Assembly (NCBI GenBank): GCA_000004695.1
Contig: CM000152.2
Span: 3,744,001 to 3,808,000 of the forward strand
DNA from: Dictyostelium discoideum
Taxonomy: Eukaryota
Direction: 5' to 3'
Length of the DNA stretch: 64,000 nt
In this document: one piece after another, positions 1 to 64,000 of the stretch
Layout: each line of letters begins with the position of its first letter
How positions within the stretch are numbered: the first letter of the stretch is position 1
The notes under the pieces: generated by a model
The model's input: the letters and a program-made list of their open reading frames with translations, nothing else
Databases searched by the model: none
Told to the model about the DNA's origin: nothing
Made by a program: the position numbers and the translations under genes

Positions 1-77
1 AAAAAAAAAAAAAAAAAAATATCCTTGAATGGAAATTAATTTATTGTTAAAATTTTTTTATTTATTGTATTCTTTTG

Positions 78-2888
78 TTATTTTGATTTTAATATTTTCA
101 TTTTTAAAGAATTTTTATCTTTTGCAGAGAAATCAATAAAATCTATTAATAGATTTGATAATTCAAAATTTGATGAATTTATTGATTTGACAACTATATC
201 ATTTAATAATTTTGAATCAAATAATGATGATTGATTTGATTTAGTTTGAATTTTTAATAAATATTTACTGTTTTGATCGGATGATATTATGTTTTTAAAT
301 ATTTGAGTGTAGCCTTTTTTAGATGCAATACAGAGACAATTATAAAGATAATTGATTGTATTATTATTTAGATTTTCAATAAAATAATTGATAAATAATT
401 CAAGGTAATAACTTGACGATATACCATATATACAATATTCATTTGTAAAAATTGAAAAATAATCAGGATTAAATAAAACCTCTGGTAATTTATCAAAAAG
501 ATAAATAATATCATCAACTCTATCTAAATTGTAAAGACAAACTAATAACATTCTGATTGAAATTGTAAAATTGAATGATTCTGTTTTACCAATAGTTAAA
601 CATCCAACATCTTTACTCTTTTTAGGTGATAAAAGATTTGCTGTGGTTGTTGTAGTTGTGGCTGTCAATGTAGTTGTGAGTTCAATTTTACTTTTAATTT
701 CTTCAAAGTTTTTATTATCAGTTTTTAAATTAATTACTTTTAACTTTGTTTCAATTGATTCTTTTGAAATATTATTAAATAAAAACTTGATAAAAGTTAA
801 CATTTTGCCTTTATATGGATTAAAACTAGATTCAAAAAATTTCAAATCCAATGGATGTTTTAATTGTGCATTTGATAAAAAGTTAATAATTGAATTTTCT
901 TTGTTATCTTTTATATTCAAATCAACTAGCCCTTCAAAAACAATATCAAAATAACCATCAAAACCAATTGAATATACCGATGGTTTTAAAATTGCTCTAT
1001 TTAATCGATCTAAAAAATTTTGATCAAACCAAGGAGTAAAATCTAATTTGCATCTTTTCCCAATACTATCCATTAAATATTCATAATGTTCAATAAGTTC
1101 TAATTGAATTTGTTTCCAAATTTCATTTTGATCATCAAATAATAAAGATTCGTCTCTGTAATTTTGAAAATAAAAGTCTAATATTTCTTTTTTATCGATA
1201 AGATTACAATAATTGCCTATTAATTTACCAATGTTAGGATATCTAGTTATTTTTTGTATTTTATTAGGTTGTTGCATTAATATTTTTAAAAAATAATCTA
1301 TTAGCTCTATATCATTACTTGAAAATACTGCTTTAAAAAATATATAATGATCATATTCTTTAAAAGTTTTCACATATTTATTATCTAAAACATTTGATAT
1401 TAATTCGAATTTTTCATTTTTTTCAATGTTTATATCTTTTAATATGCTTTGAAAAAATAATTGATGATCAAAACTTCTACCATTCCATTTATTGACAACA
1501 CGCTCATACATTTTATCTACACTTTCTTTTTTAAAATTTAAATAATAGAGTAATGGTTTTCTAAAAAACATTTCAGTTGCAGAATTGACTGTGCAATAGA
1601 AAAATAAACAAATTGATTTATAATATTTTTTAATAATTTCTTTTAAATTAATATTATTACTTGCTGTAGATGTTATTGTTAAATTGGGTGTTGAGGTTGA
1701 GGTTGAGGTTGGAGTGGTATGATTTAATAGATTTTTAATTGTTGAATTTAATTGATCATTTGTAAATTGTGATGTTTGTATTTCATTTAATTCTAAAATT
1801 ATTTGATTTAATTTTTCATAATACTTTATATTACTAGGATGTATTTTGATTTTTTCTTTTTGTTTTTGTTGTTCCATTCGTTCTTGTAAGTTTGTTGATT
1901 CTATTAATCTTTTATATGATTTTATTAGTTTTTTAAATTTATTATCGAATGAAAGAAATTTTGATAAATCGGTGCTAATGAATGGCAATAATGTATGTGA
2001 TGTTGGAAGACTATTAATTGATTTTAAGTAATTGTAAATTTTTAATTTATCATATGTAGTATTACCAAAAACCGATGGGTCAATATGAATTTTCATAACT
2101 TTTTTAATAACTTCTGAATCGATTTTAAAAAATTTAATAAATTGATCTAGTGCTGTAAAATTTACATGTCCAATCATTGCCTGAATCCATTTATCAATAT
2201 TTTCATCGAATTGAATAGTTGAAGAAGTTGATGTTGATGAATATCTTGAAAATAATAAATTATAAAATGATTTTGTTTTTTCATCATTTTTTTTAAATTT
2301 ATGAATAATATTGGCAATATTGATTTTATTTCTTATTATTTGATGATTATTATTACTTTTAATATTATCTATAATTATTTCCATTGAATTACTTGTGTCA
2401 TTTAAATAGGAACGATCACAACCTATTAAATCATAATAACCATATTGTTTATTTTTAAAATTTGAAAATATGTGTTTAAATATTACTATATTTCTAAAAA
2501 CTTTCCAAAAATAATTTTCAACTGGTTCAACATCTTTAAATGTTAATATATATTGTTTTTCTTGTGGTTGTGGTTGTTGTTGTTCCTCTTCTTTTTTTTC
2601 TTCTTGTTGATTGGTTTCATTATTTGTAAGATTGTTTTTTACTTTTTTTGATAAAAAATAACCTTCAATTCTATTATAGACTAATTGTTTTTTACCATTA
2701 CTTGCTAAACCTAATGATTTTGCAATTATTTGTAATTCTCTGTAATTTGTTGAACCACTGTCAAAATCTTTTTTAAACTTTTTATAAGTTAATAAACCAT
2801 TATCAATGCCATCACTATCATCATCATCATTGTCTTTTTCATGATGTCCATCAATAGTATCGATTTCTTTTCTTTTATTACTTATCAT
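78..2888 (-). CDS. SAP-domain protein, tandem paralog 1 (936 aa); Dictyostelium-type family of unknown function
   Basis: The 936-aa ORF is uninterrupted. Residues about 30-75 ([46 protein letters not shown]) fit the SAP motif. The protein is collinear with, and highly similar to, the ORFs at 3630..6581 and 7748..10420. The 3' flank (polyA plus ATCCTTGAATGGAAATTAATTTATT) is repeated after each copy. Confidence 0.7.
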
Positions 2889-3138
2889 TTTTATAATAAA
2901 AATAAAATAAAATTATTAATTGTTTGATTGATTTTGTAATTTTGAAAAAAAAAAAAAAAAAAAAAAAAAAGTGCGTATCAAATTCGGCAAACCTGTTTTT
3001 TTACGTTAGTTTTTTAAGCAAAATTTTTATTATTTTTTTTTAAAACATTTAATTTTAATTTTAATTTTTTTTTTTTTTTCTTTTGTCAGGTGCAACTATT
3101 CATTTTTTTTAAAAAAAAAATTGCTATGAGATGATCAG

Positions 3139-3180
3139 AGATTATCAGAAAGGATCAGAAAGGATTAGAAAGGATCAGAA
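3139..3180. repeat. tandem decamer repeat (GGATCAGAAA/GGATTAGAAA) x4
   Basis: The sequence ggatcagaaaggatcagaaaggattagaaaggatcagaaa is read directly. Confidence 0.8.
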
Positions 3181-3532
3181 AATTTTTTTTTTATATTGCA
3201 ACTTATAATTATTTATTTATTATTTATTTATTTTTTTTTTTTTTATTTTTTTTTTTATTTTAAATTTTTTTTTAATGTTTTTTTTATAAAATATTCAAAA
3301 TCTGTTAATTATTTTTTTTCTTTCAATCGAATTGGACTCAAAAAAAAAAAAAAAATTCAAAAAATAGAATGATTAACTGATTTTTTCATTTTTTTTTTTT
3401 TTTTTTCTGAATTTCGTTAATGAGCTCTATTTATATTTTTTTTTTTATTGGTTTTTTTTGATTTCTTTTTATAAAAAATCTATAAAAAATTCTTTCAAAA
3501 TCTGTTAATTATTTTTTTTTAACAACAATTCG

Positions 3533-3571
<39 letters not shown>

Positions 3572-3629
3572 AAAAAAAAACTTTGAATGGAAATTAATTT
3601 ATTATTAAATTTTTTATTGTATTCTTTTG

Positions 3630-6581
3630 TTATTTTGATTTTATTATTTTCATTTTTAAAGTATTTTTATCTTTTTCTGAGAAATCAATAAAATCTATTA
3701 ATAGATTTGATAATTCAAAATTTAATGAATTTATTGATTTGACAACTATATCATTTAATAATTTTGAACTAAATAATGATGATTGATTTGATTTAGTTCG
3801 AATTTTTAATAAATATTTACTATTATGATCGGATGATATTATGTTTTTAAATATTTGAGTGTAACCTTTTTTAGAAGCAATACAAAGACAATTATAAAGA
3901 TAATTGATTGTATTATTATTTAGATTTTCAATAAAATAATTGATAAATAATTCAAGGTAATAACTTGACGATATACCATACAAACAATGTTCTTTTGTAA
4001 AAATTGAAAAATAATCAGGATTAAATAAAACTTCTGGTAATTTATCAAAAAGATAAATAATATCATCAACTCTATCTAGTCTGTAAAGACAAACTAATAA
4101 TATTCTAATTGAAACTGTAAAATTGAATGATTCTGTTTGGCCAATAATGAAAAATCCAACATCTTCACCTTTTTTAGCTGATAAAAGATTTGTTGCGGTT
4201 GCTGTTGTTCCTGTTGTGGTTGTTGTTGTGGTAGTTGTTGTGGTTGTCAATGTGGTGGTGAGTACAATTTCACTATTAATTTCTTCAAAGTTTTTATTAT
4301 CAGTTTTTAAATTAATTACTTTTAACTTTGTTTCAATAGATTCTTTTGAAATATTATTAAATAAAAACTTGATAAAAGTTAACATTTTACTTTTATATCG
4401 ATTAAAACTAGATTCTAAAATTGGAGAAACATATAATGGATGTTTTAATTGTGCATTTGATAAAAAGTGAATAATTGAATTTTCTTTGGAGTCTTCCGTA
4501 TTCGAATCAATTAGCCCTTTGAAAATAAAATTAAAATTAAAATTAATAGTGCCACGAAAATCAAAATAGTATAAGAGTGGTTTTGCAATTGTTCTATTTA
4601 ATCGATCTAAAAATTTTGAACTATCAAACCAACGGAAAATATCAAAATTGCATCTGTTTCCAATACTACCCGTTAAATATTCATAATGTTCAATAAGTCC
4701 TAATTGAATTCGTTTCCAAGTTTGATTTTGATCATTAAATAATAAACATTCATCTCTGTAATTTTGAAAATAAAAGTCTAATATTTCTTTTTTATCGATA
4801 AAATGACAATAATCGCTTATTAAACTACCAATAACTGGGAAGGTAGTTGTTTCTGGTGTTTGATTGAGTTGTTGTTGCTTTAATATTTTTAAAAAATAAT
4901 CAATTAACTCTATATCATTACTTGAAAATACTGCTTCAAAAAATATATGAAGATCTTTTAATTTAAAAGTTTTCACATATTTATTATTTAAAACATTTGA
5001 TATTAATTCGAATTTTTCATTTTTTTCAATTTTTATATCTTTAAATATTCTTTGAAAAAATAATTTATGATCAAAATTACTACCATTCCATTTTTTGATA
5101 ACATGCTCATACATTTTATCTACCCTTTCTTTTTTAAAATATAAATAATAAAGTAATGGTTTTCTAAAAATAGTTTTATTTGCTGAATTAATTGTGAAAT
5201 AAATAAATAAATAAATTGATTTATAATATTTTTTAATAATTTCTTTTAAATTAATATTATTGTTGTTATTGTTAGTGCTGCTGTAATTACTTTCTGTAGA
5301 TATTATTGTGAGATTGGTTGTTTTTAATGATGTTGAGGTAGAGGTAGAGGTTGAGGTATATGTAGATGTAGAGGTTGAGGTTGAGGTTGAGGTTGAGGTT
5401 GGAGTGGTATGATTTAATAATTTTTTAATTGTTGAATTTAATTGATAATTTGTAAATTGTGATGTTTGTATTTCATTTAATTCTAATATTTTTTGATTTA
5501 ATTTTTCATAATACTTTTTATTAGGATGTATTTTAATTATTCCTTGTTTTTCTAGTTGTTCTTGTTGTTCTTGTAAGTTTGTTGATTCTATTAATCTTTT
5601 ATAAGATTTTATAAGTTTTTTAAATTTATTATCGAATGAAAGAAGTGTTGAAAAATTGATGCTAATAGTTGATAATAATGTATGTGATGTTGGAATACTA
5701 TTAATTGATTTTAAGTAATTGTAAATTTTTAATTTATCATATGTAGTATTACCAAAGAATGATGGATCAATATGAATTTTTATAGCTTTTTTAATAACTT
5801 CTGAATCGATTTTAAAAAATTTAATAAATTGATCTAGTGCTGTGTAATTTACATTTTCAATCATTCTTTGAATCCATATATCAATATTTCCATCGAATTG
5901 AATAGTTGAAGGTAGTTGTGTTGATGGTGAAGTTGATGTAGATGAATATCTTGAAAATAATAAATTATAAAATGATCTTGTTTTTTCATCGTTTTTTTTA
6001 AATTTATTAATAATGTCTATAATATTGCTTTCATTTCTTATTATTTGATGATTATAGCTTTTTATATTATCTATAATTATTTCCATTGAATTACTTTTTC
6101 CATTTAAAAGGATTTCATCACAACCTATTAAATCATAATAACTGTATTGTTTACTTTTAAAATTTGAAAATATGTGTTTAAATATTACTATATTTCTAAA
6201 TATTTTCCAAAAATAAATTTCAACTGGTTCAACATCTTTAAATGTTAATATATATTGTTTTTCTTGTGGTTGTGGTTGTTGTTGTTCTTTTTTTTTTTCT
6301 ACTTGTCGATTGGTTTCATTATTTGTAAGATTGTTTTTTACTTTTTTTGATAAAAAATAACCTTCAATTCTATTATAGACTAATTGTTTTTTACCATTAC
6401 TTGCTAAACCTAATGATTTTGCAATTATTTGTAATTCTCTGTAATTTGTTGAACCACTTTCAAAATCTTTTTTAAACTTTTTATATGTTAATAAACCATT
6501 ATCAATGCCATCACTATCATCATTATTTTTTTCATGATGTTCATTAATAGTATCGATTTCTTTTCTTTTATTACTTATCAT
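3630..6581 (-). CDS. SAP-domain protein, tandem paralog 2 (983 aa)
   Basis: The 983-aa ORF starts [12 protein letters not shown] like copy 1. It carries the same SAP-like block [29 protein letters not shown]. Its T/S-rich and T-rich low-complexity stretches are expanded relative to copy 1. Confidence 0.7.
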
Positions 6582-6679
6582 TTTTGTTAGAAAAATAAAA
6601 TAAAATTTTTAATTGTTTGATTGGTTTCAAAATTATGGAAAAAAAAAAAAAAAAAAAAAGAGCCTTGTTGGATATTTTT

Positions 6680-6960
6680 TTTTTTTTATTTTGGTGTTAT
6701 GAAAAAGTTAATTAATTTTTGGGCAAGATATTATTTTTTTTTTTTGGTGTTGTGAAAAAATTAATGGTGTTTTTTTTATTTTTTTTTTATTTTGGTGTTA
6801 TGAAAAAATTAATTGATTTTTGGGCAAGACATTATTTTTTTTTTTTTTTTTTTTTTTTTTGGAGTTATGAAAAAATTAATAGCATTTTTTTTATTTTTTT
6901 TTTTTTTATTTTTTTTTTTTTTTTTCTTTTGGTGTTGTGGAAATATTAATTGATTTTCGG
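6680..6960. repeat. minisatellite, about 5 copies of an about 60-bp unit (TTTTGGTGTTATGAAAAAATTAAT...[23 protein letters not shown])
   Basis: The core ttggtgttatgaaaaa(a/g)ttaat recurs at about 6691, 6745, 6790, 6850 and 6930, separated by T-runs. It is absent from the equivalent spacer between copies 1 and 2. Confidence 0.7.
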
Positions 6961-7607
6961 GCCAGATATTAATTTTTTTCTAATTTTATTTCAGAAAACA
7001 CAAATTCAAAATGTAAAAATGTTTTTATTTTTTTTATTTTTTTTTTATTTTTTTTTCTTTTTTATTTTTTAATTTATATTTTTTTTCTACAACATAATGA
7101 AAATTGCCAACACAAAATTTTATTTGAAAAATGGCGTGTAATAAAATAATATTGTTGTCCGCATCTAAGATGCAATAAAAGATTTGTTAGCTTGAGAGAT
7201 TTAAACAACCTTTGTGATAATATACAATTATATATTTGTCTTTTGTGTGAATTTATAAATTATTTTTTAAAATGATATATTGATACATTTTTTCCTTTTT
7301 TCTTTTTGTTTTTTATTTTTGAAAGAATTTTTTATAGCTTTTGTAAAAAAAAAAAAAAAAATTTGTTTTGTTTTAATTTTTTATTACTAATAATAAAATT
7401 CAAAAATAAAAAATAATCAATTGTGCACTTAGTATTGAATGAACGCTTTTCCAAATCGCAATTATTATTATAGCTTCTTTCTATTGGGAATTGGCGATAT
7501 TTTTGGTCTGAGCAATTCAGAAGACTTGCCATTAGGATTACATGATTTTGTACTTGGTCCAACATATTCAAAATTATACGAGCATTTAATTTTATTAATA
7601 AAATTTA

Positions 7608-7660
<53 letters not shown>

Positions 7661-7747
7661 TATATATACACTGTAAATATATCCTAGATTTTCAAATATT
7701 TAAAAATGGAAATCAATTTATTATTAAAATTTTTTATTGTATTCTTG

Positions 7748-10420
7748 TTATTTTAATTTTAATATTTTCATTTTTAAAGTATTTTGACCGTTTGCTGAGA
7801 AATCAATAAAATCTATTAATAGATTTGACAATTCAAAATTTAATGAACTTATTGATTTATCAACTATGTCATTTAATAGTTTTGAATCAAATAATGATGA
7901 TTGATTTGATTCAGTTTGAATTTTTAATAAATATTTACTGTTTTGATCGGATGATATTATGTTTTTAAATATTTGAGTGTAACCTTTTTCAGATGCAATA
8001 CAAAGACAATGATAAAGATAATTGGTTGTATCATTTAGATTTGCAATAAAATAATTGATAAATAATTCAAGGTAATAACTTGACGATATACTATATATAC
8101 AATATTCTTTTGTAAAAATTGAAGAATAATAAGATTTTAAAAAAACTTCTGGTAATTTATCAAAAAGATAAATAATATCATCAACTCTATCTAGTTTGTA
8201 AAGACAAACTAATAACGTTGTAATTGAAATTGTAAAATTGAATGATTCTGTTTTACCAATAGTTAAACATCCAACATCTTCACTTTTTTTAGGTGATAAA
8301 AGATTTGTTGCGGTTGTCAATGTAGTGGTGAATTCAATTTTACTATATTTTTCTTCAAAGTTTTTATTATCAGTTTTTAAATTAATTACTTTTAACTTTG
8401 TTTCGATTGATTCTTTTGAAATATTATTAAATAAAAACTTGATTAAAGTTAACAATTTGGCTGCATATGGACTAAAACTAGATCCTAAAATTTCCAAATC
8501 CAATGGTTGTTTAAATTGTGCATTTGATAAAAAGTTAATAATTGAATTTTCTTTGTTGTTATTTATATTCGAATCAATTAACCATTTAAAATCACTACTA
8601 CTACCACCAAAATCAATAGAATATACCAATGGTTTCATAATTGCTCTATTTAATCGATCTAAGAAATTTAAATTTTTATACCAATAAATAAAATCTAATT
8701 TGCATCTGTTTCCAATACTACCCGTTAAATATTCATAATGTTCAATAAGTTCTAATTGAATATATTTGCAATTTTCATTTTGATCATTAAATAATAAACA
8801 TTCATCTCTGTAATTTTGAAAATAAAAGTCTAATATTTCTTTTTTATCGATAAGATGACAATAATCGCATATTAATTTACCAATGCTTGGATATTTTGTT
8901 ATTTCTGGTATTTGATTAAGTTGTAATTGTTTTATTTTTTTTAAAAAATAATCTATTAACTCTATATCATTACTTGAAAATACTGCTTTAAAAAATATAT
9001 AATGATCATATTCCCTAAAAGTTTTCACATATTTATTATCTAAAACATTTAATATTAATTCGAATTTTTCATTTTTTTCAATGTTTATATCTTTTAATAT
9101 GCTTTGAAAAAATAATTTATGATCGAAACTACTGCCATTCCATTTATTGACAACACGCTCATACATTTTATCTACACTTTCTTTTTTAAATTTTAAATAA
9201 TAAAATAATCCTTTTCTAAAAACCCCTTTATTTTCAGGTTTAACTGTAAAATAAAAAAATAAATAAATTGATTCATAATATTTTTTAATAATATCTTTTA
9301 AATTAATTTTATTGTTGCTGTTGATGTTGTTGTGATTGTGATTGTTATTGTTGTTGTAGTTGCTTTCTGTAGATATTATTGTAAGATTGGTTGTGGTTGT
9401 TGTTGTGGTTGTTGTTATTGAAGTTGAGGTTGGAGTGGTATGATTTAATAAATTTTTAATTGTTGAATTTAATTGATCATTTGTAAACTGTGATGTTTGT
9501 ATTTCATTTAATTCTAATATTTTTTGATTTAATTTTTCATAATACTTTTTATTATTAGGATGTATTTTCAATTTTCCTTGTTTTTCTTGTTGTTCTTGTT
9601 GTTCTTGTAAGTTTGTTGATTCTATTAATCTTTTATATGATTTTATAAATTTTTTAAATTTATTATCGAATGAAAGAAATATTTCTAAATCGGTATTAAT
9701 GAATGGTAGTAATTTATGTGATGTTGGAAGACTATTAATTGATTTTAAGTAATTGTAAATTTTTAATTTACCATATGTAGTATAACCAAAGAATGATGGT
9801 TTAATATGAATTTCCATAACTTTTTTAATAGCTTCTGAATCGATTTTAAAAAATTTAATAAATTGATCCAGTGCTGTACAATTTACATTTTTAATCATTC
9901 TTTGAATCCATTTATCAATATTTTCATCGAATCGAATAGTTGAAGATAGTTGTATTGGTGAAGTTGATCCTGACGAATATCTTGAAAATAATAAATTATA
10001 AAATGATCTTGTTTTTTCATCATTTTTTTTAAATGTATGAATAATGTCTATAATATTGCTTTCATTTCTTATTATTTGATGATTATTATTGCTTTTAATA
10101 TTATCTATAATTATTTCCATTGAATTAGTTCTGCCATTTAAAAAAAAGATTTCATCACAACCTATTAAATCATAATAACCATATTGTTTACTTTTAAAAT
10201 TTGAAAATATGTGTTTAAATATAAATATATTTCTAAAAACTTTCCAAAAATAAATTTCAACTGGTTCAACATCTTTAAATGATAATATACATTGTTTTTT
10301 TTGTTGTTGTTGTGGTTGTTCTTCTTTTTTTTTTTCTTGTTGATTGCCATTATCATGATTATAGTCTTTTTCATGATGTTCATTAATATTATCGATTTCT
10401 TTTCTTTTATTATTTACCAT
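7748..10420 (-). CDS. SAP-family tandem paralog 3 (about 890 aa), lacking the SAP segment
   Basis: The listed ORF 7748..10570 begins in poly-K translated from an A-run. The first ATG in a believable context gives [18 protein letters not shown], with cat at 10418-10420 on the plus strand. The protein is collinear with copies 1 and 2 except for an in-frame loss of about 65 residues that removes the SAP motif. Confidence 0.65.
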
Positions 10421-10823
10421 TTTTAAAAGAAAAGAAATTTTAGTTTGATTTTGTTTTAAAAAAAAAGCCTTGTCGAAAGTTATTGTTTTTTTATTGTAAA
10501 CGGTGCAAATTCGAACTTTCAAAAGTTTTTTCAATTTTTTTTTTTTATTCATTTTTTTTTTTTTTTTCATTTTCTTTTTTTCCCCACCGATAATAATAAC
10601 GGATAATAACTTTTAATATATTAATTACAACCTTTATACTACAGTTTTTTTTTTTGTCTACTAAAATCATTGATGATTTTAAAACAATAGCTTTCAACTA
10701 TTGTAAAGGGTGTGACCCTCCAGTCTCGGGTGATCATGATATCGAAAAAAAAAAAAATTCATTACAATCTTTTGTGTAAACTCTCATCTTAAAGCGAACA
10801 AACAAACCACAAGTTTATAAAGT

Positions 10824-12240
10824 TTAAATAAAATTGGAAATAGTATTTGTAGTGGTGTTGAATAGAGAAAACAGTAGAAAAGCTAATTCGCATCTTTTTC
10901 CAATACTACCCATTAAATATTCATAATGTTTAATAAGTCCTAATTGAATATTTTTCCAATTTTGATTTTGATCATTAAATAATAAACATTCATCTCTGTA
11001 ATTTTGAAAATAAAAGTCTAATATTTCTTTTTTATCAACAAGACGACAATAATCTCCTATTATTTTTAGTCTTTGATTATTAAGTTGTTGTTGTTGTAAT
11101 TGCTTTATTTTTTTAAAAAAACAATCAAATAAATCTACATCATTACTTGAAAATATAAAAAATATATATAAAAATATATAAAAAAAAATGATTATCACTA
11201 ACTTGCAATGGTTTCCATTTGATTTTATCAAAACAATTTGATATTATTCTAATCTCTCATTTTTTTCAATGTTTATATCTTTTAATATGCCTTGAAAAAA
11301 TGATTGATGATCAAAATAAATACCATTCCATTTATTGATAACACCTTGATACATTTTATCTACCCTTTCTTTTCTAAAATAAATAATAGTATATTGGCTT
11401 TCTAATATATCTTTTATATAATTGAACTGTGCAATTAAAAAATAAACAAATTGATTTAATATATTTTTTAATAATATTAATTTTGTTGTTGTTTTCTTCT
11501 GTAGTTATTGCCGTTGAAGTCGAGGTTGAGTTTGGGGTTGAGGTTGAAGTTGTAGTGGTAAGTTATATAATAAATTTTAATTGTTGAATTTAATTGATCA
11601 TTTGTAAATTGTGATGTTTGTATTTCATTTAATTCTAAAATTATTTGATTTAATTTTTCATAATACTTTTTATTATTAGGATGCATTTTTAAATTTTCTT
11701 CTTGTTTTTGTTGTTCTTGTTCTTGTAAGTTTGTTGATTCTATTAATCTTTCATATGATTTTATAAGTTTTTTAAATTTATTGTCGAATGAAAGGAATCC
11801 TTGTAAATCTGCATTAATGAATGGTAATAATATATGTGATGTTGGAAGACTATTAATTGATTTTAAGTAATTATAAATTTTTAATTTGTCATATTTAGAA
11901 CTACTATAGAAAAAAGGATTAATATGAGTTTCTATAACTATTTTAATATCTTCTGAATTGATATTAATAAAATTAATAAATTGATCTAGTGCTATGCAAT
12001 TTACACTTTCAATCATTCTTTTAATCCATATATCAATATTTTCATTGAATCGAATAGTTGAGGATAGTTGTGTTGATGGTGAAGTTGATGTTGATTAATA
12101 TCTTGAAAATAATAAATTATAAAATGATCTTGTTTTTTCATCATTTTTTTTAAATTTAATAAAAATGTTGATAATATTTCTTTCATTTCTTATTATTTGA
12201 TGATTATTATTACTTTTAATATTATCTATAATTATTTCAA
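10824..12240 (-). pseudogene. decayed, truncated fourth copy of the SAP-family gene
   Basis: ORF fragments 10824..11231 ([51 protein letters not shown]) and 11477..12016 (ALDQFINF...[23 protein letters not shown]...[30 protein letters not shown]) match the middle of the paralogs in different frames. A further collinear stretch runs to about 12240. The C-terminal roughly 300 codons and the N-terminus are missing. Confidence 0.6.
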
Positions 12241-12318
12241 ATTACAAAAAAAAAAAAAAAAAAAAAAAAATAATAAAAAAATAAAATAAAATAAATAAAA
12301 GACAATTTTATTATTATT

Positions 12319-14296
12319 TTAATTATTATTATTATTATTATTATGTTGTTGTGATAACATTAAAGCATCACCAATCTCCATTAATTTTTCACCAGTTTGT
12401 TTGTATTGTAGTCTAAATTTTTCTAATTTAGTTTTATCCATTTTGATACCAAATGAGATTTGTTTTGAAATTTTATCCAAACCATCCTTAATTGCATCCA
12501 ATCCAGAGTATAGTACATCCTCACTAAATCCAATTGGAATTGGTTTGTTTGGATTATATAGTTTACCATTTGAAGAAACCATTAAACCATTTACACCATT
12601 GTTATTATTATTATTATTATTATCATTATTATTATTATTGTTGTTGTTTGTAGTAATATGATTCCCATTAATAGTACCATTTGAAAGTGTGGGTATTGGA
12701 AATACTGAAGCAATATTTATAATGTTTGAAGTTGTAAATTGATTATATCTTTCCTTTAAATTGTTTTTCTTAAATTCGTCAAATTGTTTGATTGTATTTA
12801 ATTGCTCCTTAAAACGTTCTTCATCAGGCATTTCTATTATACCCAATGGTTGAGGTAATGATTGTAAATAACTTTTTATTCTATTTAATTCTTCTGGTGG
12901 TATAATTTGATTTAATTGTTGAATAATAACTGATTCTTTTTGAATATGCTGTTGTTGCTGTTGTTGTTGCTGTTGTTGATAATTTTGTGGTTGTTGAAAA
13001 CTCTTTATTGATTTTTGAATATACATATACAATACTAAAGATGGTGATTTAAATAAATTTTGATAAATTGATTTGAAATTTGAAATTATTGTACCTTGAT
13101 CCAATTTGAATAGATACAAATTCGCTTGTGTTGAAGCACCAATTGAGGTTATTAATTTACAAGTTGAAAATTTACAATTGGGAAGTGAAGAAAGAATTGA
13201 ACAAATATCCAATACCTGTTTCAATTGAATTGGTGTAAAACTTATTAACATTATTTGATAAAATCTCTAAACCATATGAAGCTATTAAACTTTTTTCACC
13301 AAACAAATTGATTAAATCTTTATTTTCGCTAATGGAACTCAATATTAAAATAATCATTTGATTTAATAATTGAATGATTTCATTTGATTCAATAATTTTA
13401 ATTTTACTTAATAATAATAATAAATTCTCCTGTATAATAAATAAATAAATATTAGTATAATTATTAATAATAATAATTAATATGATAAACAAAGAGAAAT
13501 TACCATTAAATTTGGAGTTGAAAAAATATTTGGTTGATTTAATTTCGAAATTAAAAATGGTATTACTTTTGATTGTATATTTTGGTTTAAATTTTTTGAT
13601 AGTTGATTAATATCTATATCATCAATTATTGTAAAAAAGATACCAATTGAAATGGGTATTGATGTAATAATATCTTGATTACCAATTAATGAATCCTTTT
13701 CTAAAATATCTAAAACTAAAAGATGAAAAACTATTTCCTTTTGATTTGAATCTAAAATTTTAAATACTCTTTTCAATAAAATTGTTAATGAATTTAAAAA
13801 ATCTGTTATTTCATATCTATTATTAAATTTTAATATCTAAAAAAAAGAAAATAAAAAAAAAATAAATAAAAAAAAAATTAATATTATTGGTTATTATTTA
13901 TTATTTATTATCTATTATTTATTTATTATTATACAAACAGTTTTAATAATTAAAGCTATATTCCAATTTTGAAAATATTCTGAAGAGTAAGAAATAATTT
14001 GAAACCAAATATCGATTAAAAAATTTTGAGTGATAGGATTTGAATAATAAATTGAAGAGATTAATAAATTATAAAATTCTGTGGATTGAGTGATTGTTGA
14101 TTTTATTATTAAATTATGAAATGAATCTAAAACATTTTGATGAAACCAACTTGATTGATAAATCTCTGTTATTAAATTAGTGAAACAATTTATGCTAAAC
14201 CTAAATAACTCTATCAATATTGATTCACTATAATTCAAACTAGGAAGATTTTCAAAAACCAATAATACTAATTTAAATTCACCAAATAACTGTTGA

Positions 14297-14330
<34 letters not shown>

Positions 14331-15603
14331 TAAGACTATTATTATTATTAACTGAATTTGACAATATAACCCCAATAATTCTATCAAACCATCTTTGATC
14401 GTTAATATCAATTCGAAATAATTGTTCCAACATACAAACTATAAATTGTTTTGAATCTTCAATAATTAAATCTATATTTTCTTGATTTGGTATTGACCTA
14501 TTTGGAGGTAACTCTCTTTATAATAAATCAATGTTAGTACCAGTAGTGATAATAATAACAATAATCACCATCATCATATAAAAAATACATACATCAATAA
14601 ATCAATAATTGTTTGGATTGTTAGCAATAATAAATCTGAATCAAAATGATCTATAAACTTTTCAAAAAAGAAAAGAAACGCTTTTATATAATATCTAAAT
14701 AATTTACCACCCCTACTATTTTTTGGTTCTGAATTAAATTCATCCTATATATATATATATTAATAAATATGATCATTAGTACGACTTGTATTGATATATA
14801 TATTATTTTATAAAAATAATAATAATACTTTTTTAAAAAATTGAATATGATCTTTAAAATTAACTAAAATAGCTTGTAAAGTTTTCTCGAGTGGACTTTT
14901 AAAATTGATAAAGTTATGAATTTGAGGATATTCATTGATTATATGCCTAAATGTTAGATTGACATTTAAAAGAGCTGCAACCTTTTGATCTATACCACTT
15001 TCATATATTTTAATTAATTCATCACAAACTATTGCCATACTATTTATATTTTCACCTAAAATAAAACTAAAGAATGATTTATCATCATTTTTAATTAAAT
15101 CACAAAAACTTTGAAATGGTAAACCTAATTTCTTATTTAACTCTTCAATTTGTATTGACCAATTTTGTAGCTGCTGTTGTATTTGTTTTTGAGTTTGTGT
15201 TTGTGTTTGAGTTTGTGTTTGTGTTTGAATTTGAGTTTGATTTTGTGTTGTCGTAATTAAATTTGAAATTAAATCTTTTACTTGTTTAATTTTTTTTTGT
15301 ATAGACATTAATTGTATGGAAATTTGAATGAATGTTGGTATTACTTCAATTGATAAACAATCCATTGACGATATGAAACAATTTTCAACTAGAGAATTAT
15401 GTAGTGTTATCAATGAGAACATTTTAGGTCTACTTGCTCCTAAATTCAATAAATCATCTAATGATTTATTTAAAAATTCTATATATTCATCCAATATTCC
15501 ACTCTCTACAACTTTTTTAAATAGTAAATTTGATTTACCATTTTCAAAAAATGTTGCTATAGTCTTCCAACATAATCCACTCTCTGGGAATGTATATAAT
15601 TTA

Positions 15604-15648
<45 letters not shown>

Positions 15649-15852
15649 GCTAATTAGTTTATATTATTAATATTAATAATAATAATAAATACTTACTTTA
15701 ACTATCTTTATTATTTTATTAATATTCGAATTAAATAATTCTAAATTAAATTGTTTTGGATCTGCTAAAATTTTTAAACAGGCTGTTTTTTTTTCAGTAT
15801 TTGATGTTGGGTCCAATAATAAAAATTCTATAGCATTGTTTAAATCGCCCAT
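12319..15852 (-). CDS. multi-exon gene (at least 6 exons), hypothetical protein with a TQ-dipeptide repeat
   Basis: The ATG lies at 15852-15850 (MGDLNNAIEFLLLDPTSNTEKKTACLKILADPKQFNLELFNSNINKIIKIVK). A GTAAGT donor ends exon 1 at 15697. The acceptor aaaag at 15612/15613 opens the next exon (NGIKLYTFPESGLCWKT...ILDEYIEF...), which ends with a GTATTA donor after FFKK at 14829. The next exon starts at 14511 (LPPNRSIPNQENIDLIIEDSKQFIVCMLEQLF...). Further exons correspond to ORFs 13915..14433, 13477..13776, 13172..13492 and 12319..13251. Exact junctions for the 3' exons are not resolved. Confidence 0.5.
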
Positions 15853-16316
15853 AATGTTCTACTACTAAATAATTATCTATTTGTAAGCATAAATAAGAAA
15901 GATCGTCAAAAAATAATAAAAAAAATTATAAAAAATAAAAAAAAAATAAAAAAAATGAAAAAAAAAAATGAAAAAATGAAAATTAAAAAAAAAAAAAAAA
16001 AAAAGGTTTTTTCTTAGAAATTTTAGAAATATAAAGAAAAATCCATGTTTTGAAAAGAAAATTAAAAAAAAATTTTCCTTTTAAAAAAATAAATAAATTA
16101 AAACAAAGAATTAAATTTAAAAAATAATAATAATAGTTTATAAATAATTTTTAACTATTTTTTTTTTTTTTTTTTTTTTTTTAATTATACTATTTTTATT
16201 TATTTATTTTTTTTTTTATTTTTTTTTTATATTATTTATTTATTATTTATTATTTATGAATTAAAAAAAGTAAATATATATGTGATTGAAAGAGAGAGAT
16301 TATGATAATTGAAATT

Positions 16317-19300
16317 TTATTTTTTTCCACCTTTTTTCTTGACATTAGTGAAAGAGGTTGGTCTTGCACCTTTACGTTTATTAAGAGCCTTTGGATCCAA
16401 TTTGATATAAGAATATGGTTCGAATTTTTGATCTCTCTTACGATTATCACCTTTGGTTTTAGCTACAGTTTTAGTACTCTTATTGTCACGATCTTGATAA
16501 TTTACTAAATGATCAACACCTCTAACTCTGTTATAACGAAGGGTAGCAGTTTCAATACGACCTTCATTTTTATTATTATTATTAGTAGTACGAGTTGATT
16601 TAACTGATTTAGCGCCACCCATGACTGATTTAGCACCACCACCACCACCACGAACAGATTTAGCATTTGTTCTTCTTGTGAAATTTGATTTAAGATCATC
16701 ATTATAACGTGAAAGATTTTCATCGATATCATCATCTGAATAATCTGAATTATCATGATTATCTTGTTTGAATTTATTTTTGAGACCTTTTGCTTTAGTG
16801 ACATGATAACCTGCTTTTCTTTCATAGGCTTCTTCATTCTCTTCGAAAACTTGATCGAGGAAGGATTTCTTTCTCTCTCTCTTTCTCTTTTGACCTTCAT
16901 CTTCAGAATCTGATGATTCAATAATCATACGACCATCTTCATCAAGTTGGAATGGATTTTGAAGTTTACCACCATTCTTTGCGGCTTTAGCAAACATTTG
17001 TTTTGCAACGATATCAGCGGCTGCTTTTGCTGACAAATGACTAAATGCATTTCTATCCAAGAAATCAATTGGATCTTCACCCTCTTTGATGAGGAAATTA
17101 TCTTTAGTATCTTTTTTAGTTTTCTTTGGTTTAACATTGAAAAGGAATTCCTCAATATCAGCATCATCTTCACTATGATCCCTATCACTATGCTCTTCAT
17201 CTGATGCTAACATTTGTTCATCATCATCATCACCACCACCACCAGAAGTATTCTTTGATTTTTTATTCTTTTTACTTTTTTGTGATTTACTATCATCACC
17301 ATTTTCATCCATATTTTCATTTGAATCAACACCACCGCCATTTCTAGATAATTCTTTAGCTTTTTCTTTCTTTTCATTCTTTTTACGAATGTTTGTAACT
17401 ACTTTTTTGAAATCTTCAGGTACTAATTGATAAATTTGATCGAAACCAAATCTTTTAATTAAACGTTCTAAAAGGATTTGAACGATAGTTCTAAAGTAAT
17501 TCTTATCGATACCACCCCATTTTGCTAAACCATTGACGAGTACTTCCAATTGAGATTCGATTGATTTTGTGTCTTTAAAAGTTGCAATTACAACACGAAC
17601 TAAACCAAACACTGCTTTTACAATCTCTCTATGTGGTGATGCTAATAACACAAGTACAGTTGTAACCAATTGACCGACAAACTCTTCATTGATATCACGA
17701 TAGAATTCATGAATGACTCTAGCGATTGAAACAATTGATGCTGATACCATATGTGGAGTAATCGATGCTAAACCTGCCATCATCAATTGTAAATATTCAT
17801 GAATTGCTTCGTTATGAGCGATGGTGATTGTATCCTCCATTGATACACCTTTCTTTGGTTTCACTAATTTTGCAGAGATTAAACACATAACTTTACCAAT
17901 TTCAATGATTAATTCATTTGCAATCTCTCTACATTTAACATTAGTTTCTTTTGTACATAAAATAATCTCTGGAATTAATGACGGTATAAATTTAGTTTTT
18001 AATTGTACCCAACCAATATTAACTTTAACTTTTGGTTTATTATCTGTACTTGTAGTTGTAGTAGTAGTTGTTGTTGTAGTAGTTGTAGTAGTTGTAGTAG
18101 TATTTTCTAATTGTTTTTCATTTTCATTAATAGCAACTAATTCTAATTCTTCTTCAGTTAATAAATGTTTATTATATGAAGATTTAGTTAAGGAGATAAT
18201 AATTTCTCTTAAACATTTTAAACGAGTTTTCTTAATTGTTGATGGTGATTGCATTAAATTACTAACTAATAATGCTTTAATCTTTGTTAAATTTTGAAGA
18301 ATAAAACTTTCATGATATTCACAAATCTTTACTAAAATCTTATAAGATCTCTTTTGTAAACCTGGATCAGAACATTTCAATTGTGGTTTAATAATTTTAT
18401 ATAAAACTTTAATATTCTCTTCATCTAAATGTTTAACGAAACCAATTGTTAAATCTGTTAAATAATATTTCTTTGTTTTTTCTTTTGGTGTGGTGGTTGT
18501 AGTAGTTGTAGTTGTAGTATCCATTGAATTTTGAGTTGGTTTCTTTTCAATACCTTCTAAAGTTAATGCTTCAACTAATTTTGTAATTAATGAATTAAAA
18601 ATTGTATTTAAATTTATAGAATCAGTGATTGAAACCAATGCTTCAATTGCATTTAAAATGTAATAACGTTGATCTTGATTTGAAGTTGGGAAAATATTGA
18701 AAAGAATTGGTAAATAGTTTTTAGAGAATACTGAAACCGATTTCAATAACTGAGTAGCTCTTTCTTGAGTGACTAAATGATGTTGTTTTCTTAATGGTAT
18801 GTAAACTGGTGGTTTAGTGATTTGAGTATCCTTTAATTTATTGATCATTTGTGTTAATGCTGCACAAATTACAATACGTAATCCTGGTTCATCGGATAAA
18901 GCAACACCCAAATTACGAGCAATCACTCTAAATGAAACGTCTGAATCCAATGGATGATTTAAAAAGCCTGGTAATAAATCCCAAACTTGTGAATATAATA
19001 TCTCCAAATTCTTTGCTTCAACTAATCTACCATCCATTTCAACTTGTTTACCTCTTTCTTTCATTGCAATTGCCATTGGATAAAAATATTCAATGAAAAA
19101 TGATAATTGGGTATATTTAATATTATCTCTCATTAAAGGTAATAACCAATTTCTATTAATTTTAATTTTGCTTTATAATTTAAAAAAAAATAATAATAAA
19201 TTAATATAAATTATTATTATAAATTAATTAAAAATTATTTTTAATATTATTAATAACCTACTCATTTGGATGAGATTCTAAATTTAATGGTAAAATTTTT

Positions 19301-19835
19301 AAGAAATTCTTTGGACCAATTGAAGATAAAACTTGAATGAAAACTTGACGACAATGAGTTTGGAAATGAAATTCTGGTGAATGATATAATTGATCTAAAC
19401 CAGCCAATGTATTATTCATAATTGGATAAGCATTTGGTCCTAATTGTTCAAATAATGCACTAATGATCATTAATACTAAATCCCATGATGATTTAAATGT
19501 TAATCTTAAACCACTTTCAATGGTTGAAATAATTGATTCCAATGGTGATAATTCTCTATTTGCATTTCCTGAACCTTGTTGGAATGAATAAATACCTTGT
19601 TGAATTACTTCCAAATTTATACATTCATAAATTACTGATTTAAATCCATTCATTGTACATTTTGTAATCTCTGCTTTATCAGATCCAAAATTATTCATTA
19701 AAATTGAAAAATATTTATGAACATGTTGATTACATAATTTTGGTTCCAATCTATAAAAAAAAAAAAAAAAAAAAAAGGGAGGGGAGGGGAGGGGAGGTGA
19801 GGTGAGGTATATATTAGTATATAAATTATTATTAT

Positions 19836-19871
<36 letters not shown>

Positions 19872-20888
19872 TTACTTTACAAAATATAAATAAGATTGAG
19901 TTAATAATTCAGTATAAGAAACAGTTGATTTATAATCAATACCTGATGGTGGATGTTGAAATAATACTTCAATTAATTGTTGAATATGTGAACCAATTAA
20001 TGGATTAGTTTTAAAGAATAATGAACCGATTGCTTTATAACAAGCAATGGTTAATGGTGAATTTGAAAGACTTGTTAATTTTATGATATCTTCCAATAGT
20101 AATGAGATCAATGATGGTGGTAATAAACATAATGCTTCAGTGACGATATTCAATGCATAGAATGCAGTACCCATAGTTTCATGAGTAACATTTGTAAAGA
20201 TTTCATGAGAGAATTGGGATGTAACATTTGCCAAATGTTTATGTACGCCACCACCCTTTGCATTGGTTTGAATTGCACCAATACTATTTAAAACCAATAT
20301 AACTTGTTCTGCGGCTTTTTGACGAATTTTAGATTGTTGATTATTAACTGATAATTTCAAAATGTATGAATAACCTCTTAAATATTCTGGTGTTGACCAT
20401 TGATTTGATTCTGCCAATACCAATACATATCCCAATATATAAGTACCTGATTTAACTAATGATTGTTCATCATTTGACATTGTTGAATTTAATGTTGTCT
20501 CTTGAGTAACATATTTCTCCAATATATTAATCATTTGTAAAATAATATTTACTGATTGATTTTTAATAATTGGAATTGAAACTCTATATAAATCAAAATA
20601 TATATATTAATATAAATATGTATTTGAAATAATAATAATAATAAAAATTACATACTGTGGTAAAATTAAAGAAAATAATTTTAATAAATCTGGTGTTTGA
20701 TTTTCTTTATGTTTATTTTCTGTAATAGTTTTTAATATGATTGCAAAGTATGATGTAGCATTGATTGGTGCTTTATTGAATCTAATTAAATCTGTTACTG
20801 CTGTCAATACTGCATATAATCTTTTATTGGTTTCGGAACTTGAGTTTTCACGTAAACTTGGAAATAATTCTGAAATTGTTTTTGACAT
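16317..20888 (-). CDS. rrp12: RRP12-like pre-ribosomal export protein (HEAT/ARM type, NUC173-like region), 4 exons
   Basis: The CDS is join(20888..20656, 20583..19876, 19750..19262, 19152..16317) on the minus strand. Donors are GTATGT, GTAAGT and GTAGGT; acceptors are tatatag, tttatag and ttaatag. All phases are consistent. The block LIPEIILCTKETNVKCREIANELIIEIGKVM plus HEAT-like repeats and an acidic/KK-rich C-terminal tail resemble RRP12. The N-terminus reads MSKTISELFPSLRENSSSETNKRLYAVLTAV. Confidence 0.55.
19777..19808 (+). other. G-quadruplex-type G-run GGGAGGGGAGGGGAGGGGAGGTGAGGTGAGG inside intron 2 of the RRP12-like gene
   Basis: The sequence is read directly. It is flanked by A22 and T50 homopolymers. 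Confidence 0.6.
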
Positions 20889-21018
20889 TTTATTTTATTC
20901 TATTTTCTCTTATTTATTTTATTAATATAAATAAATAATAAATATAAAAAAATTGAAAAAAAAAAAAAAAATGAAAAAAAACTATTAATTGATTATTATT
21001 TGCGAAAAAGAAAGAAAG

Positions 21019-21050
<32 letters not shown>

Positions 21051-22916
21051 CCTTCGTTTTTTTTTATCGTGCGTAAAAAAAAAAAAAAAGAATTTTATTT
21101 TTTTTTAATTTTTTTTATTTTCCCAATTATTTTTTTTTTATGATTTGCTTTTTTTAACTCAGATAAATAATTATTAAAAAAAAAAAAAAAAAAAGTGTGA
21201 AGAAAATGAAAATATGAAATAAATCTTTTTTTTTTTTTTTTTTTTTATTTAAATGAGATTGTTTCTAATTTAGGAATTTATTTATGATTTTTGGGTGTTT
21301 TTTTTTTTTTTTTTTTTTAAATATATATTTGGAAATTCCTTTATGTATATATTTATTTGAATTATTTGAATTTTATATACATATTTATTTGGTTATCTTA
21401 AATGATCTATTTTATTATGAAAAATGTATTAGTAAAACTTTGTAAACCTGATTTTTGTTTTGTTTTTTTTTATAAAAAAAAAATCTTAATACATACCCAA
21501 CCTTGCTTTTGCTTATGTCTGGCATTTGCTTTACAAAATACAAAAACATTCTTTCCTCTTCTAATAGTTTGGCAGAATCTGCACAATTTTTTGAGAGCAG
21601 ATACGTGTCTCATTCTTTTTTTATTTTTTTTTTTATTTAATTAATCTAAAAATAATGTGGAAAAAAATAAATAAAAGTTATGATTAATAATTAATATGTG
21701 TAATTAAATTTATAATGTGATTAATTAATTAATTAATTGTCCGCATACAAATAAAAAAAATATAACAATGAAAATGAAAAATGAAAAAAAAAAAATAAAA
21801 ATAAAAAAAAAATTTCACGACACAAACAGAAATTTTAATTTTTTACTTTTTTTTTTTTTTTTTTTTTTTTCATTTTTTTTTATTTTTTTATTTTAAGTAA
21901 TTAAATACCATCAGAAAAATTGATTATTTAAAAAAAAAAAATAATGATAAATGTTAAATTCTATTATTATTATTTTTTTATTTATTTATTTTAATAAATA
22001 AATAAATGTTAAATTATTTTATTTTATTTTTTTTTTCTAAAAAAAAAAAAGAAATGTGAAATTTCATTTAATAATCATATGATTAGATAAAAAATTTAAT
22101 TTTTATTATTATATAATGCAACTGGTTTTTTAAAATTAATACCAGTGGAAATAAATAATTGGAAATAAAATTTAATAATATCTTAATTTGGAAATTTTAA
22201 TATTTTCCAAATTCCAAAAATTACTTTCGAAGTACATTTATTAAAAAAAAAATTGAAAAAAAAATGAAAAAAAAAAAAAAATTGAAAAACGAAAAATTTT
22301 ATTTTTTTTAAATTTTTTAATTTTTTTTTTTTTATTTTATTTTTTTTAATTTTTTTTTTTTTTTTTTTTTTGATCATTGGTTTCTGCAAGAAAGTAAACG
22401 AAATTATATTACCATTGCATTCATATTTGATTAGCATTTATATTGTGTTAACAAATTTGATAATCTGGGGAATAAAATTCATTTAATCTTTAGTTAATTT
22501 ATTCATTTTTTAAATAATAATAAAAAAAAAAAAAAAAAAAAAGGTAAAGTAATCAATAAAATATTCATTTAATCAAAAAAAAAAAAAAAAAAAAAAAAAA
22601 TCAAAACCAAAACCAAAATCTTGAAAAAAAAAAAAACATACCAACGTGTAATATGTTTTTTACACAAAAAAAAAAAAAAAAAAACAGAAATATTTATTCA
22701 AAAAATTGTTTTTCATTTTCAAACATTATCAAATAAAATACTTACACCACTATTTTGATTATTTTTTTTTTTTTTTTTAAAAAAAAAAATAAAAAAATTA
22801 AAAAAATTATTTTCCATATTTTTTTTTTTTTTTTTTTTTTTATAATTATTATTATTAAATAATATTATTTAAAACTTTATAGAATTAATTAATTAAAGAA
22901 ATAAGTTTATATAAAA

Positions 22917-24961
22917 ATGGTTTGGAGGAAATTACCAAATGCAGTTTTAAAACAAAAGTATTCTCTTGTTCAACATAGAATTTTACTTAGAAATCAAATT
23001 AGAACATTTTCAACCAATAGTAATAATAATAAAGATAACAAAAGTAATAATGGTGATGATAAAAATGATAAAGTTGGAGAAGATAGTAAAGATAGTATTC
23101 AAAAAGCTATCCTTAGACAAAAGATGGAAATGATGAAAGGCGAGTATTCAGAAAGCAACAACAAGACAAAAAAATATTCCAGACAGTGGAAAACATCCAC
23201 AAGGCGGCTATGACTTTGATGAATCATTAGGTGAAGATTTGGATCCATCAGTGCTTCAAGATCCAATTCTTGAAGAGATGAAAGAAATCTTTGCAGAGAA
23301 TAACCTTAGAAATGAAATTAAAAATAAAAATGAAAATCAAGAAGAACAACAAGAAGATGAAGAAGATGATGGTGCAGGTCATTATACAATGAAGAATAAA
23401 GCCAATAGATTAAGTGAAGAGAAAGAGAAAATCATTGAAAAGTTACTCGAAAACTATGAAGAAAAAGAGGTAGAAGAGAATCATTACTACATTCCACGTG
23501 ATAAATTACAAGATTTTGGTATTATCGATGCTGATTACCATCCAAACTATCCACCATACGTCAACAGAGAATCCGGTGCTGTCTTGGTATTCGATGTTGT
23601 ACTAAATGCCTATTCCAATCGTGGTTCAACAAAGACTCGTGAACAATTGTTTAGTAATGAACATATTCTTAGAAGAAGATATCAAACTGATCAAGCTGTA
23701 ATTGTACGTAGATATTTGGATGCATCACCAGCAAACATCAGTGATGCAGTTCTCGCCGATTCAGAACTCTTTAGTGAGGTAGTTGATCGTATTAAAATGC
23801 ATCAAGAGTTACAAAGAGAAAAGTACCGTTACGGTAACCCAGCAGATCTTTCCGTCACACAAGAGAGAGAATTATCAGCCAAAGTACTCGCAGAATCTGG
23901 TCTTTTCCCACCCGAAGTGGTCGCAGAGATCAATCAACCATTCTTGACCAAATCATTCAATCAAGGCAAAGGAAAAGAGGATCCAGATTTCCAATTGTTT
24001 GAAAACCCAGATCACTATATGACAAAGATTAAAGAGTCCAACCCTCCCCATACCTCTGAATATTTGCAACAAAATCCATTCAAGCCAACTCGTGAAGATA
24101 AATGTAATTTCGATTATATCGAGGAAGTACCAGTCAATAAAGTCTTTGATTCTTATGCTGCCTCTGAAGCTTTCCATGAGAATGGTGGCTATGATCAAGT
24201 ACCACAACAAATGGACTTCAATGGTAGAGATGAATATGTTAGAGATCAATTAAGACAATATTTCTTTGAATTGAATCAAAGAGATAAGAGAAAGAAAGTC
24301 GTACCATCCAACGAGAGACTTTATGATCCAATCCCTTCTGGTTATGAGGGTTATAGTACCCCATATGTACCAGTCGAACAAAAAGATGCCGAACCAATAT
24401 CATTCGATCCCACCTTTATGAGAGAATTTGTTCAATACAAAACACTCGCCCTTCCACTTGAAAATTTACGTGTTCAAGAAATCATTGATGATTTTTCTAA
24501 TGATGTTGAAAAAGACTATAGAAAAGAACATCTTATTGCCCAAGAAAATGAAGTTAAATCTTTCTTCCAAAAATATTATGGTGTTAGTTATGATGAATAT
24601 TTAGATAATCCAAAAGAATACTTTGAAAAATTAAAAGAAAAACAAATCAAATTTGAACAATTTGAACTTGAATTTGAAAAAAGAGAACAAGAAAAAAAAT
24701 TAAAACAACAAAAACAACAAAATGGATCATCATCATCACCACAACAACAACAACAACAACAAAATGAATCATTTGCAGGTTCATTTGCAGGTTCATTTGC
24801 AGGTTCATCAACTAAATCTTCACCACAAGAACAACAATCATCATCACAAGAACAAAAACAAGAACAACAAAAACAATCATCAGAAAAACAAGAACAAAAA
24901 ACAAATGAAAATAAAGAAGAAAATGTTAAAGAAGAAGAAGAAAATGTTAAAGAAGAAGAAA

Positions 24962-24992
<31 letters not shown>

Positions 24993-26724
24993 AAAAGTTG
25001 GTGCCGGTGAAGATTATGATATGTCAGATATGGATGAAAGTAATTTAGAAGTAGATCATATTTTAGATACTGATGACGAAATTGATGAAGATGATGAAGA
25101 TCATGATGATTCTGTAAATAGAAATGAAAAATTCGAAAAAAGATTTGATGATACTGATACTGATAGCGATAGCGATAGCGAAAGTGATAGTGATAGTGAT
25201 AATGAATCAAATGAAGATGAAAAATCAGATGACAAAGTTGCTAAATTTGAAAAAGATGATGAATCATCATATGATATCAATAACATTGATGAAGATGAAG
25301 ATGACGAAGATGAAGATGAAGATGACGAAGAAGAAGGAAAAAGAGAAGGAAAAAGAGAAAAATATGATGATGATGATGATGATGATAAAGAAGAAGATGA
25401 TGATGATGAAGAAGAAGAGTCACTTGATTTAGAAGATCCATTATATGAACAACGTGTGGTTGGAAATCAAGCTGAACAAGAAGCTCAAAAAATTCAAGAT
25501 AGTTATCTCACTAAAGGTGATTATCAATTCTTGGAAGATATGGAGGATATTACCGATACATTATTCTTAACAATGGATACAGATCAAATTAATGATGATT
25601 ATGAAGATGATGATGAAAAAACTCAAAATGATCTTCTTGTTGATGAAGAAATCACTTTTGGTGATTTAGAACTTGACGATAAATATACACTTGGTGATGA
25701 AACCGTTGAATTCCAAGAAGATGGAGATGAACTCGCTCCATTCCGTATTGATGATATCGATTTTCCAAGAATCGATAGATCAAAGATGACCAAAGAAGAA
25801 GTTATCAAATCCATTATTGAAGAGTACTCAATTTTCAATATGGGTAATGGTGAAAATACGGCTTCAGATGGAACCAGAAAAAAATTAACTCCAACTCAAA
25901 TCGAAGAAATAAAAACAAAAATAATGCAAATGAACATTGAAAGAAAGGAGAAGATTGAATTAATAAATAGTATTAGAGAGGAACAAAGAAGAGACGACGA
26001 CGAAGAGGATGATGGAAGAAGATTTGCTTATAATGGTGTAGAAATCAATAGTGAAGGTAAAGTAGATGACAGTGAAGAAGCTGAAGATGAAATGGGCTTC
26101 TTTGTTGATGAAACTCATTTCAATATCACTCATCCATCAGGTATTCAAAAATTAGATACCGTCTTTGAAGAAATGGAGATAATGGATTTGATCGAAGGTA
26201 CCTACGAAGAAGATTTAGATCTCCTTAGAGCTGAAGCCGATATGTATGCAAGAAGAACCGCCAGAAAGGTTAAAAACTTAGCCAAGAAACGTGAATTCGC
26301 CAAAAAAATGAAAGCCAAACAAATTGAAGACTTGAAATTAAATCCACCAGTTAAAGAACCATACAAAATCGCTCCATTACGTCCAATCGGTCACAATGTT
26401 TATACAAACGTTTTAGCTCCACCAAACTCTTACCTTAGACTCAATGATCCAAAATACAAACCAGCCGACGAAAAGAGAAATCAAAAAATCATCCAAGAAT
26501 CTTATCGTGCTCTCTCTTCAAATCCATTCTATGGTGTTAAACAAGCTAACTTTGCTGTAAAGTCAATCAACAAAGAATTGAATACCTATGAAGGTTATAA
26601 GAAATATCGTCAACATCAACTTAAAAATGCTCAACCAATTCCATCACCAATCCTTTCAAGACCAGATATGTTGGTAGAACCAGATAAACTTAATCAATTT
26701 AATAGTTTCTATAATGATAATTAA
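22917..26724 (+). CDS. large acidic low-complexity protein with an N-terminal mitochondrial-presequence-like segment; probable frameshift at an A7 run (about 23170-23176)
   Basis: ORF 22917..23213 starts MVWRKLPNAVLKQKYSLVQHRILLRNQIRTFSTNS, which is basic, hydroxylated and free of acidic residues. The main ORF is open in the +1 frame from 23137 and runs to 26724; the listed M at 23239 is a TTG. Deleting one A from acaaaaaaatattcc fuses the two frames without a stop. The body carries D/E-rich tracts (DSDSDSESDSDSD, EEEEEE). Confidence 0.5.
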
Positions 26725-26747
26725 TAATTCAATATAATAATAATATA

Positions 26748-26778
<31 letters not shown>

Positions 26779-27009
26779 ATAATAATAATAATAGTAATAT
26801 CATCATTAAACAAATAAAAATAAAAAAAAAAAAAATATTCATAAAAATCTCTTTAGTTTTATTTTTTTTTTTATTGTTTAGATAAATATATTTCCAAAAA
26901 ATTGAAAATAAAAAAAAGTGAATATATTAAAGATAAATAAAGACACACATAAATTTATTTTATTGTATTTTTTAAAGAAAAAAAAAGAAAAAAGTTTTTA
27001 AAAGTTGAT

Positions 27010-30818
<3,809 letters not shown>

Positions 30819-31099
30819 TGTTATTATTATTTTTTTTTTTTTTTAAACTTTCCTATTTTTTTTTTTTTTTTTTTTTTCACTGATAAATATATAATTATTA
30901 TTTTTATTATTAAACTATAATGGTTTATGATTTATGATTTATGATTTTACTATTATGATTGTTGTGGTTGTTATTAACTATTGATACTAATTTTAAAATT
31001 AAGACTAATTAACTATTGGAAATTAAAAGAAAAAAATAAAAATAAAAAAAAAAAAAAAAGCTTTTTATGAGTTTAATATCTTGTCAATGGATAAAAAAA

Positions 31100-31132
<33 letters not shown>

Positions 31133-31562
31133 TAAAAAAAAAAAAAAAGATAAATGTGGTTGAAAATTTATTAAAAAAAAAAACAAAAATAAAAATTTAA
31201 AAAAATAAAAAAAAATAAAAAATAATAAAAAAAATAAAAAATAATAAAAAAAATAAAAATTAAAAAAAAAAATCAATTAGTTGTTACTTAAAAAAATAAG
31301 AATTTAATTTTCTAAAAAAAAAAAAAAAAAAAAAAAAAACTTATTTTCAGGAGTTCAAAGAAAAAATAAAGAAAAAAGATATAATTATAAACAAAGTAAA
31401 AAAGTAAATTAGGTGTAAAATAATAAAAAAAAAAATAAATAAACAATTGAACAGAAATAAAAATAAAAAAAAACACAAATTATATTTTTAGATTTTTTTT
31501 TATTTTTATTTTTTATTATTTTTTTATTTTTTTTTTTTCCCCTATAATTTTGAAACTAATAA

Positions 31563-32758
<1,196 letters not shown>

Positions 32759-33125
32759 TTATTTTTTTTTTTTAAAAATCCAAAATGAAAAAAAAAAAAA
32801 AATTATAAAAAAAAATAAAAAATATAAAAAAAAAATTAAAAATAAAAAAAAAAAAAATTTTAAAAATTTTAAAAAAAAAAAAAAAGTTAATAAAATTGGA
32901 ATTGGAGAACATGAAAGAATAAATAGAAAAATCTAAATAAAGATAAATATGTTTCCATTGAAATAAAAAAAAGAAAACAATTCCCTTGTTCCCCCCTTTT
33001 TTTTGTAGTTGAAATTAAGTAAAAAATTATTCTCCAATTCTAAATTAATACAAATAATAATTGTGTATCAATTTACTTGTCTTTTTTTATTATTATTTTT
33101 TTATTTTCAAATTGAGACAATTCCT

Positions 33126-33161
<36 letters not shown>

Positions 33162-33863
33162 GAATTTGAAAGATTTATTTTTTTAATAATTATGAAAAAT
33201 AAAGATTTAAGATATCCAAAAGAATCCATAAATTTTTATTTTTACATTTTTTTTTTTTTTTTGTTTGATTTTGGTTGATATTTTTTTTTTTTTTGGGATA
33301 ATAAAAATATCAAAAAAATAAAAATAAAAATAACATTCCTAAAATATAGGAATTTTTTTTTTTTTTTTTTCCCAAATTGGCTAGACTTTAAATCAAAATA
33401 TTTTCAAAAAGTATTTTTAAATATTTTTAAATATTAAAAAAATAAAAAAATAAAATAAAATATAAGTTTGACTAAATTATTAAATTATGATTTTAACAAT
33501 ATTTAATAATATCATATTTCGTAAAAAAAAAAAAAAAAAAACCTAATTTATTTACAAATCCAGTTTCGGTTTTTTTTTTTCGAAAAAACTGTTTAAAAAA
33601 AAAGAAAATAAAAAATAAAATAAAATAAAAAAAAAGAAAATAAATTAAAAAATAAAATATTTTTTTTTAATTTTGTAAAAAAACGAAAAAAAAAAAAAAA
33701 ATAAAAAAAAAAAAAATAAAAAAAAAAAAAAAAATAAAAAAAATAAAAAAAAAAAAAAAATTTTTATTTTGGTTGGGCTTTGAAAACACACACAAATAAT
33801 TTTTTTTATTGTTGATCATTTGGTATATTAAAGTGTTATTGTTTATATAATATATATTTAAGG

Positions 33864-35318
33864 ATGAATAGAACACATCATTTATTTAGATTAAGAGGAT
33901 CCTCAAGATCATTTTGTTCATCCACTCCAGTTACAAAACCAAATAGTAAGTAATTTAATATTTATATATATATTTTTTTATAGCTAATTCAAATATATAC
34001 ACACACACACACACATAAACACAAGAATAATAATTTACAATTTATTTTTTATTAATTTAATAATTCTTAAAAAAAAATAAAAAAATAAACAGAATTATTT
34101 GGTAGTTTATTTCCAAATCCAACACCAATAAATCCAATGAAAGAACAAATTTATTCATTTGAAGCAATTGAAAATGGAACATCATCACCAAAGGGTACAA
34201 CATTTAAAAATTCATTAGATCAACCATTTTCACAAAACGTTTTAAACAAAAGTTTTTTATACGATGAAAATGGTAAAATTACAATTGAAGAAGGTGAACA
34301 GATGATGAAAGAATATGATGAGGACGACGATTATGGTGAATCTGTCGACGATCTCCAATCTGAAAAATTCATTAACAATATTAGAGAACAAAGTAAAAAC
34401 CAATCATTTGAATTATTTCAATATAAAAAAGAAACAAAAGCTTCAAAAGATATGGCATACATCAATTTCCTTGAAAAGCATGAATTAAATCCAAACCTTT
34501 TATGCTTTCTAATTCAATCAGCAACATCAGAGTCTGATAAAATTTTTGAAACCTTTAAAAAAAGTTTATCCTTTGAAATCGCTGAATCAATTTGTGTCCA
34601 AATGCCTGATAATTCCTTAGCTGGTCGTACAGTATCAACCGCTATTTCTTTAATTCCAAAAGAAAATTCAAATATTGACCCACAATCAGTTTATAAATCA
34701 CTTTCAACATTTGGTATAACCTTAAATGTAAGTATTAATTATTAAAAAAAAAGGAAAAAAAAAAAAAAAAAAAATTGTTATTAATTTTTTTTATTTTTAA
34801 ATTTTTTATTTTAGGGTTTAAGATTAAAAGTTTTAAATGCATCAAGTTTAAAGACAATATCATTATTTGGTTTAGATAAAAATTTACCTGAGGAATATTT
34901 TAGAGATTATTTTTCAGAATCATTTGATCCAAATATGAAAGATCCAAAATTTTGTAGAATTACATTCTCATCAAAAGTTTATAAACCACATTTGATCGGT
35001 AAAGAATCATCACACTCTGGTGTTGCACATATTACATTTGACAGTCATTTAGTTGCCATGAGAGCAATAAAAGCATTGTCCAATTTACCAATTTCTAGTT
35101 GGGTGGGTATTAGTAGATACGCTTACACTGAAGGTTCTGCCGCTGCAGATTTAATCACAATTCTTGAAAGAAGGAGACATAGACAAATGGATGATATTAA
35201 ATTAATGAAAGATATTATCGATTTAAAAGCAAAAGTTAAAGAGTTGGAAAATGAAGTAAAGAAACATGAAGATTCAAAGAAAAAGGGTTCATCCAAAAGA
35301 TATTTAACCAATATTTAA
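33864..35318 (+). CDS. three-exon gene, hypothetical protein with a presequence-like N-terminus
   Basis: The CDS is join(33864..33945, 34093..34727, 34815..35318). Exon 1 reads MNRTHHLFRLRGSSRSFCSSTPVTKPN and ends in a GTAAGT donor. The acceptor aaacag at 34091/34092 restores the frame into ...LFGSLFPNPTPINPMKEQIYSF. A second GTAAGT donor follows ...GITLN, and the tttag acceptor at 34813/34814 leads into GLRLKVLNASSLK...MKDPKFCRITFS. The C-terminus is coiled-coil-like (KLMKDIIDLKAKVKELENEVKKHEDSKKK). Confidence 0.6.
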
Positions 35319-35781
35319 ATAATAATAAAATAACACTTTTAACGAAAACTAAACAAAAAAAAAAAAAAAAAAAAATATTAAAAAAAAAATTAATAAAAAA
35401 AAAATAAAAAAAGAAAATTATAAAAAAAAAAAAAAAAGAAAATAGATTCTATCTTCTTAACTTTTATTCATCTTTTTTTTTTTTATAATTTTCTTAAACT
35501 GGAAATTTTTTTTTTTTTTTCAACAAACTGGAAATTGTGGGAAATGTACCACTACCATTAAAGTAATGCCAACAATTTTCCTTCCAAAATTAAATAATTT
35601 TAAAAAATAAGAATTACAATCAATATAAAATAAAATAAAATATAATATTTATTTAGTTAGTAAACTTTTTTTTTTTTTGTTTATAATTTCATTTTTATTA
35701 TATATTTTTTTTTTTTTTATTTTTTATTTTTTTATTTTTTTTTTTATAATTTTATTTTATTACTTTTTAAAAAATAAATAT

Positions 35782-37113
<1,332 letters not shown>

Positions 37114-37171
37114 CTAATGTTTTTTTTATTTTTTTTTATGTGTGTATATATATCTAAATCGTCTTTCGTTA

Positions 37172-37205
<34 letters not shown>

Positions 37206-37229
37206 CAAAAAAAAAAAATAATTTTCTTC

Positions 37230-37271
<42 letters not shown>

Positions 37272-37924
37272 CTGCTTTTTTTAATTTTTTTTTTTTTATT
37301 TAAAACTATTTTTAAACCAAAATTAAAAATATACAATTGATTTGTTTTTTTTTTTTTTTTTATTTTATTTTTCCAGTTTTCTCTAAAATAAACAATTTTT
37401 TGATCTACATAATCAAATTCAACGTGGTAATCGTCATTATCATTAACTTCTTTTTTTGTAATATCATCATTTCCATCACCTTTATTTTAATGATCCACTA
37501 TCCAAATTTATTTTTGTAACAACAACAGTTTTGATTAGAAAAATAAAATAAAATAAAATAAATAATTAAAAAAGTTTGGGCAAGTATTAAAATTATATGG
37601 AACATATTAATTTTTTAAAAAAAAAAACAAAACAATGTTATTAGTATATGATTAAAAATCAAATAAATTTATTAATAAATGATTAGAAAAATCCAACGGA
37701 CAATACTCTTTCTGATTATTTAAAATACACAAGATTAACATGGGTCTGGTAGGACAAAAAAAAATAATAATAAAATAATTAATTATTTATTTAAAAAATA
37801 AAAAAAAAAATAATAAAACAATAAAATTATTTAAAAAGTAAAAAAAAAAATATTAAATAATAATTCTTTATTTTTATTTATTTTAAAAAACTTTAATCAA
37901 ATTTACAGATTATTTTAAACACTC

Positions 37925-39504
<1,580 letters not shown>

Positions 39505-39869
39505 TTTAAAAGTGATTAAATAAAATTAATTAATTTTAAAATATTATTGGGTATATAATTTTCTTTTTTTTATTTTTTTTTTTTATATATATTGTAAATT
39601 TTTATTTTTTTGAAGAGACAGAACTAACAATTAATTAATGTGAATTTTTTAAAGAAAAGGACAATAAAAATAATAATTAATTTTTAACTATAAATAATTA
39701 AATTATTATTTTTTTTCTTTTTTTTTTTTTTTTTTTATTTATTTTTTTTCTTTTTTATTAAAAATTTTTTTTTTTTTTTTTCTTTTTTATATTTTTATCA
39801 CACTACCACTATTTGATCCAAAAATAGTTTCATTATGATAACAGGTTGTGCAACATTGATGGGTATTTT

Positions 39870-39911
<42 letters not shown>

Positions 39912-41039
39912 ACAATAAACAACAAACACCCCACACAGTGTGTTAATATAAATATTAATTAATATTGAATATAAGAAAAATAAAAAAAAAAAAATACTAT
40001 TGGAGTGATTGAAATTTTTTATTGTAATGACCTATTATTTTTTTTTATTATTATTATTGCTATTACTCTATCATTTATTGTAGTGATACATAATTTATCA
40101 TTTGTTGGTGTGAGTGTGTTTGCTTGTGTTAGTGTGTGCTATAATAAATAAATAAAAATATTGATAGTAATTTATTAAATTTTTTATTTTTTGAGAGGTT
40201 TTTACAACAACACTTCATTAATTTACATTGTAAATAATCTCCTCCTTGAGAGATATAAAAATGTTTTTTAATCGATCGCCATAATTTTTTTTTTTTCCAT
40301 TTCCAATAAACAATAATAATTACATTTTTAATTTTTTTTTTTTTTATTTTTTTTTTTTAAAATATGATGTTTTACCACCCCTTCAAATTTTTATCTACAT
40401 ATTTATATTAGTGAGTTTATTTTTAGAATTTTGTATTATTTTTTTTAATTCATTTTTTTTTTTTTTATTTATTTATTTTTTTATTTTTTTTTTTAATAAA
40501 TTTTAATGAACAGACAATTTGGGTTGGGGGTTAGATATATGATGATTATTGAAAATCCATATGCAACATTTATGATGAAAACCTACTCATAATTATTATT
40601 TTAGCTTTATATGTTATAAAAATATAATTCAGAAATGATTTAATTTTTGCAAGTAAAAAAGAGTAAAAGTAGTAGCAATGTGTGAACAATAATTCCAATA
40701 ATAAAAAAAAAAAGTGTAATAACAATGTCAAAAAAAAAAAAAAAAGAAAGAAAAAAGAAAATAAATTATAATAAATAATTAGCCCAATAATTAAATCTAT
40801 AACAACAACAATCAAAAATTACAATATTGTCTTAAAAAAATGAGTAACAATGATTAAAAAAGCAAGCAACAACAATAAACAATAAACAACAAACAACAAA
40901 ATTATAAACAACAGCAACAACAACAATTAAAAAAAAAAAAAAAAAAAAAACCACAACAAAAGTAACAAAAAAAAGACAACAACAACCGCCAAATAATAAA
41001 AATAATAATAATAAAAATAATAACAATAATAAAAAATAA

Positions 41040-41280
<241 letters not shown>

Positions 41281-41418
41281 ATTTTAAAAAAAAACAAATA
41301 ATAAAAATAATTTTAATTTTAATGATATTGGTAAAAATAAATAAATAAATAAATTTAAAAAATTTAAAAATAAAAAAATAAATAAATTATCACATCATCT
41401 GGTGTTTTTTTGATTTAG

Positions 41419-41472
<54 letters not shown>

Positions 41473-41487
41473 ATTAATTTAACTTTT

Positions 41488-43065
41488 TTATTTTGATGAG
41501 AAAATTAATCTTTCTAAATTAATAAATGGTTTTTCGATTAATAAATGAATAACGAATGCAGCGGCAAATGTTGTAACTACATTTCCAATGTATAAAATTG
41601 AAAATTCAATGGTTGAGTAATGAAGAAAGTTTGTCATTGAGTAAAGTCTATATTCAATTATCAATGGATGAATTAAATAAGAGGAGTAGGTTAATTTTGA
41701 AAAGAATTTCCATATTCCAAGTTTTAAAAACCATTGGACTATACCGCCATAACCATAGAATGTTGCTAAAATAATAATTGAAACACCAATTGAAAAAGTT
41801 GTATGAGAGAAACCATTATATAATGACTTTTGAATTGTTGTCCAATTTCCAACAAAATTAATTGAATTCTTATAAAAATCAAAAGAAATATAAGATAAAA
41901 AGAATGTGATAAACAATGATACACAATATAATATATATCTTGTTGTACGAAGGTAATAAATGTATCTAACTTTTTTAGATAGTTTGGAATCAGTATATAT
42001 AAAAGCAATTAAAATACCAACAATATAAGCACCAATTCTATAATATGGTTTTTGATAAATGTTTGTAATTAATTGACTTGTTGGATGAGGTGAAACTAGT
42101 TCAGCTTCAGTACCTAACAAATCAAAAAATGTTGGTATTTCATATTTAATCGAAACTGCCAATGTTGCCATCATTGATGAATATTAAAAAGTAATATAAT
42201 GGAATTAGTCTATCAACTGCAAATTCACCTGCAAAAATAACTTGGAATGAAAATGAACTAAAAGCACCTCCGAGTGATTCTAAATTATCAATTCCAAAAC
42301 CATCAGTTGCAAATAAAATTGTATGACCTAAAATTACCCAACATGTACCTAATGTTCTAATACCATCTAATGATTGAAAATAACCTTTTGGATTTGAACC
42401 ATAAATTAAAGAATTGAAATTTTTAATTAATGACCAACATTGAAAATATTTAACAAGTTTATTATTTTCATAATCATTATTGGATTTATCAAATTTATCA
42501 AAAATAAATCCATAAAAAGGTGGTGTTAAATCTTTAATTCTTTCATTGTTATTTGTTAATTCTAATTGATTAAAATCTTCATCACCATCTTGTTGTTGTT
42601 TTTGTTGTAAATTAAGTAAATTTGGTTCATAATAACTTTTTGGATTTAATAAAGAGTGTTGTGAATTATAATTTTTTCTATATTGTTTTAATTTATAAAT
42701 TAAAAGATAATCAATGATAGTACCAATGGAAATGTTTGAAAGGAAGAAAACACTAATTCCAGTTAAAACCCAAGTACCAGCATTACTTTGAATTTTAACA
42801 GTTTGATATTCACTATTATAACAATGTAAATTATTTGATGCATTAAAACTCATTTCAAGTTGCAAGACATTTAAAATTGTATATTGTGTCATTAATCCAA
42901 TAATATCATCTTGAGAACAATAATTTGAACTTGGATAACAAACTCCAATATAAAATGTTACTGAATCAAAATTACCTTCAAATAAACAATATTGAGTAGT
43001 ATTTGAAGGTAAGGCTAAACAAGATCCATAATTTCCTAATTCATTAAAACCAATACCACTATACA

Positions 43066-43127
<62 letters not shown>

Positions 43128-43474
43128 TTTAATATAAAAAATTATTTTTTTATTTTTTTTTATTGATTATTAAACAAACAAAATAAATAATTAATAATAT
43201 TACTCATCATCATATTTGTAACATCAGGATTTGAAAAATCTAAAATTGAATCTATTTCATCAGAACAATTTTTAGAAACTTGATAACTATTTGATAGTTT
43301 CGGAATTAAATTTAATTTTTTTTTTTTTAGAAATTCATTATTTATTTCTTTAGTTTTAACTAAAAAATCATTTCTAATATTAATATTTTTTTTTAAAATA
43401 GGAGAATAATCTCCACTACTAAAATTTAAAAAAGTTAAAATAATAAAAGATATAATTATTATTTGTTTAAACAT
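41488..43474 (-). CDS. NRF-domain / acyltransferase-3 family multipass membrane protein (nose-resistant-to-fluoxetine-like), at least 2 exons, with an internal +1 frame break near 42160
   Basis: Exon 1 is 43474..43204 (signal peptide MFKQIIIISFIILTFLNFSSG, GTAATA donor). Exon 2 starts at 43068 after the aaaaag acceptor. The spliced protein reads ...DVTNMMI|MYSGIGFNELGNYGSCLALP (an NRF-type GxGxxxxGNYxxC pattern). Later it carries the acyltransferase-3 signatures LDGIRTLGTCWVILGHT and AVDRLIPLYYFLIF. ORFs 42146..43066 and 41488..42174 overlap in different frames with no GT..AG between them. The downstream frame continues with hydrophobic TM-like segments to 41488. Confidence 0.6.
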
Positions 43475-43583
43475 TTTTAAGTTTTTATTTTTTTTATTTT
43501 TTTATTTTTTATTTTTTATTTTTATACAAAAAAAATAAATAAAGGTTTAAATTAGATTAAAAAAAAAAAAAAAAAAAAAAAAA

Positions 43584-43630
43584 TCATTTTGATGGTTTCG
43601 TACTGGGTTACATGGCTTAGTTAGAACTGT
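43584..43630 (+). pseudogene. U3 snoRNA 3'-end-like fragment (box C-like TTGATGG plus TTTCGTACTGG)
   Basis: The fragment cattttgatggtttcgtactgggttacatggc shares TTCGTACTGG and a preceding TGATG box with the 3' end of the U3 gene at 62840-62895. It has no DUSE and no full-length body. Confidence 0.25.
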
Positions 43631-43703
43631 TAATTTTAAATTTTTTTTATTTTTTTTATTTTTTTTTTTGGTGAGATTCCTCCTGTTTATTTGAGTTTAA
43701 GTC

Positions 43704-43741
<38 letters not shown>

Positions 43742-43768
43742 ATATTTTTTTTTATTTTATTTTTTAAT

Positions 43769-45204
43769 TTATGCAGATATTCTTTTTGGGAAAGTTTTGG
43801 AATTGAATCTTTTTAATAAAAATTCATCATTTGTATCAATTGGATTTGGTTTATTTTGAACTAAATTTGAAATTAATTTTCCAATGGCAGGACCAAACTT
43901 AAAACCATGACCGGAACAAGGTGATGCAATAACAACATTTGTAAATCTTGGATGTTTATCAATAATAAAATGCCAATCTGATGTATTTGTGTAATGGCAA
44001 ACAACGCTATGACCCTCTTTATCATTATTTAAACCTGGCATATATTCACCAACATATCCTTTAACTTTATCATAATTTTCTTTTTTAAATGGTAATTTTT
44101 TACTTTCCATATTTTCCAAAACATTACCACTATGATGATATCCAACTAAAAAAAAAAATAAAATAAAATAAAATATTAATAATTTTATTTTATTTTATTT
44201 TTTTTTATTTTTATTTTTATTTTTTTTTTTAAAATTATAATAATAAAACTTTACTTACTTTTAACCCCTTTAACATCAATTTGAGGTAAAGAATAATAAA
44301 CATCAGAATTATTATCATAAAAGATTGAAACAGGGTTATTAAATTGAGTATAATCAATTGTATTATTTAATTTTGGTTCCCAGTAAAATACAGTTTCTTG
44401 AGAGATTTCTAAAGGTAATGTAATGTTTAATTGTGAATTATGAATTAAATCATTAATCCAACCACCACATGCTAAAACTATTTTTTTAGTTTTATAAACT
44501 GATTGATCTTCACATAATACAGTTATGAGTGACTCTGATTCAACTTTAATACGAGACACCTTTTTATTATCTAAAATTTGACCACCAAATCTTTTGCATA
44601 GCGACCAAATGGTTTTAATTGATTTACTTGCGTATGCAACACCACTATCTTTTTGAAATACGATTAAATCATTGTCTCTGAATTTAAATTGTGGGAATTT
44701 TGATTCTGCCTCTTTTTTTGAGAGAATTTGGTAGTCGATATTATTTCTTTTATAGGATTCGATTAAATCTTTTAATGGTTCTGCATTTTGGTGACCGAAA
44801 TCCAAGCCACCAGTGATATGAATTAATTTGGTATTTGATAATCTTTCAATCTCTGACCATTCTGGATAAACCAATTTAGCTAATCTAATATAGGTATCCT
44901 CTGGATATGAAAATCTTATAATTCTACCATCGCCATGTGATGATCCTTTATCATGTGCTTCTTTAAATTGTTCTAACATTAATACCTTTAATCCATCTTT
45001 TGCCATTTGATAACATGCTGATGATCCTGTGATACCACCACCAATTACAATACAATCATATAATACTTCATTATTATTATTATTTTTATTATTAAAATTA
45101 ATATTATTATTATTATTACTATTATTACTATTATTATTACTATTTACAATATGTGATTGAATATTTTGAATTCTTCTGGTATATGTTGCTTGTTGATTAT
45201 TCAT
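43769..45204 (-). CDS. monomeric sarcosine oxidase / pipecolate oxidase-like FAD enzyme (covalent-flavin Cys motif), 2 exons
   Basis: The CDS is join(45204..44259, 44145..43769) with a GTAAGT donor, a ttttag acceptor and a 113-bp intron. It carries a dinucleotide-binding fold DCIVIGGGITGSSACYQMAKDGLKVLMLEQ. Near the C-terminus it reads HFIIDKHPRFTNVVIASPCSGHGFKFGPAIGKLI (the MSOX-type SGHGFK cysteine site). The N-terminus has N-runs. Confidence 0.7.
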
Positions 45205-45527
45205 TTTTTATTTCAATATTGGTGTTGGGAAAAAAGTTTTAAATAAAAAAAAAATAACAACTCTAAATAAAAAAAAAAAATAAAAAAAAATGAAAACTGG
45301 GGGAAAAAAAAAAAAATAAATGAAAAAATAATAAAAAAAAAAAATAAAAATAAAAAAAAATATCTTTTTTTGAAATCTCAAATAATTTTATTTATTTTTT
45401 TATTTAAATAATCGAATGGGGGTAAAAATGGACACTGACCTTTTTTGTTATAGATCCAAATTTATTTTTTAATTTTTTTTTATGATTTATCTAGAATTGA
45501 AAAAGAAAACTAAAAAAAAAATATCAG

Positions 45528-45558
<31 letters not shown>

Positions 45559-45836
45559 TAATGAAAATTATAATTGTTTGATATAAAAAAAAAAAAAAAA
45601 GGATAAAAAAAAAAAAGGATAAAAAAAAAAAAAAAAAAAAAAATAAAAGAAAAAAAAAAAAAAAAATAAAGAAAAAAAAAAAAAAAAAAATAAAGAAAAA
45701 ATAATATTTTATAAATATAAAATTCTTTTTATATAAAAAATAAAAATAAAAAAATGATTTTTTATGAATCAGAAAAAAAAAAGTGAACTTCTTCATTTTT
45801 ATAATCAAAAAAAAAAAAAAAATTAAAAAAAAATTG

Positions 45837-45872
<36 letters not shown>

Positions 45873-46223
45873 AAATTAAATAAAAATTCAATCATAAAAA
45901 TAATAAAAAGATAGATCTAAAAATGATGGAAAAATAAAATTATTGAAAAAAAAAAAAAAAAAAAAAAAAATTAGAAAAAAAAAAAAAAAAAATGATGAAA
46001 AATTAAATAACTTTGCTTTGGCGTTGAAACCATTAAAGCAGAGTAGATTATTTACCAAAAGCTCTTTAAGATATTTAAACAAATTCTTTAAAAAATTAAA
46101 ATACCAAGAAAAAGTTTTATTAAAATAAAAATAAAATAAAAGAAAATTTTTTTTTCTAAATTTTTTTTTTTTAACATTAAAATTTTTTTATTATCAATTA
46201 TTATTGTATGAAAAAAAAAAACA

Positions 46224-47400
<1,177 letters not shown>

Positions 47401-47518
47401 AGGTAAATTTGAATTCAAATAATAATATACTCCAAAATAATAATAACAAAGGACCATCGTTAAATGAAAAATAATTGTAACTCTTATATTGGGGTTTATT
47501 TTATTCTCATATTAAATT

Positions 47519-47520
<2 letters not shown>

Positions 47521-47596
<76 letters not shown>
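47521..47596. repeat. poly(A) homopolymer, about 76 nt, 120 bp downstream of the GATA gene stop
   Basis: Read directly. Confidence 0.9.
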
Positions 47597-47599
<3 letters not shown>

Positions 47600-47885
47600 A
47601 TAATAATAATAATTGAATCTTTACTGTAATGGAGATTAAAAGCAATATTTAATATATATATTCCAATGCAAGATGTAATAAAAAAATAAAAATAAAATTA
47701 AAATAAATATTAAAATTAAAAATAAAATTAAAATAAAATTGAAGTTTTAATTTTTGATACTAAATAAAATATCTTTTTAATTTGAAATGATGACAATCAA
47801 TTAAAAAATTTAAAAAAATAATAAAAAATGACCAACCATAAAAAAAGAAATTCTATTGAAAATTAAAAAAAAGAAATTCTATTGA

Positions 47886-47929
<44 letters not shown>

Positions 47930-48180
47930 GAATGGTTTCTTAAATTTTTTTTATTTTTTATATCTTTAATGTATTTTTTAGTTTCAATTTATAGTATATA
48001 ATATCAAAAATAAAGTTAAATCATTAAAAAAAAAAAAAAAAAAAAGATGAAATTTTTTTTTTTTTTCCCCAAGTGACGAATTTTGTTTTTTAATTATAAT
48101 TATTTATTCTGGACTATAAATATAGATCTAAAAAAAAAATTCAAAAAACAAAACAATTACTGCAATTGTTTTGTTTTTTG

Positions 48181-48234
<54 letters not shown>

Positions 48235-48385
48235 ATCAAATATTATATTTTATTCTCATATATCATTTTGTGTATTTTTGAATTTTCTATTTTTATGTAA
48301 TATTAAATTTTATTTTATATAATTTTTTGTCTGATAGGTTGGGATGTTAAAAAAAAAAAAAAAATGGAAAATTAATTTTATTATG

Positions 48386-48540
48386 ACAACACGTGTTGTG
48401 ATAATACATGTATTTTTAATTTTGCTTTTGGTCTTTTAGTGAATTTTGTTATTTAATTTCACTACACGAGCCCAGTGAAAAAAAAAAATCACTCACCTTA
48501 ATTTTTTTTTTTTCAAAAGCTTATTGATGATTTTCTCTTT
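48386..48540. other. GC-richer intergenic island containing a 14-bp perfect palindrome (ACAACACGTGTTGT, CACGTG core), a U3 box-B-like hairpin (TTTCACTACACGAGCCCAGTGAAA) and a box-C-like TTATTGATGATTTT
   Basis: Read directly. CACTACACGA is also present in the U3 gene at 62785. There is no ORF longer than 40 codons here. Confidence 0.4.
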
Positions 48541-49355
48541 ATTTACCAAATAAATCAGTTGATCTATTTAAAGAAGAATTTAATTTTGGCACCATATTTG
48601 CACCGACTAATGGTTTACGTTGAATAAAACTTGTTGATCTATTTGGTGATTTGAGAGGTGATTTGGATGGTTTGGAATGTTACCTTTAAAATTGAAAAAA
48701 GTGGGAGTGTGATTGTGGTTACTTTGCTGATTAACCACTTTCTTTTATATTTTTTATTTTTATTTTTTTTTTTGTAGAGGTCACATAATATTTATAATTA
48801 TTTAATTATAATTATGTTATATTTATTTAATTTTATTTAATTTCAATTTTTTTTTTTTTTTTTTTTTTTTATTGCACCTCCTACAATAAATAAAAACAAT
48901 AACTATTATTTTTTTTCATTTTTTTATTTTTTTTATTATTAATTATTAAATATTTATAAATTATCCTTTTACTTTTATTAATTTTAAATATTATATATAC
49001 AATAACTTATTATACCGCTGGTTGTTCAATCTCTGTTCCAAGAAAGATGCTAATTAATTCAAATAAAATTGCTGACTGTGGCACCAATGGTATAATGTTT
49101 ATTGCTTTTAATTATGAAACTAGTAAAAAGAGTAATTTTAAAGAAACTATCAAAAAGAATATTTGATAATGAAATAAATGGCCATAGAATCATTAGAAAT
49201 TAAGTTTTTCAAAATCTTTTCAAAGGTGTTAAACATATTTCAACTTTTCAAAGTATTTTTAAATCCATATTAAAAAATGAATTTTAATTTATCTAACACA
49301 ATTATGATTATTATAAGGGTAAATTTAAAATAAAAAAAAAAAAAAAAATAAAAAA

Positions 49356-49389
<34 letters not shown>

Positions 49390-50486
49390 AAAATTAAATC
49401 AATTTTTTATTTTATAATAAATATAACTATTTAGAAAATAAAAAAAAACAGAAAATAAAAAATATTTTTCTTTCATTAATAGAAGCGGTAATTAAATCAA
49501 TGATTTCAAATAATTTTTTTCTTTACAATTATATTATTTGAATGAAATTTCCATTTAAAATTAATTTTATTTATTTACTTATTTATTTTTTTAATATTGC
49601 ACAGAAACCCCTATCATAATCTATTTTTATATTTATTTTTTATTTAATTTTTTTTTTTTTTTTTTTTTAAATTTATCAACACAAAAAATACAAATCGTTA
49701 TAATTAACAATTATTTAATTTTTATTATTAATGAGTGAAAATGTTTAATCATTGGAAAAATGTACCATTCATTTTTATGTAAAATAAAAAATGTTTAATT
49801 ATAATTTCTTTGAGGGGGTAGTATGAAAAAAAGAAAAAGATAAAAAAAAATAATAAAAAATAAATTCCATTTTATTTATATCTAATTAATTTTTATGTTT
49901 TTTTTTTATAGGTTAGTGGGTGAGATTTGTATATAATATTAAAAAATTCCAAATAAAATCGTTTAAGATCTTGATATTAAAAAAATTATATTGATGAAAT
50001 CTCATTTTCAAAAGTCTGATAAAAAAAAAATAAAAATAAAAAAAAAAATAAAAAAAAATATTCTCAAAGAGAAAAATTTGCACAGTAATTTAAATTGTGT
50101 TAGTGTGTGTTGGTGGTTGTGTGGGATCTAATTTACAAAAACCTTATAAATAAATTAATTTTTTCTGTTTCTTCATACAAAACATTTATGATGTTACTTG
50201 AAAGAGTTTTTTATTATATTATTAATATATTGTTATCATTGTACTGTAAAAAATATTTATACAGTTAAAAAACATAAAAAAATAAAAAAATAAAAAAATA
50301 AAAAAAAAAAAATAAAAAAAAAGAATATAATAATATAATGAGTATATTAAAATAATAATAATAATAAAAATTGTCTATTCATTCATTTTATTTATTTGTT
50401 TATTAAAAAAATAATAATAATAACAATTGGTGTGTATGATAATTACACATTATTAATTATTTAAATAAATAAATTTATTAAATAAA

Positions 50487-51739
50487 ATGGAAATTAAAGA
50501 TATTATCATAAATAGTAATTTAATGTTACCACCACCAACAATTTTAACAATAAATAATAAAGATGATTATACATCATTTACTTTTAAAGGGAAATCTATA
50601 TCGGTACCAAGGAAACAAAGAATAACAAAAAAAACAATTTATGCCTGTGATATAAATGGTACAATGTTTCAAACATATAATATGGATACAAACCGATTAT
50701 TAATAATTAAAAAAATTTCACTTTTACAATTTAAAAATCATTTACAAGGTAGAATGATGTTAAGAAATTGTCATTACCAAAGATTTTTTAATCATCATCC
50801 ATTTGTATCTGGTTTTAAAGTTTCAAAAAGAAAATCATTAAATATTAAAACAAAAAATCTAATTGAATCTCCAGTTGATGATGGTACTGATTTATATTTT
50901 GAATTTGACCAATCTGATTTCACTTTATACCAAATGATTAGATCAGATAAAGCAGCTTCAAGAAAACAATGTCCATATGTTTTGTACCAATTATTAACAA
51001 CTATCAAATATATAAACTCTGCTGGTGTAATTCATAGAAGTCTTGACCCAAAAACAATTGCAGTTAATAAAGAATATAAAACTAAATTATTTGATTTTAG
51101 TTTTTCAATTTCAACAGACTATCCAACAGATATCTTTTTTAAAGATTATGAAGAAACTCCATGGCCATATCGTTCTCCTGAAACAATAATAATGTTAAAA
51201 GAATTTTCATTTGAATGTGATGTTTGGTCGATTGGTGTAATATTTGCTGAATTAATTTTAGGTGAACAATTATTTAGAGGTGAAAGTAGTAAGTATTAAT
51301 TTTTAATTTTTTAATTTTTTAATTTATATAATTAATTTATTTAATTTTTTTTTTTTTAAAAGAACAATCACTTCTTATAGAAATTTCAGAATTAATTGGT
51401 ACACCAACATATGATGAATGTAAAGAATCAACTAATGGTTTCGCTAGAAATTTTATTTTAAACATTCCATTAAAATCAAGACATGGTGGAATTAAAAAAA
51501 GAATTCCAAATGCAACTGAAGAAGAAATTGAAATTTTAGAAGGAATGTTATGTTGGAATCCAAAGAAAAGATGGCCAATTGAAAGAATTATTCAGCATCC
51601 TTATTTTCAAAATTATTGTCATATTGAACAATATAAATGTGATAAAAAATTCTCACTTGGTTCTCCATATGTTTTTCATAGATTAAATGCAAAAGAAATT
51701 AAAAAAATAATTGAAGATGAATTTGTTACCCAACCATAA
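50487..51739 (+). CDS. CMGC-like (MAPK/CDK-like) protein kinase homolog with degenerate catalytic motifs; predicted pseudokinase, 2 exons
   Basis: The CDS is join(50487..51288, 51363..51739) with a GTAAGT donor and an aaag acceptor. The kinase-like fold shows CDVWSIGVIFAELILGEQLFRG, ETPWPYRSPE (an APE-like segment), and in exon 2 LIGTPTYDE and MLCWNPKKRWPIERIIQHPYF. The catalytic loop reads VIHRSLDPKTIAVN instead of HRDLKPxN, the DFG motif is DFS, and no GxGxxG loop is present. Confidence 0.6.
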
Positions 51740-51944
51740 AAAAAAAATATATATTTATTATAAAAAATAAATATCAACTTGTATATAGTTTTAATATGTT
51801 TTTTAAATTAAAAAGTAAAAAAAAAAAGAATAAATAAATAAAAAAAAGAAATTAAAAAGTTTTAAAATCCTAAAAAATACATATATTTATTTATTTCATA
51901 CTAATTCTTGATTGTAAACCTTTTAACTCTATTTTCTTTTCTTA

Positions 51945-52900
51945 ACTATAAAAAATGTTGTTGCAGCAATTGCAAAAGCACCACCAATTGGAAGAGCAAC
52001 AGCAAGTGGGATGACGATTTGAACTATCACATGAAGTTTTAAAATCAGTTGATAATAAAACAGAGAAATCTATTAATTTAAAAAAAAAAAAAGAAAAAAA
52101 AGAAAATTAAAATTAATAATATGTTATAAATTTATCTTTTTTTTTTAAAAAAAAAACATACCAGGATCAATTAAACATGAAGTTGTAAAATGAGGTAAGT
52201 TTAATCAAACTATAACTGATGTTTCATCTTTTGAAATAATAGAAGATGAAATTAATGTTGATCTATAATCTACTACCGCTTGATTTATTAGTCTACCAAA
52301 TAAAGTTTTACCATTCTTTTTAATTTCAATATAATTAATTGCTGATAATGAATTTTCATCTTGAGTTTCAACTTTAGTATGGGTCAATCATTTTCTTTTT
52401 TATTTATATCTTCAGTTACATCTGATTTCATTTGAATTTGTAAACTATATTACATTCTTGATTGGATTTACAATCACAAATGCAAGAACCAGAATTACAG
52501 TCACAAAAGCTATTACCTGTTCAGTTTGTACTACAACTTAAATATTGGTTTAAAAAGTCTGGAATTATAGTGAGTAGGACATTTGATTGAAGTTGAAGTT
52601 GAAGAAATGGTGGTATTTGCATCAACTATATAAGTTGAGCTATTAAAACCTTCTAAAACTGAACAAGTTATTTGATTAAATATGGCTTTGGTAACTATAC
52701 AATTAATTTCATTACTATTGTTATCTAAACCAACAACTGATATTATACTTGTATTATAATATCAAGACCCATGGAACCAACTAAAATAATTTTGTTTAAA
52801 AAATGTACTGTTAGATTTATAAATTAAATGATATCTTTTTAAAAATTATTTCGAAAACATATTTACAATTGCTCAAACTTTGTCAATTGTGAAAAATAGA
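51945..52900 (-). pseudogene. fragmented or degenerate gene: Cys-rich (CDCNSGSCICDCKSNQEC) segment, short ORFs, and a C-terminal TM anchor ending ...PIGGAFAIAATTFFIVKKRK*
   Basis: Minus-strand translations read (i) 52051..51945 LKLHVIVQIVIPLAVALPIGGAFAIAATTFFIVKKRK-stop; (ii) about 52527..52450 FCDCNSGSCICDCKSNQECNIVYKFK; (iii) 52205..52387, a 60-aa ORF; and (iv) about 52740..52530 SVVGLDNNSNEINCIVTKAIFNQITCSVLEGFNSS...IKCPTHYNSRLFKPIFKL. The composition is less AT-rich than typical intergenic DNA, but I could not join the pieces with canonical introns. Confidence 0.3.
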
Positions 52901-53153
52901 AAATACGATTAAACTTAATTTCTGTACTTGTCATTATACTTTTTTAAAACAAAAAAAAAAATTAGTTTGGAACATATCAATCTTTTTTTTAATTTTTTTT
53001 TTTAAAAATAAAAATACGTACAATGCTTTTAATTTGAGATTTGGTATATCATCAAAAAAATTTGACGTTATGTTGCCTTTAATAAAAAAGAAAAAAAATA
53101 AAAATAAATATTTTTTAAACAAGCACCTAAAAAATAATTTTAGGTAATTTAAA

Positions 53154-53203
<50 letters not shown>

Positions 53204-53709
53204 AAAGAAAAGAAGAAAAAGGTACCAACCATCTTGGCTGTTTATTAAACCAGATATTATTTTATTAAAAATATAAAAAGGAAAATAATTAATTGAAGTT
53301 TCATTTTCTTTTTTTTTTGGAAAAAATCCAAAATCATACATAAAAGGAGGTAACTGGGAAAAAAAAAAAAAAAAAAAAGTAAATAAAATATAGAATGTGT
53401 CTTTTAAAAAATAAAAAAATAAAATAAAAAAAATTAAAATTAAAAAAAAAATAAAATTTAAAAAACACTACAATAAAATGGTTTGGATTTTGTAATTTTA
53501 TCCGAAACCAAATTTTTATAATTTTTATCATTTTTGGGGGACATGACCAAAAAAAAAAAAAAAACATTAAAAAAAAAAAAAAAAAAAAAAAAAATAAAAA
53601 ATAAATTAAAAAAAAAAAAAAAAATAAAAAAAATTAAAATTAGTTTTTCTGACACAATGGATATTTTCCAAATAAATCAAATAAAAAAGGGAACTTTATT
53701 TTATTTTTT

Positions 53710-54189
53710 TTAATAATAAACGTATTTTCTAACTTGACCTATTTGTTTCTTTACGATTGGAGAATCAATCATAGTATTTTGTGATTTGCAAGATAAAACA
53801 AAAAATTTACTTATATATTCTTTTGGTGCCTTTTTTTTTTTTTTTTTTTTTTATAAAATGAAATAAAAAAAATGAATACAAATAAATAATTAATTTTTTT
53901 TGAAAAAAAAATGAATACAAATAATTAATTTTTTTTTTTCATTTTTTTTTTATTTTTATAAAATGAAATAAATACATACATTAATTGGTTTTGGTAAAAC
54001 TAATACTACATCTTCACAATTAATTTTATTAGTTTTTTGAAGAATTGTTTTTATTTCAGAAATATCATCACTATTATTCAAATCATAATTTTCAAAATCA
54101 AATTCAATGTGATTTAAATTACTTATATCATTGCTTACACAATTAATATTATTATTATTTGAACTATATCTAATATTTCTTTTAACCAT
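53710..54189 (-). CDS. small two-exon protein (about 109 aa), unknown function
   Basis: The CDS is join(54189..53980, 53829..53710) with a GTATGT donor after ...VVLVLPKPIN and an aaaaaag acceptor before APKEYISKFFVLSCKSQNTMIDSPIVKKQIGQVRKYVYY-stop. Both exons are phase 0. Confidence 0.5.
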
Positions 54190-54191
54190 TT

Positions 54192-54222
<31 letters not shown>

Positions 54223-54383
54223 TTATTACTATATTATTATTATATATATTTTTAATAATTAAACAATATTCATTTATTTATTAATTATTTTCAGAAAAAA
54301 GAGAATTTTTTTTTGTATTTTTTTTTTTATTTTTTTTTGTATTTTTTATTATTTTTGTTTTATTATTATTTTTATATTTCACC

Positions 54384-54390
54384 CCCATAA
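54384..54390 (+). promoter_or_regulatory. DUSE-like box CCCATAA (Dictyostelium upstream sequence element of ncRNA genes)
   Basis: The sequence reads acccCCATAAcac. It lies about 50-55 bp upstream of a G-start at 54439. Confidence 0.35.
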
Positions 54391-54438
54391 CACTTCACCC
54401 ACTGTTTTTGATTTTTTTTTTTTTGAATATATTAAATT

Positions 54439-54487
54439 GGGGTAACACATCTTAATTCTTATTTAAATATAACTAAAATTCTATACC
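54439..54487 (+). ncRNA. candidate small ncRNA (about 50 nt) downstream of the DUSE and ending in T6
   Basis: The sequence ggggtaacacatcttaattcttatttaaatataactaaaattctatacc is followed by tttttt at 54488-54493. GGTA...TACC could pair as a terminal stem. I see no known class-I 11-nt motif, so this is speculative. Confidence 0.25.
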
Positions 54488-55519
54488 TTTTTTAGGAAAT
54501 TTTTTTTAATTTTTTAATTTTCAAAAAAAAAAAAAAAAAAACTAAATAAAAATATAAAAAAATATACAAAAACTGTTATTAAGCTCATAATTTTTCCAAC
54601 TAAATTAAAAAAAAAATAAAATAAAATAAAATAAAACAGTATTTGGGCATGATGATCACCGATTGATATTTTTTTTTTATTTTTTCTCAATTTTTTTTAT
54701 TTTTTAATTTTCACTTTTATTGATTTTATTTATTTTCACAACAAAAGATTTTTATAAAAGAAAAAAGAAAAAAGAAAAAAAAAACTAAAATTCTAAATCA
54801 TGTTGATCAAAAGATGAAATTTATTGATAATGAAAAAAAATAAAAAAAAATAATCAACCCCAAAAACAGTTTGTTTTGCTTTTTTTTATTTTTTTTATTT
54901 TTAGAAAATTAAAAATAATTAAAAAAAAAAAAAATAAAAAATAAAAAAAAATTTGTATACTGCTCACATTTATATATTCATATTTTTACTTCAATTTTTA
55001 TTCTCACATAAAAATTAATTTTATTATAATGTTGAACTAAAGAGCTCATAAAAACGCACACTCACATTCACACTCTCACTAACACACAAACACAATAAGA
55101 TTAGCCCAGATGAAAAAAAAAAAAAAAAATTATTAAAAAAAAAAAAAAAAATAAAATTTGTTTAAAATAGTCTATTTACCACTAGTATATGATGTGATCT
55201 GGGGGGTTGTACCGTGCTGTGGGTACAATGATAGAAAAAAAAAATTTAAATTTAAATTTATAAATAAATTATAATAAAAAAAACAAAAAAAAAAAAAAAA
55301 ATTTAAAAAAAGAATAAAAAAAAAAAATAAAAAAAAGTATTGGTATATCACTAATTATTTTTTAAAATTTTGAAAATCTCTCTCCAAAAAAAAATAACTT
55401 CTATTCTATAATTGGAGCTATCAAAAAAACAAAAAAAAAAAAAAAAAATAAAAAAAAAAAAATATTAAGAAACTAAAAAATTAATTTTTTTTTTATACTA
55501 ATATTTCATTTGTTATTAG

Positions 55520-55575
<56 letters not shown>

Positions 55576-55595
55576 AAAAAAAATATAAAAAAAGA

Positions 55596-56895
<1,300 letters not shown>

Positions 56896-57169
56896 TAAAT
56901 TAATATATATATTTATTTGTTTAACTTTATTTTAATTTAATTTATTTTTATTTTAGTTTCTTAATTAAAATAATAAAAAAAAAAAAAATAAAAAAAAAAA
57001 AAAAAATAGATTTTTAAATCAAAATAGTTTTTTGAGAATTAAAAAAAAAAAATAAGATCTATATTTTAATAAAAATAAAATGATATATTAATTAAAATTT
57101 AAAAAAAAAAAAAACTACCATAAAATTTATTTTAATTTTTATTTTTTCATTTTTGCATTCCACTGTTTA

Positions 57170-57219
<50 letters not shown>

Positions 57220-57415
57220 AAAAACAAAAACACTTTTTAGTGGGATTTGTTTAATTTCTTTAATTTACCAATAATATATTAATTTTTACAATTTCAAAGA
57301 TTTATCATTTATTTTGATATTAAATAAAAAATGAGTATCTTTTTGATTTTGTATTTTTCTAAATTAGTGGTAAACACTAAACAAGTATGAATACTACCAT
57401 ATTTAATTTAAATTT

Positions 57416-57453
<38 letters not shown>

Positions 57454-57881
57454 TTGAAAGATTGTTTAATTTAATATAATGTTTTTGTGGAAATGAGATT
57501 TGATTTTTGTACATATAATTAATAATTGTATATTAATATATTTCATTATTGCCTTTTTTTTTTTTTTTTTTTTTTTATTGTTTTAAACAACAAATTTTTT
57601 GAAAACCTATAATATGGTACCTACTATCAAAAATATGTTACAATTAAAAAAAACATTAATTTGCTTATTTTATTGAGGTATTTGAGGGGGAATAGATTTA
57701 CAAATTCATTTTTTTTTTTTTTTTTGTTTTATTTTTTTTTTATTTTTATTTTGTTTAATTATTTAATATTTTTTTTTTTTATTTGTTTTTTTAATTTAGT
57801 ATTTTTACTTTTTTTTTTTAATTGTTTATTAATAATCTATTCAAATAATTACATCTTAAATTTTTTTTAATAATAAAAAAC

Positions 57882-58523
57882 ATGTTACATAAATTTGGAC
57901 CAATTTTTAGAGTAAAAAGATTTAGAAGGGCTCAAAGGTTACACAGAGAAAGGATTAATCGTGAAAGAAATTTACAAAGACAAAGACTTTATGATAGATT
58001 ATATCCAAGAAGAATAATTCAAAATGGGAATATTTTCATTGACAGTTTTAATTCTATAAATACACTTACAAAGTCTGGTCATGAGTTATTAGAAATTTCA
58101 CAATCACCTTTTCAACAAATTATTAAAAAAATATTTGTTGTATTCTTTCAAGATTATTTTAGCCTTCCAGTCAATATTAAACAAAGTGATTTGGAATTAG
58201 TTTTAAATAATAAAGTAAATCAACCAAAATATCAATTTCAAGTGAAAATTTTAACATTCAAAAATAGATCAGAAGATGAATACCCACCACATATGCAAAT
58301 AGTTGTAAATGGTAAAAATGTCATTGATCAAATTTATAAAATTAAAAAAGATAATATTGAAAATGGAATCACTGTTTTTTATTATAATCCAATAGATGTA
58401 TCTCAAAACATACAAAATAAAAATACATTTACAATTAATACTCATGAAACTATTGGAGTATTAATGCTGCAAATTGTTAAAATTAATGGTTTTATTTCAA
58501 CATTAAACTTGGCTAATCTTTAA
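57882..58523 (+). CDS. hypothetical protein (213 aa) with a basic N-terminus
   Basis: A single ORF starts MLHKFGPIFRVKRFRRAQRLHRERINRERNLQRQRLYDRLYPRR. Codon usage is typical of the neighbouring genes. Confidence 0.45.
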   Translation: MLHKFGPIFRVKRFRRAQRLHRERINRERNLQRQRLYDRLYPRRIIQNGNIFIDSFNSINTLTKSGHELLEISQSPFQQIIKKIFVVFFQDYFSLPVNIKQSDLELVLNNKVNQPKYQFQVKILTFKNRSEDEYPPHMQIVVNGKNVIDQIYKIKKDNIENGITVFYYNPIDVSQNIQNKNTFTINTHETIGVLMLQIVKINGFISTLNLANL

Positions 58524-58626
58524 AAAATAATAATAAAATTTAATTTCCAAATTAATTAAACTTATAAATATTGTTTATTTATTTATTTCTTTATTTCTTT
58601 ATTTCTTTATTTATATTAAAAATAAA

Positions 58627-59031
58627 ATGAAGTTGGTTGGGTATGTTTATGATGATGAAGAAAAATATTATCACCCATGTAAATCAATTAAATGGTTAAC
58701 AATTGAATATGAATATAAATTTGTAAATTTTAAAAGACAAATTGTTGAACCAAAATCATTACCTTCCAGTATTAGAGATTTATCACTTATAAATATAGCA
58801 AATGAACCATTAATCAAATTTCCATTTCCAAAAAAAATAAAAAAACTTTTATTAATAACAAATAGAATCACCAGGTTTGAAAATGAAAATATTTTATTGA
58901 AAAAAAGTGTCCCAAATTCTGTTTCCTCTTTAGCTATAGATTTTATTAATGATGAAGATGCTTGTTTTCCATCATCATTAACTCATTTTCAACTTTTAAG
59001 AAATGATTTTGATCTAATATCTGGAATTTGA
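58627..59031 (+). CDS. FNIP-repeat-like small protein (134 aa)
   Basis: The segments LPSSIRDLSLINIANEPLIKFP, VPNSVSSLAIDFINDEDACFPSSLTHFQLL resemble the Dictyostelium FNIP repeat (IPxSVTxLxFG..FNQ). Its 3' end overlaps the convergent gene below. Confidence 0.45.
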   Translation: MKLVGYVYDDEEKYYHPCKSIKWLTIEYEYKFVNFKRQIVEPKSLPSSIRDLSLINIANEPLIKFPFPKKIKKLLLITNRITRFENENILLKKSVPNSVSSLAIDFINDEDACFPSSLTHFQLLRNDFDLISGI

Positions 59032-59540
59032 ATAAAATTATTTTTAGTTTCTTTTGAAATTGACCATTGAATAAAATCATTGAATGAAATTGATTTAAAA
59101 TTTGGTGGAACAACAAATACACAATTTGATTCATTTTTTGGTTTTGATAATGAAATATGTTTAAGGGTATGAACTGTTGATGGTAAACTTTCTAAATGAA
59201 ATGAATCATCATAATTATTATTAGGATATTCAAAATAGGAATGAACTAATGTAATGGCTTCAACGCCATGTGGTACGCATTCACCAGATTCCAAGTTTGA
59301 TAAACTGTTAATGGTAAGATTTTTTAATACACCGCCTATTGGTAAATCTCCAACTTTCAATAAATGATCAGGTTTATCTTCAATACATAAACTTTCAATA
59401 TACTCTCTTTCTTGGTATTCAATTAATGATTGTATTTGTTCAAAAGTTATGAAAATATTCTTTTTATATAATCTACAATATGAAAATATTTTTTTTGATA
59501 ATACAATATTACCAAATACTTTTTTATATAAATGGTACAT
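58989..59540 (-). CDS. FNIP-repeat-like protein (about 183 aa), convergent paralog of 58627..59031
   Basis: The ORF 58989..59711 begins in translated poly-T/A. The plausible ATG is cat at 59538-59540 on the plus strand (MYHLYKKVFGNIVLSKK...). It contains GDLPIGGVLKNLTINSLSNLESGECVPHGVEAITLVHSYFEYP and SFHLESLPSTVHTLKHISLSKPKNESNCVFVVPPNFKSISFNDFIQ. Confidence 0.5.
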   Translation of the reverse strand: MYHLYKKVFGNIVLSKKIFSYCRLYKKNIFITFEQIQSLIEYQEREYIESLCIEDKPDHLLKVGDLPIGGVLKNLTINSLSNLESGECVPHGVEAITLVHSYFEYPNNNYDDSFHLESLPSTVHTLKHISLSKPKNESNCVFVVPPNFKSISFNDFIQWSISKETKNNFIQIPDIRSKSFLKS

Positions 59541-59565
59541 TGTTGGACGAGTGTGTTGTTGAACT

Positions 59566-59608
<43 letters not shown>

Positions 59609-60258
59609 CACAAAAGAAATAAACTAAAAAAAAATAAAAAAAAAATAAAAAACAAAAAAAAATTATTATTGAAAAAATAATAACAAAGAAAAAAATAGCA
59701 CTCCCATGCACAAAATTTTTAGGTAATTTGGAAGATCGACCATGTTTTTTTTAATTTTATTTTTTTTTTAAAAATTTTTTTTTTTTATTACTTCATATTT
59801 AAATGAAAAAATTGTTTTTTTTTTTAGTAATAAAATACAACAAAACCCAAAAGTTTTTTTTTTTTTTTTGTTGACAAAAACATTCAAATCCACATAAAAA
59901 ATATATTCTTTTTTTTTTTTTATAATTAAATTAATTTTTTTTATTTTTTATATGGGTTTAGTATTGATAGTTAGATCACTCTAAAATACATAAAATATAT
60001 TAAAAATCAATGTGATCATTGATTTTTTTCTTTGTTATTATTTTTTTTTAAAAATAATTTATATCTTTTTTTTTTTTTTTTTTTTGTGAAATTATAAAAA
60101 AAATAAATTAAATAAAATTTCTTTTTTTTTAGTACAAAATTTTATTTAATAAAATCAGGTTTGTTCAATCGATTTTTTACATCTAGTTTCATTCCTAAAA
60201 TTCTCTATTGTAGAGAAAGAAAAGAGGGTAAAATATCAAGTAATGATGATGGTTAAAT

Positions 60259-60309
<51 letters not shown>

Positions 60310-60414
60310 TTTGGAATATATAATAGGTATTTATTTTATTTTATAGGTATAGGTATTTATCAATTAAAACTTTTTTTTATATTTTTATTAATATATTAAT
60401 ATTTATTAATTTAT

Positions 60415-60452
<38 letters not shown>

Positions 60453-60762
60453 CCCTGAAGAGTATTTATAATAATCATAAAACCAATTTAAAAATAAAAA
60501 AATTAAAATTAAAAAAAATATACAAATAAATTTTAATTCTTAAATTTATTATTTATAATGTTCAGTTAAAAAATTTGAATAAATAAAAAGTTGAGTTGTG
60601 TGGGTTGTGTTAGTGGTGTGCTGATGTGTTTAAATGATGGTATTTTTTTATCACAAATAAAATTATTTTTATACACTAAAAAATAAGAAATTGTAAATTG
60701 AAAAATATAATTAATCAAAGAGTAAATTAAAATAAAAATAAAACTATATTTATTTATATATA

Positions 60763-60811
<49 letters not shown>

Positions 60812-61306
60812 GTAAAAAAAAAAAAAAAGCTCTTATGAAAATATAATATATATTTTTAAATTTAAAAAAAAAAAAAAAAAACAAAAGTAACAATTAAACT
60901 ATGATAATGTGATAATGTGATAATTTAATTTAATTTTGTGTGGTGGGTTTGTGTGTTAATGTGCTGTGTTGTTTTTTATTTCATAAGAATGATTTCTATA
61001 ATTAAAACCCACTTAACCCCAAATTCCCAAATAAAAAAAAGTGAGTGAGTGTGAGTGAGTGAGTGAGTGAGTAAGTGTGAATGAAAATCACAATCTATGT
61101 AGTTTTTTATAGTGTGAAATATAAAAATAAAAAAAAATTATAATAATAATAAATTTTTTTTTTTGTTGGGTTTTTTTTTTTTTTTTTTTATATAATAATA
61201 AATAACTTAACACAATTATAAACATTACAATTAAGTAATAATAAATAATTATAATTCTATTATATTCAAACGTATAAAAAAATTAAAAATAATAATAATA
61301 ATAATA

Positions 61307-62260
<954 letters not shown>

Positions 62261-62622
62261 ATATTTCTTATTAAATAAATAATTTTATTTCTATTATGTA
62301 TTTATTGTTTTGAAATGTAAATGTTTATTTTTTTTTTTTTTTTTTTTTTTTTTTTATCTCTTTTTATTTATTCCTTTTTCTACAATTCTTTTTTTTTTTC
62401 TCTTTTTGTTTATTTTCCTTTATTTTTTTTCTAGCTCCACAATACTATTAAAAAAGGAATCATATTATTACTATTATTATTATTACTGCTATTAAAAAAG
62501 GGAATCATTATAATTTATGCTTTTTTGAAAAATGAAAATTTTGAAGCAGAAAAATGATATTTCTTTTTTTTTTTTTTTTTTTTTAAAAAAAATTCATTTT
62601 TTTTATTTTTTTTCATTTTATT

Positions 62623-62629
62623 CCCATAA
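62623..62629 (+). promoter_or_regulatory. DUSE box (tTCCCATAAt) upstream of the U3 snoRNA gene
   Basis: It matches the [A/T]CCCA[C/T]AA element found about 60 bp upstream of Dictyostelium snRNA and class-I RNA genes. It lies about 50 bp upstream of the inferred U3 5' end. Confidence 0.6.
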
Positions 62630-62679
62630 TTTATTTAGTTTTAAAATATAAATAAAAAAAAAGTTTTTTTATTTATTCA

Positions 62680-62895
62680 AAGTTATGACCAAACTCTTAG
62701 GATCATTTCTAGAGTATCGTCTATTAAAATTATTCATCAATAATTTTTCCTCTTTCACAGCTAGGATGATGATATACACTCACTACACGAAAGCGTGAAA
62801 CCGTTATTATCGAATGATTCATTTATTTTTTATTAACATTGATGACCGTCTAATTCAGGGATGAATTGGTTGTGTGGTGGGATTCGTACTGGCTC
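62680..62895 (+). ncRNA. U3: U3 small nucleolar RNA (box A, C', B, C present)
   Basis: Box A region: cttAGGATCATTTCTAGAGTATCGTC (compare yeast TAGGATCATTTCTATAGGAATCGTC and human GGATCATTTCTATAGTGTG). Box C': aggATGATGAtat. Box B: gaaAGCGTGAAacc (compare GAGCGTGAAG). Box C: attGATGACCGTC (compare TGATGATCGT). The 3' end is ggctc followed by T6. The length is about 215 nt, and the region is GC-richer than the surrounding AT desert. Confidence 0.75.
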
Positions 62896-62901
62896 TTTTT
62901 T
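62896..62901 (+). terminator. oligo(T) run at the 3' end of the U3 gene
   Basis: tttttt lies immediately after ggctc. Confidence 0.5.
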
Positions 62902-63027
62902 AATTAATTTAATGAAAAAAATATCCAATTAAAAATACCTATTATATTGAATTGTTTAACTAAATGTTAAAAACTACAAATTATTAATAAAGCCATAAAT
63001 TATTATTTTTTGTTTATTTCTAAAGTA

Positions 63028-63933
63028 TTAGAATTTATTTAATTGTTTTATTAGTTTACTTTTTTTTACAGTTTTTTTTAAAAACTTGTTTTCATAATTT
63101 TTAATTAAATAATTTGTTTTTTTGATTAATTTTGATTTATTTATTGGTTGAGTTTGGATTAATTCAATTATTAAAATACCAGATGCACCAGGATGACTAA
63201 AACATAAACCATTATAATCTAAAATGAAATCAGTTATATCTATTGGTTTTTTAATTGATAATTGTTCAAAAGGTGAATGAGATTTCACTTTTTTTTCATT
63301 TTCATGATTTTCAAAATAGTAATCATTTATTGATAGATCATAATCAGTTGAATCATATTTGAAATCATTTTCAGTCTGTTTATAATAGAATTTCAATTGA
63401 ATTGATATTCTTCTTGATTGATCTAGTATTATTTTCCATGTGTTTTCACTTAATATTAAAACATAACTACATTTTTGATTATATTCAATAGTGAATAATC
63501 TTTTTATTCCTCTATTGAATGATGTTTTATTTTCATTTATTTCATTTATCATTTCAATTTGTTGTTTTGTTTGATCTTCATATAAAGGTGAATAGTTATT
63601 CTCTAGAAGTGGTGACGGTGGTGATGATGGTGGTGGTGATGTACAAGGTGACTGTGTTAATTTTACTGATGATAGTGTTAATAAATTAGTTTGATTTGAT
63701 TGCAACTGAAGTATTTTTTGATATTGTTTTTGTGGGGGAGATTTTATTTGTTGGTTGTTAAATTCAAGGTGATTATTTATAATAAATTGTTGATTTTTTG
63801 AATCTTGTAACATTTTTAATAATTTTCTTCTAAGAAATAATTCTTGCATTGAAAGTGATTGTTGTTGTAATGGAAGTGATTGTTGTTCGCTCTCTGATTT
63901 AACACTTTCTTTTAAATTATTTTTTTCAAACAT
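63028..63933 (-). CDS. hypothetical protein (301 aa), Q/S/P-rich N-terminal half
   Basis: A single ORF starts MFEKNNLKESVKSESEQQSLPLQQQSL. It contains SPPSPLLENNYSPLYEDQ and a C-terminal region NGLCFSHPGASGILIIELIQTQP. No match is recognised. Confidence 0.45.
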   Translation of the reverse strand: MFEKNNLKESVKSESEQQSLPLQQQSLSMQELFLRRKLLKMLQDSKNQQFIINNHLEFNNQQIKSPPQKQYQKILQLQSNQTNLLTLSSVKLTQSPCTSPPPSSPPSPLLENNYSPLYEDQTKQQIEMINEINENKTSFNRGIKRLFTIEYNQKCSYVLILSENTWKIILDQSRRISIQLKFYYKQTENDFKYDSTDYDLSINDYYFENHENEKKVKSHSPFEQLSIKKPIDITDFILDYNGLCFSHPGASGILIIELIQTQPINKSKLIKKTNYLIKNYENKFLKKTVKKSKLIKQLNKF

Positions 63934-64000
63934 TTTTAAATCAGTTTCACTTTTGTTCTATTAATTTTAAAACTAAAAAATTAAATAAAAAAAAAAAAAA

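Follow-up and report, generated by a model that had tools for sequence, protein, structure and literature searches.

A tandem array of UPF0746 genes on chromosome 3 of Dictyostelium discoideum AX4: layout, decay and domain content

The window, a stretch of 64,000 nucleotides from chromosome 3 of Dictyostelium discoideum AX4, carries at positions 1-12242 three minus-strand paralogs that are intact (936, 983 and 890 aa) and a fourth copy reduced to a decayed fragment. This segment makes up most of a head-to-tail array that consists of a pseudogene and four intact UPF0746 genes, one of which lies outside the window. The array very probably evolves via tandem duplication, deletion and decay, and strains therefore vary in how many copies they have and in which of these are intact. 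This fast-evolving family has been catalogued before: copies 1 and 3 match the UniProt UPF0746 proteins Q54UV9 and Q54UV7 exactly and are its named members with nothing that differs, copy 1 being listed as "UPF0746 protein" in UniProt and as "SAP DNA-binding domain-containing protein" at NCBI, and the named family comes without a described function. Copy 2 and the intact copy outside the window are paralogs 73-78% identical to the named members, and copy 2 is annotated as a 983-aa gene in assembly GCA_054883475.1. As genes and family are present in public databases, they represent no new kind of system. What is added here is the copy-number variation between strains, the correspondence of the AX4 pseudogene to an intact gene in another strain, the detection of relatives solely in D. 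purpureum, D. discoideum and species close to the latter, the uneven constraint along the protein, and a large protein body without a structural relative among solved structures.

Layout of the array and its repeat units

The following features were delimited in the window:

1-77, minus strand: 3' flank of the repeat unit with an AATAAA poly(A) signal, then a run of T (self-BLASTN; equivalents at 3557-3629 and 7705-7747)
78-2888, minus strand: copy 1, intact 936-aa gene DDB_G0280787 (Q54UV9) (ORF and exact-sequence look-up)
81-581, minus strand: C-terminal helical domain of copy 1, 167 aa, where constraint on the protein is highest (omega, AF2)
2652-2786, minus strand: predicted SAP motif of copy 1, residues ~35-79, helix/extended loop/helix (Pfam, family profile, AF2)
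2889-2966, minus strand: conserved 5' flank of ~80 nt common to copies 1 and 2 (self-BLASTN; equivalent at 6582-6659)
3630-6581, minus strand: copy 2, intact paralog (983 aa) that has a SAP motif and in which the Thr/Ser tracts are longest (ORF)
6351-6485, minus strand: predicted SAP motif of copy 2 (Pfam)
7748-10420, minus strand: copy 3, intact 890-aa gene DDB_G0280811 (Q54UV7), SAP region absent (exact-sequence look-up)
10648-10878, no strand: single-copy conserved intergenic block holding a GC-rich patch at 10708-10744 (comparison with another strain)
10878-12242, minus strand: copy 4, pseudogene fragment corresponding to copy-1 codons 170-617 only (tblastn; self-BLASTN match 10878-12238)

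Open reading frames, self-BLASTN units and tblastn all bear out the earlier note in describing gene copies of a single family arranged head to tail. By self-BLASTN and a repeat search the units extend over 1-2966, 3557-6659 and 7705-10461, followed by the fragment from 10878, with about 86% DNA identity among the copies, i.e., a difference of about 14%, and 78-86% identity between the repeat units. The repeated part comprises the CDS and about 50-80 nt of flank, and the remainder of the 3.6-4.1-kb period is an unalignable AT-rich spacer. About 50 nt past the stop codon, including the AATAAA, are conserved in all three intact copies of the window, and the 3' motif quoted in the earlier note is found exactly at 21-45 and with two mismatches at 3579-3603. 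A tblastn search with copy 2 over the 64 kb detected no additional family copy outside the array. The four copies described within the window were recovered, but the array does not end with them: comparison with GCA_054883475.1 places one more intact gene, of 972 aa, just beyond the left edge of the window.

At the protein level, copy 2 is 76% identical to copy 1 and 73% identical to copy 3 over the full length, and the family alignment shows the divergence of the Thr/Ser tracts between copies that had been noticed before. The longest ORF of copy 3 spans 7748-10570 and encodes 940 aa; the actual start at 10420 yields the 890-aa protein. Its SAP region was removed by an in-frame deletion of 66 aa, and the alignment shows the same deletion in orthologs from other strains (P0003, P0004 and P0005).

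That the array results from a misassembly duplicating one locus, a possibility raised at the outset, is practically excluded and was rejected. In the independent chromosome-level assembly GCA_054883475.1 the array is present as well, at 99.8-99.9% identity, and the copies are therefore not assembly duplicates; they moreover differ by about 14% in DNA, in length and by the 66-aa deletion.

Decay, copy number and distribution

Decay and truncation of the fourth copy, already recognized from the sequence, were confirmed. The fragment aligns to coordinates 1038-2381 of the first unit, and its lesions are a TCA>TAA change at position 12097, two further stops (11082 and 11079) and indels that break the frame. 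Its ortholog in the strain assembly GCA_054859355.1 is an intact gene of 943 aa (contig L001, 2915-5746; 88% identity), and the AX4 pseudogene arose through two deletions. The conserved block at 10648-10878, which is about 89-93% identical to L001 9253-9472, adjoins copy 4 at the breakpoint of its 3' deletion. A truncation at the GC-rich junction itself, as suggested earlier, did not hold, since the patch at 10708-10744 lies about 135 nt away from the homology breakpoint at 10878. Searches of the GC-rich block for tRNAs and for Rfam families were negative, the latter also at E<=10, and inspection of the patch by eye revealed nothing that convincingly resembled a box C/D snoRNA or a class I RNA motif. 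RNA folding of the block is mildly better than that of shuffled sequences (z=-2.2, minus strand).

Copy number and the identity of the copies that stay intact differ between strains. Another D. discoideum assembly contains at least six copies, of which two are partial, and its array includes an rve-type transposon gene. In the 22.8 kb examined from D. cf. discoideum, two copies are intact and one has decayed. Such changes are explained most simply by unequal crossing-over between the units of about 86% identity. The synonymous divergence (dS) between the window copies amounts to 0.13-0.15 and orthologous copies are recognizable in other strains; the amplification, taken as recent in the earlier note, is thus not very recent. 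Pairs of the latest origin, with dS values of 0.054 and 0.048, are lineage-specific.

Exhaustive scanning of 1.84 billion proteins with HMMER returned 28 relatives. Those looked up all originate from D. discoideum, D. cf. discoideum, D. dimigraforme or D. purpureum, in agreement with the earlier suggestion of a lineage-specific family. A second, word-indexed homolog search, run with a broader alignment, yielded hardly anything new, as its candidates are dominated by words of low complexity. The D. purpureum members are very divergent (19-28% identity) and are present in many copies on different scaffolds. A literature search on UPF0746, its gene members and Dictyostelium SAP-domain proteins retrieved nothing on function.

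The SAP motif and the helical body

The intact proteins share an invariant basic N-terminus (N-KRKE), followed by the SAP motif (except in copy 3), a disordered Q/E/K-rich linker, the helical body and, at the C-terminus, a helical domain of about 120 aa that is under constraint. Scanned singly, copies 1 and 2 fail the Pfam gathering cut-offs with 15.2-15.4 against 23.9 bits for SAP and 21.4-21.6 against 26.3 bits for SAP_new25; for copy 1 the E-values are 1.7e-4 (SAP_new25) and 0.015 (SAP), both under the curated cut-off. No SAP match was found for copy 3 in the Pfam scan. Across 20 family members SAP_new25 is matched in nine (best E=4e-6) and SAP in eight (best E=1.3e-5), and the paralogs P0007-P0009 have a precomputed PF02037 match. 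A profile of the motif built from the family matches the solved SAP domain 2rno_A, which we take to be the structure of rice SIZ1, at E=1.3e-4, and the SAP domain of Hcc-1 (2do1_A) at E=0.09; in the AF2 model of copy 1 the region forms helices at residues 49-58 and 67-79 with pLDDT of about 70-76. The SAP-like motif reported for copies 1 and 2 is thus supported by evidence from the family, including the profile search for the fold that had been proposed as a check, with single-sequence scores below the Pfam cut-offs. At the family level the motif is real; DNA binding itself is predicted.

The likeness to SAP-containing nuclear proteins, such as SAF-A/B, Acinus, PIAS/SIZ1 and Hcc-1 (PF02037, PF18953), lies in an N-terminal helix-extended-helix of about 35 residues with the common pattern L..LA..LGL...GKK..LY.RI. 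In contrast to these proteins, UPF0746 proteins lack, in Pfam scans, all the partner domains of known SAP proteins, e.g., SP-RING, RRM, SPRY or PARP, and copy 3 is entirely without the motif.

The body of about 800 aa is nearly all alpha-helical in the AF2 model and resembles helical repeats, with Thr/Ser-rich loops that vary in length. The pLDDT is 71.7 for the whole protein and 88.9 for the C-terminal domain (pTM 0.85), and the motif that is best conserved across the family, residues ~124-143, is modeled with low confidence. The body had been described as having no recognizable domain, and Pfam and the comparison with solved folds agree. Pfam scans of all copies and 20 family members yielded sub-threshold SAP and Ank_5 matches alone, Foldseek with the high-confidence C-terminal domain against the PDB gave no significant match, the full-family profile against PDB sequences gave weak designer-PPR and SAP matches alone, and hhalign among four protein segments detected no internal repeats.

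A long, almost wholly alpha-helical body is a trait shared with alpha-solenoid or helical-repeat proteins (HEAT/ARM, ankyrin, PPR/TPR). Its best, weak structural neighbors are SF3B1, transportins, CAND1, Scc2 and short ankyrin domains, and one hairpin containing LLvcLY is similar to a PPR/TPR repeat. Ankyrin repeats were considered and rejected because Foldseek of the C-terminal domain gave nothing significant, the Ank match being below the Pfam cut-off. PPR/TPR repeats were rejected as well: the designer-PPR match at E=5e-9 reflects one 27-residue hairpin rematched to identical designed repeats, single stretches having E>=40, and no Pfam PPR or TPR match occurs in any of the copies or of the 20 family members.

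Selection, proposed function and alternatives

In parsimony counts over nine intact copies the whole gene has an omega of 0.77 (P=6e-4 against omega=1). Constraint is strongest in the C-terminus (residues 815-936; omega 0.36, P=2e-6), and the central region (residues ~540-708) is indistinguishable from 1 (omega 1.01, P=0.94), with pN/pS of 1.03-1.22 in sliding windows. Pairwise omega between copies is 0.5-0.95, which is high, so that part of the protein may be weakly constrained. About 7% of the single-base changes in these sequences would make a stop, and about 77 nonsense changes would be expected if every mutation were accepted; none is found in the nine intact copies of about 900 codons, a test that is biased because these copies were picked as intact.

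A possible, tentative reading is that UPF0746 proteins are nuclear scaffolds tethered to DNA. The proteins would be located in the nucleus, where the putative SAP motif would anchor them to AT-rich DNA or chromatin, and the helical body may serve as a protein-binding scaffold in which the central residues ~540-708 are free to vary. Copy 3, lacking the SAP region, might act untethered or as a competitor. The family would be important only if it takes part in a genetic conflict or in a chromatin function specific to social amoebae.

Such a conflict, in which the central region diversifies in an arms race or for self-recognition, the proteins recognizing rapidly changing targets (e.g., retroelements, nuclear-acting pathogen effectors or selfish genes), and copy-number variation is adaptive, is unlikely on present evidence. 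It would fit a center in which pN/pS reaches 1.03-1.22 and omega 1.01 while the reading frames nonetheless remain open, as well as the strain-variable copy number and intact set, the rve-type transposon gene in one strain's array, the confinement to the D. discoideum/D. purpureum lineage and the 19-28% identity within D. purpureum. However, the central omega does not differ from 1 (P=0.94), which relaxed constraint explains equally well, and Pfam detects no domain linked to immunity, nuclease activity or recognition. Less probable still is functionless decay, with young duplicates drifting to pseudogenes and intactness being transient: the pairwise omega of 0.5-0.95, several truncated or rearranged copies in each genome examined and a literature without a paper on any member are in line with it, but the constrained C-terminus, the persistence of members over the D. 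discoideum/D. purpureum divergence and, within the limits of nine ORFs chosen as intact, the absence of the ~77 expected nonsense changes argue against it. The scaffold reading could also be combined with conflict, so that a nuclear, chromatin-tethered helical-repeat family confined to this Dictyostelium lineage would be engaged in an ongoing conflict, for instance with retroelements, nuclear-acting pathogen effectors or selfish elements, which its variable center and strain-specific copy number would mirror, and the SAP-less copy would act as decoy or modulator; we consider this compound proposal speculative and improbable.

The many D. purpureum copies scattered over scaffolds and the rve gene inside the array of one strain might suggest that each unit represents a mobile-element ORF, spread by transposition and not by tandem duplication. 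This is very improbable and was largely rejected, as Pfam finds no transposase, integrase or reverse-transcriptase domain, terminal repeats are absent, with the inverted matches in self-BLASTN being low-complexity alone, and the copies are adjacent, in the same orientation and syntenic between strains, where they have positional orthologs.

Tandem array of UPF0746 genes

Self-BLASTN, repeat finding and ORF calling located a head-to-tail array of one gene family, as proposed in the earlier note, with repeat units at 1-2966, 3557-6659 and 7705-10461, an inter-unit DNA identity of 78-86% (self-BLASTN) and a window G+C of about 20%. No further copies were found in the 64-kb window by tblastn with copy 2 as query. 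The three intact genes are:

78-2888, minus strand, copy 1, ORF of 936 aa
3630-6581, minus strand, copy 2, ORF of 983 aa
7748-10420, minus strand, copy 3, 890 aa (7748-10570 and 940 aa as listed by the ORF finder)

The start of copy 3 is placed at 10420 and not at 10570 because the annotated protein and its orthologs begin there; the 50 extra codons of the ORF finder (10421-10570) are an open, poly-A-rich, non-coding leader. What the units share is limited to the CDS with about 80 nt of 5' flank and about 50 nt of 3' flank; all other spacer is AT-rich and unalignable. The 3' piece includes AATAAA and corresponds, in reverse complement, to the 3' flank motif quoted in the earlier note, which occurs exactly at 21-45 and with two mismatches at 3579-3603. 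Just upstream of copy 2, 6653-7068 is made up of tandem repeats of 53-, 67-, 101- and 137-nt period (unit about TTTTGGTGTTATGAAAAAATTAATTGATTTTTGGGCAAGATATTA); comparable tandem repeats were not found upstream of copies 1 and 3.

In the independent chromosome assembly GCA_054883475.1 (locus L003), a further intact UPF0746 gene of 972 aa lies at 13203-16121, immediately beyond the left end of the window, so the array is cut by the window edge. Copy 1 has its closest relative in this off-window gene (dS=0.054). L003 also bears on the possibility, raised earlier as a refutation, that the copies are assembly duplicates: DNA divergence between the copies is about 14% and the array is reproduced in L003 at 99.8-99.9% identity, so an artefact can practically be dismissed.

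By exact-sequence look-up, copy 1 is DDB_G0280787 (UniProt Q54UV9), named "UPF0746 protein" in UniRef and SAP DNA-binding domain-containing protein at NCBI, and copy 3 is DDB_G0280811 (Q54UV7), a UPF0746 protein as well. For copy 2 the protein collection has no entry identical to its 983-aa translation; the copy is annotated as a 983-aa gene in L003. These identities place the window on chromosome 3 of D. discoideum AX4. The array is real and its earlier interpretation essentially right, the family being already catalogued in public databases, as an uncharacterised one, and so not new. The full-text literature yielded no functional paper on UPF0746 or on six of its gene IDs, the sole match being a passing mention of a glutamine tract in DDB_G0281095.

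Searched exhaustively with the family profile (HMMER), a set of 1.84 billion representative proteins gave 28 matches at E<=1e-3. The source organism was looked up for part of these, and among them only D. discoideum strains, D. cf. discoideum, D. dimigraforme and D. purpureum were represented, which supports the suspicion of a lineage-specific family. D. purpureum has at least 12 very divergent members on different scaffolds (19-28% identity for those aligned), and the match set includes a distant D. discoideum paralog, Q54TP0. Such tandem families confined to one lineage are nothing unusual in Dictyostelium.

The decayed copy and array dynamics between strains

The fragment at 10878-12238 corresponds to unit-1 coordinates 1038-2381 (self-BLASTN) and represents only codons 170-617 of copy 1, at 89% identity. 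It carries a TCA>TAA change at 12097, is interrupted by two more stops (11082 and 11079) and has indels that break the frame; tblastn returns it as two pieces, each in another frame, and the short ORFs at 10824-11231 and 11477-12016 translate into pieces of one UPF0746-type protein. The decayed, truncated fourth copy described from the sequence is hereby confirmed.

Its breakpoints were placed by comparison with L001, the locus from another D. discoideum assembly (GCA_054859355.1). The gene flanking the array upstream (window 13451-12246) matches L001 918-2117 at 95%, and the best match of the fragment (88%) is the first gene of the L001 array at 2915-5746, which is intact, encodes 943 aa and has a SAP-type N-terminus. 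AX4 lacks L001 2117-3418, where the promoter and roughly 170 initial codons of this gene lie, and L001 4789-9253, which holds its 3' third, one additional rearranged copy and part of the spacer. The truncation had been assigned to a GC-rich junction; the truncation itself holds but the exact site does not, since the 3' breakpoint lies at 10878 and the GC-rich string (10708-10744) about 135 nt away, within a conserved block at 10648-10878 that adjoins the breakpoint.

This block occurs once per locus, with about 89-93% identity to L001 9253-9472, and the neighbouring spacer is unalignable with the other strain. It matched no tRNA or Rfam family, even at E<=10, and its minus strand folds into three hairpins slightly better than shuffles (z=-2.2). 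Candidate identities for the block are a promoter element, a small RNA and a transposon relic.

L001 contains at least six UPF0746 units, four of full length (the last passing the locus end) and two partial or rearranged, and an rve/rve_3 integrase-domain gene at 12993-14500 lies within its array, adjoining a 5'-truncated copy; the corresponding place in AX4 is without an rve-type gene. The 22.8 kb covered of D. cf. discoideum include a decayed copy and two of full length. In an NJ tree the genes that lack the SAP motif in AX4 and L001 form an ortholog pair, AX4 copy 1 groups with the off-window copy, and the two D. cf. discoideum copies group together (dS=0.048); the latter two pairs point to lineage-specific duplication or gene conversion. 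The array evolves as a tandem family by duplication and loss, for which unequal crossing-over between units would be the simplest mechanism.

SAP motif, protein body and uneven constraint

The SAP-like motif noted in copies 1 and 2 is supported at the profile level, while their single-sequence Pfam matches are sub-threshold (SAP_new25 E=1.7e-4, SAP E=0.015). SAP_new25 matched 9 and SAP 8 of 20 family members (best E=4e-6 and 1.3e-5, respectively), and PF02037 is precomputed for three UPF0746 paralog proteins (P0007-P0009). A motif profile from nine members, searched against solved structures, reached the SAP domain 2rno_A, which we take to be rice SIZ1, at E=1.3e-4 and the Hcc-1 SAP domain at E=0.089; profile search does detect a SAP motif, so the earlier refuting case of a profile search without a SAP fold falls away. 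The motif is missing, through a clean 66-aa in-frame deletion, from copy 3 and from the orthologs of this copy in two further strains.

AlphaFold2 (20-sequence alignment; mean pLDDT 71.7, pTM 0.58) predicts SAP helices, a disordered linker at 81-120 and, from there up to residue 936, an almost wholly alpha-helical body with a few short strands at residues 613-777. Foldseek of the whole model against the PDB returned nothing at E<=1e-3, the top matches being generic solenoids (SF3B1, transportins, CAND1; TM<0.25), and the C-terminal 167 aa modelled separately (pLDDT 88.9, pTM 0.85) likewise lacked significant neighbours in the PDB (best E=0.76). Matches to designer PPR proteins were rejected, as one hairpin was repeatedly aligned to identical designed repeats, and segment-vs-segment hhalign found no internal repeats. 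From these results the body is predicted to be helical and repeat-protein-like, belonging to no recognised repeat family.

Constraint along the protein is uneven. Pairwise dN/dS is 0.48-0.95, with dS of 0.13-0.15 among the window copies. Parsimony counts on nine intact genes gave omega=0.77 overall (P=6e-4 vs 1), 0.36 for residues 815-936 (P=2e-6) and 1.01 for residues 540-708, within which sliding windows rise up to 1.2. A single-base change creates a stop in about 7% of cases in these AT-rich codons, and no nonsense event was observed vs about 77 expected if every change were accepted, a comparison to be read with the caveat that the nine genes were picked for intactness. UPF0746 genes are maintained, and large parts of their proteins are weakly constrained or diversifying, both of which fit the counts alike.

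Tentatively, the proteins may be nuclear: the SAP motif, together with the KRK that is invariant at the N-terminus, would put them on AT-rich DNA in the nucleus, where the helical body would serve as a protein-interaction scaffold; copy 3, having no SAP motif, would then be the untethered form. A conflict or recognition family, to which the omega near or above 1 at residues 540-708 is relevant, appears unlikely, and a decaying family without function, to be set against the nonsense count and the low omega at residues 815-936, is quite improbable. That the unit is a transposon ORF is very improbable; the integrase-domain gene within the L001 array would speak for it. The tethered scaffold remains the tentative reading.

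Other features of the window

A U3 snoRNA gene lies at 62685-62893 on the plus strand (full-length match to Rfam RF00012, 88.8 bits, E=4e-18). A very long TTG/CAA trinucleotide array of about 315 units (37991-38955) and a 21-nt repeat in 11 copies (39137-39373) overlap the ORF 38446-39504 and account for a GC-skew spike of 0.6 at 38-40 kb.

Follow-up and report, generated by a model that had tools for sequence, protein, structure and literature searches.

The window analyzed here, a stretch of 64 kb, was assigned to Dictyostelium discoideum AX4 by exact protein matches; its base composition is approximately 20% G+C, with poly-N, poly-Q, and poly-T coding runs. It holds a tandem array of UPF0746 genes on the minus strand. 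Copy 1 (DDB_G0280787; 78..2888) encodes a SAP-bearing protein of 936 amino acids and is an exact match to XP_641028.1/Q54UV9, which carries the public name "SAP DNA-binding domain-containing protein" and is also listed as UPF0746 protein DDB_G0280787. Copy 2 (3630..6581) is a SAP-bearing, UPF0746-type paralog of 983 amino acids. Copy 3 (DDB_G0280811; 7748..10420) comprises 890 codons plus a stop, belongs to the UPF0746 family, and has no SAP motif; translated from its MVNNK start, which is the start used in the public model as well, it matches exactly XP_641030.2/Q54UV7 (890 amino acids), annotated as "hypothetical protein / UPF0746 protein DDB_G0280811." Upstream of copy 3, tblastn and ORF fragments revealed a degenerate fourth copy of the family (10878..12226, minus strand), which consists of pseudogene fragments in several frames matching residues ~174 to 617 only. 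Between copy 3 and this pseudogene we found no repeats other than poly-A/T low complexity, and tRNA and Rfam scans around the array returned no match. A search of the literature for UPF0746 and the DDB_G identifiers found no paper that mentions this gene or its family.

Copy 3 is a full-length homolog over the body of the UPF0746 proteins: the conserved blocks are intact, phmmer and profile searches both gave an E value of 0, and the body of ~820 residues is 81% identical to that of copy 1. The AlphaFold2 (AF2) model of full-length copy 1 (pLDDT, 61) predicts an all-alpha body. Pfam assigned no domain to the body in the full proteins, and a Foldseek comparison of this model with the PDB returned only generic alpha-solenoids, such as karyopherins and PPR proteins (TM scores of ≤0.2 and E values of ≥0.008), which give no clue to what the body does. 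By these searches, the body had no significant relative, in sequence or in structure, beyond its own family. A weak match to Ank_5 near the C terminus of copy 3 (E value, 0.004) was below the cutoff and was disregarded.

A first-pass annotation of this DNA had proposed that copy 3 lost the SAP motif by an in-frame deletion of about 65 codons, and this was confirmed. The N-terminal sequences that it gave for the three copies were exact on rereading; the interval 10225 to 10420 on the minus strand, to which it assigned the loss, spans the first 65 codons of copy 3 (to FWKVF) and includes the deletion junction; and the net difference in length comes to 65 to 67 codons, in line with its estimate. 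In the multiple alignment of the three N termini that it had called for, copy 3 shows a single gap of 68 columns, corresponding to 68 residues of copy 1 and 66 residues of copy 2, with conserved sequence on both sides (MxxNKRKEID.I..HHEK before and NQQEKK after). Chance is of no concern for this gap, because it is flanked by paralogs that are 81 to 82% identical.

At the DNA level, we compared the 5' regions by affine-gap pairwise alignments together with a direct coordinate check. Both flanks were colinear in the pairwise alignments, in which the gap was split by the arbitrary placement of a retained TAATGG inside it. DNA alignments of the same regions by MAFFT were rejected, as they misplaced the start of copy 3 across low-complexity A/T stretches. 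An alignment of 18 family members and the coordinate check placed the break at DNG/NQQ. The junction joins GATAATGG to CAATCAACAAG at 10347/10346 on the minus strand, and copy 3 reads CATGATAATGG followed by CAATCAACAAG across it, that is, CAT GAT AAT GG/C AAT CAA CAA G, so that the codon of Gly-25, GGC, straddles the break. The counterpart of the missing DNA lies at 2614-2796 in copy 1 (minus strand; 183 nucleotides, encoding Leu-32 to Thr-92, the whole folded SAP module) and at 6313-6495 in copy 2 (minus strand; 183 nucleotides, of which 181 are identical to copy 1), and both segments sit between identical flanks, GATAATGG and CAATC(A/G)ACAAG. The deletion thus amounts to 183 nucleotides, or 61 codons, in frame, with a GGC codon for Gly created at the junction. 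A further difference in length, of six codons relative to copy 1 and four relative to copy 2, falls in a D/N-rich run upstream of the junction, which also differs in length between copies 1 and 2. Microhomology through an ATAATG repeat near both breakpoints was considered and discarded, since it would yield DNETNQQ whereas DNGNQQ is observed, and we claim no mechanism for the excision. Two further D. discoideum assemblies, GCA_054859355.1 and GCA_054859385.1, carry the identical junction. The loss of SAP from copy 3 is a true genomic in-frame deletion.

The SAP domain is a motif of ~35 residues with two amphipathic helices and a conserved Gly-containing loop between them. Scored as single sequences, the modules of copies 1 and 2, putatively DNA binding, fall just below the Pfam gathering threshold: against SAP_new25 (PF18953; cutoff, 26.3 bits), full-length copies 1 and 2 reached 21.6 and 21.4 bits, respectively, and the isolated segment of copy 1 reached 25.9 bits, while the E values against SAP (PF02037) were 0.015 for the full protein and 3.6e-4 for the isolated segment. 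All 10 close family segments, however, matched both SAP_new25 (best E value, 1.4e-9) and SAP (best E value, 1.2e-7), and in a wider set including Dictyostelium purpureum, 11 of 13 matched the former and 10 of 13 the latter. A profile of this wider set matched SAP domains in the PDB, namely, those of rice SIZ1 (2rno_A; E value, 3.7e-6) and Hcc-1 (2do1_A; 0.009), with ERI1, Ydc2, and DEK ranking below them. Copy 3, on the other hand, contains no SAP domain: it gave no Pfam SAP match even at an E value of ≤1 and no match to the family's own SAP profile.

Structure prediction agreed with the profile searches. The AF2 model of copy 1 residues 26 to 95 (pLDDT, 78.8) has helices at segment positions 10 to 16, 24 to 33, and 42 to 67 and shows the expected order of helix, Gly-Lys-Lys loop, and helix, the helix/extended G-x-K loop/helix arrangement of the SAP domain. 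Its nearest folds in the PDB are almost all SAP domains (DEK, in a nucleosome-bound structure, PIAS1, ERI1, E1B-AP5, Ku70, Hcc-1, Tho1, SF3B2, and FAN1), several of them at 1.1 to 1.8 Å root mean square deviation, with Foldseek E values of 0.4 to 3, none of which reaches significance by itself for a domain this small. Among known SAP examples, the module of copies 1 and 2 was likened to those of rice SIZ1 (2rno), Hcc-1 (2do1), PIAS1 (1v66), Tho1 (1h1j), Ku70, and DEK. In the full-length model of copy 1, helices 35 to 43, 49 to 58, 67 to 79, and 81 to 88 are the only folded elements before residue 117. Since all of these lie within Leu-32 to Thr-92, the deletion removes the module cleanly and joins two linkers of low model confidence, and the whole folded segment with its helix-extended loop-helix fold is absent from copy 3. 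Besides, within the family and relative to Dictyostelium dimigraforme, dN was 0.17 to 0.19 for the SAP segment versus 0.27 to 0.28 for the body. Judged by family profiles and predicted structure, the lost module is SAP at the family level, the AX4 copies alone being just under the Pfam thresholds.

To place the loss, we compared homologous arrays from D. dimigraforme (L003), D. cf. discoideum (L004), and two more D. discoideum assemblies (L001 and L002). Three of the four D. dimigraforme copies have SAP at the corresponding position, as do both copies from D. cf. discoideum and the 49 to 50% identical D. discoideum paralogs P0007 to P0009; SAP is also found in P0015, P0016, P0018, and P0022 of D. 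purpureum, at 21 to 37% identity to copy 1 across the SAP segment. In a neighbor-joining tree of the body, the SAP-less orthologs of AX4, FIW, and FIR formed a clade with 100% bootstrap support, positioned among copies from D. discoideum that bear SAP; a second 100% clade held the D. dimigraforme copies. We used only these 100% clades, as relations among copies 1, 2, and 3 and the D. cf. discoideum copies are poorly resolved and the deepest rooted nodes have bootstrap values of 0 to 12%, partly from comparing a rooted tree with unrooted replicates. The polarity implied by the first-pass annotation, a loss, is borne out by these relatives, since those of D. dimigraforme, D. discoideum, and D. 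purpureum carry SAP as outgroups of copy 3; on this outgroup comparison, the absence of SAP from copy 3 is a loss and not a gain. The orthologs of AX4, FIW, and FIR have the identical junction, which points to one deletion before these lineages diverged. With a dS of ~0.106 among the copy 3 orthologs and of ~0.135 to 0.18 to the nearest SAP-bearing paralogs, the deletion is dated, by sequence divergence, after the split from those paralogs and before the divergence of AX4, FIW, and FIR.

Three other accounts of the short N terminus were weighed. Were copy 3 the ancestral short form and SAP an insertion into copies 1 and 2, the near-identity of these two over the segment (181 of 183 nucleotides) would be expected from a recent spread between them; however, this near-identity runs from about -80 to +370, which is better fitted by local gene conversion, and SAP stands in the same place in D. 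dimigraforme, in the 49 to 50% identical D. discoideum paralogs, and in the D. purpureum relatives. By these outgroups, such a gain is refuted, and we give it hardly any probability. An error of the AX4 reference assembly or of sequencing is scarcely credible either: A+T-rich tandem paralogs are hard to assemble, a general difficulty with nothing specific to this junction, but the identical junction recurs in GCA_054859355.1 and GCA_054859385.1, and the ACTFIT-tagged protein P0004, a few residues off AX4 copy 3, has the same N terminus. It is also very improbable, if slightly less so, that the copy 3 product still contains SAP by way of a missed exon or an alternative start, for which the one favorable feature is that the reading frame of AX4 copy 3 runs on upstream of its Met for another 50 codons, as far as an ATG at 10570. 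This in-frame extension (10421..10570, minus strand) is an A-rich, noncoding 5' leader with no similarity to SAP. In L001 and L002, where the regions upstream of the copy 3 Met show indels relative to AX4, the ORF begins precisely with the Met of MV(N/Y)NK, and a stop therefore stands directly upstream of that Met, closing the extension in two other strains. With the low-complexity filter off, tblastn over the 64 kb found SAP-coding DNA nowhere except inside copies 1 and 2, in which SAP is encoded in a single uninterrupted exon. Furthermore, copy 3 is colinear with copies 1 and 2 from its 5' untranslated region through the start codon to about codon 19; no GT...AG intron interrupts the copy 3 junction, whose two sides follow each other directly and in frame; and there is no candidate exon between copy 3 and the upstream pseudogene. 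The tblastn search, the colinear 5' flank, and the uninterrupted exon of copies 1 and 2 speak for a genomic loss rather than an unrecognized SAP exon, the very outcome that would have overturned the earlier proposal, and within the 64-kb window the missed-exon reading is effectively refuted.

A more serious rival to a retained gene is that copy 3 might be a young pseudogene or nonfunctional duplicate, with the SAP deletion as its first lesion and the rest yet to decay. It does lie in a tandem array beside a clearly degenerate fourth copy, and the family turns over rapidly, fragments and frameshifted copies occurring in all strains examined. In contrast to the visibly decayed neighbor, however, the copy 3 ORF is intact in three assemblies (889 to 906 codons), between which there are ~140 to 150 substitutions and several in-frame indels; no frameshift or premature stop was found in any of the three, and all indels are in frame, although the assemblies differ at a dS of ~0.1 and stops arise easily in A+T-rich DNA. 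Among the copy 3 orthologs, dN/dS by the Nei-Gojobori method, whose counts are rough in a genome of 78% A+T, was 0.42 to 0.44, with a synonymous excess over neutrality (binomial P values of 2e-5, 9e-6, and 2e-3). These ratios are below 1 and not above those of the closest SAP-bearing copies, for which the between-strain dN/dS was 0.44 to 0.60, and the constraint is only moderate because the whole family evolves fast (dN/dS, 0.4 to 0.8). In Tajima tests with three outgroups, copy 3 showed no acceleration over copies 1 and 2 or their orthologs (P values of 0.14 to 1.0); in the single comparison with a value below 0.05, copy 3 versus FIW_up with dimi_c as the outgroup, the faster copy was FIW_up. 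In addition, ~70 nucleotides of the copy 3 5' leader are conserved between strains and similar to the leaders of copies 1 and 2. On this evidence we regard decay as unlikely, and, as judged from its coding sequence in three assemblies, copy 3 is an intact gene, as moderately constrained as its sisters that bear SAP.

The history that we favor for copy 3 would begin with the duplication of a SAP-bearing ancestor in a UPF0746 tandem array restricted to Dictyostelium. One 183-bp in-frame genomic deletion would then have removed the whole folded SAP module (residues 32 to 92 of copy 1), bringing a disordered acidic leader with the NKRKE motif up against the Q/E/K-rich linker and the ~820-residue body, predicted to be all-alpha. 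This deletion would predate the divergence of AX4, FIW, and FIR (dS of about 0.1), and copy 3 would since have been retained with an intact ORF, under purifying selection as moderate as in its SAP-bearing sisters. Overall, we consider it quite likely that copy 3 arose from a SAP-bearing ancestor by the 183-bp deletion, has since been retained under constraint, and is probably functional. Given an ORF that is intact and under purifying selection, its product is most likely a functional member of the family.

As for what this product might do, the SAP domains of SAF-A/B, PIAS, Ku70, DEK, and Tho1 make contact with nucleic acid or chromatin, and by analogy the module in copies 1 and 2 most likely does the same. 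We infer from this likeness that SAP may tether UPF0746 proteins to DNA or chromatin and that copy 3, which keeps the basic N-terminal NKRKE motif and the Q/E/K linker, may carry out the body function untethered or differently targeted. The moderate constraint on copy 3 is compatible with a working protein that lacks SAP but carries no information on the mode of action, and a dominant-negative action on its sisters, as suggested in the first-pass annotation, would need family members to interact and is speculation.

The loss in copy 3 does not stand alone in the family. A D. dimigraforme paralog (L003:6879-9656; 926 amino acids) is also without SAP, by a different deletion: the remnants ...KKEIDYSEEI and MMDNLTSSEQKK stand around the gap, the original start is gone, and the breakpoints are unlike those of copy 3. 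As the deletion differs and this paralog clusters at 100% bootstrap support with those D. dimigraforme copies that bear SAP, the loss is independent of that in copy 3. Tajima relative-rate tests detected no significant acceleration in this paralog. A profile search of 1.84 billion representative proteins returned 29 clusters at an E value of ≤0.001, and all 10 of the distant clusters that were looked up were D. purpureum proteins. Among these 10, SAP was present in the four named above and absent from six gene models, P0023, P0024, P0025, P0027, P0031, and P0033, with their N termini taken as predicted; P0033 carries the name "expressed protein." From these searches, the UPF0746 family appears to be restricted to Dictyostelium and to consist of tandem arrays with quick turnover and repeated shedding of SAP. 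Both recent SAP-less copies keep an intact body and evolve at a rate equal to that of their SAP-bearing neighbors, and on this basis one could imagine that SAP-less copies are a recurrently selected component of the arrays, paired as tethered and untethered forms, the latter lacking SAP and modulating, competing with, or relocalizing the activity of the former; we hold this to be conceivable but rather doubtful.

Compared with the rest of the UPF0746 family, typified by DDB_G0280787 (Q54UV9), copy 3 is alike in its body, its NKRKEID leader, and its tandem locus but differs in being without the 61-residue module found in copies 1 and 2 as well as in other D. discoideum paralogs and in the D. 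dimigraforme relatives. It resembles domain-loss paralogs in general, with a clean, domain-bounded, in-frame excision that joins two disordered linkers and leaves the rest under selection. The loss of SAP from copy 3 is an ordinary domain loss after tandem duplication, a familiar process, and it is already public that DDB_G0280787 is annotated as SAP containing and DDB_G0280811 as hypothetical. That SAP was lost independently more than once is the sole feature that might repay follow-up. For the family itself, copies 1 and 2, with SAP, and copy 3, without it, having bodies that are 81 to 82% identical, constitute a natural domain-deletion allele series in a rapidly evolving gene family restricted to Dictyostelium, and the comparison of DDB_G0280787 with DDB_G0280811 would bear directly on the role of the SAP module in UPF0746 proteins.

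The 5' ends of the two SAP-bearing UPF0746 genes, copies 1 and 2, form a near-identical tract on the minus strand (2520-2970 and 6210-6660, respectively). Counted from the ATG, the two copies share 97-99% identity between about -80 and +370, as against 84-93% over most of the remaining gene, and within the SAP segment 181 of 183 nucleotides are identical. The synonymous divergence (dS) between them was likewise 0.029 in the SAP segment and 0.156 in the body. Judged from these sequence comparisons, the stretch looks like the trace of local gene conversion that took in the SAP-coding region of both genes.

Directly upstream of copy 3, the SAP-less gene, lies a fourth UPF0746 copy that is a pseudogene (10878-12226, minus strand). 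By tblastn and ORF fragments it was recognizable only over residues ~174 to 617, in several frames, and these analyses found neither an N terminus nor a C terminus.

The content of the array was strain dependent, since the homologous arrays in two other D. discoideum assemblies, GCA_054859355.1 (L001) and GCA_054859385.1 (L002), contain an additional upstream SAP-bearing copy starting with MVKNKRNEMD. We also observed a transposase gene immediately 3' of the copy 3 ortholog in both (L001:12993-14500 and L002:13032-14079), with rve/rve_3 domains in one assembly and DDE_Tnp_4 in the other; the matching site 3' of copy 3 in AX4 holds just a 1.1-kb intergenic spacer (6582-7747). Over whole genes, dS between AX4 copies and the same-species-labeled copies of these two assemblies was ~0.1, which seems a large value for strains within the one species D. 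discoideum. The two assemblies may stem from lineages separated by a deep split; alternatively, the members of the arrays may not be orthologous in the strict sense. The minus-strand gene that flanks the AX4 array at 16317-20534 was judged to be RRP12-like, with HEAT repeats, from its ORF sequence and from the D. dimigraforme gene adjoining the array there, which matches Pfam RRP12 families; where the RRP12-like gene lies and which way it points with respect to the array are not the same in D. discoideum and D. dimigraforme.

A profile search among 1.84 billion representative proteins matched 29 clusters, and all ten distant UPF0746 relatives looked up from these were D. purpureum proteins. 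They belong to a large, very divergent expansion in which SAP-bearing members (P0015, P0016, P0018, and P0022) are mixed with SAP-less gene models (P0023, P0024, P0025, P0027, P0031, and P0033). D. dimigraforme also has a SAP-less paralog (L003:6879-9656), with the loss region at L003:6650-7250. Its SAP breakpoints are unlike those of copy 3, and its protein begins at a new start codon (MMDNLTSSE...), with a remnant of the old N terminus, KKEIDYSEEI, now lying within the leader. The family alignment, the tree, and inspection of the sequence thus indicate that SAP loss in this paralog is independent of that in copy 3.

What the first reader, a model, noticed from the sequence alone, without database searches (positions are those of the whole stretch)
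50487..51739. CMGC-like kinase homolog predicted to be catalytically dead
The fold is clearly protein-kinase (CDVWSIGVIFAELI, ...WPYRSPE, LIGTPTYDE and the MAPK/CDK-like C-lobe), but the catalytic loop is HRSLDPKT (Asp to Ser at the catalytic base, Asn to Thr), DFG is DFS, and there is no glycine-rich loop. Pseudokinases of the CMGC group are uncommon and often act as scaffolds or allosteric regulators.
Basis: partly seen in the sequence, partly recalled or inferred. Interest (0 to 1): 0.55.

Follow-up and report, generated by a model that had tools for sequence, protein, structure and literature searches.

The report
Known dead MAP-kinase-like gene, Dictyostelium
This is the Dictyostelium discoideum gene DDB_G0280855, a MAP-kinase-shaped protein that has lost its catalytic residues. 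It was already listed as a predicted inactive kinase in 2006. What is new here is that evolution is clearly keeping it intact, so it is a working non-enzyme and not a decaying gene.

Summary
Window 50487-51288 plus 51363-51739 (intron 51289-51362) encodes a 392-aa protein identical to D. discoideum AX4 DDB_G0280855 (UniProt Q54US6, 'Probable inactive serine/threonine-protein kinase').

- **Fold:** it is an ERK-type MAPK, with all 50 best PDB fold matches being MAPKs.
- **Catalytic lesions:** the HRD Asp is Ser, the catalytic-loop Lys is Asp and the Asn is Thr. DFG is DFS, the alphaC Glu is Asn, and two of three Gly-loop glycines are gone. TEY is KDY and the acidic common-docking patch is lost. 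The beta3 Lys and DFG Asp remain.
- **Prior knowledge:** the Dictyostelium kinome paper (Goldberg 2006, Table S2) already lists this exact sequence as DDB0229333, CMGC group, family Dicty1, 'inactive', with motifs LIIK/HRSLDPKT/DFS.

New here:
- All nine available genomes (D. discoideum, cf. discoideum, citrinum, dimigraforme, firmibasis) keep the ORF, the intron (checked in four) and every degenerate motif.
- dN/dS is 0.06-0.15, a tighter constraint than on the tandem paralog that still has HRD (0.23-0.43).
- In AX4 the copy of that paralog beside this gene, and the downstream ComC-like gene, have suffered deletions, while this gene is intact.

The most likely function is a non-catalytic binding or regulatory MAPK-fold protein; its partner is unknown. 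Novelty is low.

The parts
50487..51288 (+). Exon 1 of DDB_G0280855 (codons 1-267 plus the first base of codon 268). It covers the N-terminal L0-like segment, the N-lobe, the catalytic loop, the activation segment and alphaF.
   Evidence: Splice and translation; exact protein match; ORF list.
51289..51362 (+). The single intron, 74 nt, GTAAGT...AAAG, phase 1.
   Evidence: The position is conserved in 3 other species. The tandem paralog has an intron at the aligned position with the same phase.
51363..51739 (+). Exon 2 (codons 268-392 plus TAA). It covers alphaG, the MAPK insert, subdomain XI and the L16-like tail.
   Evidence: An AATAAA lies 27 nt downstream, at 51766.
50643..50660 (+). Degenerate glycine-rich loop, A53-C-D55-I-N-G58 (ERK2 G32->A, G34->D, G37 kept).
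50709..50711 (+). Retained beta3 (VAIK) lysine, K75, in LIIKK.
50766..50768 (+). N94 in place of the alphaC glutamate (ERK2 E71). It is invariant in all three Dicty1 subfamilies.
51033..51056 (+). Catalytic loop HRSLDPKT: catalytic Asp->Ser185, Lys->Asp187, Asn->Thr190.
51093..51101 (+). DFS in place of DFG (Asp203 kept, Gly->Ser205).
51141..51149 (+). K219-D220-Y221 at the position of the MAPK TEY dual-phosphorylation motif. The Thr is lost; the Tyr is invariant in the family.
51689..51727 (+). C-terminal helix (residues 377-389, AKEIKKIIEDEFV) aligned with the MAPK L16 extension.
48997..49263 (+). Context, not part of the gene: coding remnant of the tandem Dicty1 paralog (DDB_G0280643 type). 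It carries a frameshift, an in-frame stop and a roughly 1-kb internal deletion. Homology to the paralog locus spans 48080-49681.

Best explanation
The locus is the intact, selectively maintained gene DDB_G0280855. It encodes a pseudokinase of the Dictyostelium-specific CMGC family 'Dicty1'.

Shown:
- The protein keeps the whole ERK-type MAPK architecture: the N-terminal L0 segment, both lobes, the MAPK insert and the L16 tail helix.
- It lacks the phosphotransfer machinery. There is no catalytic base (HRS). The Lys and Asn of the catalytic loop are replaced (D187, T190). The alphaC Glu is gone (N94), the Gly-loop is degenerate (with an Asp in it) and DFG is DFS.
- It lacks the Thr of the TEY motif that MAP2Ks phosphorylate.
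- It lacks the acidic common-docking patch, and part of the F-site pocket is changed.
- Purifying selection is strong.

Inferred:
- It cannot phosphorylate. It probably does not bind ATP in the canonical way, because the pocket has three acidic side chains against one Lys.
- It is not switched on by MEK. It does not act as a simple D-motif decoy.
- It therefore works non-catalytically, as a binding or regulatory subunit, through surfaces that the family conserves. These are the N-lobe/alphaC region, which shows the lowest dN/dS, and the invariant activation-segment motif P-x-x-x-F-x-x-x-Y ... YRxPET.
- The partner is most plausibly a kinase or another signalling protein, and cannot be named from sequence.

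Confidence is about 0.85 for 'catalytically inert, functional, MAPK-derived pseudokinase'. It is about 0.3 for the specific 'allosteric or binding partner through non-canonical surfaces' mechanism. The single confidence value given (0.75) refers to the statement as a whole: a non-catalytic, binding-based function.
For: - Identity and prior annotation.
- Kinase and MAPK homology: Pfam E=2.1e-30. PDB sequence hits are MPK6 (8.7e-40), MPK4 and ERK2 at about 1e-35.
- Structure: AF2 model mean pLDDT 75.4, pTM 0.78, with the C-lobe mostly above 85. All 50 top Foldseek PDB hits are MAPKs, with target-normalised TM-scores of 0.72-0.87.
- Key-residue table against ERK2 and the paralogs.
- Conservation: nine genomes from five lineages keep a 392-395 aa ORF and every degenerate motif.
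- Selection: dN/dS is 0.064-0.152 at dS 0.37-0.63, and neutrality is rejected at p<=2e-22. Regional omega (D. discoideum vs D. firmibasis) is 0.08 for the N-lobe, 0.16 for the C-lobe and 0.42 for the tail.
- Comparison with the paralog: the HRD-retaining tandem paralog evolves faster, with omega 0.23-0.43.
- Neighbours: both flanking genes carry deletions in AX4 while this gene is intact.
- Family-wide invariance: N94, D187, K75 and Y221 are invariant across three subfamilies that are only 35-42% identical. The replacement residues are therefore themselves constrained.
- Definition: a pseudokinase lacks at least one of the VAIK Lys, HRD Asp or DFG Asp (PMC13519141).
Against: - There is no biochemical, expression or genetic data. 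Full-text searches for the gene and protein identifiers found nothing beyond the kinome paper.
- The beta3 Lys and DFG Asp are retained, so nucleotide or cation binding cannot be excluded. HER3, JAK2 JH2 and ILK bind ATP despite degraded HRD motifs.
- The AF2 model rests on only 11 sequences. The five models range from pLDDT 51.7 to 75.4.
- No partner has been identified. The surfaces proposed are inferred from conservation alone, and four orthologs at 84-94% identity give little resolution.
- dN/dS shows that the protein matters, not what it does.
Confidence: 0.75

Rival explanations
1. Competitive decoy. The dead MAPK binds the normal partners of ErkA/ErkB (MEK1, MAPK phosphatases, D-motif or DEF-motif substrates) through the canonical MAPK docking grooves, and so titrates them.
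For: The MAPK fold and C-lobe are well preserved. Part of the hydrophobic docking groove is kept: Y164 aligns with ERK2 Y128, V193 with L157 and M150 with L115. Decoy action is an established pseudokinase mode, for example viral MLKL.
Against: Both CD acids are lost (D318->H354, D321->Q357). The ED site is K195/E196. The F-site residues Y233 and L234 become K268 and Q269. The MEK target Thr is Lys, and two of the three Arg that bind the phospho-Thr are hydrophobic (M90, I208). The docking residues of D. discoideum ErkA/ErkB themselves were not examined.
Confidence: 0.12
2. Atypical but active enzyme. A migrated catalytic residue (for example D187, two positions after the lost HRD Asp), or an alternative geometry or chemistry, restores catalysis, as in WNK, POMK, SelO or SidJ.
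For: K75 and D203 are retained. D187 is invariant in the whole family. Goldberg 2006 explicitly warns that kinases with alternate active-site geometries may hide among the predicted inactive set. Precedents are reviewed in PMC13519141.
Against: Six separate catalytic elements are lost at once: two Gly-loop glycines, the alphaC Glu, the HRD Asp, the catalytic Lys, the Asn and the DFG Gly. The paralogs carry both the HRD Asp and D187, so D187 did not arise as a replacement for the base. An Asp at the Lys position and an Asp in the Gly-loop should repel the ATP phosphates (inference).
Confidence: 0.06
3. Decaying gene: a recently inactivated kinase on its way to becoming a pseudogene.
For: The gene sits in a region that is decaying in AX4. 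The neighbouring paralog copy and the ComC-like gene both carry large deletions. The family is lineage-restricted.
Against: The ORF is intact in 9 genomes, and the intron is intact and at the same position in the 4 gene models checked. dN/dS is 0.06-0.15 with p<=2e-22 against neutrality. The degenerate motifs are identical across a synonymous divergence of about 0.5.
Confidence: 0.02

Closest known systems
CMGC group, family Dicty1 of the Dictyostelium kinome (Goldberg et al. 2006, PLoS Genet 2:e38): DDB0229333, DDB0229296, DDB0229841
   Same: It is DDB0229333. The 392-aa sequence and the motif calls (LIIK / HRSLDPKT / DFS, 'lacks D166', predicted inactive) are identical. It shares with the other two members the LMxPPP...GxxISxPRK N-terminal segment, N94, D187, the loss of the TEY Thr and the intron position.
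   Different: It is the only member that has lost the HRD Asp, and the only one that keeps the DFG Asp in D. discoideum (the others have EF[YN]). It is the shortest member, lacking the N-rich N-terminus and having a shorter beta4-beta5 insert. Of the two subfamilies measured, it is the more conserved.
ERK-type MAP kinases (human ERK2, Arabidopsis MPK6/MPK4, Magnaporthe Mps1)
   Same: They share the overall fold and the MAPK-specific elements: the N-terminal L0 strand, the MAPK insert and the L16 helix. The YRxPE, DxWSxG and LIGTP motifs, the HRD His-Arg, the alphaF Asp and the subdomain XI Arg are also kept. Sequence identity is 23-35%.
   Different: There is no catalytic base, catalytic Lys or Asn, alphaC Glu or Gly-loop. 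TEY is KDY, the CD acidic patch and part of the F-site are lost, and there is an extra roughly 20-residue basic loop between beta4 and beta5.
Pseudokinases that act as allosteric partners of active kinases (STRADalpha-LKB1, HER3-EGFR, KSR-RAF)
   Same: This is a functional analogy only. In each case a kinase fold with a degraded catalytic loop is retained under selection and works by binding (reviewed in PMC13519141). From memory and untested here: STRADalpha also has Ser at the HRD Asp position.
   Different: These belong to different kinase groups (STE, TK, TKL), with no homology beyond the kinase fold. Their partners and nucleotide dependence are known, whereas here neither is known.

Membership tests
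Eukaryotic protein kinase domain (Pfam PF00069) | Whole-protein score above Pfam's gathering threshold | tested here: met
   106.4 bits against a cut-off of 31.7, E=2.1e-30, residues 58-349.
Pseudokinase (sequence definition) | Absence of at least one of the VAIK Lys, HRD Asp and DFG Asp | tested here: met
   The HRD Asp is Ser185. K75 and D203 are present. Definition from PMC13519141.
Pseudokinase (functional definition) | No phosphotransfer activity, with or without nucleotide binding | not testable with these tools
   This needs recombinant protein assays.
CMGC / Dicty1 family (Goldberg 2006) | Listed member, with closest relatives being the other Dicty1 proteins and not any conserved CMGC family | tested here: met
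   The exact sequence appears in Table S2 as DDB0229333. In an exhaustive HMMER search the only hits better than true MAPKs are the two other Dicty1 subfamilies, at E=2.5e-81 and 3.9e-56.
MAP kinase family | MAPK fold with L16 C-terminal extension and MAPK insert | tested here: met
   All 50 top Foldseek PDB hits are MAPKs. The modelled helix 377-389 aligns with ERK2 L16.
MAP kinase family | T-x-Y dual-phosphorylation motif in the activation loop | tested here: not met
   K219-D220-Y221 in all nine orthologs.
MAP kinase family | Intact catalytic residues (Gly-loop, beta3 Lys-alphaC Glu pair, HRDLKxxN, DFG) | tested here: not met
   Only K75, the His-Arg of HRD, and D203-F204 remain.
MAP kinase family | Acidic common-docking (CD) site for D-motif partners | tested here: not met
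   ERK2 D318 and D321 align with H354 and Q357. This rests on alignment only, and the loop contains one gap.

The most novel reading that the evidence does not exclude
Dicty1 would be a young family of MAPK-derived pseudokinases, restricted to the D. discoideum clade. In it the member with the most thoroughly destroyed active site has become the most constrained. The reason would be that it acquired a specific regulatory role, for example as an allosteric partner or inhibitor of ErkA/ErkB or of its own paralogs. That would make it a 'pseudo-MAPK' regulator of MAPK signalling in an organism described as having only two MAPKs and one MAP2K. I know of no characterised precedent, though this was not checked systematically. 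A still more exotic variant, catalysis through the family-invariant D187, is also not excluded.
Probability: 0.15. Interest if true: 0.55.

Novelty: already known. Interest (0 to 1): 0.2.

Why it matters
As a finding it adds little. The gene, its CMGC placement and its predicted inactivity have been in the literature and in UniProt since 2006.

The value added here is the evidence that it is a functional pseudokinase:
- The constraint is strong, and tighter than on its HRD-retaining paralog.
- The replacement residues themselves are conserved.
- The canonical MAPK regulatory and docking features are gone.

D. discoideum has a minimal MAPK system (ErkA, ErkB, one MEK) and easy genetics. A knockout and an interactome of this gene would therefore be a cheap way to learn what a dead MAPK fold can be used for. 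No characterised MAPK-derived pseudokinase is known to me for comparison (from memory, not checked).

Tried and rejected
- **Literature on the gene:** full-text searches for DDB_G0280855, DDB0229333, Q54US6, the paralog identifiers and 'Dicty1' found no functional or expression study. The 'Dicty1' hits other than the kinome paper are a cloning-vector name (pKOSG-IBA-Dicty1) in the one checked; the rest were not opened.
- **Literature on CMGC/MAPK pseudokinases:** a search for 'CMGC pseudokinase', 'MAPK pseudokinase' and 'pseudo-MAPK' found no paper using those terms. Kwon et al. 2019 is not held. The claim that CMGC pseudokinases are uncommon therefore could not be checked against a source.
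- **Other supplements:** the supplements of Glockner 2016 do not contain the gene.
- **D. purpureum (Sucgang 2011):** the D. purpureum kinase table (Additional file 1, Table S9) has no counterpart for any of the three Dicty1 genes. All three appear only in Table S5, 'close paralogs in D. purpureum'. The ortholog table was truncated when stored, so this is suggestive and not conclusive.
- **Limits of the word-indexed protein search:** with E<=1e-20 it found only orthologs and one CDK. It failed to return P0012 even when P0012 was part of the query alignment. Absence of D. purpureum or group 1-3 homologs is therefore weak evidence.
- **Limits of the exhaustive search:** it shows only three Dicty1 clusters, but relatives more than 50% identical to a representative would be hidden.
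- **AFDB:** the Foldseek afdb50 library was unavailable.
- **Parent MAPK:** I looked for a specific parent. The nearest true MAPKs come from scattered eukaryotes (Ostreococcus, Aplanochytrium, a zoopagomycete fungus, plant-like sequences), so no parent can be named.
- **Decaying gene:** considered and rejected.
- **N-terminal motif:** I considered that the conserved LMLPPPT...SISVPRK segment might be a novel motif. Its second half aligns with the ordinary MAPK N-terminal segment (ERK2 GQVFDVGPRY).

Full report
**1. What is there**

The window is 21% G+C. The region 50487-51739 reads as a two-exon gene on the + strand. Exon 1 runs 50487-51288, a 74-nt GTAAGT...AG intron runs 51289-51362, and exon 2 runs 51363-51739 and ends in TAA.

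The spliced CDS is 1179 nt and encodes 392 aa. That protein is an exact match to Dictyostelium discoideum AX4 DDB_G0280855. The accessions are XP_640945.1, EAL66969.1 and UniProt Q54US6, named 'Probable inactive serine/threonine-protein kinase DDB_G0280855'.

**2. Is it a kinase fold, and which one**

- Pfam's Pkinase model matches residues 58-349 at E=2.1e-30, 106 bits against a 31.7-bit threshold. Profile positions 1-12, the start of the Gly-loop, are not matched.
- Against all PDB sequences the best hits are Arabidopsis MPK6 (8.7e-40), MPK4 (2.6e-36) and then ERK2 at about 1e-35. All 60 hits shown are MAPKs.
- An AlphaFold2 model built from the 11 sequences I was allowed to use has mean pLDDT 75.4 and pTM 0.78. 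The C-lobe is mostly above 85. Only residues 1-16 and the 118-132 loop fall below 50.
- All 50 best Foldseek matches in the PDB are MAPKs: MPK4, Mps1, MPK6, ERK2, p38, ERK5, ERK7 and Fus3. Target-normalised TM-scores are 0.72-0.87.
- The alignment to ERK2 runs end to end. The segment FKGKSISVPRKQ aligns with the MAPK N-terminal segment GQVFDVGPRY. The C-terminal helix 377-389 aligns with the L16 extension.

'CMGC-like' can therefore be sharpened to 'ERK-type MAPK-derived'. The phmmer alignments and the curated alignment agree with it at the catalytic motifs.

**3. The catalytic and regulatory residues (agreeing)**

Each ERK2 residue is followed by what this protein has.

| Element | ERK2 | This protein |
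|---|---|---|
| Gly-loop | G32 / G34 / G37 | A53 / D55 / G58 |
| beta3 Lys | K54 | K75 (kept) |
| alphaC Glu | E71 | N94 |
| HRD | H147-R148 / D149 | kept / S185 |
| Catalytic-loop Lys | K151 | D187 |
| Catalytic-loop Asn | N154 | T190 |
| DFG | D167-F168 / G169 | kept / S205 |
| TEY | T185-E186-Y187 | K219-D220-Y221 |
| Phospho-Thr-binding Arg | R67, R172 | M90, I208 |
| Common-docking acids | D318, D321 | H354, Q357 |
| ED site | T159, T160 | K195, E196 |
| F-site | Y233, L234 | K268, Q269 |

By the field's sequence definition, loss of any one of the VAIK Lys, HRD Asp or DFG Asp makes a pseudokinase (PMC13519141). This protein therefore qualifies.

Beyond that definition, six separate catalytic elements are gone. 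The pocket also gains two acidic side chains (D55, D187). I take this, as an inference, to make canonical ATP binding unlikely.

**4. It is already known**

Table S2 of the Dictyostelium kinome paper (Goldberg et al. 2006, PMC1420674) lists this exact sequence as DDB0229333. [quoted passage not shown]

That paper counts 29 predicted inactive ePK domains in the species. It remarks that scaffolding or regulatory functions, and alternate geometries, may be found among them.

Dicty1 has three members:
- DDB0229296, with VIVK / HRDIDPSA / EFY, classed inactive. This is probably DDB_G0280557. That link is inferred from Sucgang's Table S5 listing, not from a sequence match.
- DDB0229333, this gene.
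- DDB0229841, which is DDB_G0280643, with VILK / HRDLDPEN / EFN, classed 'active, qualified'.

No paper in the searchable library mentions the gene otherwise.

**5. Functional pseudokinase or decaying gene**

- Orthologs exist in D. discoideum strains, D. cf. discoideum, D. citrinum, D. dimigraforme and D. firmibasis. That is nine genomes, at 84-99% identity, all 392-395 aa.
- Every one keeps CDINGT, LIIKK, MLRN, HRSLDPKT, DFS, FFKDY and YRSPET.
- I rebuilt the CDS in four species. The intron is at the same site in each, and each model reproduces the deposited protein.
- Nei-Gojobori dN/dS is 0.064-0.152 at dS 0.37-0.63. A binomial test against neutrality gives p between 2e-22 and 6e-33.
- Between D. 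discoideum and D. firmibasis, omega is 0.08 in the N-lobe (58-150), 0.16 in the C-lobe, 0.18 in the N-terminal segment and 0.42 in the tail.

The gene is therefore under strong purifying selection. The decaying-gene reading is rejected.

**6. The family context**

In D. firmibasis, D. dimigraforme, D. citrinum and D. cf. discoideum, a second Dicty1 gene lies 1.1-1.3 kb upstream in the same orientation. It is the DDB_G0280643 type, 451-458 aa, with HRD[LI]DPE and [DE]F[RN].

It shares the intron position and phase with this gene, so the pair is an old tandem duplicate.

The paralog that still has the HRD Asp evolves two to five times faster (omega 0.23-0.43) than the HRS gene.

Across all three subfamilies, which are 35-42% identical, the 'wrong' residues N94 and D187 are invariant. 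So are K75, Y221, P213, F217 and the YRxPET loop. The ancestor of the family was therefore probably already impaired. The replacement residues have become constrained in their own right.

The exhaustive HMMER search of 1.84 billion cluster representatives found only these three clusters ahead of true MAPKs. The values are E=4.5e-249, 2.5e-81 and 3.9e-56, followed by a duplicated, plant-type MAPK sequence (source not determined) at 4.4e-57.

All named Dicty1 relatives come from the D. discoideum complex or D. firmibasis. Sucgang et al. 2011 list no D. purpureum counterpart for any of the three in their kinase table, and place all three under 'close paralogs' only. The family looks young or very fast-evolving, but the searches have known blind spots (see 'tried and rejected').

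The nearest true MAPKs are from scattered eukaryotes, so no parent gene can be named.

**7. The AX4 neighbourhood**

- Window 48080-49681 is collinear with the AX4 DDB_G0280643 locus. That locus lies about 195 kb away on the same 6.43-Mb chromosome record, in opposite orientation.
- Only residues of about 55-143 of the CDS survive in the window, at 48997-49263, at 91.8% nt identity. They carry a frameshift and an in-frame stop, and about 1 kb of the gene is deleted.
- The two AX4 copies are more alike (92%) than either is to the syntenic gene of D. citrinum or D. dimigraforme (78-83%). This points to a duplication within the D. discoideum lineage, followed by decay of the copy beside this gene.
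- Downstream on the minus strand, the ComC-like TIG/EGF gene is 1058-1077 aa in the other species. In AX4 it is reduced to a 199-aa model by two internal deletions of about 0.9 and 1.2 kb.

The pseudokinase gene sits intact between two damaged neighbours.

**8. How it most likely works**

Shown:
- The MAPK fold is intact.
- The phosphotransfer residues are absent.
- The MEK target Thr and its Arg cage are absent.
- The CD acidic patch is absent and the F-site is altered.
- Selection is strong.

Inferred:
- The protein is not an enzyme.
- It is not regulated like a MAPK.
- It is not a straightforward decoy for D-motif partners.
- It acts by binding.

The most constrained parts are the N-lobe/alphaC region and the family-invariant activation segment, and these are the candidate interfaces. 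In other families, pseudokinases use such surfaces to regulate active kinases allosterically, as in STRADalpha-LKB1 and HER3-EGFR. That comparison is an analogy, not evidence for this protein.

The retained Tyr221 could be a phosphorylation-dependent switch. The invariant basic K114-R-K116-S motif in the disordered beta4-beta5 loop could be a basophilic-kinase site or a nuclear-localisation signal. Both are speculation.

I give about 0.85 to 'inert, functional, MAPK-derived pseudokinase' and about 0.3 to the specific allosteric or binding-partner mechanism. The rivals are decoy (0.12), atypical enzyme through D187 or an alternate geometry (0.06) and decaying gene (0.02).

**9. Verdict**

The selection analysis, the comparison with the paralog and the loss of the docking sites are modest additions.

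- Interest: 0.2.
- Novelty: already known.
- Most novel reading not excluded: a lineage-specific 'pseudo-MAPK' regulator of the minimal Dictyostelium MAPK system, at probability about 0.15 and interest about 0.55 if true.

Noticed in passing
window 48080-49681 (+), coding remnant 48997-49263: An internally deleted pseudogene copy of the tandem Dicty1 paralog (DDB_G0280643 type). It keeps about 89 codons at 91.8% nt identity to the intact AX4 gene about 195 kb away, and has a frameshift, an in-frame stop and about 1 kb missing. The gene is intact and adjacent in D. citrinum, D. dimigraforme, D. firmibasis and D. cf. discoideum. This suggests a duplication within the D. discoideum lineage followed by decay of the copy beside DDB_G0280855.
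   Followed up: yes
window ~51900-52940 (-): The downstream ComC-like (TIG/EGF, PF22933) gene is 1058-1077 aa in the related species. In AX4 it is a 199-aa model. Alignment to D. citrinum shows two internal deletions (L003 7966-8885 and 9197-10442 have no counterpart).
   Followed up: partly
L001 3381-4846, L002 3495-4932, L003 3287-4724, L004 5001-6440: The tandem paralog keeps the HRD Asp but evolves markedly faster (dN/dS 0.23-0.43) than the HRS pseudokinase (0.06-0.15). It shares N94, D187, loss of the TEY Thr and the same phase-1 intron position. Goldberg 2006 classed it as 'active, qualified', but it also lacks the alphaC Glu, the catalytic Lys and Asn, and the DFG Gly.
   Followed up: partly
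window 50826-50837 (residues 114-117, KRKS) within the low-confidence loop 118-132: A basic K-R-K-S motif at the start of the beta4-beta5 insert. K114 and K116 are invariant in all three Dicty1 subfamilies (FKRKCS / FKKKSS). It fits a basophilic-kinase consensus or an NLS-like patch. Its significance is unknown.
   Followed up: no
window 46224-47400 (+); 47521-47597; 48183-48233: The upstream neighbour is a GATA-type zinc-finger ORF (CSNCKITHSSYWRR...CNACGLH) preceded by a long poly-Asn tract. The intergenic region carries an A-run of about 77 nt and a T-run of about 51 nt. Flank lengths differ between this window and the newer AX4 assembly (GCA_054883475.1), although the gene itself is identical.
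   Followed up: no

Follow-up and report, generated by a model that had tools for sequence, protein, structure and literature searches.

The U3 snoRNA helps to cut out 18S ribosomal RNA. Plant U3 genes are transcribed by Pol III from a USE and a TATA element and end in an oligo-T terminator, and non-standard kink-turns with a second pair other than G.A, e.g. the ribosomal Kt-23 variants, have reportedly been described by Lilley's group. In Dictyostelium discoideum, the U3 RNA was first described as D2 (Wise & Weiner 1980; GenBank V00190), is 210 nt long (V00190 nt 62-271; PMC2784804) and, going by the title of the first of these papers, comes from a multigene family whose members are dispersed. 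In Rfam the family is represented by RF00012 (clan CL00100), with human SNORD3 and yeast snR17. Many ncRNA genes of D. discoideum carry the upstream sequence element of Dictyostelium (DUSE), with the consensus [AT]CCCA[AT]AA, about 63 bp upstream (PMC3188802), and this element, at about 60 nt from the start, is needed for the expression of Class I RNAs across the Dictyostelia and has been reported upstream of Pol II and Pol III genes alike (PMC7919456).

Here, we describe a U3 locus in a window of 64,000 nucleotides (the whole stretch of D. discoideum DNA that was analysed). Judging from a covariance model, an upstream element and comparison with related genomes, the segment 62685-62893/4 of the forward strand is very probably a functional and independently transcribed copy of the D. 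discoideum U3 snoRNA gene. The gene call is correct and the kind of gene has been known since 1980; as the sequence has probably been public since then, any novelty lies in noticing and testing a variant box D and not in the gene. The gene call as such is of value for annotation only, in that a member of the D2/U3 family can be assigned to chromosome 3, where it lies between DDB_G0280865 and the neighbouring gene upstream.

With the RF00012 covariance model the segment scores 88.8 bits (E = 4.3e-18), the gathering score being 34, and the untruncated alignment takes in the model from end to end, positions 1-219 of 219 (cmscan). When all 4227 Rfam families were scanned at their curated thresholds, U3 was the sole match in the 64 kb, and any Rfam-based annotation would find the locus. 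The original prediction had called a U3 snoRNA gene here and had proposed RF00012 as the comparison to make; the full-length match, together with conservation at the same chromosomal position, bears out the call, all the motifs that it quoted are present on the forward strand, and its 3' boundary, which it had itself doubted, agrees with the model end at 62893. The model gives 209 nt compared with the 210 nt published for D2, and the mature RNA probably ends at 62894, which would give the published length. Two neighbouring ORFs are exact or near-exact matches to the D. discoideum AX4 proteins DDB_G0280859 and DDB_G0280865. U3 sits between two protein-coding genes, in a gap of 768 bp that separates an ORF ending at 62260 (+) from DDB_G0280865, which ends at 63028 (-), and it is therefore free-standing and not intronic. 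The G+C content is 34% in the U3 segment, 17% in the 2 kb upstream flank and about 20% in the window overall. No tRNA genes were found in the window. The coordinates of the gene and its elements are collected in Table 1.

Table 1 Positions of the U3 gene, its upstream element and its structural elements in the window, with the basis of each assignment
Feature	Positions	Strand	Basis or remark
DUSE (Dictyostelium upstream sequence element) TCCCATAA, putative promoter element	62622..62629	+	motif scan and conservation
U3 snoRNA (D2 RNA) coding region	62685..62893	+	covariance-model limits, 209 nt
5' domain, putatively pairing with pre-rRNA	62685..62721	+	maximum posterior probability in cmscan alignment; invariant in all orthologues
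GAC box	62687-62689	+	motif position
Box A' region	62691-62702	+	motif position
Box A	62703-62721	+	motif position
Hinge between 5' and 3' domains	62722..62759	+	cmscan and fold; predicted small hairpin 62726-62747
Terminal stem, 5' strand GCUAG	62760..62764	+	pairs with 62889-62893; cmscan structure line and minimum-free-energy fold
Box C' GAUGAUGA (DNA GATGATGA)	62765..62772	+	cmscan; invariant in orthologues
Box B AGCGUGAA (DNA AGCGTGAA)	62792..62799	+	cmscan; invariant in orthologues
Box C UGAUGACCGUC (DNA TGATGACCGTC)	62840..62850	+	cmscan; invariant in orthologues
Box D position	62882..62888	+	reads AUUCGUA, family consensus auUCUGA (cmscan alignment)
Terminal stem, 3' strand CUGGC	62889..62893	+	cmscan and fold
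T6 run, putative role in 3' end formation	62896..62901	+	two bases past model end

The RNA resembles the Rfam family in the order of its GAC, A', A, C', B and C elements and in its 5' hairpin, terminal stem and long central helix, and it is presumed to serve, like the family, in the processing of 18S rRNA within the 90S pre-ribosome. It differs from the family in having UCGUA for UCUGA and in its last small hairpin, which is shortened (seen as gaps in the alignment), while the promoter is a dictyostelid DUSE as opposed to the metazoan PSE/DSE or the TATA-type promoter of yeast. The 5' domain, where U3 RNAs carry a GAC box, A' and A in the form ...GGAUCAUUUCU.AG..., reads AUGACCAAACUCUUAGGAUCAUUUCUAGAGUAUCGUC, and the conserved 5' stretch AGGATCATTTCTAGAGTATCGTC lies at 62700-62722 (+). 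U3 RNAs further have a box B similar to AGCGUGAA opposite the UGAUGA of box C across a hairpin, and in this RNA AGCGUGAA itself is combined with UGAUGACCGU (62840-62849), with a variable hairpin between the two. Box C' is brought to the 3' end by the terminal stem GCUAG/CUGGC. Folded alone, the 209 nt give -46.8 kcal/mol (z = -2.1), and this thermodynamic fold recovers the Rfam architecture, including the 5' hairpin holding box A', the hinge hairpin and the terminal stem, and also a 12-bp central helix (CUCACUACACGA/UUGUGUGGUGGG), the hairpin flanked by boxes B and C, and the last small hairpin. By the curated criterion and with five of the six box elements, the RNA is a member of the U3 family; its sixth element, box D, is in position but permuted in sequence.

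There is complementarity between the motif AGGAUCA and UGAUCCU, the universal 18S 5' motif. If the RNA works like U3 in general, its GAC, A' and A boxes and its hinge would form base pairs in the 90S pre-ribosome, both with the 5' external transcribed spacer and with the small-subunit rRNA at its 5' end, the function of the hinge being presumably that of pairing with the 5' ETS, and such pairing would chaperone the early cleavages that release the 18S (17S) rRNA. In the 3' two-thirds of the RNA, the long stem brings box B next to box C, and box C' next to the box D position; Snu13 and Rrp9/U3-55K would bind to B/C, Snu13, Nop56, Nop58 and fibrillarin would bind to C'/D, and a stable snoRNP would be the outcome of both.

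In the original prediction no canonical CUGA box D could be located, and CTGA is indeed absent from 62685-62913 (0 occurrences). The 3' end reads GGGATTCGTACTGGCTC at 62879-62895 (+), followed by the T6 run, and at the homologous position there is an element of the right length with CGUA in place of CUGA, i.e. with G and U swapped, so that UCGUA agrees with UCUGA in 3/5 letters and the dinucleotide UA replaces GA. We also considered the AUGA at 62862-62865 as an alternative box D and rejected it, as it is located in the loop and stem of the last hairpin and not beside the terminal stem. An independent D. discoideum assembly, a divergent strain of the species, six independent Logan read assemblies and D. 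citrinum all have the same UCGUA letters. The independent assembly (GCA_054883475) is identical to the window over 400 bp including the flanks, so that an assembly error can be dismissed as the cause of the unusual 3' end. Among the modification-guide C/D snoRNAs of D. discoideum, all 47 of 47 have CUGA or, rarely, AUGA, with GA always kept (PMC8817022), so that U3 is the exception within its own organism.

When the element is read in the usual kink-turn register, a 3-nt bulge (GAU) arises on the strand of box C', then come G.A, A opposite U (normally A.G) and U opposite G (normally U.U), followed by G-C and A-U. As predicted from this register, the first sheared G.A next to the terminal stem can still form, and the second sheared pair would be lost. 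The repeat in box C', GAUGAUGA, allows a second register, in which the first AUGA base-pairs with UCGU beside a single G.A mismatch; the energy model prefers this AUGA:UCGU register, and introducing CUGA in silico makes the local duplex less stable by 2 kcal/mol. Kink-turns of the Kt-23 type are like the predicted Dictyostelium C'/D kink-turn in keeping the first sheared G.A by the canonical stem and in having A opposite U at the second position, whereas the Dictyostelium C'/D may instead adopt a plain helix of AUGA:UCGU. The stability of U3 depends on box D in other organisms, and the second sheared A.G pair is considered essential for Snu13 binding and snoRNA stability. According to a tentative reading, which we consider quite unlikely, U3 in the lineage of D. 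discoideum and D. citrinum does without a canonical box D, the second sheared A.G pair being absent from its C'/D element (GAUGAUGA opposite UCGUA). If it were true for all expressed copies, Nop58 and fibrillarin would assemble on a non-standard kink-turn ('complex' or A-U-containing), or else the C'/D half would be built differently, e.g. with B/C or an assembly factor providing the nucleation. The CGUA box D can be regarded as a natural experiment on the deviation tolerated by the U3 C'/D kink-turn, in an organism that is genetically tractable.

For the comparison between relatives, orthologous loci were found by searching with DDB_G0280865, which identified a divergent D. discoideum strain (81% identity), D. 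citrinum (65%) and D. firmibasis. Both the divergent strain and D. citrinum have a U3 at the same place and in the same orientation beside the DDB_G0280865 orthologue, with scores of 89.1 and 92.6 bits, respectively. According to the three-way alignment, the D. citrinum RNA is 96.7% identical to that of the window and the DUSE plus 2 nt on each side is 100% identical, compared with 75% in the spacer between DUSE and RNA start, 51% upstream of the DUSE and 41% downstream of the gene. The seven substitutions in the D. citrinum RNA are confined to the internal loop that follows box C' and to the apical variable hairpin that separates boxes B and C (7/7), and none falls in the boxes, the terminal stem or the 12-bp central helix (0/7). 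A conserved RNA and DUSE amid diverged flanks indicates, by sequence comparison, purifying selection on both the gene and its promoter element and argues against a decaying pseudogene. Conservation of the CGUA letters themselves is weak evidence, as the species are close relatives with 7 changes in 209 nt. In the D. firmibasis counterpart of this locus (CM069765.1 7014420-7024754), the orthologue of the neighbour is present and no U3 was found within 4 kb on either side; on this sampling, the position of the U3 copy is not conserved beyond the pair of D. discoideum and D. citrinum.

The DUSE lies 63 nt (start-to-start) or 55 bp (end-to-start) upstream of the RNA. A DUSE promoter element had been predicted from the outset, and the prediction is supported by the published spacing of about 63 bp and by the conservation of 12/12 positions in D. 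citrinum amid diverging surroundings; the motif itself was correctly recognised, but its start had been put one base late (62623, not 62622) and its distance at about 50 bp, where either 55 bp or 63 nt applies. The same 12 positions (the octamer plus 2 nt on each side) are also identical in the divergent D. discoideum strain, and the spacing agrees within 1 nt in both orthologues, with sequence further upstream being 51-71% identical. In the whole window the octamer is not enriched (4 matches, 7.6 expected), and the case for the DUSE therefore rests on position and conservation; by arithmetic from the window scan, the chance of finding it on the correct strand within 3 nt of -63 is roughly 4e-4. 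Further DUSE-like octamers at 34678, 35535 and 44689 are no more than chance predicts, have nothing RNA-like downstream and were set aside as chance matches. With the motif on the gene's strand at 63 nt, and with element and distance conserved in relatives, the gene belongs, on the grounds of its motif, spacing and conservation, to the dictyostelid ncRNA genes of the DUSE type, and the element most likely directs transcription from a start 63 nt downstream, at the A of AUGACC. It has in common with the DUSE-driven ncRNAs of Dictyostelia, i.e. spliceosomal snRNAs and Class I RNAs (Hinas et al. 2006, PMC3188802, PMC7919456), the same octamer at about 60-63 nt upstream and its conservation between species, but its product is U3 snoRNA and there is no TGTG box between DUSE and start. 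The locus represents a clean example of a DUSE at exactly -63 that is conserved into D. citrinum.

Within the 64-kb window, nhmmer with the U3 segment found no second U3 copy or fragment. The six Logan read assemblies (k = 31) that carry DDB_G0280865 all end at window position 62876, 18 nt inside the U3 3' end, while their other ends vary. A common break of this kind means that the 30-mer 62876-62905, comprising the CGUA and 12 nt of 3' flank, may recur elsewhere in a different context, as a branch in the de Bruijn graph. Going by this behaviour of the assembler, there may be further U3 copies in the genome that have the same CGUA box D and also some 12 nt of the 3' flank (TCTTTTTTAATT) in common with this one. 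Broader searches were also made. A 15-mer scan of metagenome contigs returned at least 120 stretches, and nhmmer with the U3 of the window found no U3 among the matches listed; the pattern is too short, and these are chance matches. A 19-mer scan of prokaryotic genome contigs and viral contigs gave 0 matches, and a full-text literature search for D2 with sequence fragments returned unrelated papers only.

Two other explanations of the locus have to be weighed against a functional gene. That the U3 match arose by chance in A+T-rich DNA, with no RNA gene at the locus, draws on nothing but the low complexity of the surrounding sequence, and its probability is negligible in view of an E-value of 4e-18 over the full-length model, a G+C content twice that of the flanks and a sharp boundary of conservation; the covariance-model match, this boundary and the orthologues at the same position refute it. 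More can be said for a non-functional or weakly expressed U3 variant, i.e. a pseudogene, the real U3 being made from copies with CUGA. The box D reads CGUA and not CUGA (...GGGAUUCGUACUGGCU), which could be thought a defect in an organism where 47/47 guide C/D snoRNAs have CUGA or AUGA (PMC8817022), U3 forms a multigene family in D. discoideum according to the title of Wise & Weiner (1980), and the copy is missing from the matching D. firmibasis locus and so is dispensable at that position. A pseudogene would, however, hardly be expected to keep an intact DUSE at the exact spacing and perfectly conserved, and an RNA that is 96.7% identical in D. citrinum next to flanks of 41-51%, with its substitutions in loops, bears the signature of purifying selection. 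The shared break of the six read assemblies at 62876, suggesting as it does other copies with the same box D, also speaks against CUGA-bearing copies as the real source, and we regard a pseudogene as very unlikely and a functional U3 gene as the reading to be preferred.

With regard to the polymerase, transcription of this gene by Pol II, with separate 3' processing, appears probable. Transcription by Pol III as for plant U3, with the DUSE as the upstream element and the T6 run as the terminator, is in our assessment somewhat unlikely. Shared with plant U3 genes are an upstream element at a fixed distance and, immediately behind the gene, a T run, while the upstream motif differs and T5 and T6 occur inside the Dictyostelium RNA. 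It is said that Wise & Weiner found D2 to carry a trimethylguanosine cap (1980/1981). Such a cap marks Pol II products, and on D2 it would point away from Pol III. The T run starts 2-3 nt past the RNA end and is kept in all three orthologues (T7 in the divergent D. discoideum strain, CTCTTTTT in D. citrinum), and a run of at least 6 T starts within 3 nt of only 1.8% of all positions in the window, which is 80% A+T; these points favour Pol III, as does the fact that T runs behind Class I RNA genes have been interpreted as terminators for Pol III (PMC7919456). Against this, T runs are very frequent in intergenic DNA of about 83% A+T, and a polymerase stopping at T6 would truncate the RNA, which has a T5 at 62744-62748 and a T6 at 62826-62831 (an internal T6 is found in the D. 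citrinum RNA as well). As the RNA itself contains T5 and T6, a T6 alone cannot stop the polymerase that makes U3, and the first long T run is not the one at the RNA 3' end, T5 and T6 both preceding 62896-62901. The original prediction had named an oligo(T) terminator; the T6 run is there, but its role as a terminator is not established, with equally long T runs inside the RNA, and it is probably not a simple Pol III terminator. The DUSE, for its part, is compatible with Pol III and not decisive, because reports place it upstream of Pol II genes as well as Pol III genes. The internal T6 at 62826-62831, in the apical hairpin, is polymorphic: the divergent strain of D. discoideum has TTCTTT at this place and D. 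citrinum has CTTTTTT, and the length of the run is therefore not under selection to stay short.

The locus also touches on the annotation of its neighbours. In the divergent strain (GCA_054859355), the protein P0007, orthologue of DDB_G0280865, has a gene model of 1878 bp (locus 4001-5878) for a product of 332 aa, and the span of this model covers the U3 gene on the opposite strand (locus 5295-5503); the model of P0007 has probably been drawn too long because the RNA gene is not annotated. The 5' half of U3 can itself be read as an ATG-initiated ORF of 37 codons, 62685-62798 (+), with the translation MTKLLGSFLEYRLLKLFINNFSSFTARMMIYTHYTKA. Neither this 37-aa ORF nor the 30- and 36-aa ORFs on the minus strand inside the U3 gene correspond to a called gene on record, and the 37-codon ORF is almost certainly spurious as a gene.

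Elsewhere in the window, positions 37991-38955 hold an imperfect TTG trinucleotide tract of roughly 965 bp (about 315 units, 67% matches), which accounts for the strong G-C skew of +0.6 at 38-40 kb. Read as CAA on the minus strand, the tract is probably a very long coding tract of the poly-Gln/Asn type that is typical of Dictyostelium, and it is followed by tandem arrays of 6 bp and 21 bp at 39063-39373. Closer to the U3 gene, between the upstream gene and the DUSE, a short direct repeat, AAAAAAGGAATCAT...AAAAAAGGGAATCAT, with its units about 45 bp apart, is present at 62451-62512 and may belong to the 3' UTR of the upstream gene.
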